NCBI GenBank assembly: GCA_050273025.1
Contig: CP158635.1
Coordinates: 11,532,001-11,596,000, forward strand
DNA: 64,000 nt
Reading direction: 5' to 3'
Source of the DNA: Cenococcum geophilum
Lineage: Eukaryota
A model generated the notes under the pieces. That model was not told the origin of the DNA, did not search any database, and worked only from the letters and a program-made list of their open reading frames with translations. This document shows positions 1-64,000 of this stretch, one piece after another; position 1 is the stretch's first letter; each line of letters opens with the position of its first letter. The position numbers and the translations under genes are program-made.

Positions 1-3000
1 ATAAGCCTATATAAGATTAACTAAATTATTAATAATAGAGAGGAAAGGCTAGCTAAGGAAACTAATAAGGAACTAGTTAAACGCCTCCTTTTTACCATTT
101 ATATAAACTATAAGGATATATTTTTAAAGGCGGCCTTAGATAAGTTACCCTCTACTAGATATATAATTATAAGATCTAATTAGAAGCTAATAACTCGCTA
201 GGCTATAGCCCCCTCTACTATTAATTAATGGATAAGCTAAAAGTAATAAAGTAGTATTTAATTAATAACCTAGATAAAGGGTTTATTAAGCTAAGTTAAG
301 CCCCTTTTACTTCCCCTATTCTGTTTATAAAAAAGCCTAATAAAAGTCTTAATTTTTATATTAACTATTAAAAGCTAAACGCTATTACTTAAAAGGACCA
401 GTATCCTATTCCTTTAATTAATAAGACCCTTATATATCTAAGCTAGGTAAAGATCTTTACTAAACTTAATATCTACTAAGCTTTTTACTAAATTAGGATA
501 GACCTTATATCCAAAGATTTAATAACGTTCTATACCCGTTATAGTTCTTATAAATATAAAGTTCTTCCTTTTAGACTAATAAATGGACCAGCTATGTACT
601 AAAGGTATATAAATAACGTTCTTTTTAATTACCTTAATAAATTCTATATGGTATACCTAGACAATATTCTTATATACTTAGACAATAAACTTAAGTATTA
701 AGTTTATATTAAGAAGGTTCTAGAGAGACTACAAAACACGGGCTTATAAGTTAATATTAAGAAATGCGAGTTTAGGGTAAAACGTATAAAATACCTTAGG
801 TTTATTATAACTATAGAAGAAATTAAGGTTAACCCTAAGAAGGTAGAGGCAATCCGTAACTAGGGGCCCCCTTATATAGTAAAAGAAATCTAATTCTTCC
901 TTAGCTTTTATAACTTCTACTACCGGTTTATCTATAACTATAGAATTATAGCAAAACCTCTTATATAACTAACTAGGAAGGACATACCTTTTATCTTTAA
1001 TAATAGCTATATAGAAGCCTTTAAAGAGATAAAAAATCGGCTTATCTCTTTTTTAATTCTTTATTACTATAACCTAAACCTTAAATTAATGCTAGAAATA
1101 GACGCCTCTAATAGGGTTATAGTGGGAATCCTATTATAGTTATATCTAGACGGCAAATAGTACCCTATAGCTTTCTTCTTAAAAATAATAAACTTAGCTA
1201 AGTATAACTATAAAGTACATAATAAAGAAATACTAGCTATTATTTAATTACTCTCTTAATAATATATAGAGCTTAAAGGTATAAACTTTTAGATTAAGAT
1301 ATATATAGATTATAAAGCCCTAAAGTATTTTATAATTATAAAGTAGCTTACTAAACAGTAAGCCTAGTAGGCTAAAATACTCTTTTAATTCTTTTTTATA
1401 ATTATATATTATTCTAGTAAGTAAAACTCTAAGGCTAATACCCTAACCTAAAGGGAATAAGACGTAAGACCTTAGAATAAGCTAAAGACCTAATATTAAA
1501 CGCGTGCCCTTCTTTATCTAGAATAGCTTAACCCGCGGATCCTTAAGGAGCTAAACTTCTAGTAAAACGAGCTAGCACTAATAGAGGAGTCCTTAGATAA
1601 GCTAATAGGGCTAATTAACCGCCTTTTAACTATAAACCGTATAGCTAATACCTTAAGGGCCCTCCGCAAATAAGCCGTAAAAGGAAACCCTAATTTTAAA
1701 ATAGAGGAAGGATTGCTCCTATACTAGGAGCGGCTTATAGTCCCTAACGTTAATAATTTACGGACTAAACTAATCCGCAAAGCTTATTATTAAGTCTCTA
1801 TAGTATACCTTAGTAAGAATAAGACCCGTAAAATTATTAACTGCCACTACTACTAGCTAAGAATAGTTGCGGATATTAATTAATATATATAGAACTATAA
1901 AGACTGCTAAAGAGCTATAATCCTACAGGATAAGACCCTAAAACTACTTAAGCTACTCCCAATACTAGAGCGCCCTTAGTAGTATATCTTTATAGACTTT
2001 TATAAACTACCTAGGGACCGTAACGGATATAATATAGTTATAGTTATAGTTAACCGCTTTAGTAAACGCCCGTTCTTAATTCCCTATTATAAGAGTATTA
2101 ATACTAAAGAGGTAGCCTAGCTATATATCTATTACGTCTACTAAATCTATAAACTACTAGATACTATTATATCTAATTATAGGCTATAGTTTATATCAGC
2201 CTTCTAGAATAAGTTTACCTAAATCCTAAGTATTAAGCTAAAGCTTTTTACGACTTATTATCCCTAAATAGACGGTTAGATAGAGATTATAAATTAGTAC
2301 CTAAACTAAAGGCTTAGGCCCTTTATTAACTATTTCTAGGATAACTAGTCTAAACTATTACCCTTAATAAACTACGCGCAAGTAACCCTACCCTATAACT
2401 CCACAGGGTTTGCCCCGATTTAGCTAAAAATAAGATACTTACCCTATATAAGCTTTAACTAGAAAAGGCTAGAAGAACCCTAGACTATATAAGAGAAGCT
2501 ATCCTATACTAAGGCCTAATAGTACGCTAAATAATTAGAGGAAGCTTAAATAGTAGCCTACAAGAACCTAAAAAAAGCTTAAAGATTAATAGAATAGTAG
2601 GCAAACAAACACCGTTAAGAGCCTAATTTTGCCCCTAGTAATATAGTCTAGGTTATAATAAGGAATTAAAAAACTAAATAACCCAGCCATAAGCTAGACT
2701 ACTAGATAGTAGAACCGTATAAGGTTCTTAAAAAGATAGGCAACTCGTATAAGATAAAGCTCCTAGATTTAATTAGGGTTTACTATAAAAGGCCAGCCTG
2801 ACCGGAACGTATAATTATCTAATTAACAGTGTTACTGGTAAGTAGAAGGTAGAATAAGTTTTTACGTATTAAAGAACAATTGCTTTTAACCACTTCTATT
2901 TAGAGACTAATCGCTAGTTCTTCTCTAGAGGGGAACTAGCTTCCTATATATTTCTTCCAAAACGCTAATAAAACCTTTCGCCCCTAACCTGTCTAACTAT

Positions 3001-3534
3001 ATCTTCTAGAATATAGATAGGATATAGATAAAACCTCCTACCGTTTTATCGGATATATACCTCCTAGGGGATTCTATTATAATTACCTCCCCTTTTAGGG
3101 TCTTAGTCCTCTAAGACTTTGCCTTTATTAAGCCTTTATAGAGTTCTAGCTAAAACCACTAGGGAAACCCTTAGTAAAAAGGTACTCTATAATGCGACTT
3201 ATTGCTAGCTCTTTACTAGCGCGGAACTTTACTTTATCTTTTATTCCTCTACTCTTCTCCCACCCTAGCTCCTTATAGTGCTTTTATAATAGGATTTTAA
3301 TAATAGTAATAAAAATTTAATGGGATTTACCTCTCTAATTTTAGGAATTTATTATAAATAGATTTAGAGGTTATCTGGTGCGACGCGTTAACTAACTACT
3401 ATCCCCATTTACCTAAATAGGCTTTAATAATAACATCTTTTATTTTAATTTCTTTCTATTTATAAGTCATCGCTCTTACTTATCCTTCTATTAGTAACAC
3501 TATTCGTCTCGTTCTTAAATAGGCTATTTTTATT

Positions 3535-4500
3535 ATATCTTGCCTTTTAGCTTCTATATCTCTAGCCGTACTTCCATTACTGCCTTATTATCTTTTCTTA
3601 ACGCGTCTATAAGTAATAGGATCCCCACCTTATCTCTTATAACGATGCTAACTTCTTAGAGTATTCTCCTATAATAGCTTATAGTCCTTTTACGCGTCCC
3701 TAAACCGGCAGCAGTATTATTCCTCTCCTAGTGACGCCCTAGACAGCGTCTGTTGCTCCTATAGCAGTTTCCCTAAAATACTTATTATCGCTGCATTTAT
3801 GCTCTTATATAGGATTCTTCCTACGTCTATAAGATGCCTTACTCTAGCGAAAATAAATCTAAGTGCTCCTATTACTGTAGTAGGAGAAAGACCTATATTC
3901 TAGTATTTCCCATTCCGTCCTATTCTAGATTTCGCTAATAGTACTAGATCCCCGCTGTCTATATATATAAGACTTATAGGCTTTAACGCGCCATTTAAGA
4001 TTTCCGCTAATATCCTAATAGTAATAGGTGGGGATAAAAGGTGTCTTCCCTTACTTATAGACTCTTTAATTTAATAAGGGTTTCCACTACTATAGAGACG
4101 TAATAATCTCGGATATATAGTGTCTAAGAGCGTATATGCGAACAGCTTACCCTTATTAATAATAATATTCGTACTTTTACGCGGGCTACTTTAGCTAGGT
4201 AAGTTTCTCTAGTAACTTACTTAGGAACTATACTAACTCCTTTAGCCAACGTCTCTCTAATCCCTACTTAGACGCTAATTTAGAACCTAGGGATACTAAG
4301 GATAGCAACAAAGGTTAAAATAAACGTTCTCCTTACTAGTTTCCCGCCTATGCTAGTCCTTCTAGTACCCATTATTCTAAGAAGAATATTAGTAGAAGTG
4401 CTAATGCTTTTAAGGATAGAGGAGCTAATAATACTATTAATAATAACATTAAGATAGAAGAAGAGGCTCCTATTACTACTATTAGTATTTAAGTTATTAC
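3535..4500 (+). pseudogene. RIP-inactivated antisense accessory gene of element B: Zn2Cys6-like motif plus acidic tail, up to three introns (ends approximate)
   Basis: C-x2-C-x11-C-x11-C-x2-C-x6-C at 3783-3896 (2 Cys intact, 4 restored by TA->TG). Intron-like segments 3609-3659 (GCTAAC..TAG), 3903-3947 and 4199-4245 (GTAAGT..TACTAAC..TAG). The last one joins two coding-like frames. Confidence 0.6.
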
Positions 4501-4671
4501 CTAGCTCTTTCCTTCTTCTTATAGAATAGCTTTATATAGTGCTTCTTAGGTGCCTTTAGAATGCCCTATTATTAGGAATTAACTTTATACTTTAGAGATA
4601 CCTTTATTCTAAGCTTTGGTAATAATCTATATAAACGCAGTATACTACTATAATCCCCATATATAATAAAT

Positions 4672-5661
4672 AAAAATGTCTATTTAAAGCGAAGTCACGC
4701 CTTCCCTCCGAACAGCAACATTAATATCTATCACAATTAGCCTTTCGGCTTTTTGCTTTAAAATAAGGCTTATCTAATAGAGATTTTATTGTTCATTTGT
4801 CTTATAGCCTTAATAATACTATGCCGTACGGCGTTGTGTTGTCGTCGCGATAAAACGTCTTACCCCTAGAGGATCGCGAAGTTTCGCGTCGCGTCTTTCT
4901 ACAGCAGCTGTTGATAAGTAGTCTTTCTTGATAATTTTTCCCATAGGGTTTTTCAACAGGTTTTGAATTGACACTTTCTAGCTTTCTCCCTTCCTCCTTC
5001 CTATATTGGTTATTGGGCGCAGGCCTTATACTGCTAGGTTCGTCGTTAACAGCCTTTAATATTACCTAGGTTCTAGGTTAACTAAATGGTCTTTTAACAA
5101 TACCCTACGGGCGTAAAAAAGACGAGATATATTCCTACTTCTATATTAGTTATGGGGCAGGCCTTATACCGCTAGCTTCTAACGGTACGCGTTATTTGGG
5201 GCAATAAGTGTGTAATTATCTACCACTGCTTAAGATAGTAGGGAACCTACTATACAATACAGCAGGCTAAGATGATTACCCTTTCCTTGGGCCTACACCC
5301 CCAATTAATACATTATTTAGAATATATCTCTATCTCTGCGAGCAAGTGAATAGATAAAAATGTCTATTTAAAGCGAAGTCACGCCTTCCCTCTAAACAGC
5401 AACATTAATATCTATTATAATTAGCCTTTCGGCTTTTCGCTTTCCTACCCTCTACCCTATAGATAGATTTTGCAGCCTTTTAGGCTTGCGGTAGGCCCGA
5501 GGGGGGCAATAAGTGTGTAATTATCTACTACTGCTTAAGACAGTAGGGAACCTACTATGCAATACAGCAGGCTGAGATGATTACCCTCTCCTCGGGCCTA
5601 CACCCCTAATCAATACATTATTTAGAATATATCTCTATCTCTGCGAGCAAGTAAATAGACA
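4672..5661. repeat. Interleaved direct repeats X(4672-4759)...Y(5198-5356)-X(5356-5443)...Y(5503-5661) in the 3' region of element B
   Basis: Near-identical ~87-bp (AAAAATGTCTATTTAAAGCGAAG...) and ~159-bp (GGGGCAATAAGTGTGTAATTATC...) pairs differing mostly by RIP-type transitions. Confidence 0.9.
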
Positions 5662-8600
5662 GGTAGTATTTTTATAGGTGCCTTATAATTCCTTAAAATT
5701 TCTAATTCTTTATAGGCTGTCCTTTTACTCCTCTTTATACTATTAACTTTACTATATATTTTTAGTGCCAGGCTAAATACTCTCCTTTTATCCCTAAGGG
5801 ATCTTTCTAAATCCCTAAGGCCACTTCTTATAGTACTACTACTCCTTTTTAAATAGCGTCTTCTTTAAATAGTATCCCTAGTGGTTCTCCTATAAATCCT
5901 TATAGGCTTCCTCTTATAAAATTCTAGGATCCCTATTATAATGGCGAAACGTTTCCGTTTTTAATACCTATGCTTAATCCTATAGTTTTAATTTATAGGG
6001 TCTTCTTTATTACTTTACCTATAGCATATCCGGAACCATTTCTAAATCTTTACCTTTAGTTCTTAGGAAGGTTTTAATTACGGTATTATATCCCAGCTAA
6101 AGGTACTCCTTAGGTTTACAACTATTATATACCTAGGAGTATCCTTCCTAATAAACTAAAAATTCGCGCTTCTTCTGGCGCTATCTTTAGTCTAAAATAT
6201 CTTCTACATTTTATTCCAGTTCCCTATTAATTTTACTAGGTAGGGGCGGTTCCGCACTATCTCTTCTCTAATATAGCTTTAATAAGGAAATATAAAATAT
6301 AGGATATATTAAATAAGATTTTAGTAATTCTAATTCGTAGGCTTAGTTTCCTTTAGTTTTCCTAACTATCTTAAAGGGTCTAAGCCACTAGTAATCCAGC
6401 TTCTTCTTAATGCGTTTTATTTAGATATTTTTTATAAATAGTAAGACTTCGTCTCCTATTTTAAATTCTTTCGGCATATATTTTTCGTTATAGTACCTTT
6501 TTTGCACAGCCTGGGCGTCTAGTAAGTGCTTTTTAAGTTCCTTTTTGCGAATTCTTATTTACTTAATTCTTTTAGACGCCACTAGTGCCTCTCTTTTAGA
6601 AATAATGTCCTTAATATTTTAAGGGTTATTTACTTTTACCCTAAACAATACTTTATAAGGGGTCATTTTTATACTACTATAGATGCTTGTGTTATATATA
6701 TACTGCGCTAAAGCCAACTATAATGTCTAATTATCCTATTAATAATTAATATAGTAGCGGAGGTAGTGTTCCAATAACGCATTTAGATACTTTATTAGCC
6801 TATCTGTTTATAAGTAGAAGGTAGTGCTTATCCTTTATAGTATTTTTAATAAGAGATAGAATAAAGACTAAAATGTACTATTAAATACGGTACCTCTATT
6901 AGATATAATTCCCCTTAGTATACTAAATAAGAGCCACCGTTCTAAAAACAGGTCTGCTAGTTCTGTTGCCGTAATTATTATTATAATAGTAAAGTATCCT
7001 AAAAACTTTATATACCTATTAATAATTACTAAGATAGTATTAGCAACCTCTCTAGTTCTTATTTTAGTAGGGGGTAAGCCTATAATAAAATCTATTATTA
7101 ATTTTAATATAGGTCCCTACGGAATAGGAAGCACTAATAACTCGCTATATAGGCGATGCCTAGATATCTGTATCCTTTAGCACGTATTATACCTTAATAT
7201 ATAATCCTTAACCTCTTTAGACATTTTATCCCAAAAGTATTTCTTTTAAATAGCCTTAAGGGTTCTATTGGCACCGTAGTAACCCCTAAAAGGGTTATTA
7301 TAAAAGACCTTTAGAATTTCGTCTTAAATTACTTGGTCCTTTAGGATATATACAGCACCCTTAAAGCATAACAGACCCTTTTAGTCTTACTATTATAGCT
7401 TCTTAGTAACTCTAGCTAAGTTAGTCTCTACTATATCTTTCTACCTCTCCCTAAAGGCAAAGGCGTCCCTTTATTAAGCTTAAAGAAGAAGATCCGGAAA
7501 GGTTTTATATAGATTACTTACTTCCATTTCGCCTGCCGCTATTATAAACTTAAGGCGTAGCACAAGACGTTTTAAACTATTAGTGCTAGTAGATTCTCCT
7601 ACCGTTATATAGTATGCTATACTACAGATAGGTATCTTACCTATCCCCCTTAGATCCGAAAACTCGCAGCTAATACACCGTTAAGTTAAAGGTACTGTAA
7701 TACCTCTAGCACATCCTATAGAATTCTTGCTAATTCTAGGGTACGCTAACTTTATAACGTCTACTTAGTCTATAACCTAGTTTATAACTATATCCTACGG
7801 CTTTATAATTATATCGCTTCGCAGTTATATTGCTAGGACCTCTACCTTACCGCAAAATTCTATAGTTTTAAGAAAAGAGTCTTCTTTCTTTCTAAGCAAA
7901 TTTTATAATATAGGGATTATTTCCCCTATACTGTCCTAGATCCTCCCTATCTCGTAATCTAGACGTCTTAATAACCTATTAGCAGGATTTATCTTTTTTA
8001 GGCGGTATATAATTTTAAACTTATACTATAATAGTATCTCTACCTATCTTACTTATTAACCGCTTAATACCTTTATAGTTATAAAGTATTCTAGGTTATT
8101 ATAGTCTGTAAGGACTTTAATAGGATAATTGCTTTCTATATAATAATATCACCAGTATTTTATTACTGTAATTATTGCGAGCAGCTCCTAATTATATATT
8201 ATATAACGCTACTTTATAGGGGTTATTTTCCTTAACTAAAACGCCACAGGATGCCATTCTCCGTCTTTTAATTAAGATATAATTGCCCCTAGGGCAAAGC
8301 CGGATATATCCGTTTTAAGGTATATATATAGCTCCCAGTAGAAGTATATTAGGATAGGCGCTAATATAAACAAATCCTTTAACCAGTTTATTACCTACTT
8401 AGTAGCTTCTCTAAATATAAAGGGTCCTAACTTACTATTTTTAGATTCTTTTAGTAGATTGGTAATTGGGAGTATTACTTATAAATAGTAAATAATAAAC
8501 CTTTAGTAGAAGTTTGCCGTGCCTAAAAAAACCTATACTTCTCTAAACGTTATAGGGTATAGCTATTCCCTAATAGCGTCTACTCAGATTTTCTCTATTA

Positions 8601-9713
8601 ATACTCTATTAACGCTAATAATAAAGCCTAGAAAATTAATGCTAGTGATATAGAAAGAGTATTTTTTTAGGTTTATATAGAGCTTATATTCCCATAGTCT
8701 TTTTAGTACTATTTATATATAATATATATATACTTTATAGTTATTAAAGTAGACTATAATATTATTAAGGTAGACTATATATATTATATCTAATAGGCCT
8801 AATAATGCCTTATTAATATAGGCCTAAAATATTACCGGTGCGTTGGTAAGCCTAAATAGCATTACTAGGTACTTAAAGTGGCCATACTATATTTAGAACG
8901 CCGTTTTCCACTCATTACCGGCTTTAATCCGGATTTAATAGTATATATCTTTTAGATCTAGTTTTGTAAATATCTTTACACCTAACAGCCTATTAATAAG
9001 CTCCCCTATTAAGGGTAGCAGGTAGCAATTCTTTATAGTAATCCTATTAAGCGCCTAATAGTTAATACAGAGGTAAAGGGTCCCGTCCTTCTTTAGTATA
9101 AATATAATTAGTGCCCCTACCGGGCTTATAAAGGGCCGAATCTATCCTTTCTAAAGATTATCTACTATATACTAACGTAATACGGCTAGCTCGTTTTCTA
9201 ATAAGTTATATAGTAGTCTAAAAGGAGGTTACTTATCCCCTATATCTATCTTATACTTAACTAACATAGGGTTAAGTAAGGTTTATATAGCCTCTTTATT
9301 AGAAACCTCTTCTAAGTCTATATATTCCTATAGAATCTCTAATTCCTTAACTATATATAACCGGACATCTAAAAATAAATACCCTATATCTTTATTCTTA
9401 GGGTTAAGAGTGGTATATATAGTATATACCTACCCTTCTTCTTATATATAGCTTAGGAAAGTCTCTTAATCCTTAACTATAATACGCGATTAAGACTTCC
9501 GGTGTTAATATAAGGCTAAAGGCTAATTAATATTTGGGTTAACTTGGCGAAGCTATAGGTATCTTAAAATAAGGTTATACCCCTTAATTTCTGCGGCGTA
9601 GAAGCGTATCTCCTATATATCCTATAGACCGTCGCGGTCCTAGCTAGTAATGGGAAACGTTTATTCCCTATAGTATAGAATCTAGTGGCCTCTAATACTT
9701 TAAACAGTATATA

Positions 9714-12700
9714 TATAACGGAACCTTATAGCAGGAACTACGGTGGGTCCTGTTATTGGGCTAGGTATATAGGAAATGCAAGTATAAAAGTTAACAACGT
9801 AATAATAACTAGTGGAGTAGTTGCCTAATAGATTAACTCTAATTGTATTCTGAGAATTACTATAAGGAAGGAACTATCTAGGTAGGGACTAAGGGTCCTT
9901 AAATACACAACCGTACTCCTATGAAATCCTTCTTATACGTAAGGTATGTATACTCTATCTACTTTGTTACGGATTATATAGATCCTATAGATTATATAGA
10001 TTACGTTATATAACCTTGGTTACCATTCCTTGTTATATAGCTCTATCGGCTCTATCCTAGACCGTGCTTATATTAACTAACTAGCTTTTTTTATCTCTTC
10101 TCTAAGTAGTCGTAATATTATACTTAAAGCGTCCGTAATACTATCTCCCTCCTCTTTATCTTTGTCCTTAAAGATCCTAAATATCTCTAAGTCGTTTACT
10201 AGAGGTGTGATATCCGTCTAATTAATTTAGTTAATATTATTACTTATTATACCTAAAGCAATTTCTTCTTCTTTAACTACTCGTCGCATTCGTACTATTA
10301 CTATAATATTATCTCTTAGTAAGATTATGCCGTCTCCATGTTCTTGCTGTTTAAAAGAGGGGTTGGTTTATATTGCGTTGGCGAGTCTATCTTTATAATA
10401 ACCGTCTTTTTGCTTAAAGTGCACTAAAGCGAATATTTATTTGTCCTGTAACGTTTACTCCGTCTTTAATGCTAAATATATGTAACCTATTACTCTTAAT
10501 AGTCGTCTGGTTCCCTAATTAATTTGCTTTAGAGTCTTATATTTAATCTACTACTACGCGGCTAGATAATAAACTATCTATTACTTTAGCGGAGTTGCGC
10601 CGTTCCTGTAATATAGAATAAGAGGCTGCCGATGCTTAATAACAGGCCCTTAAGTCTCGTCTTGTAGCGTCTGCTTAGTTAATCCGTCTTAAAAAGGTTT
10701 GTAAGAAGGTCCGTTTTAAGGAGTAGAAACTTATAGAATAAGGTTTATAGGAACTTAGTAATAAAAGAACGGATTCTCCTTTAATAGAGAAGGAAACAGA
10801 TCCAAATAGCTCGGTAACTACTCTTCTTAGGTCCCCCTTAGGTGACTTATTCTTTAGCGATCCTTCTTTATTAATACTGCCTAACCTAATCTCTTCCGAT
10901 ACTCCTATACCTTTCTTATAGCGTTCTTTAAATTCTCTAGTGGCTTCTAGGTAGTCTTAGTGTAGCCTATCTACTTAACCTTATACTATGTTTTGTTATT
11001 AATATCCTTATAATTAACGATCCTTAAAACTTGCTATTTATCTTCTTCTTATCTTCTATACGTGTCTACTTTATAAACTAGTAGCTTAATATTCCTATAT
11101 ACTAGCTCTAGCATTGCGATATACTATATAGGGTAGATTTTTATTTTGGCTAATAGGTTTAACTTAAATATAACCGGTAAAATCCTTTGCGTAATTTTAA
11201 AAGGTCCTAGTCTAACATAGTCCAACTTCTTACTTAGTTGTTAACTCTTAAAATTTTTATATAGTAGCCATATTTTATCTCCCTCCTTAAGATCTAGTCC
11301 CTTAAATCTCTTAGCATTATAGTACCTTTTTATTCTCTTTTATACTTTTTTTACTAATTCTATAAGGTCTATATAAAGATTTATTAACGTCTTTATTCTT
11401 TCTTTAGCTATACTACTCGTCTTTTTCGCTTGCCGTAGTAACAACGATGTTCTTAGCTTATATCTATAATTTGCCTTAAATAGTAATGTGCCTATTCCTT
11501 CTTAAGGTGTTATATTATATGCAAACTGTGTAACTGGTAATAGTAATACCTAATTGTTCTGTATATAATTGATATAATGTTTTAAATACTGCTCTAGTAT
11601 CTAATTTAATCTTTCCGTTTAACCGTCTGTCTATAGATAATATACAGTAGAAGTTGCTACTTAAACTCCTTGCTCCGCTAAAAATACCTCCTAGAATGCT
11701 GCTATAAATCTTAGATCTCTATCTAATATAATCTTGCTTAGTGCTCTATGTCTTATAAATACTTCTTTAATATAGATTCTAGCGATATCCTCCGCTAAGA
11801 TTTCTTCTGTATAGGCTATAAAGTATCCCTACTTTATAAGCTTGTCTACTATTACTAAGATCGCGTTATAATCTTGTCTAGTAATAGGATCTCTTAACTT
11901 TAGTAACTTTACGATAAAGTTCTATAATATAACCTCCTATGGTCTCTCTGGTATTTTAATAGGTTATAGCCCTTTATATGGCTTATGCCTTATTAGTTTA
12001 TTCCTTTAGCAATTTAGACACTCCTTAGTGACCTTCCTAGCTATCCTCTAGATTCCGTTAATAATATACTCCTCTTAGAGTCTTAACACTAAGCCCGTGG
12101 CTCTATTATGTCCTTAAGTTAATCCCTTATAGAATTCTTTTATAAATTGCTCTGCTATGCTTCTTAGGATATACTTTACTTCTTAATTTTTGTATATATC
12201 TGACTGTAGATCTTCTAGCTATGCCTTTAGAATTCTTTGTGCCTAAAAGCTTTCTAGTATCTTATAGACTTTCTCTAATTTATTACTCTCTTGAGTTACT
12301 GCGATTTTCGGATAATTGTATTTAATTAATCCGTCTATATCTTTCCGTAGTAAAGCCCCTAATAGCTTTTTATTATTTTATAGTTTAGCTTTTTAACTTA
12401 GAGCATCTGCCCTTATATTGTCTGTACCCTTAGTATACTAAATCTTAAAATAGTATTTTATAAGTATCTCTGCCCATCTAACCTATCTTTGGTTAAGTTC
12501 CTTTATTATTAGGAATCCTATTAGGTTTTTATAATCCGTTTTAACTATAAATAGTTTTTCTGTGCCTTACAAGAATGCTCTCTATTTCTTTAGTGCTATA
12601 ACTATACCTAGCAACTCCTTGTTATAGATATTATAGTTTAACTCTAGTAGTATTATCTTTTAACTGTAGTATGCCACTAGGTACTATTTATCTTAATGCC

Positions 12701-15700
12701 TTTATATAAAGTACGCCCCTAGTGCATAGTCTAATGCATCTGTTTCTATAACTGTCTCTAGTCCTAGTTAATAGATCTTAAGAACTGGCTCCTAGGTAAA
12801 TAACTCCTTAACCTTCTTAAAGAGTTCCCTTTGTTCCTTTCCCTATGCCTATAGTTCTTCTTTTTTTGTTAATTACGTAAGTGGTTTAATATCCTTTAAC
12901 TACTACGCTATAAACCTTCTGCAGTAATTATAAAACCCTAGGAACGATTTTAACTGCGTAATGTTCTCTAGTTTTTACCAATTTACTATAGCCTTAATCT
13001 TCTTTAGATCTATGCTAAGTTGGCCTAGTTTAATAATAAATCTAATAAAATTGGTCTTCCTAGTAAAGAACTCGTATTTCTTAATTGCTACTAGCATTTA
13101 TTCTTCTTATAGTCTCTTTAAGACCTATTTAACGTGTTCCCCGTATTCTTCCTTAGTTATTAAGTAGATAATGATATTGTTAAGATATGCTATAATAAAT
13201 TCATTTAAGTGTTCTTTTAATATATTATTAATATACTTCTAGAACGTTGCTAGTGCGTTTATAAGCCCGAATTGTATAACTAATAGTTTATATAGTCCTT
13301 CCTTTAACCTAAAGGCTGCCTTTTATTTATTGCCTTCCTTAATCCTAATCTGATGGTACGCCTATCTTAGATCTATCTTCGTAAAGATTTACGCGTTGCC
13401 TATTCTATCTTAAATTTCGCTAATTAAGGGTAAAGGATACCTATCCTTCCTAGTAATGCTGTTTAACTATCTATAGTTAATATACAGCCTTAGTTTGCTA
13501 TTTTTCTTTAATACAAACAGTACTGGATAACCCGCTAATAACTGCGATGGTCTAATATATCCCTTTTATAAGTTTTCCTGGATAAACTCTTTTAATACTC
13601 TACCTTCTTCTTTAGTAAGCTTATAGATTGGAAAGAACTTTAGACTTACTCCTAGTTTTAATTCTATTTTATAGTCCTATGCTATATACTCTAATAGCTT
13701 TTTACTTTTTAGTGACTATAGTTTCTTACTATACTTATAGTATCTCTTTAGTATATAACCTAAGCCTCACTCGGTCTCTTTATATATCGCTCTAACTTAG
13801 TACTATACTAACTTAGCTTGTTATTATATCTTGCGGCGTTAAGTATCTTTAATATTGACCTAACCTGTAATCTAATCGATCTTTGGATTATATTCCTGTA
13901 ACTAAGGCATTCCTAATACTGCCTTATCCTGTCCTAATGGTAGGATATTAAAAGATATCTTAACTTATCTTCCTTTAATAGTTAACTAAATAGGTCCTAT
14001 TTTAAGATTAATAATCCCTCCTCTATAGGCTATTGGATCTCCTAAAATTGTTACTAATAGGTAAGGTTTCTCCTTTTATCTGTGAGGTAATCCTATTCTC
14101 TTAACTACTGCTAGCGAGATATGGTTCCTTATTACTCCACTATCTATTAATACCTCAAACTATTAATCTTGCCACTTAATTTGTAAATTTAGGTGTTATC
14201 CTTAAATTCCTTTAAGGGTCTGAGGCTCTATTACTGGCTCCCTCTAGTTCTATAGGCCTTTACTTTTCCTAACTATTAGCTACTTAATTCTTATATACTT
14301 GGCTCACTCTTTAGCTAATGCCTAGTTTGCTTTTTATCTTTAATATACTATAGATACGTGTTCTCTAGGTATTTCTACTACTGTTATCTATCTAAGCATT
14401 CTTCTATAAGGAATCTTCCTGGTTAAAGTGTTAAATTTCCTTCTTTCTGGACTTCTGCTGGATGCCATCTATATATATATTTAGCATTCCTGTACTATTA
14501 CTTATCTATTATCTAGTATATCCTTATAGGGTATTTCCAATTCTTTTTTTTGGATTCTTGTGTATCTTATATATATCGTCTACGTACGCAATCTATAATA
14601 ACGTATAGTATGCTAGGTGCTTTAGGTTAACTCTCGGCTTATCTTTATCCCTAAGTTTAAACCTCTATTATGCTGATCTAAACGTTACAACTTTATTTAC
14701 AGGTACTAAGATACGTCTCTCACTTCTCTAGTCCTCTAATTATTCTTCTAGATCCTTTAATATTATAATTAAGGCTCCTTTAATGTGAGTTATAGCCTTT
14801 TCTGTAATTGGGTGGTCCTAGATAACTTTTTTATCTAACTATATATAGAAATCTTTCTATTTATTATTGTACCTCTGCCTATACTACTTTTAGTATAGCT
14901 GCTGGAGTGTATACGGCTTATCTGTAAGGAAGTATCTTCTTATTGCTATATTGTGACAGCCCTTTATATATCGTTCTTTAAACCTAGTAGGAATTCCTAA
15001 ATCCTCTTTGTTTTCTAGTTTGGTAAGCCACTTAGCTCTTAGTATGCCTACCCTAGGCCTATTAGTAATTCTTTATACTAGCGCTCTGTCCTTTATATGT
15101 CCTAATATGCTAGATCTCTTATCTAGTTTCTGTTCTTGCTATGCGATAATTCTTTACCTAAATTCTTCTATAGTTTTTTTTAGTTTTTGTCTTGCTAACA
15201 AATCCTTAAAGTCTTCTTACTTCTTAATCTTGGTATTAATTCTTTAATCTTTAGTCCAAACACTATATTCTACTAGTAAGTCCTCTAGGTCTATATATCT
15301 ATCTCCTAATTTAGTTGCTATTTGTATTACAAATTCTCTAATCTATAAAGAAGCTCCTTACCTCTTACCTATGGGTGTCCTAATTTGTACCCCAAATTCT
15401 TAGTCCCTTGGATTCTTTAATCCTGAGCTTACTTTTAACTTAAGCTTAGCTCTAGCCTTAGTCTATCTAGGCTTGCTTAGTGTTCTTATCTCGTCTTAAG
15501 AGTCTTAAATCTCACTTATCTTGTCTTAAGAATCTTATGCCTGTAGGAAACTTCGTCCTAAGCTTATTTGTATATCTTTAAACTAAGCTGCTACTCTACT
15601 CTATCGGTTTTCGTCCATTGTGGGTCCTTAAGCTTACCTTATCTTATTTTAAGAATCTTAGTTATCTCTTATCTCTTCTTAAAAATCTTAAGCCTTTGGC

Positions 15701-17694
15701 CTTTTGCCTTTATTAAGTGCCAAAGTGGTTCGCTGTTCTACTTCTCTTATATCTTATAAAGCGATAGATATTATATCTAGTGGGGTTTTAATCCCTACTA
15801 ATGTTCCCTATTCTGTAGTGGAATTATCCTCTACCTCTAATGTAACATTTTTAATAGCTGCGTGTTCCTAGTAAACCGCTTTTATTGCCTTATTATTACA
15901 AAATATTTCGCCTACGTTAAATTTATTGTCCTTAATGTCCAATCTACGAACTAGTTTATTGGTTCCTCTATCTTCTATAGGTGCTAGCTTCTATAGCTAG
16001 TAGCTTACGCCGTACTTAGCGTCCTTATAAATTTGGTATGCGTTATTATAACAAAACGTAAAACTTTTAATTAAACACTCTTTTGTTCCTTGCAGTATAT
16101 TATTGTCCCTCTATATATATATATCGTCTGCCATTAGTCTTATTCCCTTTATTATATAGTACTTCTAACTATCTTTATAATCCCTTATAAAGTGACCTTA
16201 TTTTCCGTAATTTATATAAGCTCCCTCTCTAAACTATTGCTTTTGCTATAAAGTCTACCTAAACGTCTTCTGCTGCTGAGATCCTTAGTTTAGCCTCTGC
16301 TCCTTAGACCTTTAATTACTTAATCTTTATCTCCTAGGTTTTTACAGTTTCTTACTCTATCTCTTATAGGCTTTTTTGGTACTACTTAGGTCTATTAGCT
16401 TTGCGTTATACTATAGTTTCTAACTTGGCTTAGGTCATTACGTACTTTACGCCTTATATAACTGTAGAACTCTATTCTAACCTTTCTTGGCCTGTTCCCT
16501 TTGGTAGATCTAATTATTAATCTTAATCGCTTAATCTATTAGTTCTTTTAGGGTGTCTGTATCTTCTATTAGGATAATTGCGTTTTAGACTTTAGCCTTA
16601 AGTCCCTATTTATACTGTGCCATAAGCGCCCTATTATTCCACTTAACTTATATTGCTAACATTTGGAACTATATTGTATACTTAATTACTAAGGTTCGTT
16701 GCGTAATGTCTTAGAATTTTCTTTTCGCCGTAGTTACTGCCTCTAGGTCTCCGAATATTTATATAAGTTGTTCTACGAATCTATTCTAGCTTAAGAACAT
16801 AAACCGTACCTCTTGGTTTATTGTTGTTATTCCGTTTACCTAGATTTCCGTAAGGTAAGGCTTGAACTATTTAAGTGCTCTTCCTATTAAGAACAATCCT
16901 GCGTAAGCTATTTAATCTATAGGTGTTGCTAGCTTAGCTCCCTCTTATGTGACCTTAAAGTGTATTTGCGTAAGGAATCCTTTAAGCTTTGATCTCTCTC
17001 CTAAGTATCTTTTAATTAATAGTAACTTAACCTTTGCTACGCCTATCCCGTTGATCCTATTTTCCAACGTTATATTATTTTCTATTAACTGGTCGACTAT
17101 CTCTTGTAGCTGTCCGACCGTTATAGGTTGCTATAAGTTAGTGTCTGCTATACTAGTGTCGTTACCTAACCTTAATGTAGTTGCCGCCGTTAATAGCGTT
17201 GTGGTGGCTGCTTTTGGTGGCATGTTATTTAACTTCTTATATTAATACCGTAACTAGGTAGTAATTGTATAACGGAACCTTATAGTAGGAACTACGGTGG
17301 GTCCTATTATTGGGCTAGGTGTGTAGGAAATGCAAGTATAAAAGTTAACAACGTAATAATAACTGGTGGAGTGGTTGCCTAATAGATTAACTCTAATTAT
17401 ATTCTGAGAATTATTATAAGGAAGGAACTATCTAGGTAGGGACTAAGGGTCCTTAAATACACAACCGTACTCCTATAAAATCCTTCTTGTACGTAAGGTA
17501 TATATGCTCTATTTGCTCTGTTACGGATTATATAGATTATACAGATTATACAGATTACGTCATGTGACCTCGGTTACTATTCCTTGTTATATGGCTCTAT
17601 CGGCTCTATTTTGGACTGTGCTTATATTAACTAACTAGCTTCTTCCGTCTCTTCTCTAAGTAGTCGTAATATCGTACTTAAAGCGTCCGTAATA
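9714..17694 (-). mobile_element. Gypsy chromovirus element C, full length, RIPed (same family as E and G)
   Basis: 427-bp LTRs at 9714-10140 and 17268-17694. TSD ATATA/ATACA. PPT AAAGAGGAGGGAGATAG on minus next to 10140. gag start MPPKAATT ~17223, CCHC knuckle ~16190-16225, protease IDSG ~14140, RT YLDD ~13180, integrase HPQTDG ~11630. Confidence 0.95.
10249..10950 (+). pseudogene. RIPed antisense accessory gene of element C: Zn2Cys6-like domain, intron, coiled-coil (end approximate)
   Basis: (M)PKAISSS... with C-x2-C-x6-C-x13-C-x2-C-x8-C at 10339-10449 (5 of 6 Cys codons intact). Intron 10478-10532 ((G)TATGT..CTAAT..TAG). De-RIPed RLEKVREKVRSKEQKLVERGLQEL-like segment follows. Homolog in element E. 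Confidence 0.75.
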
Positions 17695-20112
17695 ATACAC
17701 CTATAAGCCGCTAAGGTCCAAATCTAATTCTTTTACTAGTAATTAAGAAATAAACCCTATACTTACGCCACTATCTATAAGGCAGTCTTGCGTTACCTAT
17801 TTATTATTAACTTAAATAGAGACAGGAATAACTATACGGCAGTTTACTCCCTCCTTCTCTTACTAGCCTAGTGTAAGGGAGTAAAGATCTACTAGGCTGT
17901 CTCTTTTCCTAATTAGGCCAACTCTTACTTCTTTTACTAGTAGAAGCGGCTTATATAGCCCTTTTTACTATAGTTATAATAGGTACATGTCTCCCGGTTC
18001 CCCTCCTATAAATTAGGTCTCTACCTATTATTATTTTAAGGTTAACTAGCATTACTTTAGGGCTGTAAGGCCTACTTACGTTATCCTTTTATAGAGCAGT
18101 TAGGTTAGAATCTGCCCCTATTATTAAAGCTAGGTCTAGTCCTACGCTCTTTATTATTAGCGTCTCGTTTCTTTTACTTACCTAAATAGTCTCTTTTAGC
18201 ATTCTTAATCCAAGTACCTTTAGAGATAAGCTTTTCTTAAAAGGTAGGAATTTCGCCCTTCTCTTATATGGCCTATTAAATCTTAGGTTATAGCTTAGCG
18301 AGTAGCTAGTAAAGTTATATAGCGTTATCCTATAGATTTAAGTAGGGTATATTATCTTCTAGTTCTTCTAAATAGTTTATAAACTAGACTACAGTCTAAC
18401 TATCCTACTATTTAGCGTCGTAGTATCGCTAGTTATAGTCCATCCCTTAATTAGTAGGGTCTTAGACCTAATTAACTAACTAGGTCCTAAGTTTGCTAAA
18501 TTTAAGGGGTATAGTAAGTTTCTTCTTATAGCGTATCTATAAACTCTTAACGGTGCTATATAGGAAGGTAGAAGCAATTAATGTCTAATTATACTTATTA
18601 GAGTAATATTTTAAATCTAGCTAAAACTTAGTTTTATATTAACGGATAAAACGATTATAGTTCCGGAGATTATCACCATTATACTTATTAGGCTCCTTTA
18701 TACGGAATTTAGGTTTTTCTAATATTACAGCGTAGTGTAGCGTTGCCCCTTTAAGTCCGCTTCGTATCTAGGGTATTTATACTTCTCCTAACTATCCTTA
18801 TAATTATTCTTAGTAGTCCTAATATACTTATCTTAATTATATCTCTAACTCTTTTATTTTTTATAGGGTCTCGTATAGCAACCTCTCTAATAATTCCCTA
18901 GTGGTAATTATTTTTAAGGGTCTTATAAAGTTAGATAGACTAGCCGTGGCTTCCTAGTCTACTCTTTTATAAGTAGAGGGAATGCGCTCCTTTAAGGAGA
19001 CTCTCTAAGCCTCCTATAGTAAGGGCGTTGCTTTATAGGGTATAGAAGTATAGTCCATTATTATTAATTAATAGCTATACATTCCTAACAGATTATAAAC
19101 AATTAGAATTATAAGAGGCTAGCCTAACTAAAACGTATAATTATCTAATTAATAGTATCACTAGTAAGTAAAAGGTAAGTTAAAGGTATATTAAAGGTAA
19201 GTAGAAGGTAGAATAAGTTTTTATATATTAAAGGACAATTGCTTTTAACCACTTCTATTTAGAGACTAATCGCTAGTTCTTCTCTAGAGGGAAACTAGCT
19301 TCCTATATATTTCTTCTAAGACGCTAATAAAACCTTTCGCCCCTAACCTATCTAACTATGTTTTCTAGAATATAGATAGGATATAGATAAAACCTCCTAC
19401 CGTCTTATTAGATATATACCTCTCAGGGAATTCCGTTATATTTACCCTATTTTCTTACTAAATAAGTTATAGAAAGCTATAAACAACCTATTACCTAGAT
19501 AAAAGAACGAGCCTCCCCTACTAGTTTAAGTAAACGGTAATAACAAATAGGAGGTTAATAAAATATTAGCCTATAAGATAGTATAGGGAACACTAAAATA
19601 CTATATTTAATAGAAGGGCTACAATTCTAACCTAACCTAATACCCTATATAGAACTTTATAGGCTACCTCTAGAAGCTTAAAGAATTCTATAATTAATAC
19701 CCTAATACGCTTAGACCCCTAAAGTACCTAGATAAATAAATAGAATACTAGTATAATAAAGATAATAAGTTACTGGAAGAATATAGGGATAAAAACGCCC
19801 TAAAGCCCTAACACAGCTGTCTGCTAAATTCTGCCGTTTTCTGCCAGTACTGTAAAATTTTAGATATCTAGGAACTTTAACCGCTAGTTAAAGTTGTCTA
19901 ATTAATTAAATCCGTGCTAAGACTTTTAGCGGCTACTCTTTCTAGCCTAGTGCTTCCACTTAGCCTATAATTGCCCTTTATACTTAGTCTGGACGTACTT
20001 ATATCCCCTTTATCTCCTTATCTTATATTTTATAATCCTATATTTATAAGCCTAATGCTACCCTATTTTTAACTAAGCCTAAGGGCAGGCTTTCTTTTAA
20101 AGAGGGGGGTGA

Positions 20113-20322
20113 TGTAACGGCGCTATCGTACGTTACCTGCCAAATTCTACTATATTCTGCTAACCTGCGATTGGCCCGCCCAAAGCTAGCGCCTTAGCGG
20201 CTTACCCTATATATTTGTTTATATCGGTCCTAGCAACCCCTTTTCCTTCTCTTTAGCTTAGTATCTTCGTAATACAGCATTTTACAAGCTTCGGTTCAGA
20301 GGCATTTATATAAGCCGTAATA
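20113..20322 (+). repeat. 3' LTR of element A
   Basis: Starts TGTAACGG just after the PPT and ends CCGTAATA (RIPed ...ACA terminus). Partner LTR is not in the window. Confidence 0.75.
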
Positions 20323-22490
20323 CTATATATCTTTCTTAAAGGTCTAATCCCTATATATAGCATCGGCCTAGTAAATAGTATTAATCTAGGGCTATATAAG
20401 GTTTTCTATTATAATACTAATTTCTTTTATAAAGGAAGGGGTTAGGGGTAAGGTTTTAGGCTAAATAAGCCGTCTACTCTATATATTAAGCTATAAGCCT
20501 AAATAGGCTAGCTATTTTCACTTTAAGATTATATTATAGCTACCTAGGTCCGTAATAAGGAAGGGGATATTATATTACCTTCGTCTATTAACACGGAGGT
20601 AAATCTACAAGATTGTTATAATAGGTGGCCCTATCCGCCTATTATACCTATAGATAGAAATTAGTTTAGGCAGTTCTTTAATAGGTATATTTAGAAAGTT
20701 AGCTAGCTTTACGGTATACTAGGTATCTATTAAGGTAAAGGTATTTACTCTAAAGTTAGCTAAAGTAGAGGTTAAAACTTAGTATTTATTACGGAATAAA
20801 GTATAAGGGATAGTATAGCTTTTTCTACTAACTAGCCAACCTAGATTAATATCTGATATATTAATCCCTTTTAACCCTAAAGAGGAGTCTTCCTTTAGGG
20901 TTCCTCTTTTTCTAACTCCGCGCTATCCTTCTAGATTAATAAAACCTTATCCGCTTTTATACCTATTAGGCAATCCTTTATATAGTAACCTTTTTAACTA
21001 TAAAAGAAGTAAGCTTTTTAATTACTAAGGGCTTATATACAGGGGTTACTATATATAGGCCAAGCATTTACCAGACCTATAGTAGGACTAGCCGTATAGC
21101 TAGCTACTAAATTGGCGGCGGGCTATACAGGCAGTGCTATAGGGGTTACTAATTATACTAGGGTATTGCGGGCCGTTCTTATATTACTTATAATCTGATT
21201 TAAAGGGGTTTTAGCTTTATACCATTCGGCACATACCTTAATTTGGTAGAGGCCTTAGTTAATAGCTAAGTACTAGTCCATAAGTTCCTTTAGTGTCTAT
21301 ATAGTAGTAAAAACTAGTAGTATGGCTCGCTATAGGTCTAGGGTAAGCTTATTAAATAGGTCTAGCATTAGATCTTTCTAGGGAATTTAAGCCTAGCTAA
21401 CTAGGTGTAGAAAGCGGGTCTAAAAGGCTAAAAAGGTCTTTATCGTTTTTATATTTAGGCTTTTATAATTAAGTCGGGCCTTTTATACTTTAAAGGGGTC
21501 CTTATAAATAGAAGACAGGTAAACAATTATCTCTTCTTTAGAGAAGAAGGGATTTACTAAGTCCTATACGTACTAAGGACGTAGGTGCATCTATATATCC
21601 CTACCAGTACAGCTAAAGACGTAGGCCATTTTAGCCTAAGTGGTAGGAAAGTGGTCCGCATTAACTTTAAGCTTATTCTATAATTAAAGCTTTTAATTAT
21701 TAAATATAGGGTCGGTTCCATCTATAAGCAATAAGGGATCCGTAACCTTTACGGACTATAATAATGCTAATATTATATATTAGGCTAGAGCCTTAAGGAC
21801 TATAGTAAGTCTCTAGGTATCTAATAGCTCTTTACTAGGTATAAGGGGTTCTCTAGCTTTAAGCAGCTCTTAAAATTATTTAATTTTAGTATTAGCTGCT
21901 ATAAGCTCCACCTAGAAGTTTAAGTTAGTTACTATTTTACTATTAGAGGTATTTAAGGGTCCTATAGCTGCTTTGCCGGCCGCTATAGTTCTTAATATAG
22001 TAATATAGTTATTAGGGTAACTTCTAGTAGGATTCTATAGGGGTTTTAATCCGTACGTGTTATATAGGTCTTATTATTCTTTTCTATTTTTTTAGTTCTG
22101 TTTTATTCTTTAAGTTTTAGTAATAGTCTTTAGGTCTATTTCTGTGTTCTATTCTTATTTATAGTCCATAAATATTTTTTAAGTTCCTTCTTAGGAAGAA
22201 GAGGTAGTTAAGCTTTAGATAATATTAGCGACTTAGTTAATTAAGGCACGAGCACAGTAAAAGTGTCGCGTAAGCCTATATAATTGGATTGTCTATAAAT
22301 AAGGATCTAAAGCTAAAGAAAGGAAAGGAGATGGAGGGTAGCGCCGCTTAACGTTATATACAATCCTCTAGTTACGTAATAGCAACTATTTAGAACTGTA
22401 TAAAACTGTCTACAACTATCTATAACTATCCGCTATAATCTACCAATATCTATTAGCTATAATCTACCGGTTTCTACTAGTGCCGTAATA
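20323..22490 (-). mobile_element. Gypsy element D, 5' part only (LTR, gag, protease); interrupted by element A
   Basis: LTR-like 22264-22490 (TGTCGCG...CCGTAATA). Minus-strand CCHC knuckle (C)FS(C)GQKG(H)..KDC ~20965-21015. Protease-like LIDT ~20725. Confidence 0.75.
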
Positions 22491-24335
22491 CCTACCCTCT
22501 TAGTTTATAGAGCCTACCTAAGAATAGGCAAACTAGACCCTCCTGCCCTATTTATTATAAATTAAGCAGCTATAATACGGAAGGTAATAGCCGAAATAGT
22601 TAGGCTATAGGCTAAATAAACTGTTAATAACGCTTTACACTACTGTAACGGACCTAATATAACCTTAGTATATAACCTCCCACTTAATTCTAAAGTCCTT
22701 ATATAGCGTAAGAGCGGCAATTAGACTAGACCTTATTGTTTACTAGCTATAAAAGATAAAACGTACCGTGTATAACTCCCTAGCGGACTAACTAGCTTTA
22801 AAAGCACGTCTATAACCCTATTTTTGGTTTAAAAACACCTATAATATTAAACCAGATAAATTGGAAGCACCCTTACCTACCCTAAAAGTCCTCCGCAAAC
22901 CTACTAAACCTATTAAACCTACTATAAAGCGTGGCTAAGGACGCTCTTAAAAGCACCCTATAACTAAGAACCCCGTAATAAAAAATTACCTAACCTCTAT
23001 AGGCGCACCTATAAGATAACCCTTACCTATAAATATATTAGTTCTAGTATAGGAAACCCCTTTTATAGACTTATAACGTAAAGAGATTAACAAACTACTT
23101 AAAAAGGGCGTCTTTGCGATTATAATAAAGAGAGATATTCCGCAAGGCGTCTATATATTTAACTTACGCTTTATTAATAAGATTAAGCACCCTAATACTA
23201 ATAAAGCCTTTAAGAAATTAAGGCTTGTTATATAAGCTTATAACAACTAGGGAAAGAACTTAGTCCTTACGCAATTACCTATAATTTAACAAGTTAGTTA
23301 ATAAATTATACTTATACTTACGCCTAGACTATAGCAAACTAAACCCGTAGCCCTCTACTTACGGGATATTTTATAAGCCTATATACAGTCTAATACCTAC
23401 CTAGGTGGAGACATCTTTATACAACCACCCCTTAGGCTTAATTTACAACTAGGAATAATTCTATGGGTTATAAAACCCCTTTACAAAGTACCAGAAGCTA
23501 GAAACCACTAGTTTAAAACATATTACTAGCATTATATTAGTAAACTTAAAATGGAATAGTTAACCTATAACCCCTGCCTCCTATATACCCTATTAAACGG
23601 CCTTAGTATTATTAGACTCTAAATAGATAATACCCTCTTTTTAGTGGACCGGACTTTTATAGACGCTAAAGAGACTAAACTATAAGAGGTAAAGTTCTTA
23701 GTAAAGCCGTAAGAGTAGTTAACTAAGTAAACTCTAATTAAGTTTAATAGAGGCTTAATAATATAAAAGGGTAACCTAATCTAGCTAACTTAGAAACGCT
23801 AAGCTTAAAACCTAAGGCTTATTATAGTAAAGCCTATAGACCTTACTAGTTCCCGCAAAGAGACCTATAAAACCGTAAATATAAAGGACTAATATATTAT
23901 ATAGCGTATAAGAGGCACCTATATTACTATAGTCTATTAACCTAAATCTACCTATAATCTATTCTTTGCGGCCTAGGTAACAGATCCGTAAGAGGAAAAT
24001 ATTAAGCAGCTTAATAAACGCATTTAGTAGCAAATTAATAATGCAATAAGAGGACTTACTTTTATGCCACTAGACCTAAATTCCCTTAACTTGCTAGTAT
24101 TTACGGACGCCTCCTTTACTAATAATAGGGACCTATTATTATAAATCGGCTTTATAATTGTACTTATAGACTATAATTGGGATATAAATATAATCTACTA
24201 GTCTTTAATTAAGTGCAAATAAGTAACCCGTAGTATACTAGCTTCTAAGCTATATATACTAGCTTATAGCTTTAATATAGGAGCTGCAATTAAGTTAACA
24301 ATCTAGAAGATTCTATAATTAGAGCAATTACCCCT

Positions 24336-25714
24336 TGTCGGTATCACCCGGGGGGGTACTGCAATTGCAATATAAGGTAACAGGTTCTTTGATTCATTCG
24401 TGTCTGTCCTTCGCAGAGGATCGTAAGGATCGCGGTGCCTAAATAGGGGGGGGGCTGATGAGTCACCATAAGGATGACTAATCAGATACATGACCACGTA
24501 ACCTCTGTCCATATATTCCTGTCCATACATTCCGACACTGGCAGTTCTTTCTTTGTGCGTAAAACCACCAATATATAGACTCTGTCGATGTGGTAGTACG
24601 GTACCAGCGGCGGTAGTAATAGTGGTCAAGCATAGAGCTTGTCTATCAGTCGGTCGGTTAATCGTAGGCGTATAGGCACGATTATTCGGTCGGTAGATCG
24701 CAGGCGTATCAGCGCGATCAGTATCATAATAGCAGGCATAGCGGCGCTATCAGTTTGTCGATGGTATGTGGCAGTACGGTGCCAGCATAGGGTCGGTTCC
24801 GTAGGCAGATCGGCACAGAGTCTTATTAGTTTAAGTTCGTATGCATATCGGCACGAGGCTTGTCGGTAGGGTCGGGTCCACAGGCGTCTAGGGGCGCGCT
24901 GTTGACGTGATTTTTCAACGTGGTAGATCTGCAAGGAAGGTAGCAGACAGTATCGGGGTTATAGGATGCTGCTGACGCTGCTGGGTTATGGGGTGCTGCT
25001 AATGCTGCTGGTTGTTGATTTGCGTGGTGGACGCGAACCGAACGAAGCCTTGGTAGGAGTCGGTTCTTGAGTTCCCAGGGCCTTGGTAGGAAGGGTTCTC
25101 CTTAGCAAACGCGACGTGATCGACGGGCCTTAGTAGGAGCGATCGCGTGTTGTCTCTCGTTGGGTATTGGGTGCTGCTGACGCTGCTGGGTATTGGGTGC
25201 TGCTGACGCTGCTAGGTGTACTGGCACTCAGTGAAGAGGTCGTACTGGGTATTGGTATGCGTGATGGACGCGAACCAAACGAAGCCTTGGTAGGAGTCGG
25301 TTCTTTGAGTTCCCAGGGCCTTGGTAGGAAGGGTTCTCCTTGTCTGGGTGTTGATTTGCGTGATGGACGCGAACCGAACGAAGCCTTGGAGGAGTCGGTT
25401 CTTTAAGTTCCCAGGGCCTTGGTAGGAAGGGTTCTCCTTAGCAAACACAACGTGGTCGACGGGCCTTGGTAGGAGCGATCGCGTGGTGCCTCTCTTCGTA
25501 ATAACACCTGGCTGATCTGTGATATCAACTGATCAGTGTCGGTATCACCCGGGGGGGTACTGCAATTGCAATATAAGGTAACAGGTTCTTTGATTCATTC
25601 GTGTCTTTCTAATCGTACATGGACAGGTGGAATTTAAGGGGTTCCTAAGCTCGCTTAGCTTACGTGGTTGCCTTACGTAATTGCCCCTCTAAATTCTACT
25701 CGCTCGTATAGACA
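24336..25714 (-). mobile_element. Non-autonomous TRIM-like LTR element H, little or no RIP, chimeric LTRs
   Basis: TG...CA ends. TSD CCCCT at 24331-24335 and 25715-25719. Splits the Copia RNase H frame. Terminal repeats 24336-24537 and 25537-25714 share an identical first 70 bp. PPT-like AAAGAAAGAACTGCCAG on minus next to 24537. No gag/pol. Confidence 0.85.
24960..25485. repeat. Internal repeats of element H
   Basis: Three ~82-bp copies (GCGTG.TGGACGCGAACC...GGTTCTCCTT) at ~25022, ~25258 and ~25358, two of them with a shared ~46-bp extension; plus short GTGCTGCTGACGCTGCT repeats. Confidence 0.9.
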
Positions 25715-26375
25715 CCCCTAGTTCTATACACCGATTTAAAGTCCCTTTATAACTATATAGTTAAACTAGGTACGATATAAGAGAAGAGGCTTATAGTCGA
25801 CCTAATGTGCTTATATTAGGCCTATAAACAATATAAGATTATAAAGGTTAAATGGATTAGTAGCGGAGACAACCTAGTAGACGCTATAACTAAGGCAAAG
25901 CCGTACCAAGCTCTTAAAACCCTAGTTAATATAAATAAGCTTAATCTAAAGGTTATAGAATAGGTGGAATAAGACTAACAGAGCACTTGCAGTTTATTTA
26001 CGGCCCGTTAAAAGGCCGTATAGTTTATTTACAGTCTATTAGAAGGCCGTACGGTTCATTTTACGGGCCGTAAGTAGGACTTACGGCTAGCTTAAGGCAC
26101 CGTTTAGAAGGCAGCCTAAAAGGCACCTTAGGAGGGATTTCCTATATATTTCTTTTATATTTTATAGTTCTAATAAGGCAATTACGGAGGCTATATACAA
26201 GTGGGTCTATCTTTAAGTACTGCTAGTATATAATTATAGCACCTAGTATACTAAACGCGTGTCTACGCGTTTAGTGTACTAACTACTTACTTATAACTAA
26301 TTAGGGGGGAGGGCGCGTCAGTATATAAACTACATAGTCTACCTTAATAGAATTGACAGTTACCACTATCTAAAA

Positions 26376-29300
26376 TATTACGGACGCTTTAAGTACGATA
26401 TTACGACTACTAGAAGAGGAGTCGGAAGAAGCTAGTTAGTTAATATAGGCACGGTCCAGAATAGAGCCAATAGAGCCATGTAATGAGGAATAGTAACTAA
26501 GGTTACATAACGTTATACGCAGTATACGCAGTATATAAAGGGAACGTATATATAATATATATAATACGTACCTTACGTACAAAGGGGATTTCTTAGGAGT
26601 ACGGTTGTGTATTTAAAGGACCACATTCCCTACCTAAATAGTTCTCTCCTTTATAGTAAATCTTAGAATATAATTAGAGTTAATCTATTAGGCAACCACT
26701 CCACTAGTTATATTTACGTTGTTGACTATTCTATACCTATATACCTAGCCTATTAACAAGTCTACCGTAGTTCCTGCTACAAAGCTTTATTATATATTCA
26801 CTACTAAGGTTATAGTAAAAGAAGTTAAACAACATACCACCAAAAGCAGTAGCTACGACGGCGTTAACAGCAGCAACTACCTTAGGATTAGGTAATAACA
26901 CTAGTATAGCAGATACTAACTCGCAACCAGTTACTATTAGATAGCTATAAAAAATAGTTAATTAATTAACAGACAATAATAGGATACTTAAAGAAAGAAT
27001 TAATAGGATTAAAGTAGCTAAGGTTAAGTTACCCTTAATTAAGCGATTCTTAGGAGAGAAGTCGAAGCTTAAGGGATTCCTTATATAAATGCACTTTAAA
27101 GTCATATAAGAAGGAGTAAAGCTAGAAACGCCTATGGATTAAGTCGCTTATGTAGGATTATTCTTAATAGGAAGGGCACTTAAGTGGTTTAAGCCTTACC
27201 TTATAGAGGTATAGGAACACAGTATAATAACCGCTAACTAGGAGGTATAGTATATGTTCTTAAGTTAGAACGGGTTTGCAGAATAATTAACGCAAATATT
27301 TAGAGACCCGAAGGCAACTACTATAGCAGAAAGAAAGCTTTAAAACCTAATATAAAGGACTTTAGTAATTAAATATACGATATAGTTTTAAATATTAGTA
27401 ATATAGGTTAAATAGAACAATAAAGCGCTTATGGCACAGTATAAGCAAGGACTTAAAGTAAAAGTTTAGGACGTAATTATCCTAATAAAAGATACGGATA
27501 CTCTTAGAGATTTAACTAATTAAGCAATTAAGATTAATAATAGGATCTACTAAAGAGAGCAGACTAAGAAGGGTTAAGATAGAGTTCTATAGTCGTATAA
27601 GGCGCAAAGCACGCATTAATAAATTTAAAGTTAAAAACTATAGTATAGCGCAGAGCTAATAGACCTAAGTAGTACTAAAGAAAATATAAAATAAAATAAA
27701 TAACTATAGAAACCTAAAGAGTAAGGATTAAGTAATTAAAGGTCTAAGAAGCAGAGGTTAAACCAGGAATCTTAACAGCAGAAGACATTTAGGCGGACTC
27801 TATAGCAAAAAAAATGGTTTAAAGAAGGAGCTTATATAAATTACGGAAAATAGGGTTATTACGTTAAAGACTATAAAAGTGGTTAGAGTTACTATATAGT
27901 AAAAGGAATAAGACTAGTAGACAATATATATATATAGAGGGATAATAATATACTATAAGGAATAAAAGAATGTTCAATTAAAAGTTTTACGTTTTATTAT
28001 AATAACGCATACTAAATTTATAAGGACGCTAAGTATAGCGCAAGCTATTAGCTATAAAAACTATAATTAGCGGAATATAGAGGAACCAACGAACTAGTTC
28101 GCAGATCGGACATTAAGGACAATAAGTTTAATGTAGGCAAAACATTTAATAATAATAAGGCAATAAAAGCAGCTTACTAGGAGCATATAGACCTCAGAGA
28201 TATTATATAAGAGGTAGAGGATAATTCCACTATAAAATAGGGAATATTAGTAGGGATTAAGACCCCACTAGATACAATATCTATCGCTTTATAAGATATA
28301 AGAGAAGTAGGACAGCGAGCCACTTCGGCACTTAATAAAGGCAAAAGGCTAAAGGCTTAAGATTCTTAAGACAAAATAAGAGATAACTAAGATTCTTAAG
28401 GCGAGATAAGGCAAGCTTAAGGACCTATAATAGACGATAACCAATAGGGCAGAGTAATGGCTTAGTTTAGTAATATATAAATAAGCTCAGGACGAAGTTT
28501 CCTAAAGATATAAGACTCTTAAGATAAGATAAGTGAGATTTAAGACTTTTAAGATAAGATGAGAATACTATAAAAGCCTAGTTAAACTAAGGCTGGAGCT
28601 AAGCTTAAGATAGAAGTAGGTTTAGAATTAAGAATCTTATAGGACTAAAATTTTAGTAATAGAATAAGGACCATTAAAGAAATTGTGAGTAAGGCTTAGC
28701 AATAAAATTAGAAAATTAATACTAAGATCAAGAAGCAAGAAAACTTTAAGAATCTATTTATAAGACGCAAACCAAAAGAAACTATAAAAGAATTTAGATA
28801 AAGAATTATCGCATAGCAAGAATAGAAACTAGATAAGAGATTTAGTATATTAGGACGTATAAGGGATAGAGTACTAGTATAAAGAATTACTAATAGGCCT
28901 AGGGTAGGTACACTAAGAGCTAAGTGGCTTACTAAACTAGAAAATAAAGAGGATTTAGGAATCCCTACTAGATTTAAAGAACAATATATAAAGGGCTGTT
29001 ATAATATAGTAATAAGAAGATACTTCCTTATGGATAAGCCGTATACACTTTAATAGCTATACTAAAAGTGGTATAGGCAGCGATACAATAATAAGTAGGA
29101 AGATTTTTATATATAGTTGGATAAACGAGTTATTTAAGACCACCTAATTATAGAGAAGGCTATAACTTATATTAAAGGAGCCTTAATTATAATGTTAAAG
29201 GATCTAGAGGAATAATTAGAGGACTAGAGAAGCGAAAGATATATCTTAGTACCTATAAATAAAGTTATAACGTTTAGATTAGCACGGTAAAGGTTTAAAC

Positions 29301-32300
29301 TTAAAGATAAAAATAAGTTAAGAGTTAACCTAAAGCACCTAGTATACTATACGCTATTATAGATTGTATGCGTGGATAATATATATAAAATGCATAAGAA
29401 TCTAAAGGAAAAAAATTAGAAGTACCCTATAAGAATATATTAGGCGCTAGATAAGTAATAGTATAGAAATACTAAGTATATATATAGCTAGCATCTAATA
29501 GAAGTATAAAAGTTAGGGGACTTAATACTTTAACTAGGAAGATTCCTTATAGAAGAATATTTAGATAAATAATAGTGGTGGGAATACCTAGAGAATATAT
29601 AGAAGATAAAAAGCGAACTAGGTATTAGCTAAAAAAAAACGAGCTAAGCGCGATAGGATTAAGTAGCTAATAGTTAGGAACAGTAGAGGCCTACGAAACC
29701 AGAGGGAGCTAGTAGTAAAGCCTTAGACCCTTAAAGGAATTTAAGGACAATACCTAAATTTATAAGTTAATTAGTAAGATTAGTAGTTTAAAGCACTAAT
29801 AAATAGTAAAGTAGCGCGGAACCATATCTTACTAGTAGTAGTTAAGAGAATAGGATTACCTTATAGATAGAAGGAATAACCTTACCTATTAGTTACAATT
29901 TTAGGAGATCTAATAGCCTATAGAGGAGGGATTATCAACCTTAAAATAAGACCTATTTAGATAACTATTAAAGGGAGATAAATTAAGATGTCTTTTAATA
30001 TCCTACTATTAGGACAGGATAAGGCAGTATTAGGAATACCTTAGTTATAGGAATATAATCTAAAGATTAATTAGATTATAGGTTAAGTTAATATTAGAGA
30101 TACTTAACGCTATAAGATATAATAGTAAACTAAGTTAATATAGTACTAAGTTAGAGTAATATATAAAGAGACTAAGCGAAGCTTAAGTTATATACTAAAG
30201 AGATACTATAAGTATGGTAAGAAACTATAGAGCCTAGAAAGTAAAAAGCTAGTAGATTATATAGTATAGGACTATAAGTTAGAGTTAGAACTAGGAATAA
30301 GTCTAAGGTTCTTTCTAACCTATAAGCTTACTAAAGAAGAATCTAGAGCACTTAAAGAGTTTGTCTAAGAAAACTTATAAAAGGGATATATTAAACTATT
30401 ATAGTCATTAGTAGGTTATCCAGTACTATTTATACTAAAGAAAAACAGGAAATTTAGGTTATATATTAACTATAGGCAGTTAAATAGTATTACTTAAAAG
30501 GATAGGTATCCTTTACCCTTAATTAGCAAAATCTAGGATTAGATAGGCAATATATAAATCTTTATAAAGATAGATTTAAGATAGGCATACCATTAAATTA
30601 GAATTAAGGAAGGCAATAAATAGAAGGTAGCCTTTAGGTTAAGAGAAGAACTATATAAACTATTAGTTATATAATTTGGGTTAATAAATGCACTAGTAAT
30701 ATTTTAAAAACGAATTAATAGTATATTAAGAGAACACCTTAATGAGTTTATTATGGTATACCTTAACAATATTATTATCTACTTAATAACTAAGGAAGAA
30801 TATAGGGAATACGTTAAATGGGTTTTAAAGAGACTATAGGAAGAATAGATGCTAGTAGCAATTAAGAAATATAAGTTCTTTATAAGGAAGACCAATTTTG
30901 TTAAATTTATTATTAAACTAGGTTATATTAGCATGGACCTAAAGAAGATTAAAGCTATAGTAAGTTGGTAAGACCTAGAGAATATAATATAGTTAAGGTT
31001 ATTTCTAGGGTTTTATAACTACTACAGAAGGTTTATAGCATAATAGTTAAAGAATATTAAACCATTCACTAGGCTTATAAAGAAAGAGGAACTATAGGTA
31101 TAGGGAAATAAGTAGAGGAAGCTATTTAAAGAACTTAAGGAGTTATTTACTTAGAAGCTAATCCTTAAGATCTACTAACTAGGACTAGACACGGTTGTAA
31201 AAACGGATATATTAGACTATATACTAGGAGTATACTTACTATAGAAGTATAAGGATATATGGCACCCAGTATTATATTATAGTAGAAAGATAACACTACT
31301 AGAGTTAAACTATAACGTCTATAATAAGGAGTTATTAGGTATAGTTATAGTACTTAAGGAATAGAGAGCATTCTTATAAGGCGTAGAGAAACTATTTATA
31401 GTTAAGATAGATTATAAGAACCTAATAGGGTTCCTAATAATAAAAGAACTTAATTATAAATAAGTTAGATAGGTAGAGATGCTTACAGAATACTATTTTA
31501 AGATTTAGTATATTAAAGGAACTAAGAATATAAGAGTAGATATACTTAGCAGAAAAGCTAAACTATAAAATAATAAGAAGCTATTAGGAGTAATGCTATA
31601 TAGAGATAAGGATAGATAGATTAAATATAATTACCCTAAACTAGTAGTAATTTAAGAGGATAATAAACTAGAAAGAGTCTATAAGATACTAAAAAGCTTT
31701 TAGGTATAGAGAATTCTAAAAATATAGCTAGAAGATTTATAGATGGATATATATAAAAATTGAAAAGCGAAGTATATCCTAAAGAGCATAGTAGAGTATT
31801 TCGTAGAAGATTTCTATAAGGGAATAACTTAAGGACATAATGGAGCAATAGGCTTAGTATTAAGACTTTAGGAAGAATATATTATTAACGGAATTTAGAA
31901 TATTATAAAAAAAAGTAATAAAAGAGTGTTTAGATTATTAAAAAAAATAAACTAATAAGGCATAAGCCATACGGAGGGCTATAACCTATTAAAATACTAG
32001 AAAGACTATAGGAAGTCATATTATAGGACTTTATTATTAAGTTACTAAAGTTAAGAGATCCTATTACTGGACAAGATTATAACGCAATCTTAGTAATAGT
32101 AGATAAGCTTATAAAGTAGGGCTACTTTATAGCATATATAGAAGAAATATTAGCAGAAGATATTACTAAAATTTATATTAAAGAAGTATTTGTAAAATAT
32201 AGAGCACTAAGTAAAATTATATTAGACAGAGATCCAAGATTTATAGTAGTATTTTAGGAAGTATTCTTAGCAGAGTAAGGAGTTAGAGTAGTAACTTCTA

Positions 32301-34205
32301 CCGTATATTACCCGCAGACAGACGGTTAAATAGAAAGATTAAATTAGACGCTAGAATAGTATCTAAGATATTATATTAATTACACATAGAATAATTAGGT
32401 ATTGTTATTACTAATTATATAGTTTATATATAATATAACACTATAGGAAGGAATAGGCATATTACTATTTAAGGCAAATTATAAATATAAGCCAAGAATA
32501 TCGTTGTTACTATAGTAAGTAAAGAAAATAAGTAGCATAGCTAAAGAAAGAATAAAGACGTTAATAAATCTTTATATAGACCTTATAGAATTAGCAAAGA
32601 AAGTATAAGAGAGAATAAAAAAGTACTATAATACTAAGAGATCTAAGGAACTAGATCTTAAGGAGGGAGATAAAGTATAGCTACTATACAAATTTTTTAA
32701 GAGTTAACGACTAAGTAAGAAGTTAAACTATATTAGACTAGGACCTTTCGAAATTATATAAAGGATTTCACTAGTTATATTTAAGTTAAACCTACCAGCT
32801 AAAATAAAGATTTACCCTATATAGTATATCGCGATACTAGAGCCAGTATATAGAAATATTAAGCTACTAGTCTATAAAGCAGATATATATAAAGAATAAG
32901 AGGAAGACAAATAGTAAGTTTTAAGGATTATTAGTTATAAGGACATTAATAATAAAATATAGTATAAGGTTAAGTAGATAGGCTACACTAAGACTACCTA
33001 GAAGCTACTAGAGAATCTAAAAAACGCTATAAGAAAGGTATAGGAGTATTAGAAGAAATTAGGTTAGGCAGTATTAATAAAAAAGGATTACTAAAGAATA
33101 AGTTACCTAAGAGGAACCTAAGAAGAGCAGTTACTAAACTACTTAGATCTATTTCCTTCTCTATTAGAAGAAAATCCGTTCTTTTATTACTAAGTTCCTA
33201 TAAACCTTATTTTATAAGTTTCTACTCCTTAAAACAAACCTTCTTACAAACCTTCTTAAGATGGAGTAATTAAGTAGACGCCGTAATATAGGCTTTAAGG
33301 GCCTTCTGCTCTATATTATAAGAACATTCTAACTTAATAAGGGCTTAAGATAGTTTACTATCTAGCCACGCAGCAGTAGATTAAATATAAAACCCTAAAA
33401 TAAATTAGTTAAGAAACTAGACAACTATTAAAAGTAATAGGTTATATATATTTAGCATTAGAGATAAAGCAAACGTCGTAGAACGAATAAATATTTACTT
33501 TAGTGCACTCTAAGTAAGAGGATAGTTATTGCAAGAATAGACTCGCTAACGTAATATAAACTAATTCCTCTTTTAAACAGCGAGAATACGGAGATAGTAT
33601 AATCTCACTAAGAGATAATATCGCAGCAATAGTATAAGCACGATATTACGCTTATAAAGAAGAAGAAGCTTTAGGTATAATAAGCAATAATATTAACCAA
33701 ATTAATTAGACAGATATTACACCTTTAGTAAACAACTTAGAGATATTAAGCGTCTTTAAGGACGAAGATAAAAAGGAGGGAGATAGTATTATGGACGCTT
33801 TAAGTACAATATTATAACTACTAGGAGAGGAGTTAAAAGAAGCTAGTTAGTTAATATAGGCACGGTCTAAAATAGAGCCAATAGAGCTATATAATAAGGA
33901 ATAGTAACTAAGGTTATATAACGTTGTATATAGTATATATAGTGTATAAAGGGAACGTACGTATAATATGTATAATACGTACCTTACGTATAAAGGGGAT
34001 TTCTTAGGAGTACGGTTATATATTTAAAGGACTATAATCCTTACCTAAATAGTTCTCTCCTTTATAGTAAATCTTAGAATATAATTAGAGTTAATTTATT
34101 AGGCAACCACTCCACTAGTTATGTTTACATTATTAACTATTCTATACCTATATACCCAGCCCATTAATAAGTCTACCGTAGTTCCTGCTATAAGGCTTCG
34201 TTATA
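26376..34205 (+). mobile_element. Gypsy chromovirus element E, full length, RIPed, inserted in the Copia 3' LTR
   Basis: 419-bp LTRs at 26376-26794 and 33787-34205. TSD TAAAA on both sides. gag (M)PPKAAAT ~26835, RT YLDD ~30760, integrase HPQTDG ~32310, chromodomain ~32900-33050, PPT before 33787. Confidence 0.95.
33050..33678 (-). pseudogene. RIPed antisense Zn2Cys6-like accessory gene of element E (homolog of 10249-10950)
   Basis: Reverse complement aligns by eye with the copy in C: same Cys spacing, same intron position splitting a Trp codon (T|GG), same coiled-coil segment. Confidence 0.7.
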
Positions 34206-34261
34206 TAAAAGAGTATACGATACTATACGTATTTCGTGCCCCTAGATATAACTTACTTATA

Positions 34262-35287
34262 TTATTAAGTTAATACAAATAGTAGAGTTCTACCGGCTCT
34301 AAATATTAAGTTAATTAAAATTTACTATTTTAGGAATAGAAAATCGCTATTAACTTAGTTAAAAATAGTAAGTATAATTAATATTACTATAAATTACTAC
34401 TATATATATAGTTTTATTTTATATATAATATTTTTAAAAATCTCTTATAACTCCTTAGCCTCTTAGCTATATAACTTAAGATTTTATATATAGATAGCTC
34501 TAATCTTAATTAATATTATTAAAGCTAATATACTTTTATTAAAAATTAGATTATTAATTAAATAATAAATAAAAGGGTTTAGCTTATATAAATAGCTTTT
34601 TATATAGTATATTAAATATATATAAGCTTATATTATTTTTTAAAATTTTTAAAATTTAAAATTTTAGGCCTATAATTAAAATTAGCTTATTAACTATTTT
34701 AATTTAATACTTTTATAACGCATTTATATATTTAGTAGCATTAATTATTATTTATTGCTTAACGTCTAATTTAAATCACTATTAGGCCTATATAGACTAC
34801 TCCTTATATATATAGGGAGAAACTCTATTTAAGAAAACCCTATATTATACTTAATTTAAAAAAATTATATATTAAATACCTATATAAATTGATTGTTATT
34901 ATTATTATTAAAAAGCTATATTTTGCTTATATTATCGTATATTTTTTTTATTAATAGCTATTAAGGTAGTATATAAAAATAATACCTAATTTAAAAATTT
35001 ATTTATATATTATAAAGAAGTAAAGGGTAAATTAAATTAAATTAAAAATTAAACTTTTTTATAATATATATAACCCTAAACCTTCTATATATAATAGGAA
35101 ATAAACCAAAATAATTAAGGAGTGTTTAATACTACTATAGTAAAAGAAAATGCCTATAAAAAGTAAGACTATATATAAAGTGGTAAAAATTAATAAGGCA
35201 GCCTAACGTCATAAACAGCGAAAGGCCACTTAAGTCGAAACAGCAAGACGCCACCTCGCGTAGCGAGGTGGTTGATTAAGTTTCTAG
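34262..35287 (+). mobile_element. Extremely AT-rich relic ending in a Helitron-like 3' terminus
   Basis: Perfect 9-bp hairpin CCACCTCGC-GTA-GCGAGGTGG (35251-35271), 12-nt spacer, CTAG (35284-35287), then T. No Rep/helicase motifs recognised. Confidence 0.45.
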
Positions 35288-35583
35288 TATTTTTGCCACG
35301 CCTTCGCCAAAATTTTAGATTGGTGGTGTGTCGAGTTATAAAAATCGGGTCAACAAATGGCAAGGGTGGCTGCGCCAACTAAACTAAAGCCACCGGCAAC
35401 TTACACACTACTTGCTATGTTAAAAGTACTGTAGGTCGTGGGTATAGGTAAAGTGCAGTGCCAAGAGCTGCAGAAAGTCCGTGTGCTGAGAAAATCTCGG
35501 ATGCGGAAAGCGGAAGCCGATATTGCAAGTCCCTGTAAAGTGACGTGCATGACGCTAAACTAAAAGCAGATGCATTATTTCCA

Positions 35584-36058
35584 GACTCCTACGCAAACAA
35601 GCTTAGAATTCCACTTCAAGTTAGAATATCACGTGTGTTTGACTTGTTCACCCCATATCACGAAAACAACACCAAGCGCCCATACCTAAATCAACACCTC
35701 GCATTTGCCTTGCTCTTAAGAGCCTGTAATAGTAGAATGTCGTCGCGGTCGCGGATCGCATTGATAACTCTACTCGGCGGGAGCTCTCAGCATTCGAGCG
35801 AAATACTGCACTACCCGTGGGCGGGCGCGGGCGCGGGCATGTTCGTAGAGGCAATCCACAGACGTCAAATAGAGGCAGCAGCACTCAATCTAGTTCTTGC
35901 AGCGCCTCGTAGAGCACTCCGTAGTCCTACCAGTCAATATTGGACGATCTTGAAGGTACGTATTGCACTTCGATTTGCGCGATTTAGGTATAAACAAGTC
36001 AAACACACGTGATATTCTAACTTGAAGTGGAAGGATCAAGCTTGTTTGCGTAGGGGTG
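35584..36058. mobile_element. MITE-like foldback element with ~63-bp TIRs
   Basis: CCTACGCAAACAAGCTT..TTCCACTTCAAGTTAGAATATCACGTGTGTTTGACTTGTT at ~35588-35648 and its reverse complement at ~35992-36054. Confidence 0.75.
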
Positions 36059-36477
36059 TATGATTAGTAGTGACCTATTTTAACACTCGTTGCTCATTCG
36101 TCGCAGAACGAGATAGCGCAGGGCAATTAAATTTTCGAAAAATTTCTAATGCGCATTATGTAGTTCTAAAAATACAAAGGCGTAAGATAAAATGACGGGG
36201 TTTGCAGCATGAAACCCAGTGACAGGCATGAGACGCCCATGCCGCCACGCTTGAGACCAGCTTAGACAGATTACCCAGAAGCACTATTTGAAATGCCGAT
36301 GATGACGAATCAACACCACTAACGCCAGCCTAGACATGCATTATACGTGAAAAATAGACCCGCAGATAAATCGAGCCATAGCCTAATGAGACAAATAGAG
36401 AAAGCTCGCCTGAAGATTGTGTTCCATTCCGTCCCAATATTTCTATTAAACGCCAGTAAAGTACCTATATGAGCCTC

Positions 36478-38543
36478 TCACATTGTCATCCTCCCCCTCC
36501 GCTTGCTGGACCTTTGCCCTGGGCTCTCAACCTCCATGCTCATAGTGCGTTCCCTCTCCCTTTCTTCTGTCTCGCGCTTCAGCAGCAACTGCTCTCTCAA
36601 CGCGCGCTTGCCCTTTCGAATGCTTCTCTCCTCTTCTGGTTCGACAAAACGATGAATAGTTCTGTGATCCAGGATCCGCTCTTCCTTATCATGTTTGCCC
36701 TCCTTATCAGTCTTTGGCCACGCGTATCCATAGAGTTTTGAGTGCCGCTCACAGCGCGGACACTCGCTGCGAGTAAGATACGCGTCTTCCTGCACGAAGT
36801 CGGCCTCGCATGTGCGACAAGCCACCCAGCGACTGTATTTCGCGGAGAGCAGAAGCGGAGTTAGGGTATAGTCACCTGGGCGTCGCTGATAGGTTGACGT
36901 GCCCGACTCAATAGAGTCGAGCGTAGTTGGGGTGACGTTGCCAAGGGTCTCCGATCTGCGGCTTTGAGAGCGCGTCGTGCGAGAGACTGGGGGTGTTCTA
37001 GATCGCTTGCGAGCGACAACTTGACGGAGCACGTCATCCAGCTCGTAGCTAGAAGATAGTTCAGAGATATCCGAGGAAGCGTCATCGACAAGAGACGTAA
37101 TTGCTGGATTCACTATGGCTATTGTTGAGACCTCGCTTGTAGTATCTGTTACCATACAAGTGACTTCTTTTTTGGTGATCTGTTGTGTACCTGTCATAGT
37201 GGTGTCTCCGTCAACCGAGGTTGCCTCAGTTGATGGAATTGATTGAGGTGATCCATCAGCAGTAGATGAAAAAGGAGAAGTAGATCGCGATATTTCTGCT
37301 TCCTCTAATGTGACAGTAAGAAGTCCGTCGCGTTGTTGGTTTCTTATATCTCTTGTCGCCGTTGCAGTTGATGATACATTTACTGTAGGGTCTTCGATGC
37401 TCGATAGAGGTATTTCTTGTCTGAGTGAGGATGTACTGCGCTCCTTCTTAATACTTGTCAGCCGTCCGGGTCGTCCTAATCGTCTTGATTCGACTGAAAG
37501 TGACGAAGGCGCAACTTGAGCTTCATCAACCCGCTGCCGTTTCCGTTGGTCTGGCGACGATGGCGACGAAGGCCGCGACGGATTTTCACTTTCTGAGAGG
37601 TATTTCCTCTTTTTCCTAAATGAATATGGGCCTTCCTGTAGAGCTTCTTCAGGCACAGGCGTGCCGTCTTCGCTCCCGGCCTTCTCGCTGATAGGCACCC
37701 AGCCATTAATCTGTTGCTTTTCGCATGATGCACAGAGACATTCTTCATTATCATCACCGAAATAGCCTTCGCCATATGACACTGTTATTTCCTCGCCAAT
37801 ATCAATGTTCTTGACTGAAACGATCTGCATCCCGTGTGGTCCTTTTGTAGATAACCTTGCATTGGCGTCGCAATCATGATTCGCAAACCGCGCAGGCCCC
37901 AAGAATAGCGATCGAGTCTTCTTGCGGCTAGATACAACAATACTGAAGTCGCGTCTTGTGAGATCTAAATTTTCTTCTTCTTCTTCGGTCATGGCAACCT
38001 GGATGCCACTGAGGTATTTAATCTCTTCTCCCTTCCTGATCTCTTTTCTTGCCGTGACAGACGCTTCATGTGTAGTAATCGTATAACGGTTCGTAGTAGT
38101 GACTTCAAAAGGACAATCTGGCATATACATGTTCACGTACTTGCGCAAATGGCGTTGGAAGTGTTCTTTCTCGTCAGCAGTCGAAAGCCGCTGTACGTAG
38201 TTGCGCAATCCCTGCAGCTGGAGTAGCTGCGTAACTGCTTTCGCCGCATCTTTTTCGATAATGACGGTTTTTCGAATAATATCCGCTATCTCTTCTTCGT
38301 GAATGCCGCGCGAAGCTGAATAGCGCGCGCGATTCTTGCGAATAGTGGTCCAGTAATACACCTGCGTCAAAAAGAGTAGAGTCAGCGTAAGTGACCGCGC
38401 ATGGGTTTCTGTCGGGAGCGACCCTCGAGGATGTGAGATTGACTCACTCGGTCAACAAGCGCATCAGTGATTAGGTCGTCATATGAAGCAAGTTGCGAGA
38501 AGGTCAAGCCGCCCTTTTTGGCAAGGGTTTCTCTCAAAGCCAT
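36478..38543 (-). CDS. set9: Histone H4K20 methyltransferase Set9 (SUV420/KMT5 family)
   Basis: N-terminal LASYDDLITDALVDR|VYYWTTIRKNR; SET motif LFLGPARFANHDC; post-SET CLCASC. Intron 38447-38362 (GTGAGT..GCTGAC..CAG). Alternative ATG at 38570. Confidence 0.93.
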
Positions 38544-39076
38544 GGTCTCTTCGGCGATTTTGTGGACCATGAGAATACAAGGAAACCGCTATACTCGCTG
38601 GTCGACAAGGCGAAGGTCTGACAATCTGTTCCTTTGGGCGCAAAAGGGGGAGGTTGGGGGGTGACGTAGGAAAGGGAACGAGATTTACAAGGGTTGTGGA
38701 AGAAAACAGAACGCCATGCAGAGAGAAAAACCTAAAAGAAAAACACAAAGAGAGACGTGGCGAAGGAGCGACTGTTGCTGCTTTATGCACAGCTGAAATG
38801 CTGAATTGACGCGGTGAAGAGAATGCGTGAGACGCAGGCTGAGTCGCGGATGGGCGGCGAACACCCTGGCTCGAGGATTTGTTCTGGGGGCGCGATTCGA
38901 GGCGAGGCGCGGAGGAGGCGCGGCTGGGATTTTTCACCCGCAGAACAACTCGCGGAATCTTCCATTTCCGCCTCACCCTTCGCAGAGACGACAGCGAACA
39001 AGCAAACAGCACCACCACTGCAAGGGGCCGACGGTCAGGAGGGCTTTAGCAACTTGAGTTGTGGTAGTCTAGCAGA

Positions 39077-39664
39077 ATGATACAGCTCAAGGTATGAGGT
39101 CCATTTATACAGGGCTGTGTGACAAAAACCGGTCAACTGACTAGGACTGAGCTAGACCCTCATCAATTGCATCGACAACTCCGGCGCCGCAATAGTCGAG
39201 TGCGTAAATGTTTTGCGATCAAAGAGGCCTGCCAAAGTTGGTGCGTGGCCATACCTTATCTCAACTGCAAGAACTGTCGAGACTTCTATCCTACCATTCC
39301 CCTTGGCACCTGTGCTCCATTATAAACTCGGCCTTTCGTTGACACGCCACCTCTAGGAGACCGCATAGTAGTGGTAGTTCAGAAACAGCGTAATTTCGGG
39401 CCTGAGTCTGGTCCAGGAGGCAGCGTCTCTATCGGCGCAGCGCACAAAGTACGGCGAGGTGATATACGGCATGCTGTTGTTGTTCGGACCGCGAAAAAAT
39501 ACCAACGGCCAGACGGAAGCGTGGTGAAATTTGACGACAATGCATGTGTGTTGATAAATAAGGCCGGGGAACCCATTGGTTCCAGGTTGAACGGTATTGT
39601 CGCATCGGAGTTACGGGATAAGAAGTGGTCCAAGATTTTGTCATTGGCACCGATGCATTTATAG
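39077..39664 (+). CDS. MRPL38: Mitochondrial large ribosomal subunit protein uL14m
   Basis: Exons 39077-39091, 39156-39240, 39357-39664 give [16 protein letters not shown]...[11 protein letters not shown]...[19 protein letters not shown]...KILSLAP. Confidence 0.93.
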
Positions 39665-39876
39665 GCGTGGAAATCTTTATGGGAAATGTTCAACTGTAGA
39701 AATAGTGTATTATGCTTTTGTATAGCATGTCTATGGATATCAAGACCCAAAATCGCTAGAGCACCAAGCAATAAAATTAATCATAATGAACCCTAAACTC
39801 CGTCTCAATGCCATATATTCCATATTGGACCGTTTGCGCCGGAGATGCTGAACGTTAAGGATACGTCTAGACTTGC

Positions 39877-40709
39877 CTATTGCCAAACATTTCCGCAGGC
39901 GCAACACACGTAGTAGAGTTTCTGATAGCCATAGCGTGGGTTAACTATGCTTGAATGAATATAAGAAAAGAGACAGGTAAACTCTCACCATTCCTGTTTC
40001 AGCAGTTCGCTGCTGTGATTGGAAGAAAACCGCCTCGTTCTCGCCACAAGTTGGACAGGGTTTTTGAATCCTGGGCAGCTATACGCAAGAAAAGACGACA
40101 TAAGTTAGCCAAGCATAGCCCAAAGATGAGCGCAACAAGCGACGAAACAACGTGCGAGCACGCTCAGGTCTTTGAAAAGTGCTTGTTCTCCTGTTGAGGG
40201 GTTGAACTGTGATGTGGAGTGGAGGAGCGAGTAATGGGACCATAAAGAGCAGACTCTTCGTCGTCAGCTTCGATGTAGAAGCCATTTTCTGTCTCCTGGC
40301 CGCATATCTCGCAGAAGACCTCCTGTCCACACATTGTACAAAAGTCGGGAAGGGGGCCGGAAAGAGATGTGTCGGAAAGAGAGTCGGAAAGACCAACCGT
40401 TGGGTCCTGGCCGACGTCCTGGGTGATGCCGGCGGTGTCTCCAACCGTCGATGCTATCTCATGGCGCATAACACAGGCAGATGGGGCGGGCTCTGTAAAA
40501 GAGCAAGTGCGGCATGCGAAGAGCAGCTGACTGTTTTCCTTGTCTTCCTTAGGGAAGAGGAGGTTGGAACTGTTTTGGAGAGTTTAATTAGTAAATGCGC
40601 ATAAAGATAGAATGATGCGGTTGACTCACCATTCTGAACAGAAGCGAAACAGAATCTTCTTGGGCGCCGCTTCTGCCGCAGTCTCAGAGGCTTCTGGTGA
40701 TGCAGACAT
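39877..40709 (-). CDS. RPB9: RNA polymerase II subunit RPB9
   Basis: Exons 40709-40630, 40569-40398, 40078-39989, 39921-39877 give FRFCSECSNLLFPKED..FACRTC..QDVGQDPT|LPRIQKPCPTCGENEAVFFQSQQRTAETGM|KLYYVCCACG. Confidence 0.95.
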
Positions 40710-41207
40710 ACTTTACGGCTGCTGAATGGGGAGTGACGAGTGCTTGGTGTTGCGGTGAGTGTGGAGGGTGCGGGGTTGGCGGGTAGCAGCAGAGGTTAGC
40801 GTTTGGGAATGCGGGCCTACACTTGTCGTATTAAAAGGGTTGGGAGTCGGTGCTGAGAAACTGAAGAAACTAAGAGGACGATGCGCGTGAGACAGCTTCT
40901 TGAAGAGGCTGTGAATGGCTTCAGAGTCATTTGGCGCTAGCAGCCGCAATCAGAATTAATTACGACACCTGACTCATCTACCCTTGGCGTGTAACTAATC
41001 ACCTGGGCAGCGGAAGTGCCACTCGTGCCGCTCAACACCCCGCGAGCACAGACGAGGCTCACTGCGGCGAACCGTCCCACGAGTATTTGACAGCTCGAGT
41101 TCCACCGCTAGTCAAGTCGCCGCGGTTACGGCTTCATTGCACCGCTATCTCATCGAAGAGTCCTTTCCACACCTGTCCCCTTCCCTGACGAAAGAAATCG
41201 CATAGCT

Positions 41208-41994
41208 ATGATGGTACGTCCCTACGCCTTTTTCCGATTAGTATCGTCTACTTGCCGCTCCAGTCATCAATTGTTGACTCACATCTCTTGTCGCAGGAGG
41301 AATCAGGTCTTCCATCAGGCTGGGAAGTCCGCCGCTCAAATACGAAGAACCTACCATACTACTTCTGCCCTGGAACCAAAGAGTCGAGATGGGAACCCCC
41401 AGCAGATACAGATCCAGAGAAGCTGAAGGTCTACATGGCGAAATTTCATAGCTCTAAAGGCCTGAATGCGGAAGGCCCCGGTAACCATGATGGAAAAATT
41501 CGATGCGCACACTTATTGATAAAGCATTACGGCAGTCGTCGACCTGCTAGTTGGCGTGAGGCTAAAATCACCCGCTCCAAGGAAGAGGCCATGAGCATTA
41601 TTCTGGCTCACGAAGCGCGGATTCGAGCGGGAACGACAAGTTTGGGAGACCTTGCCATTACCGAATCTGACTGCAGTAGTGCGCGGAAGAGAGGTGACCT
41701 GTAAGTTGGGCCAGCGCCAGCGGGTCTGGCATATATTGATATAGGTTGGGCAGCACTCACTAACGAACTCGTGATAGGGGCTTCTTCGGTAGAGGTGATA
41801 TGCAAAAGGAGTTTGAAGATGCTTCATTTGCACTCAAACCCGGTGAGGTTAGTAGGGTGGTGGAAACAGCCTCGGGATTGCACTTGATCGAGAGGTAAGC
41901 TTTTCTCTGCACGTTCGGAAGCTTTATCACCACTCGTCCACGTGGCATCACAGCTACTAATTTAAAAAACTTTGCTCTACTTAGACTTGAGTAG
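41208..41994 (+). CDS. ESS1: Parvulin peptidyl-prolyl isomerase Pin1/Ess1 (WW + PPIase)
   Basis: Exons 41208-41213, 41297-41700, 41778-41894, 41985-41994. WW domain [20 protein letters not shown]; PPIase [40 protein letters not shown]. Confidence 0.95.
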
Positions 41995-43005
41995 GTGTTC
42001 ATGGTGCCGTCTTCGGCGTTTGGATTATGCTATGCGGTCGTCCAAATGGGTGTATGGAGCAATGCCAGTGGCACAAATATAACGCACCTTTCTTGCCCAC
42101 GAGGTCCCAAGGGTTGGTTGGCGTGGTTCGGAGAGATAAGCCCATAAATGGCATAAACATTTTGGGGGCATGGGTCGTCATGAGGACATTGAAACCAAGT
42201 AATTACACGTGTTACTACGGAATCTACAACCTCTATCACGCAGTTTGTCAAACGATGCACCTCCTGTCTATTTTTGCTTATCCACCTACCACGCTATCAT
42301 ATGACTACTAACCAGGCGTCTAGCCTCCCCAGACTAAGGGTTTTTACGGAATGCAGATGCCGGTAGAGACTAAAAGGTATATCAATACCAAAGGCCCTCC
42401 CAACCAAGCGACGAGGAGCAGAAGATTTTTGCACCAACACAACGGGGCATCTTAGCCCAACACCAAGTATCAATTCTGCAGCGTAGATCCTGCAACGCCA
42501 TTCCCTCTCGTGGCGTTCCCGGGATCGATTTACCCACCCGAGACAACCCGATCCTCGCCACGGCATCAAAAAGTCGGACAGACCAATTGTGTCTGACACT
42601 CCCGGTACCTGCTTTGCAAGACCATCACAACTCGAAAGATGGCCTAGACTCAACTCCGCCAAGTGCCACCCCGCATTGGCCCGTCACATCACGCCAGCCC
42701 TGCCTCTCCCGCTTGCAGCCGCTCTTCCAAAGGGTTTGGGCTTTCGGGTCCACGCATCGCCCTCCGATTCGGTCAGATCATCCTGACCAACGAGTTGCGT
42801 CAGGTTACTATCCACCCCGGAGCTGCGATAGAGTTTCCTAAAACCTTCATTTACCGCAAGACTCCCCCGCCACGACTGTTCTTCATCCCGCAGCAGCCCG
42901 CTAAGATCGCCCTCACGCCCCGATCGTCCTCACCACCTAGGCAACACCAATTGAGTCTCCGCCATCATCTCCGCCTCTGACAAAATTATTACTACCTGAC
43001 CGGTC

Positions 43006-43893
43006 ATGGCCGTCGCTCCTGCGTCTCCCTCTCATGGGAAACCCATCTATGCTTCTCCGACCAGCAGGAATCCCAATCACCAACGCCGCCCATCTGTGCG
43101 TCGTTCCTTCTCCGCTACATCCCCGATTCCGTCCACTCCCAAAATCGAGACTCCCCGGACTCCATGCCCTAGGGATGGAGATGCTTTCAGCTATAACCCA
43201 GCTCATCTCCCGGCGTGGTACATGCCACAAGACCTTTGGGCTTGCCTTCCCCGCCAACTTCTCGCAAGCTTAGCTGCCATGCAGCATGCCGGAGCTGCCG
43301 TCCTTACTGGCTTTGAGCGGCTTGAAAATCTGAGCGGGTCTCTAAATTCTGTGCCCGAGGAGAAATCTCAATTAGGCGGACCCGAGCTTGGAGATCGCTT
43401 CGCTACTACTATCGTCAAACCGCGCACTGCAAGCAACGCTAGCAGCGCGCGACACGACTCTGGCTTCTCCTCGCCAATATCAGCATCGCCACCTTCATCC
43501 GTCTCCTCTTCTCCTCTCCTCTCCTACAACCATCCAATCGCATCCATCTCTCCCCTATCGCTCTCTCCGACCATGAATGCTGCTGCCCAAACCAGTCATC
43601 ATCACCGCCGCGCCTTCACTACTCCTCTCAACCCACACAATGCTTACTATGCTGCCGAGCTATCCTACTTGCGCACCGACTCGCTTCCACGCCTCCGACA
43701 TTCCGCTCGCAGAGTCGAGACGGAATGGGCGGAGTGCAAGCGTGCTGACCGTGCGTTTGCAGACTCGGGCGCAGAGTTCGAGGCATGGTGGGTTGGGAAG
43801 AAGGAATTGGTCGGCAGTTTGGACGACAAGGGCAAGAGACTCAGCATGTCGGTGGGTGTCGGAGTGATGAGCATGGGGTGGTGGGGTGCATGA
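43006..43893 (+). CDS. Hypothetical Ser/Pro-rich fungal protein (295 aa)
   Basis: Long uninterrupted ORF with ordered-looking blocks (YNPAHLPAWYMPQDLW; YAAELSYLRTDSLPRLRH; FEAWW). No domain recognised. Confidence 0.75.
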   Translation: MAVAPASPSHGKPIYASPTSRNPNHQRRPSVRRSFSATSPIPSTPKIETPRTPCPRDGDAFSYNPAHLPAWYMPQDLWACLPRQLLASLAAMQHAGAAVLTGFERLENLSGSLNSVPEEKSQLGGPELGDRFATTIVKPRTASNASSARHDSGFSSPISASPPSSVSSSPLLSYNHPIASISPLSLSPTMNAAAQTSHHHRRAFTTPLNPHNAYYAAELSYLRTDSLPRLRHSARRVETEWAECKRADRAFADSGAEFEAWWVGKKELVGSLDDKGKRLSMSVGVGVMSMGWWGA

Positions 43894-44480
43894 GTGCTAG
43901 TGAGGTGGTTTGTGGCAGTGAACCAAAATGCCCAGAGACGGAAGGGGGAACGCAGGCTAGAGTGGGTGGAGCTGATAGTGGTTAAGATACACGCATAGGG
44001 CAGGTGGGAAGGGGAAAAGTGCTGCGGGTCGAGGCTGTTTGGCGCTGCATGATGGGAGTATGACGAAAGAGAAAAGTTTAGATTTCCTACGTAATTTCTT
44101 GGGGCTTGTGTGACGATATTCCTTCTTCCATTCTTCATGACATCTATCTGGGCTTTAGTAAAGTAGCCGTGATGATTCTCTTTGTTTTAGTATCAGGATT
44201 GACTGAAGCTCGCGCTATGGAATATTTCCTTAACACTATCTTAAGAGCCTTAAGATGCCTTTCGTGCAACCACATGTCCTACTAAGCTCGTGCCCTGTGC
44301 TACTGATAGCTCTTTGCCCCTCATCCCTGACGGGAGCTGCCGCTGCCCCTTCATTCGACCCTCAAAAAGCAAGCCGAAATCCCAGCTATCTACTCGACCG
44401 TTGGGACGGGAAGAAAAAGAAAAGCTGGTGGCCTAAGATGCTCCATGTGGATGGTCAGCGACGTGGAAAGCTTGGCTCCG

Positions 44481-44558
44481 CATCAGGCGTGCTCAGACCA
44501 TCAGGCGTGCTCAGACCATCAGGCGTGCTCAGACCATCAGGCGTGCTCAGACCATCAG
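44481..44558. repeat. Perfect 18-bp minisatellite, 4.3 copies
   Basis: (CATCAGGCGTGCTCAGAC)x4 + CATCAG. Confidence 0.97.
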
Positions 44559-45262
44559 TTCATATCGAAAGACACACTGCTTGCCCATCTGAGCCGCATA
44601 CCCGTCTATCTCCTCGTGGATCGACGGAATTAACTTGTGGAGCCTACTAGGTATGTACATGCGACCTAAGATCTAGACAGTACCGGGACGAAGGAATTGG
44701 TTTTGTTTAATACAGCTTAGAGCGTAAGAAGTGGGGTAAATCTTAGGGTAAGATGAAGCTATGCTGCAGTATACAGTTTTGGGCCTGAAACCGTTCCAAG
44801 TTTCCCAAGCGATCGCTTTTCGTTTGCCAATGGGTGAGTACCATGGTCTTGGATCTAAGTGGACTGAAACGCTGCTTTGATATCTTTTTATCCACGTGGT
44901 CGTCTCCGAGCAGTGCTATTCTTCCTGCATTCAATCTAGGAGGAGCTATGCACGATCATACTTTTGCCCTTCCCTCTTCCATGCAATGCAGTGCAATGCG
45001 ATGCAATGCAATGTCTCCGTGCGTTCCACCCTTCCATGACTTCCGAGGTTCCTTCATTTGCTTCACACGTTCGCTATTCAGTCTTCAACACCAACACTAA
45101 TCACTCAGCGCTTCTAATCTCACGAAACCCGAAACTGCCCCAGTCACGCAAACTCCACCCCATGTCCATCCCGCTCCACAAGCCCGCAGGCCGCAGCGGC
45201 CCAACCCGCCTCCTGCACAGCCGTCCCAAAAAAGATTCCAACCCAACCTCACTACTGCATCG

Positions 45263-45660
45263 CTACCGTACTTCATAAGCCTCGAGCGCCTTCTCCATAT
45301 CCGCTAGGCTCATGCGATCGCCATACGCGTCCATCAAGGCGGCATTGCGATCGCTCTTCTCGCTCTCGGCGGGGCTAGGCGAGCTGTGCAGGGGCGAGAG
45401 CGGTGTCGTGCTGAGGACGCCTAATACGACCAGGGAGGCTGCCAGAGCGGTGCTGAGGGGCGTGTTAGTTTGGCAGTTCAGGATTGGTTTGGGGTACGAG
45501 GAATGAGGGAAGGGGGTAAGTACATTTTTCCTGCTCGGCCGCCGGCTTTAGGAATGTTGGGCGTGGTTGGTGGTTTGGAGGTGTGGAATTGGGGCGGTGC
45601 GGGATAAACACGGGCAGCGGTGGAGAAGTGACGCGGTGGAAGAGGTGCGTTTTGAAGCAT
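45263..45660 (-). CDS. Small hypothetical protein (~108 aa) with one hydrophobic segment, possibly mitochondrial; C-terminal exon absent from the ORF track
   Basis: Exons 45660-45524 and 45452-45263, intron GTACTT..CTAAC..CAG. Product MLQNAPLPPRHFSTAAR...ITALAASLVVLGVLS...NAALMDAYGDRMSLADMEKALEAYEVR*. Confidence 0.75.
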
Positions 45661-46498
45661 CGTGACCATGGTGGCGGCGGTGCGTGTCTTTGGATGGGTT
45701 TAGAGAACTGAGAAGGTTGGAATTATATTTGATATGTGCGGGCTGTCCTTGACATTCCCGATATAGAAATATCCGAGGTGAGGTAATTCTAGCACAAGCG
45801 CTTGACAATGCCAGGCACAGGTGAAAGTTTTTCACGAAATATCCCTCATGAAATTAGCCCTTAAGCTCTGAAAAGTCGTCGCTGTATGTGCCAGCAGCGT
45901 ATATACGCAGCTCAAAGCTGCGGTCGCGTCATATGACATAGCTCTGTGCGGGGCGAACAGGTGACCCTCACACCATCATCTGAAGTCTCGCCTAATCCCG
46001 TAACGCTCTCCCGTAGATCAGAGCCTCACCGGCGGGTTAACGATCCTTAACCGGCCGATTTCGCACTGCAGCCTTGCCAAACGTGCGCGCATTGCACTGC
46101 GCCCACGTTGCACCGCGCCGCTGAGTTCAGTGCAGATAACGATGCGGCAGAGCGCTCTCATACGCGGAGCATTGGAACTGCGTAGGCTAATCCCGGGAGC
46201 TTGGTCTGCTGTGATGCTGGGCTTCGCGCGAGTTGGGCGCGTGCTGGGGGGACCTAGGGAGCGTTGGGCGATGGGGTCAGAAGGGGTGAAGTTGGAATGT
46301 TCCGGTTTCTGCCGAGAAGGCTTTTCCGGGAATGTCGGGAGCTGGTTCGCCAGCCCATCACAGACTACTTTCATTTTAATTCAGGATTGCATTGGTTTTG
46401 GGTTTAAGACGGACTTAACATTGCTGTTCGGGGGCTGAACAACCTGTTTGTATTGCTGGTGATAAGTATTACTAAGTGACTTTCGGAAAAGACCTTTA

Positions 46499-46628
46499 TC
46501 CCTTGAACCGTCAATTATCGTCCTACGTTATCGATAAGGATTTGGCCAATCAGGACGCATAGATTTTTAGTGTTTTATGCACGGGCAATATCCTTATCGA
46601 TAACGTAGTTCACTGACGGTTCAAGGGA
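46499..46628. mobile_element. 130-bp MITE (TCCCTTGAACCGTCA TIR family)
   Basis: Perfect 15-bp TIR plus inner inverted repeat CTACGTTATCGATAAGGAT. TA on the left flank. Related sequences at 58728, 59210 and 61454. Confidence 0.8.
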
Positions 46629-47379
46629 CAGTTTAGGGTTTCAATATAGGCTTTGCTGTAGCTGCTGAGAACATCAAGCCGTGCAGAGCATCTGACTAAC
46701 AATCTAGTTGTAATCGAGCTTATGGCAGTAATATGCCCAGATATTTCCTCTACCGATTTAATATCAAATGGTATCTTTGGGAGAAGATGCAATTATGATA
46801 TGCTCCTGTATCGTATTGTCGATCCAGGTCGGATTTTGGTGATTACCCCGTTCCCGTTCTAGTTGCCTATCACCTTATGATTTCATACTATTTCTATTAC
46901 CTTTCTATTACCTATTACCCGATGTCGATTAAGTGGCAATGAGGTAACAGTTTCAAATCAACGTCAGTGTCGACGTCAGCCTTTGACACCTACTTAGTGT
47001 ATATAATGAGGCTCTAGAGCCCCTTGCAATAAGACATAATTATCATTCTTTTTATCTTTTGGTCTTCCGATCGACACGTATAAACTAACAATCCTGGAAG
47101 CTGCCCGACCTAAAAATAGCTAGAGAACCCCCTGCAATACAAATAATTTTGGAGGCTATTCAGGGGGCACGGCAATCCCTCACTATGAAAAGCAAAACAA
47201 AACCCAATTTCCACGGTTCTAAATCGATACATAGTCGACCAAATAGGCACGTAGTGATTGAAAAGGGTTTCTAAGTCGATAGTTTTCTGATTCGCCTCGG
47301 CCAGTCACAGGGATGCGCAGCTATCCCTTACAGGCACATAAAAAATCTCTGTCATTTGCAGATGACAGCCAAAAAGGCG

Positions 47380-47520
47380 TAGACCCACTGGGGATCGAAC
47401 CCAGGACCTTTCGCGCTTTGAAAGCTAATCACCCAGATGTGAAGCGAACGCTAGCGAATATTAGATAGAACATAAGGGGATGTTGGATGCAACATACTCA
47501 TACCACTAGACCATGAGTCT
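47380..47520 (-). tRNA. tV(CAC): tRNA-Val(CAC) with two intervening sequences
   Basis: Acceptor stem AGACTCA/TGGGTCT plus discriminator A. A box TGGTCTAGTGG. Anticodon arm TTCGC-TTCACA^C-GCGAA with a 22-nt canonical intron at 47437-47416. T arm CTGGG-TTCGATC-CCCAG. TTTTT terminator at 47375-47371. D stem is complete only after removing 47497-47451. Confidence 0.88.
47451..47497 (-). other. Spliceosomal-type intron (47 nt) in the tRNA D-stem between positions 24 and 25
   Basis: GTATGTTGCATCCAACATCCCCTTATGTTCTATCTAATATTCGCTAG: GTATGT donor, CTAAT branch, TAG acceptor. Confidence 0.75.
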
Positions 47521-48360
47521 TTATATTGAGGCAGAGATTCAGAAATTTTAATAAGTTCTTATATAGAAAAGCATTTTTGGACAAGAGCGTCTTGTAGGAC
47601 TTCGAGGGAGGATTAGACTCTTCAAAGCAATTCCGACGTCGGGACGGAAAATCTTTATAGCTGTTCTTGCACCCTCAACGACTCCCCCACTCTCTACTCT
47701 CCTAAGTGCACATAACACCGCCATATGTTTTATTCAATTCTTCGCTAAGTGTGTGAGCTGAAGGTTGGGCGTACGACTAGGTTTCTGCGCCCATAATCTG
47801 TTTCCGTTACCTGAGATTCGGACTTTCCTTCAAGCTCTATTTGGCTGGCATTTTGGTTGTTTTACTAACGGCCTTTGTTCGACACTTATTGCAACTGCGA
47901 GTTGGGAGAAATGCTATGCTCCGTGTCTTATTCGATGATATAGTTTGTGACATATGCGAGGATTTCTTGTTCGAAGGTGGCGTTTGGACTTGTTGGCTTC
48001 CGTAGGCTATCATTAGCCTGTCAGAGCCGGAATGTCTTACGCTTTATCTCGGTTGGGTTGCTTTGCCTCGTAACCCAACGTATTGCTGGAGGCACTGCCA
48101 TTGCTGGCGGTTCTGAAAGCATTACTTTCAGAAAGGCAATTTCTAATTTATCGGCAAGTTCATCCCATTCAGAGTATACGCTTCTTTACATTTGATTATT
48201 GATATTGTGTATTCATGACACCTCGCACCGCTTCTCATTTATAGTAAGCCAACCTAGCAACCCTGCTAGTGCATGCCTTACTAAATAGATGTTACTTTAA
48301 ACCCCGAAAACCGCAATCATATGATAAAGTTCCAAAGCAATTCTACAAAGCTCTTTAATA

Positions 48361-49864
48361 TCAAATAGACTCGGATGCATCCTCTGTATACGCATTCCTT
48401 AGTGGCACACCTCCGCGTTGAACCCTGCTCTGGGTACTCTGATGTCGAGAAGGCCCTGGTCTACGTGGTCTTCCTGGAGGACTCGCTCTCCGGTGCTGCG
48501 GTAATTCAGCGTGAACTGATTCAGTCAATACAAACGTAAAAATTGTTGTCTTTTTTCATGAAGCAGTGGCCCAATTACTTACTAGAACCTACGTCTATGT
48601 CAGTCCAATTATCATTGGGCTCGGGATCGGCATCGTTCAGACCGCCGTCGAGATCATGGGGCATGCTGTTCCTGCCACCATGCATTGTGAATTGAGAGTC
48701 GTCTTCGTATCCCCCTCCAGGCATAGGATTCCTCAGTATTTTCCCACCAGGTATATGACGGCCACCTCTTCTTCCTCCTCTTCCGTTTCTTTCTCTAGAC
48801 TGCGTGCCGTTACCTCTTGTTCTCTCCATACCGCCGTAGGCGCCGTACGCAGGCATTTCGGAAGAGTCAAAAAGGTTCGAACCATTTCTAACCATGCCAA
48901 GCCGTTGTAAGCTGTATCCAGGACCCCTGCCAAAGATCCTGGCTCCTCTAGGGTCCCGTCGATTTGATGGTCTAATTCCCCCGGGGTCATCGTCACCATA
49001 AGACTTATTGTCATTGAAGGCGCCTCCAAGGCCCCCTCCTTGGTATTGCCTTCCTCGACCATTCCCACCTCTTTGAATCGCCTGAGACAACTGGCCTAAC
49101 CCACCACTAATATGCCCTAACCCATCAGTAATATGATTCAACCGGTCATCCACCCCCCTCAACCCTTTATTCAACTTTCTACCCAATTTCTGAACTCTGA
49201 TAGTTGCCTTTCGGGACCCATCATCCCCATCATCGTCGCTATCATCCCCACCCCTACCCCTACTCCCTCTCCTCCCATTCCCCCTCTTCCCTTTACCCTT
49301 ACCCTCTTTACTTCTTCCCTTTCTACCGTCATCGCCGCACATTCCATTCCCATCACAATTCCTCCCCACCTCCTCCTTCAGCACATACCTATGCTCGCCA
49401 TCCTCAGTTCTACCGTCCCCATACCGCGTGCGAAACAGCACCTGATTCCCCTTACGGCACCTACACTCGCGCGTGCAGAAACACGCATCCAGGAACGGAT
49501 CCCCGGGGAACTGCTCCACCGGCCGCAGTGGCGGGTAGCCCCGGTGGTCATGTCCCAGCTCGCGGAAATCAGGAACTCGTTCTGCGCGCGGCGAGGCCAT
49601 GCGTCGGGGGGGTCGAGCGGCGTGGCGGCGGGCGGGCGTGGCTGGGGCTGGGGCGTATATTGGGGCTACGCGTGGCGAGCGCGGGGGCGTTGGGGTATAG
49701 TAGCGGTTCGGGAGGATGTAGTAAGTGCCATCTCTGCCGTGGCGGTTGTTGTAGCGGTCGCCCCCGTCGGGATAGAGGGTGTGGGCGGGGACGAGGGCGT
49801 ATGAGTAGGGCGGTTGGGCTTTTATAAGGGGGGCCAGGGGTTGGCAGGAGAAGGCGTTTCCCAT
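48361..49864 (-). CDS. Hypothetical Gly/Arg/Pro-rich protein with a small Cys cluster
   Basis: Long ORF, probable start MGNAFSC at 49864. CFCTRECRC motif. Probable terminal intron 48582-48516 (GTAAGT..CAG) extends the frame to TGA at 48361. Confidence 0.65.
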
Positions 49865-50691
49865 GCCCGCCTGCTGGTCGTGAATTGGAGCAGAGCGGGA
49901 AGAGCAAGATTTGGGAGCTTGTTGGTAGAGTCGAGGCGTGTGCGCTGCGACTGAGTGGAAATTGACGTCCTGAAGTTCTGAGGCCAGACAAGTGGCAGTG
50001 TTAGGATGCTTAGGCACCAAACAATTTCATTGAATGGAAATCCGTGGACAACAGTATTAAGTAATATCGTTGCAGTCAGGAAAACAGAAAGATTTGCAAG
50101 TGGATAAAGAAACAGACGGGCTTGGTGTCTGTAATGCGGCATTATGTATGTGCTGGACCGTTTGCAGCTGAGGCAGACTAAGCCAGAAGGAAGACTTCAA
50201 TGTAGGCTGCGGATCGATGTTGGGAATGCTGGGTAGAGGCTGTTTGTGAAGCAGTATGTTGAATGTTTGCTCTAGTATAGGGGTTGCACGAACGACACAA
50301 CCTAAGCATTAAAGTCAGCAGAAGCTGCGACAATGCTATCAGGCAGATAGGCAAACTTTCATAACAGAGTAGCATATCAAATCACGAGAGACAGCTGCTC
50401 CAAGTATTATGAAGTAGTTTTGACAATGTATTGTTCATCCCCTGCATCATGTCTCATCCATTACACAGAGATCTCGTGAAACAGCCACCCGTCAGAACGC
50501 CCAAGATCCAAGACAAACAATAACAAGAATGGAAGGGGATTTGAAAATAAGAGAAGGGAAGCTGTACAGCCAAGACGTGTAAGACCAATTGCCAATAGAA
50601 ACAATATGAATAGTAGTCCCAATGTTCAAACACTGCCGCGCAGCGACGTGTCCAAAAGGAAAGAAAGAGAAGAAGTGCGTTGAATGCCAGC

Positions 50692-53600
50692 TTAGAAGAT
50701 CATTGACCGAACTTGATCCCTCCTCGCAGTTCTCCTAGGACTCGCATGCCGCGGACTCTTCTCTATGGGTGGTGGCGGCTGCTGTGTCTCCCGTTGATTC
50801 CATTTTTGCGGACTTGACGGCGCACTCTTGCTGCTCGCTCGCTCGTTCGGCTGAGGTTGAGATCGTGGACGATGCTGTCCGGCGTTCGCATTCGCGTGTT
50901 CTCTGAGTGCCTTTGCCTTTGCTTGTGCTAATTGCGGTGCCTGGTTCTTCTCTTTTCGTTCCTTCTCAAGAACCATCTCGGTCCAAGCCTTACTACCGCT
51001 AGCATCCTTACCCACTGTTTCAGAGAGCACCTTCATCCAACCCTCTTTTTGTTCTGCGTTATCAGCGTAGAAGTCGATGACCTCGCCATTGGCAAAGCGG
51101 ATCCTGAAGCCTTCCTCAACGAACATGTAGCCCTCCTCTTCCTCAGCAAATGCTGATTTTCGACGGCCACCATTCTTGGAGGATGAAGGTTGTGTAAGCG
51201 CACTTCGATCATCAATGAGTTTACTAGCTTTGGCGAGATTAATCGTTGCGCGTGGCTGATGCGTGGCCTCGTGGTAGGCGGTGAGCTTTGTGCCGTTGAG
51301 ACGGAAGAAACGGCGACGCCAATACTGCGCGAACGTCAGTATTATTCCGCATGAAGCGTCTTACTCATCTATGCAAAGTTACGCAGGACGCATAATCAGG
51401 TACTTACCGGACAATCGCCACCCTGCTGACTTAGGTGTCCCTCCCATGACCTCTCCTTGACCTCCTCTGCTTCTTTTAGCTGGCGTATGCAAGCATTCAT
51501 GCTCTTAGGCATAGCCTCGTCCTTAGCACCCTTAGGCTTGGGAATATAAAGTAGCTGCAGTCTTAGTTTGGCAACACGGTACGGTGGTCGCCGCACAACG
51601 CCGCCGCGCTTACTCTTGACGCTACTGACGCCAGAATCATCCACAGCCCATTCGTTGAAACAGGGCACATCAACCTCAAAAGGACGGCCATATGCTTGAT
51701 TTTCGTGGGTCTTGAGACAGACATAGGCACGAGCGAAAGAGCCATCTGGACCCACGAGATCGTGCAATAGGTCCCAAGCTGTCGGCTGCTGACTTGCACG
51801 TTTGGCCTGGAGCTCTTGTTGATGTCTCTGAGCGGCGCGTTCATTCTCTTCTTGCTGCTTACGTTCCTGCTCCTTACGCTTCCTAGGTGATGCAAGAAGG
51901 CGACTGAATGCGGAAGCCGATTTCTTGTGGTTGACAATCCTGGCCGGGGAAGTATGGACAAGCTGCGGTTGTGGGGGAGCCTCGAGTTTTGTTTGTAGAG
52001 TAAGTTGAAATTCGAGGTCGTTGAGAACGACCAGTTCGAATTCTTGACCGATAGGAGCGTTGCGGCCTAACTCAAGCCAGGATGTCGTTACGCAGTGCAA
52101 GCCGTTGTCGAGGGTAAGTTGAAACCATGTTTGCTCGGCTGTATTTTTGTTAGCAACCATGTTTCCACAAGTGCGGTAAAGATACTTACTTCTAGGCAAA
52201 GGCATTTCAAGATCCTTGACTCCAACAACTTTGACAAAAAGCCTACCTCGCTCTGTGCCTTCATCTGCGTCTTCCCCAACCATCTGCTGGCCTTCAACGA
52301 GCGTGCTTAGGCCAGCCTGAACATTGCTTTCTTGGCCGGGTAAAGGAGGGGCTGGACCGTTTGCTGCCCTTCTTGGGCCATTAGAGGCCTGACGGACGCT
52401 CTTTCGTCTGACCTTACTATTCCAAGGCTCGGTGGTCCAAGCAGGCTTGCGCTCAGCACTACCCTTCCGCGGGCTACTACCCGCAGATCTGGTACCTCTC
52501 GCAGCGGGGGTTGGGCCTTCACTCGTTGGCGACATAGGCGGCTGCTCATCGCTGAACTGCCGACTACTTGCAACAACAACCTTTGTGTTTTGCCTCATTA
52601 GATATCCTTTCTGCGTGCGTGTGTACTCGTTAGTGGAACTGTTCTGATAAGAGAAACCTTGTCCACAGATATATTCTGCTCCTGAATGACTCGAAGAAGC
52701 CGCTGCGGATGAAGTAGGGAATTGGCAATAAGAGGGAATTGGAAAGAGGTCTACCTTCTGGGCCTCAATGACACGATCAAACTCCTTGTCCAAACCGAAG
52801 CTCAGGTCATCAGATATCCCGCTGACTGAAATATCGAGCTTCATTCTATTACTCTCTCGACGCTTGAGGTTTTCCTTATTTGAGCCATCATTGTTCTCCT
52901 CGCCGGACTCGATTTCTGATCCATTAGAAATCTCCAGACTCATCGAAAGGCGGTTTGGGCTTCGCTCTGGAATAGGTGGTGGATGCTCGCCGCTGACTTG
53001 ACGTCTCGCGGCTGCCATGCTAGCTGTGTCAGAGGGAGCCAGAGATGCACGAGTCTTCAATCCTGCACCAGGGGCTTTGATAGTTGCGATTGGCTCTGGA
53101 ACAGACGGAGAATCTCGCTCTGGGGGCTCAATAACTGGATGGCAGATTACTGAATCAGGAGTCCCTGACTCTTCTTCTTCATCCGACCCTTGACCAGGGA
53201 ACTTTGGAAGACGAAGCTGCTCCTTGGGAGTACTTGGTCGCTGAAGAAACTCTCGCATAGCTCCAATATGCTGCTCTGACTCGTTGGACGTAAGCTTTGG
53301 TACACTTGTAGTAGATGGGGTCATGTATGACTCAAGCTTGAGGTTGAAGTCGTCGTCTCCAAGGAATGACCCGAAATCGGGCAAGGTGTTGTGCTTCTGC
53401 TCGATCTCTTCTTTGATATCAGATTTGGGAGTTAGATAAATCTCAGGCTTGGGCGTTGGAGGACCATCGGATTCTGTGGTGCTATTGGATTTATGTTGAT
53501 CTTCTTCCTCTTCGACTTGCTGTGCTGAGTATTGACTGGCACCATCGTCTTCCTGTTCGGACTCCTCATCTAGCTTATGGTGAATAACTGATGTTTCCCG

Positions 53601-55569
53601 ATCATAGTCATCCATCCGAGAAAGAGACCTTTCTGGGCTATATATTTCTGTCATCGAATAAGCATCCAAAACGCTGTCAGCGTCGCTATCAGCCTTTGTT
53701 GGGGCATCTGGAACCTCAGTGTCAAAGTTTGAAGACGCCTCTCTAGAGGGAATTGGAACATCAGGATCAAGATCTGCAAGGTCTCCATAGCTACGTTCAG
53801 GGCTTGAAGCATGAGAAGAGTAATCGTAATCATATTCGTCAAAGTTGCGGCTCTTCACCCTCCGCAAGATGGACTCGCGTGAAATCCGTGGCGCTTTATA
53901 GTCTTCAAGCTCAGACGTATCAACATCATCCGCAGGATCTTCATGCACTTGAATGCCAAGACCAAGCTCCTTCTTTGGAGACTTCGAAGCAGCGTACGAT
54001 TCGTTGTGGCTTTCCTGAGTTGGGGTGTCGGTGTTACGGTCTTCTAGCCCCATGAGACGAAGCCGGTCCTCAAGCGACATCGATGTATCTCGCATGTTCA
54101 GAATGCCTGATTTAGAAACTCCGGCAGCACGCGGGAGCAGCGGAAGCGACCGCTGAGCAGCACTGAAGTGTTCGGCAGTATCAGAGAGACCGACGCTCGA
54201 GCCGCGCTTACTGCTACTGCTTGATGACAGCATGCCAGGCAGTGGTGGTAGCGGCCGAGATTCACCCTCTGAATTGGCTGAACCGTGTCGTGCGTCTGTC
54301 TTCGCAGCCCCATTAGGTCTGGCATTTGGCATAGGACTGCTCTCCTTTCCGTCGAATGGATCTTCGAAAGTGTTCGCCAAGGAAGTATTGGCCACTTCAG
54401 GGCTCATATGCCGCCAATCTTCAGGAAGAACAACCGGTGTCTTGTCTGTGTCCTCCAAGGAGGCATCGAAGCTATCATCCCGATCCATTGAGGATCCGCG
54501 ATCAAAGCTCTCATCGAACTCGTCGCCCGAGTCATAGCTGCCCTCTCGGGAACCGGAGGCCACCGATGACGGGTCTGGTGTTACCATCTCATATTCGTTG
54601 ATTGTCGGCGGGGCAGCATCAAAGGTAACGCTCTTCGCATGACGGCGTAATGGGCGAGGTGTCTGGTGCTTGAACTGCTCTTCATCCTCTGACCAGACAC
54701 TGGACTCGGGGTCATAAGCCTGTCCAATGGAACTGAAGCGTCCATTACTCGAGAGGGATGATTTCGTAGGTGATGGTTGCTCTCTACTAGGAGATGCCTG
54801 TTCTTTCGTGGGTGAGGCTGATGCTTGTTCTCGGGTAGGTGAGGAAGATAGAGATGGGGCAACAGGCGTTTTTGCGGGGGACTTGCTTGGACTGAGAAGA
54901 GGTATCTTGCTCAAACTCTCACCCCGCCGGTGTCCCTTGAAGTCTTCGTTATGTTTTCGAAGGCCATCCAATCCACGTCCACTGAAAGCGTTACCTTGAA
55001 CTTGGACATTGAGAGGTCGGCCTGCAGCAAGCGGACGCTCGACAACTGGTACTGAAGTAGGATCATATTCATTCTTCTGTTCGCGTGCGAACATGCTGCT
55101 ATTCTTAACACGCGACGCTTTCTTCAGATTCTCGATTGATGAGCGCTTAGGCGAAAGGGTATGATCCCGATCAAAGTCGTTCTCTGAACCAAAGCGACTT
55201 GGAGAAGTAGGGTCTCGCTCTTTCCAAAACAGGCGCGGGGAGTTGTTGAATACCGGAGAATCAAATGGGGATGAGTCACGAGTGAGCATCATTTTCTGGT
55301 GCTACGTTAGTCGGACAGCCCAAGGCTAAGGGATGCGGACCGGCAATACCTTCGTTGTTTGGTTGAAGCTGGGGGAGTTCCTTCTGCGCTCTGTGGAGCC
55401 AATCTCTGAAAGTGGACGCTGGAAGGCGCTTCCAGACATTTTGGATGGCGACACTGATGGCGTTGTTTTGTTTATGCGAAGAGGGAGTACCTTTGCAACA
55501 ACACATATACATTAATCTTCAATGAAAACACATTAATTTTCATGAAGGACTTACTCCTTCAGAAGGCAT
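50692..55569 (-). CDS. BUD4: Bud4/anillin-like septation and bud-site protein (anillin-homology + PH domains)
   Basis: KSVTFDAAPP, KGYLMRQNTKVVVAS, GRLFVKVVGVKDL, LTLDNGLHCVTT, GHLSQQGGDCP|YWRRRFFRL, FRIRFANGEVIDFYAD. About five introns. Probable start MPSEG|VLPLRINK at 55569. Confidence 0.92.
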
Positions 55570-56086
55570 ATCCTTCGCTCAACAGGCCCGGTAAGGGTTG
55601 GCCACGTAAATCCAATCTCAATGCAACGACTGGAATGTGAGTGAAGAATGCGCGCGATCTTCTTCGAGGAGGTTTGGCGAAAGAGTGGTTGCTCGATAGA
55701 TGCGCGCAATAAATGATGAGTAGTAAAGTGAGGGTAAATGAAGCCTGAAGGCAAGCCTACGGCGTAGTTGGAGGTTGAAAGAGATAGAGGTTGAGAATGT
55801 GTAGGTGTGAGTGGTGGGAGAGGACTTAACTGGCTTGATCCGCGCGCGGCCACCAAAACAACTTCGATTGCGGGTGTTGCTTGAGCAACGAGCCACTTTT
55901 TCTTCAGCCACAGTTTTAGCCCCATCTTGGCACATCGTCTCGGATTTTCTCCTGCCGTGTTCGCAAACTTCTTGACATCATCCATCTTATATAATATCTC
56001 TTGTTACGATTCCCCCGTTTTTGTACACTCGTTATAGGTGTCTAATTGCTTCTGTCCCTTCATTGTACAAAAGCATATAGACAAAC

Positions 56087-57988
56087 ATGCTCCGCCCATC
56101 CACCCGAATCTGTCCCTTCTGCGAAGTACGATCACTCTTTCATACCAGGCAATCAAGTATAATTCCAGCATCATGGCAACAATCGCGATCTTACGCTCAA
56201 CTTGAGAGGCGAAGGCCATCCAGGATGGTCCTCTCCTCTAACGTTGCTCGTTCTTCGCCCAGGACCGCCCCGGATGGTAAACCGCCGAGAAGGAAATCCA
56301 GGGACCCATTCGCGGGTCTAAACCAGACTGAAGCGCGTATACCATTCCTCACAGAGAGGATATCACGGGGTGAACACCAGCGCCCGTCAGGAGGAAGGGA
56401 GCAGCGACCAGCAAGGAAGCGATCGACAGAACCTTTCAAGGCTTTGAAGATGCAGCGCTCATTGGCTGCAGTCCCTTACGGAACGCGATCTTCAATCAAG
56501 AGCAAGATCAGCGAGATTGATTCATTTGAGCAGTTCCCGCTTCTTCCGACCATCAAACAAGCAATTGAGGATGTTCTGCCAGGTCTGGGAGACGTCACGC
56601 CCACCCCAGCGCAACGGGTTGCGATACCAACTTTGCTAGGAGTAGAGAGTGAACGAATGCGTCGAAGAAATCCAGTGGAAAACAGCGGGATGGAACAATT
56701 CTTATTAGCAGCTGAGACCGGTTCGGGCAAAACGCTGGCGTACATGCTTCCCATCTTGGACGCTATCAAGCGAGCTGAGACGGCCGAAGCCGAGGAAGAG
56801 GTGCGAGAGAAGGCAGCAAAGGAGGCGGCTGGTGCGGAGAAGAAGAAGGATAGTATGTTTGAATTGGAGCCTCCTCCGCTATCAAATGAACCCCACCCCA
56901 CCAGTGCACGACCGCGTGCCATCATACTAGTCCCCACTGCAGAACTAGTCGCACAAGTGGGCACAATCGCAAAATCTCTGTCTCACATTGTCAAGTTCAA
57001 GACCGCTCCTATATCCGCGGCCAAAACCGCAACAGTTATTCGGAACCTTCTTTTTTCCCCGAGGGGTGTGGATTTGGTGGTCAGTACTCCACACTTGCTA
57101 GCGAGCATTGCGGAGAGCAATCCGAACATTCTCAGCAGAGTGACCCACCTAGTTATCGACGAAGCTGATTCCCTCCTGGATCGATCCTTCTCTCCATTAA
57201 CCTCCGAAATCATCGATAAATCTACCCCATCCCTCCGCCAACTAATTCTCTGCTCGGCCACCATTCCTCGTGGCCTAGACTCCTTTCTCCAAAAGCGCTT
57301 CCCTGACATCAAGCGGCTAGTAACACCAAATCTTCACGCTATTCCCCGCCGTGTCCAACTCGGTGTTGTTGACGTGAACAAAGAACCCTATCGCGGTAAT
57401 AAAGATCTTGCCTGCGCAGACACCATCTGGGCCATTGGACGTGCGGCAGCCGAGTATGTTTCCGAAGGGAAGGAACGAATTGATATAAAGCGCATCATTG
57501 TCTTCGTCAATGAGCGTGAGAAAGCTCCCGAGGTAGCTGAATATCTAGTAACGAAAGGCATTGATGCCGTCGCCCTAAATCGCGACACATCAAGCGAGCG
57601 CCAATCGCGCATCTTAGCTTCATTCAAGGGCCTTGCAAAGGATGAAGAGATGCCAACTCTCGATCCTGCACAGACCGTACAGCCAAACTATATCCCTGCA
57701 AGCAAAACTGCTTCCAATTCCTCTGCCTCACCACGCCGCCGCCAACTGCTGAACACGAAAGTCATCGTGACAACAGACCTTGGCTCTCGCGGTATTGACA
57801 CTCTTGCCGTACGCCATGTGATTCTCTATGACGTACCGCATACGACCATTGACTTTATTCACCGCCTCGGCCGCACAGGTCGCATGGGAAGACGAGGCAG
57901 GGGGATCGTGTTAGTCGGGCGAGGCGACCGGACGGACGTCGTGAAGGAGGTTCGGGAGGGGATGTTCAAGGGACAAGCACTAATCTAA
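56087..57988 (+). CDS. MRH4: Mitochondrial DEAD-box RNA helicase Mrh4
   Basis: AAETGSGKTLAY, PTAEL, DEAD, SAT, SRGIDT, HRLGRTGRMG motifs; Arg/Ser-rich presequence-like N-terminus; C-terminal VREGMFKGQALI. Confidence 0.92.
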   Translation: MLRPSTRICPFCEVRSLFHTRQSSIIPASWQQSRSYAQLERRRPSRMVLSSNVARSSPRTAPDGKPPRRKSRDPFAGLNQTEARIPFLTERISRGEHQRPSGGREQRPARKRSTEPFKALKMQRSLAAVPYGTRSSIKSKISEIDSFEQFPLLPTIKQAIEDVLPGLGDVTPTPAQRVAIPTLLGVESERMRRRNPVENSGMEQFLLAAETGSGKTLAYMLPILDAIKRAETAEAEEEVREKAAKEAAGAEKKKDSMFELEPPPLSNEPHPTSARPRAIILVPTAELVAQVGTIAKSLSHIVKFKTAPISAAKTATVIRNLLFSPRGVDLVVSTPHLLASIAESNPNILSRVTHLVIDEADSLLDRSFSPLTSEIIDKSTPSLRQLILCSATIPRGLDSFLQKRFPDIKRLVTPNLHAIPRRVQLGVVDVNKEPYRGNKDLACADTIWAIGRAAAEYVSEGKERIDIKRIIVFVNEREKAPEVAEYLVTKGIDAVALNRDTSSERQSRILASFKGLAKDEEMPTLDPAQTVQPNYIPASKTASNSSASPRRRQLLNTKVIVTTDLGSRGIDTLAVRHVILYDVPHTTIDFIHRLGRTGRMGRRGRGIVLVGRGDRTDVVKEVREGMFKGQALI

Positions 57989-58727
57989 CCAAGGATTAAC
58001 CAATGTAAAAGTATGTAGGATAGATGTGCAAATGTACATGATACAGAGCAACAGTACGATACCAGCGTCTTTATTATTCAAAAATAAATAAGCCCTTCTC
58101 TATCATCTTGTCGTAACCTACTCGGAGTTCTGTGTCTGGGTTCGTTGATTCAAACCCGCAGCTCCCCGCAACAAAGACATTGAGATATTTGCCTTCAGGT
58201 CAGAGGGCCTCATGGCTCAGATTTTTGTCTTCAGTGGCTCCGGCAAAAATTGCATGGCGGTACTTAACTTAGAAGAGCAATATACGTGGGGTTTTAGTGG
58301 GGTTTCAGAGGCCTACACAGCTTTCAGAATGATGACAGGCGTTGAGACTGTCAACGGTGAAACTGTTTTTGTCACTCTTTCTTTGTGCTACAGTGATCCT
58401 TATCTAAGTCAAGACTAGCTCTCGCCTCATGTTTCTATGTCAATTATTCCTCACCTTTGTATTCTTGCGACTTGATTCCAGCCAGTCCAGCCTCAGGTTT
58501 TTCTTTCCTATCTTCAGATGCGAGGTTTTTTAGTTTTGCGGATGACCCTAATGTCACCAGAAGGTTCGCTCAAAATTAGGACTAGACAAGCAGGACGGGA
58601 ATTCGCGAGGCGGCGTGCAACGCTTCTAACGCTCTCTTTCCAAAACCAACTCAATAAATATTGGACAGCGGTAGAGGGACACCTCCCACTGATTGAGTTT
58701 AGTTCCTTCCTGATTAAGAGCCTTTTA

Positions 58728-58960
58728 TATCCCTTGACCCGTCAATTCGCGTCCAACGGTTATCAATAAGAACTAGCCAATCAATCGAGCTGAATTTAAC
58801 ACCCGTACTGAGGAATATAAAGCTTTTGATTATATAGTAATTTGATATACACGCCTAATTTTGGGAGTTAAGTCGCTCGATATGAGGTTTCTAGCACCTA
58901 TCTTTCCTGTAGAACCGTATTTTGCATTGTAGTAGGTAATTAATTGATGGAATCTATATA
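58728..58960 (+). repeat. Diverged DNA-transposon-end fragment, direct repeat of 61454-61706
   Basis: Both start TATCCCTT..CGTCAATTCG.GTCCAAC.GTTATC.ATAAG..AGCCAATCAAT and stay colinear to AATCTATATA. Confidence 0.8.
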
Positions 58961-59209
58961 GATACACGCGTTGTTTAAAACTGGTATTTGCGCACGGACC
59001 ACCTACTCATTGGACGCTGACGGGTCGAGGGATAGGAGTTAGTTGCTGCAAGTATTAGTGTATAATATATTGTAGCTTTTTGCCATTCAATTAATCGCTA
59101 AAAGTTAATGGAGGGACGCCGTACGCGCGCGCGGCTTCTGAACCAAATTAGCAGGAGCATTTTGTAAATTCTGCTCCTTTTGATCCATATTGAACGGGTG
59201 GTTGTGTAT

Positions 59210-59329
59210 CCCGTCAGGGTACTACGTTATCGATAAAATTTTGGCCAATCAGAAAGCATAGATGAGTACGGTTCCTTGGTGTTATACGCACGGGCCATAC
59301 TCTTATCGATAACATAGTGCCCTGATGGG
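59210..59329. mobile_element. MITE related to 46499-46628
   Basis: CCCGTCAGGGTACTACGTTATCGATAA ... TTATCGATAACATAGTGCCCTGATGGG; shares internal TTGGCCAATCAG..GCATAGAT..GCACGGGC. Confidence 0.75.
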
Positions 59330-59333
59330 TGAT

Positions 59334-59574
59334 GGGTATCTGACTTTCGGTGTTCCCCCTGTGCGCGCAACACACAGCATTTTCGCTACGCACTAGAGAA
59401 TTTCAAGCTTAACTCTTGTAATTAAGCTTAAAAAATTAAAGGCTTTGCCTTCCTTGCGGGTGCTCAGCTCTTTTGGCAAGCGCACAGTATCTACGCTGAA
59501 TGGTTGTGTGACTAGCGATCACCGAAATTGCCGTGTGTGTTGCGCGCGCAAACAGGGGGGAAGGTCGGATACCC
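59334..59574. mobile_element. Second MITE-like foldback abutting the first
   Basis: GGGTATCTGACTT/AGGTCGGATACCC, TTCCCCCTGT/ACAGGGGGGAA and GCGCGCAACACAC/GTGTGTTGCGCGC inverted pairs. Confidence 0.65.
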
Positions 59575-59979
59575 TATAGAAAATGTGGAGGCAAATTGGT
59601 GGCCGGGTTCAGGGGGTAGGTAACGTGGCGACAGCGCCCCTGCAGCCCTGGACGCGCAGGTACGAGCGCAGTCCGTCCATTAAAGTGCCACCCTCCATCT
59701 AAAACACCGCGTCCAAAACCTTATTCCTCAGACAGTTGCTCGGGAATCGGATGTCCCTCCCCGCAAACGCCATTTTCCAAACCATCAGCTGTCACTATAA
59801 TGGACCAGGGGACCGCTCAGCCGGCTGCTCTCCAGATAATTGAGGGCAGCAGCTCCTCTTCTTCACATCTGCTGTAACTCGAGCTATCTTCAACCGTACG
59901 AGCGGGTTTGACGGGCCCCTTATCTCCATTCACGCCCACGCCCTTTGGGACTCTCTTCAATGGCTTATGACACGAAAGC

Positions 59980-61106
59980 ATGACGTCGTCAACAAAGGTG
60001 TCACCCTACGCTCGCGAACTTGCCATTACTCTTGCCGGCACAACTGCCGTCCTGCTTCCTCTATGCCTCGTAATGCTCTGCGCCCGGATATCCGTAAGGT
60101 ATAAACAAGCAAACTTCGGATGGGGGGATGGATTTGTTATCGCTGGCTTCGTAAGGCGCTCCTAGTGAGGCGGTTGGGGAAGGCCAGGGACAACGTTTCG
60201 CTGACATGTATATGTATTTTGTAGACGCTTACAATCGTCGTCTGCATCTTACAGTTCAACCAGTACGCGTACTGCTTTAACAACGGCTTCACCCAGCCAG
60301 CAACGCTGTCACGCAGCGCGAAGGTATCCTTAGCTGGCGTCCTAGTCTGGGCTAGCGCCATGTTCTGCATCAAGACGAGCGTCGTGCTTTTACTCCTACG
60401 CTTTCAGCAGGCCTGTTGTTGGAGGGCTGTCCTCTGGGCAGTGGTCGCGTTGCAGGCGGCCACCGCGACTAGTAGCATCTTTTTCAGCTTAGTGCGGTGT
60501 CGGCCGCTGCAGGCGTTGTGGAAGCCGAATATTCCTGGCGCCAAGTGCGTACCGTTCAGTACAGTTTTGATTTTTACGAGTGTTAATGGGAGCGTCAACA
60601 TCTTAGTTGACTTGACGCTGTCCTTGGCTCCACTATCCTTCATCGCTAAGCTTCAGAGGCCAGTTCCGGAGAAGGTCTTGCTGGCCGTCCTAATGGGGAT
60701 GGGGCTGCTCGCCTCGGCTGCGTCAATACAAAAGACGATGCTGATAAAGGACTTAGCCAGCTCAAAAGATATTCTTACGCTGTCCCTTTTGCTTACCATC
60801 TACGGTAACGTCGAGCTTTTCGTCGGTACAATGGCCGCCTGCCTGCCCTACACGAAGCCAGCTGTCCAGCGGGTGCTGACCCGCGTCGGGGTTAACTTTT
60901 CCGTCCAGAACTCCTTCAGGCTTACACGGTGCATGCCGGGAACAGGCCCGAGATCAGACGGCAACCGCGGGCACGCGTCCGCGCCGTCCAGCCACCAGAC
61001 CATCCTGGCTCAGAGCGAGGCTGGTGTTAGCGTTGGAAAGTCTCTGAGCGACACCGAGCCTGGCAGTTCGGGAGAATCTGCACGTACCATGCACGTCACC
61101 ATATAG
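59980..61106 (+). CDS. PTH11-like integral membrane protein (fungal rhodopsin-like domain, no CFEM)
   Basis: Exons 59980-60150 and 60225-61106. Motifs CARISVR..FGWGDGFV, KTSVVLLLLR, CRPLQALW..AKC, NILVDLTLSLAP, VELFVGTMAACLP; multiple hydrophobic segments. Confidence 0.88.
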
Positions 61107-61453
61107 TGAGAGCGTCTAGCGTTGGGCAGGGAATCTAGTCCTTTCCTGGCTCTCGGTCATTTTCTTTCGGCCATTCAGCGGCCAGATTTGTACAGCTGCT
61201 CATGATGCTAAAGGTCCTTCAGGCTAAATCACTGTAAATAGCGGGTAGCGCACTCCTTTTCCATTTTCCTTTTCTTAAACTTTTGGTGGGAGCCAAGATA
61301 GTACTCTTTAATAAAGCGAATAAGAATACCGCAAAACGTAAGGAGTTGTGTCGACCCATAGATCTTTAGAAGTCGCATCACTGATGTTTGAGGCTCTAAC
61401 TAATTAACCAAATACGTCTTAAATCAGACGATGCTGACGACGACTTCTTGATG

Positions 61454-61706
61454 TATCCCTTAGCACGTCAATTCGGGTCCAACTGTTATCGATAAGATCC
61501 AGCCAATCAATTGAACTGCATTGAACGCCCGTACTCAGGAATACGAAGCCCTTGATAGAGGCCAAACCCCATAGTATTTAATATATAAGCTTATTCCTTG
61601 AAGTTGAGTCGCTCAATGTGAGGTTACTAGCACTTATCCTTTCTGCAGAAATTCTAGCACGATTAGAAGGCATTGCGGTAGGTATTTGATTGCTGAAATC
61701 TATATA
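61454..61706 (+). repeat. Diverged DNA-transposon-end fragment, direct repeat of 58728-58960
   Basis: Colinear with 58728-58960, with small indels. Confidence 0.8.
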
Positions 61707-62560
61707 CAGCGTCTCTTCAATTCCGGTGGTTAGCGCTTACTATTAAGCCACCAACTAACCCGAATTCAGTGATTCCGTCTTGGCAGCTGAATATCAAAAA
61801 GAGACTGCCGAACAACCTCACCTGATAGTCAATTTAAAGCTTTTCGACGCCTTTGCCAGCCGCATCGTGATTAGGTGTATTGGTGAACTCCACGCGGTAA
61901 GGAACCTGACTTAGGAAGTCTCTACTAATTAACAATACGTCTTCTAGTTTCCTACCCCTCTTCTAAGCCACCGACGCGTTATTTGTGATAATTCTTAACT
62001 TCCTTAAGCCTCTATTACGACCTTCCTTAAGCCTCTATTACGACCTTTATCTTATTCTTCTATTCTAGCATCCGGATAACCTTTTTGGTAGTAATAAAGT
62101 TTAAAAATGGCTTGCTTTTGTCCCGGGTGACTTATAGAAGTTAGAAATAGGCCCTTAGATGTGTTGATTACGCTGTTAAAACGGATATTAATGGCGGTAG
62201 TTATAGGTGAGGTTTCTGAGTTTGGATGAATATTAGGTCTTAGCGCGATTATAAGGGACTTTAGATGGCTTTGCAGATTTAAGTATAAAGACGTTTATCT
62301 GCGCCTATTGTAAGTTAATACCATCTATAGCACTTTTTATACTAAATTTGTATATTCCTATAATAAGTTCTAACTAAAATCTTTCAGATTCTATTCTTAA
62401 AGGTATCCACTATGCCATTTCCTGGGTATGATCCTTCCCGTACGGAAGGAACTCTAGAACCTACTTTACCTGATCCTTTTAGAGCTCTACTACGCCTTCC
62501 TAGCTTCTTTAGCTTCTTTAACTTCTTTAGTAATATAACTGTGCCAAATACTCCCTTTGC

Positions 62561-64000
62561 TGTTACGGACGCTTTAAGTACGATGTTACGACTACTTGGG
62601 GAAGAGTCGGAAGAAGCTAGTTGGTTAATATAAGCACGGTCCAGGATGGAACCCGTGGAACCATGTAATAAGGAATAGTAGCCGAAGTCACATAAGGTAC
62701 TACGTAAGGAACGTAAGGAACAAAGGGAACTCACGTACCTTATGTATAAGACGTACATCACGTATAAGAAGGATTTCTTAGGAGTACGGTTGTGTATTTA
62801 AGGACCCTTAGTCCCTACCTAGATAGTTCCTTCCTTATAGTAATTCTTAGAATACAATTAAAGTTAATCTATTGGGCAACTACTCCGCCAGTTATTATTA
62901 CACTATTAACTACTGTCTTTGCATTTCCTATATACCTAGCCTATTAATAGAACCCATTGTAGTTCCTGCTATAAGGTTCTGTTATATAATTACTACCTAG
63001 TTACGGTATTAAATACAGAAAGTTAAATAGTATGCCACTAAAAGCAGCCACTATAACGCCATTGACGGCGGTAACTACTTTAAGGTTAGGGGGTAACACT
63101 AGTATAGCGGACACTAACTCGCAACAACCTATAACGGTAGGACAATTATAAGAAATAGTGATTGATTAATAGAAAACAATATAATACTTAAAAATAGGCT
63201 TAATGGAATTGGAGCAGCAAAGGTTAAGTTACCATTAATTAAATAATTCTTAGGAGAGAGATTGAAGCTTAAAGGATTTCTAACGCAGATGCATTTTAAA
63301 GTTATATAAAAAGGGGCCAAGTTAGCTATAATAATGGATTAGATAGCCTACGCAGGACTATTCCTAACGGGTTGGGCACTTAAATGGTTTAAACCCTACT
63401 TAACAGAAATACAGACTAATGGAATAACTACTACTAATTAAAAGGTATGATTTGTATTTTCTAGCTAGGTAGGATTTGCGGAGCAATTAACATAGATATT
63501 TAGGGACCCAGAAGCAATGGTTATAGTAAAAAGGAAGCTTTAGGACCTAATATAGCGAACTTTAGCAATTAAGTATATAATATAGTTTTAAATACTTATA
63601 ATATAAGTTAAGTAGAATAATAAGGCACTTATAGCATAGTATAAATAAGGACTTAAGGCTAAAGTCTAAGACGTAATTATTCTAATAGAAGATACGGACA
63701 CCTTAAGGAAATTAATAGATTAAGCAATTAAGATTAATAATAGGATCTTCTAAAGGGAACAGGCTAAGAGAGGCTAAGATAGAGTTTTATAGTTGTATAA
63801 AACGCAGAGCACGCAACAACTAAAGCTAAATTAGAAACTATGGTATGGCGCAGAGCTAATAGACCTAAGTAGTACTAAAGAAGCCTATAAAAGATAGAGT
63901 AGGAAACTATAGAAACCTAAAGGTTAAGAATTTAGTGATTATAGGACTAAGGAGTAGAGGCCAAACCAGGGATCTTAATAGTAGAAGATGTTTAGGCGGA
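62561..64000 (+). mobile_element. Gypsy element G (C/E family): 5' LTR and gag, runs off the window
   Basis: LTR 62561-62986 (TGTTACGGACGC...GTTATA) matches the C/E LTRs. gag ATGCCACTAAAAGCAGCC ~63032 is colinear with C and E. Confidence 0.93.

Follow-up and report, generated by a model that had tools for sequence, protein, structure and literature searches.

Does a tRNA gene of Cenococcum geophilum carry, in its D arm, an intron that only the spliceosome can remove, in addition to the intron that the tRNA-splicing endonuclease takes out? An earlier note on the 64-kb stretch of DNA analysed here (the window) had proposed this for positions 47520–47380 of the minus strand, which it read as a tRNA-Val(CAC) gene. 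We consider it probable (roughly 0.7) that this filamentous ascomycete has here a nuclear and conserved tRNA-Val(CAC) gene with a 47-nt U2-type spliceosomal intron and a 22-nt tRNA intron, the spliceosome acting before SEN. A literature search found no described case of a spliceosomal intron inside a tRNA gene.

Anatomy of the interrupted gene

The minus-strand locus 47520–47380 is a tRNA-Val(CAC) gene with two introns of different kinds, and the sequence on which the proposal was built was confirmed letter by letter. The features are given below, L001 and L002 being two related loci on metagenome contigs.

47380..47520, minus strand: tRNA-Val(CAC) gene, 141 nt genomic and 72 nt without both introns (ARAGORN, sequence)
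47498..47520, minus strand: exon 1, 23 nt, tRNA positions 1–24 with position 17 absent; 0 differences in L001 and L002
47503..47513, minus strand: A-box-like TGGTCTAGTGG, intact within exon 1
47451..47497, minus strand: 47-nt intron with GT-AG ends, which splits the 3' strand of the D stem after tRNA position 24 and before position 25 (RNA skip, deletion scan)
47492..47497, minus strand: 5' splice site GTATGT, invariant in L001 and L002
47460..47464, minus strand: branch-site-like CTAAT, unchanged in L001 and L002; its A at 47461, the putative branch point, precedes the last base of the intron by 10 nt
47451..47453, minus strand: 3' splice site TAG, invariant in L001 and L002; the RNA joint ends here with an ambiguity of 0
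47438..47450, minus strand: first part of exon 2, 13 nt, positions 25–37 with anticodon CAC; 0 differences in L002
47416..47437, minus strand: 22-nt canonical tRNA intron after position 37 (ARAGORN), kept in the spliced RNA contigs; 1 of 22 positions differs in L002
47380..47415, minus strand: last exon part, 36 nt, positions 38–73; 0 differences in L002
47391..47401, minus strand: B box GGTTCGATCCC, pattern GGTTCRANNCC
47371..47375, minus strand: T5 tract resembling a Pol III terminator, separated from the discriminator by 4 nt and kept in both L001 and L002
47349..47368, minus strand: 7-bp hairpin between the T tracts; in L002 both partners of one pair have changed, from T-A to C-G, and the outer pair is missing
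47340..47345, minus strand: second T tract, T6, which is T9 in L002
47558..47565, minus strand: TATA element TATATAAG, 38–45 nt upstream of the tRNA 5' end; TATAAG in L002
47633..47660, minus strand: upstream CTATAAAG (47660–47653) and palindrome CCGACGTCGG (47642–47633), a well-conserved block whose TATA is CCATAAAG in L002; possibly a Pol II promoter for a long transcript

After removal of the introns the cloverleaf has an acceptor stem of 7 bp, an anticodon stem of 5 bp and a T stem of 5 bp, with U8, A14, G18G19, U33, G53, T54–A58 and C61 present, a T-loop TTCGATC and discriminator A. The 22-nt intron holds GGGTG, complementary to the anticodon region. The acceptor stem opens with A1:U72, a first pair that is unusual among elongator tRNAs and that we count against our preferred reading. 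By its likeness to the consensus, TGGTCTAGTGG is the putative A box. For the B box, GGTTCGATCCC is the sole match to GGTTCRANNCC in the 64-kb window, at least one match also occurring in 26 of 100 shuffles; as the window holds no second B box, no other tRNA-like gene shows up there. The description of arms, A and B boxes and Pol III terminator as intact thus agrees with the cloverleaf, the B-box pattern and the T5 and T6 tracts, which are conserved in L002.

ARAGORN at default settings returns 0 tRNAs for the genomic 64-kb window, and with its intron option it mis-calls the locus as tRNA-Trp(CCA) with a 49-nt intron, a call that is gone at a threshold of 105%. The Rfam tRNA model (RF00005) gives no match on the genomic, interrupted sequence at gathering score, nor at E ≤ 10 over 47300–47620, as is expected because the gene is interrupted. 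The gene does therefore escape standard finders, as had been suspected. When 47497–47451 is deleted in silico, ARAGORN calls tRNA-Val(CAC) and places a 22-nt intron at the canonical position, and with both inserts deleted the cloverleaf passes at 115% of the ARAGORN default thresholds. As a control, 741 deletions of 35–60 nt across the locus region were each scored with ARAGORN. At the default threshold seven of the 741 yield tRNA-Val(CAC) with the 22-nt intron, each with a length of 47 nt and an offset between −4 and +2, and at 110% a single deletion survives, which is exactly the GT..AG segment 47497–47451. The claim that removal of precisely these 47 nt restores the tRNA is upheld by this sole survivor.

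The 47-nt insert has the features of a U2-type intron, with donor GTATGT, a CTRAY-type CTAAT and a YAG-type TAG, the fungal donor consensus being GTRNGT. By an arithmetic estimate, a 47-mer that starts with GTRNGT, ends with YAG and holds CTRAY 5–18 nt before its end would arise by chance at about 3 in a million per boundary. A loose donor/branch/acceptor pattern shows no enrichment in the window (3 matches vs 5.1 ± 2.3 in 100 shuffles). No validated mRNA intron for comparison was found in the 64-kb window, and a look-alike intron at 4199–4245 was rejected as AT-rich DNA with no coding frame.

In the DNA run (X1), the locus lies in an 11,655-nt contig at a depth of 56.8, equal to that of the unique flanks, while the adjacent repeat reaches depths of 687–3431, contig depth being a rough guide only to copy number. 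A tRNA pseudogene or SINE was rejected on the intact structure, on this depth and on the 47-nt sequence having no second copy in the window.

The 47-nt insert is present in DNA and exactly removed from RNA

Excision was followed in assembled contigs of X6, which is metatranscriptomic RNA on record, of X5, which comes from a different study and whose RNA label is a guess, and of the DNA run X1. The central object is the following.

47047..47585, minus strand as given by GT..AG: spliced RNA contig of X6, 492 nt after the 47-nt skip, ending at 47047 in a high-copy repeat

This contig (depth 186.4) covers 47047–47450 and 47498–47585 with 0 other letters. Its joint omits exactly 47451–47497, with ends CT..AC on the plus strand and hence GT..AG on the minus strand, and has an ambiguity of 0 on both sides. 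The X5 contig runs through 47048–47450 (403 nt, 0 other letters, depth 166.1) and then into 16 loose letters that equal 47498–47513; it therefore has the same 47450/47498 junction and stops 7 nt inside the tRNA 5' end. In the X1 DNA one contig spans 47052–48000 gap-free with the insert present, and there is no joined form. The ATGA|CGTT junction that had been predicted for RNA is thus found exactly in X6 and agrees with the loose end of X5, and it is absent from the DNA run. X5 and X6 both have zero depth over the bin 47455–47491 and, likewise, across the intergenic stretch 47603–47713; the latter indicates that their signal is not DNA carry-over. The 22-nt intron is skipped in no run and is kept in the RNAs from which the 47 nt are gone, which supports the proposed order of the 47-nt intron first and the SEN intron later. 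X21, the sole raw-read RNA run (about 12% read), gave 1 read on the 1.1-kb stretch and 0 on the tRNA.

An exon-anchored scan, made without requiring GT or AG, found the two loci L001 and L002, and the 47-nt insert is kept in both. L001 shares 95.6% identity with the window over 3.1 kb; its flanks are about 2.7% diverged, and its tRNA and both introns are identical. L002 is the more telling: compared with the window, its flanks differ at 54 of 487 positions (11%), its 47-nt intron at 9 of 48 and its tRNA intron at 1 of 22, while its exons differ in 0 of 73 columns. All nine differences in the 47-nt intron lie outside GTATGT, CTAAT and TAG, with 0 in the 14 signal positions, so that the expected pattern of conserved splice signals and a diverged interior is what this one diverged relative shows. 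These alignments point to purifying selection on the mature sequence, although concerted evolution with paralogs could also keep the exons identical.

The transcript and competing explanations

The spliced RNA has a genomic span of at least 539 nt, and in X6 the contig extends 65 nt past the tRNA 5' end on the upstream side, which takes it beyond the TATA at −40. Downstream, both RNA contigs extend more than 330 nt past the T tracts, crossing T5, T6, three T4 runs and another T5. This upstream reach and the passage through T tracts make the long spliced RNA look like a Pol II product, and in place of the short pre-tRNA expected from Pol III the spliced RNA seen is a longer transcript; contigs carry no strand, ends or local depth, and overlapping transcripts may be merged in one contig. 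Pol III transcription would also suit the sequence elements of the locus, namely A and B boxes that are intact, a TATA at about −40 and T tracts that are conserved. Neither a mature tRNA nor a short Pol III-type precursor from the locus occurs among the reads and contigs, in libraries of a kind that would not show them. The 3' extension product has no notable ORF (the longest ATG ORF on the strand is 40 aa) and no Rfam family, the weak Rfam matches at the locus (Plastid-ycf2, mir-1261, UCA1; E 1.1–6.7) being chance and no credible family. No inverted terminal repeats were found in the adjacent high-copy element.

How the long RNAs are to be read divides two of the alternatives to our preferred reading. 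It is possible, if doubtful, that a short Pol III transcript is the relevant precursor, on which the spliceosome acts post-transcriptionally as it does on fission-yeast U6, and that the long RNAs are read-through or by-products. The A box at 47513–47503 and the B box at 47401–47391 are intact, the TATA at −45 to −38 is kept in L002, T5 follows 4 nt past the discriminator with a backup T6 (T9 in L002), all conserved, and the X5 contig falls 7 nt short of the tRNA 5' end; U6, moreover, shows that an mRNA-type intron can be spliced from the transcript of a Pol III gene (PMC5855946). The X6 contig, however, starts 65 nt upstream of the tRNA and so beyond the TATA, all T tracts are crossed by both contigs, and the two introns stretch the distance from A to B box to about 100 nt. 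Such stretched distances can be tolerated. This Pol III reading is a variant of our preferred explanation and not its denial. A denial would be that tRNA-derived sequence lies here within a whole or partial Pol II gene for a non-coding RNA, to whose transcript the 47-nt intron belongs, and that no functional tRNA is made, which we regard as unlikely. It would account for all RNAs seen being long, from 47585 to 47047, running into the repeat and past at least five T tracts, for the conserved upstream TATA-like element and palindrome some 70 nt before the contig end, and for the X5 contig being mostly 3' extension at a depth of 166, from which the extension must be abundant, in a stretch with neither a notable ORF nor an Rfam family. 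A passenger pseudogene would drift, though, and the exons show 0 differences in 73 columns against 11% in the flanks; the conserved tRNA positions, the anticodon-complementary intron, the A and B boxes and the two conserved T tracts are all intact, and the libraries used would miss a 72-nt mature tRNA anyway.

Two further readings turn on the 47 nt themselves. That no splicing takes place, either because the strains behind the RNA runs lack the insert in their DNA or because reverse transcription or assembly has produced the joint, is very improbable. The organism labels of the RNA runs do differ from that of X1, and rare unspliced forms are invisible in contigs, but over 492 and 403 nt the RNA contigs agree with the window in every letter, while the diverged L001 and L002 still keep the insert. 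The joint has no shared letters on either side, unlike template switching, there is no 30-nt repeat able to mislead de Bruijn assembly, and two runs from two studies agree. Least probable of all is that SEN removes the 47 nt as a tRNA-type intron in an ectopic position, cutting at a structure like the bulge-helix-bulge of archaea and Cyanidioschyzon. Ectopic and multiple introns are known in nuclear tRNA genes of Cyanidioschyzon merolae (PMC3728597), yet in the predicted minimum-energy (z = −0.54) and centroid folds both ends of the insert lie inside helices, whereas a bulge-helix-bulge would have both splice sites in 3-nt bulges with a 4-bp helix between them. L002 has C changed to G at 47456, which disrupts the pairing between the D region and the 3' end of the intron. 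The insert begins with GTATGT and ends in TAG, CTAAT lies 10 nt upstream, and RNAs that have lost the insert retain the canonical SEN intron.

Returning to the tRNA gene with a spliceosomal and a canonical intron, we infer that the spliceosome is the cutting agent and that a mature, charged tRNA is produced from the locus. Transcription would give a precursor with both introns, from which the spliceosome would excise the D-arm intron, the D arm and the L-shaped body being unable to form earlier. The folded precursor would then be trimmed by RNase P and RNase Z, and SEN and Trl1, as endonuclease and ligase, would take out the 22-nt intron. Should the precursor be made by Pol III, it would be a Pol III transcript processed by the spliceosome, the case known from fission-yeast U6. 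The fuller claim, that a decoding tRNA needs the spliceosome, for a D-arm intron in a possibly Pol II-made precursor, and then endonuclease and ligase in a fixed order, and that it is one of a widespread and undescribed class in filamentous fungi missed by standard tRNA finders, we put at slightly better than an even chance.

Relation to known systems

The canonical tRNA introns at 37/38, removed by TSEN and ligase, are matched by the 22-nt intron, which follows position 37 and holds an anticodon-complementary stretch. The 47-nt intron differs from them in lying in the D arm, in its GT-AG ends and branch motif, and in being lost from RNA independently of the 22-nt intron. A tRNA-like element freed from a Pol II transcript is known in the mascRNA of MALAT1, and plants have dicistronic tRNA–snoRNA genes; here, too, a tRNA-shaped unit would sit in a longer transcript, to which release by RNase P and RNase Z would apply. 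Neither mascRNA nor the plant units, however, are known to contain spliceosomal introns, and mascRNA does not serve in decoding. More than one intron per tRNA gene, with one outside the anticodon loop, is a likeness to archaea and Cyanidioschyzon merolae, but those introns are recognized by the endonuclease via a bulge-helix-bulge (PMC3728597), and none is predicted at the 47-nt insert.

The nearest parallel on the spliceosomal side is the mRNA-type intron carried by U6 snRNA genes of fungi (Tani and Ohshima 1989, 1991; Canzler et al. 2016; all cited in PMC5855946 and PMC5832005). The likeness extends to a small, structured and essential ncRNA with an internal Pol III-type promoter and a short intron, in which donor, branch and acceptor are canonical and the rest is unconserved, and to splicing having to precede folding of the RNA. 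In contrast to U6, the Val(CAC) gene also has a second, SEN-requiring intron of another kind, and since a tRNA has no place in the active centre of the spliceosome, the explanation of the U6 introns by proximity and reverse splicing does not apply to it. Spliceosomal introns are further described in fungal genes for U3 snoRNA, for U1, U2 and U5 snRNA and for ascomycete nuclear rRNA (PMC5832005, PMC5855946); tRNA is absent from the snRNA, snoRNA and rRNA intron lists in these two sources, which sets the Val(CAC) gene apart.

Reviews keep spliceosomal and tRNA introns as separate systems. In PMC12530127 spliceosomal introns belong to Pol II transcripts, mRNAs among them, and the three types of nuclear intron are described as having no relation at all to one another; PMC10275265 sets the spliceosomal splicing of pre-mRNA against that of pre-tRNA, which relies on a ligase and a small endonuclease complex. 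If a tRNA does need the spliceosome, either the spliceosome would act on a Pol III product besides U6 or a Pol II transcript would yield a tRNA. The supply of the GUG decoder would then hinge on splicing capacity, linking translation and splicing. Because ARAGORN and Rfam both miss the gene, fungal tRNA sets may be under-counted.

As to the origin of the insert, an introner-like one was rejected, the 47-nt sequence having no second copy in the 64-kb window. The earlier statement that the insert has no flanking duplication holds for a target-site duplication but needs qualifying, as short direct repeats are found at both junctions: at the 5' junction the exon end GTATGA stands next to the intron start GTATGT, and at the 3' junction TTCGCT in the intron end occurs again 4 nt later in the exon. 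With direct repeats at both junctions of a small structured RNA that has no reading frame, intron gain would be open to study here in a simple host.

Layout of the gene and its recovery on deletion

Direct reading of the minus strand across 47520–47380 bore out the layout claimed in the earlier note, and the observation of a doubly interrupted tRNA-Val(CAC) is confirmed. The parts of the gene and the elements 3′ of it are as follows.

Features of the tRNA-Val(CAC) locus (window positions)
47520–47498, minus: exon 1, 23 nt; 5′ strands of the acceptor and D stems, U8, the D loop (with G18G19) and three bases from the 3′ strand of the D stem
47497–47451, minus: insert, 47 nt; GTATGT at its start, CTAAT inside (47464–47460), TAG at its end
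47450–47438, minus: exon 2, first part, 13 nt; C25, G26, the 5′ strand of the anticodon stem and its loop as far as A37, including anticodon CAC
47437–47416, minus: second insert, 22 nt, in the canonical tRNA-intron position (37/38); has a segment complementary to the anticodon
47415–47380, minus: last exon part, 36 nt; remaining anticodon stem, 5-nt variable loop, perfect T arm whose loop reads TTCGATC, 3′ strand of the acceptor stem and the discriminator A
47375–47371, minus: T5 tract, 4 bases past the discriminator
47368–47349, minus: 7-bp hairpin between the T5 and T6 tracts 3′ of the tRNA
47345–47340, minus: T6 tract downstream of the hairpin

The acceptor stem opens with A1:U72, a pair typical of eukaryotic initiator tRNA and unusual in elongator tRNAs.

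As the earlier note had anticipated, standard finders overlook this split gene, and genomic DNA yields no correct ARAGORN or Rfam call. ARAGORN reports 0 tRNAs across the 64-kb window at default settings and, with its intron option, a tRNA-Trp(CCA) with a 49-nt intron at the locus, a call that is lost at a 105% threshold; no Rfam tRNA match is obtained at the gathering score, nor on the locus at E ≤ 10. After in silico removal of 47497–47451, ARAGORN returns tRNA-Val(CAC) and places a 22-nt intron in the canonical position, and deletion of both inserts gives a cloverleaf accepted up to 115% of the default thresholds. As a control, 741 deletions of 35–60 nt each were made spanning the region. 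At the default threshold tRNA-Val(CAC) with the 22-nt intron was returned for 7 of these, all of 47 nt and shifted by −4 to +2, and at 110% the single deletion left was the GT..AG segment 47497–47451 itself, so that the splice signals mark the very boundary at which deletion best restores the tRNA.

Excision from RNA and conservation of the splice signals

Twenty public runs contain 46400–48600, and four of these were compared over 46900–48000. X6, on record as metatranscriptomic RNA, holds one 492-nt contig (depth 186.4) that matches 47047–47450 and 47498–47585 with zero other letters, the joint skipping exactly 47 nt with plus-strand ends CT..AC (minus-strand GT..AG) and without any letter common to its two sides. 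X5, which comes from a different study and whose RNA label is a guess, holds a 419-nt contig (depth 166.1) over 47048–47450, with 16 further loose letters equal to plus-strand 47498–47513, that is, the X6 junction again. In both runs depth is zero in the intron bin 47455–47491 and also at intergenic 47603–47713, so that both are free of DNA contamination from the locus. The DNA run X1 crosses 47052–48000 gaplessly in one 11,655-nt contig, and the joined form is absent from it. Raw RNA reads of X21 (about 12% of the run) gave 1 read on 46900–48000 and 0 on the tRNA, which is either uninformative on the locus or a sign that the RNA is not always abundant. The spliced junction predicted in the earlier note is thus found in the X6 contig and the X5 loose end and not in X1 DNA. 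Skipping of the 22-nt intron was seen in none of the runs compared. The 47-nt insert is therefore precisely removed from RNA at GT|...|AG, and there is an RNA species without it that retains the canonical tRNA intron, in keeping with the two-step order put forward in the note.

A scan of metagenome contigs that used both exon anchors, with the gap left to vary from 30 to 60 nt and GT/AG not demanded, returned two loci. L001 is 95.6% identical to the window across 3.1 kb, with the tRNA and both introns identical; L002 is more distant, at about 92% identity in blocks and with repeats rearranged.

Columns differing between L002 and the window
Exons: 0/73
47-nt intron (48 nt in L002): 9/48
22-nt tRNA intron: 1/22
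Flanks: 54/487 (11%)

At the flank rate we would expect about 8 exon differences (our own arithmetic) against the 0/73 observed, and the exons are therefore constrained, or homogenised by paralogs. All nine intron differences lie between donor and branch motif or between branch motif and acceptor, with 0 changes in GTATGT, CTAAT and TAG, so that the expected pattern of kept splice signals and diverged interior holds in this one diverged relative.

Both intron junctions carry short direct repeats (47447–47503, minus): the intron start GTATGT directly follows the exon end GTATGA, and TTCGCT near the intron end is repeated 4 nt on at the start of exon 2 (5/6 in L002). Read post hoc, these may be a trace of intron origin, or the D arm may have resembled a donor beforehand and been chosen as the site for that reason.

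Spliceosome or tRNA endonuclease

Excision of the insert by the tRNA splicing endonuclease (SEN) would call for a bulge-helix-bulge, and none is present when the unspliced 142 nt are folded to minimum energy (z = −0.54). This fold keeps the acceptor, T and anticodon arms, pairs the D region with intron sequence and places both insert ends within helices; the predicted pairing of the intron 3′ end with the D region is disrupted in L002 (C to G at 47456). The D-arm insert should itself block SEN until its removal, which fits an intermediate lacking the 47-nt and keeping the 22-nt intron. Taken together, exact RNA excision, conservation and the missing bulge-helix-bulge support reading the 47-nt insert of this tRNA gene as a spliceosomal-type intron that is taken out ahead of the canonical one.

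A full-text literature search, with subscription journals outside its coverage, found no description of a tRNA gene with an intron of the spliceosomal or mRNA type. In its available text, PMC12530127 (2025) assigns spliceosomal introns to mRNAs and other Pol II transcripts and terms the three nuclear intron types completely unrelated, while the available parts of PMC10275265 set tRNA splicing against spliceosomal splicing. The corresponding portion of the tRNA-intron review PMC4090602 is without any word beginning 'spliceosom', that of PMC11782384 mentions no spliceosomal intron in tRNA, and that of PMC5855946 lists U6, U2, U5, U1 and rRNA as hosts.

Transcript extent, polymerase and neighbourhood

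The RNA seen is longer than a short pre-tRNA. The X6 contig begins at 47585, 65 nt before the first base of the tRNA, and the X6 and X5 contigs cross T5, T6, three T4 runs and another T5, reaching 47047, near which they stop because a high-copy repeat starts there (DNA depth in X1 687–3431 vs 56.8 in the flanks). On the minus strand, the gene upstream comes to its end at about 47726 (adapter-tagged contig end, AATAAA at 47734–47729), which makes the tRNA transcript a unit of its own. The block 47700–47625 is well conserved and includes the TATA-like CTATAAAG (47660–47653) and the palindrome CCGACGTCGG (47642–47633). It would suit a Pol II promoter some 70 nt ahead of the contig end, although the TATA reads CCATAAAG in L002. 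Pol III transcription would also fit the locus, judged from its motifs: the A and B boxes are intact, TATATAAG at −45 to −38 is preserved in L002 and the T5/hairpin/T6–T9 arrangement is conserved, and the X5 contig ends merely 7 nt inside the tRNA 5′ end. RNAs of about 110–160 nt do not show in libraries of the X6/X5 type, which would hide any short Pol III route, and contigs carry neither strand nor ends and can merge overlapping transcripts. For the RNA actually seen we lean slightly towards a Pol II product.

The 47368–47349 hairpin may belong to a Pol III termination zone or to a 3′-trailer structure; in L002 both bases of one pair are changed (T-A to C-G) and the outer pair is missing. 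The high-copy repeat lies at 46900–47076 (perhaps ~46806–47076), directly downstream of the tRNA transcript; no inverted terminal repeats were found for it and no second copy in the window. Several RNA contigs fork at 47076/47077 into differing continuations, and in L002 the blocks matching the repeat stand in another order.

The upstream neighbour at 48575–50020 (minus) is a Gly-, Arg- and Asp-rich ORF of 429–481 aa without a Pfam match. Its transcription shows in RNA contigs that end at 47725/47726 (one with adapter), just past the AATAAA. A palindromic element of about 130 bp, a long inverted repeat, has two copies in the window (46493–46632 and 59211–59336) and is shared by L001 and L002; it resembles a miniature inverted-repeat element, its weak Rfam match to mir-1261 (E = 1.1) being at chance level. 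The window also encodes a DEAD-box helicase. It groups with clusters bearing the name of the mitochondrial helicase mrh4, in which Ascomycota make up most of the members.
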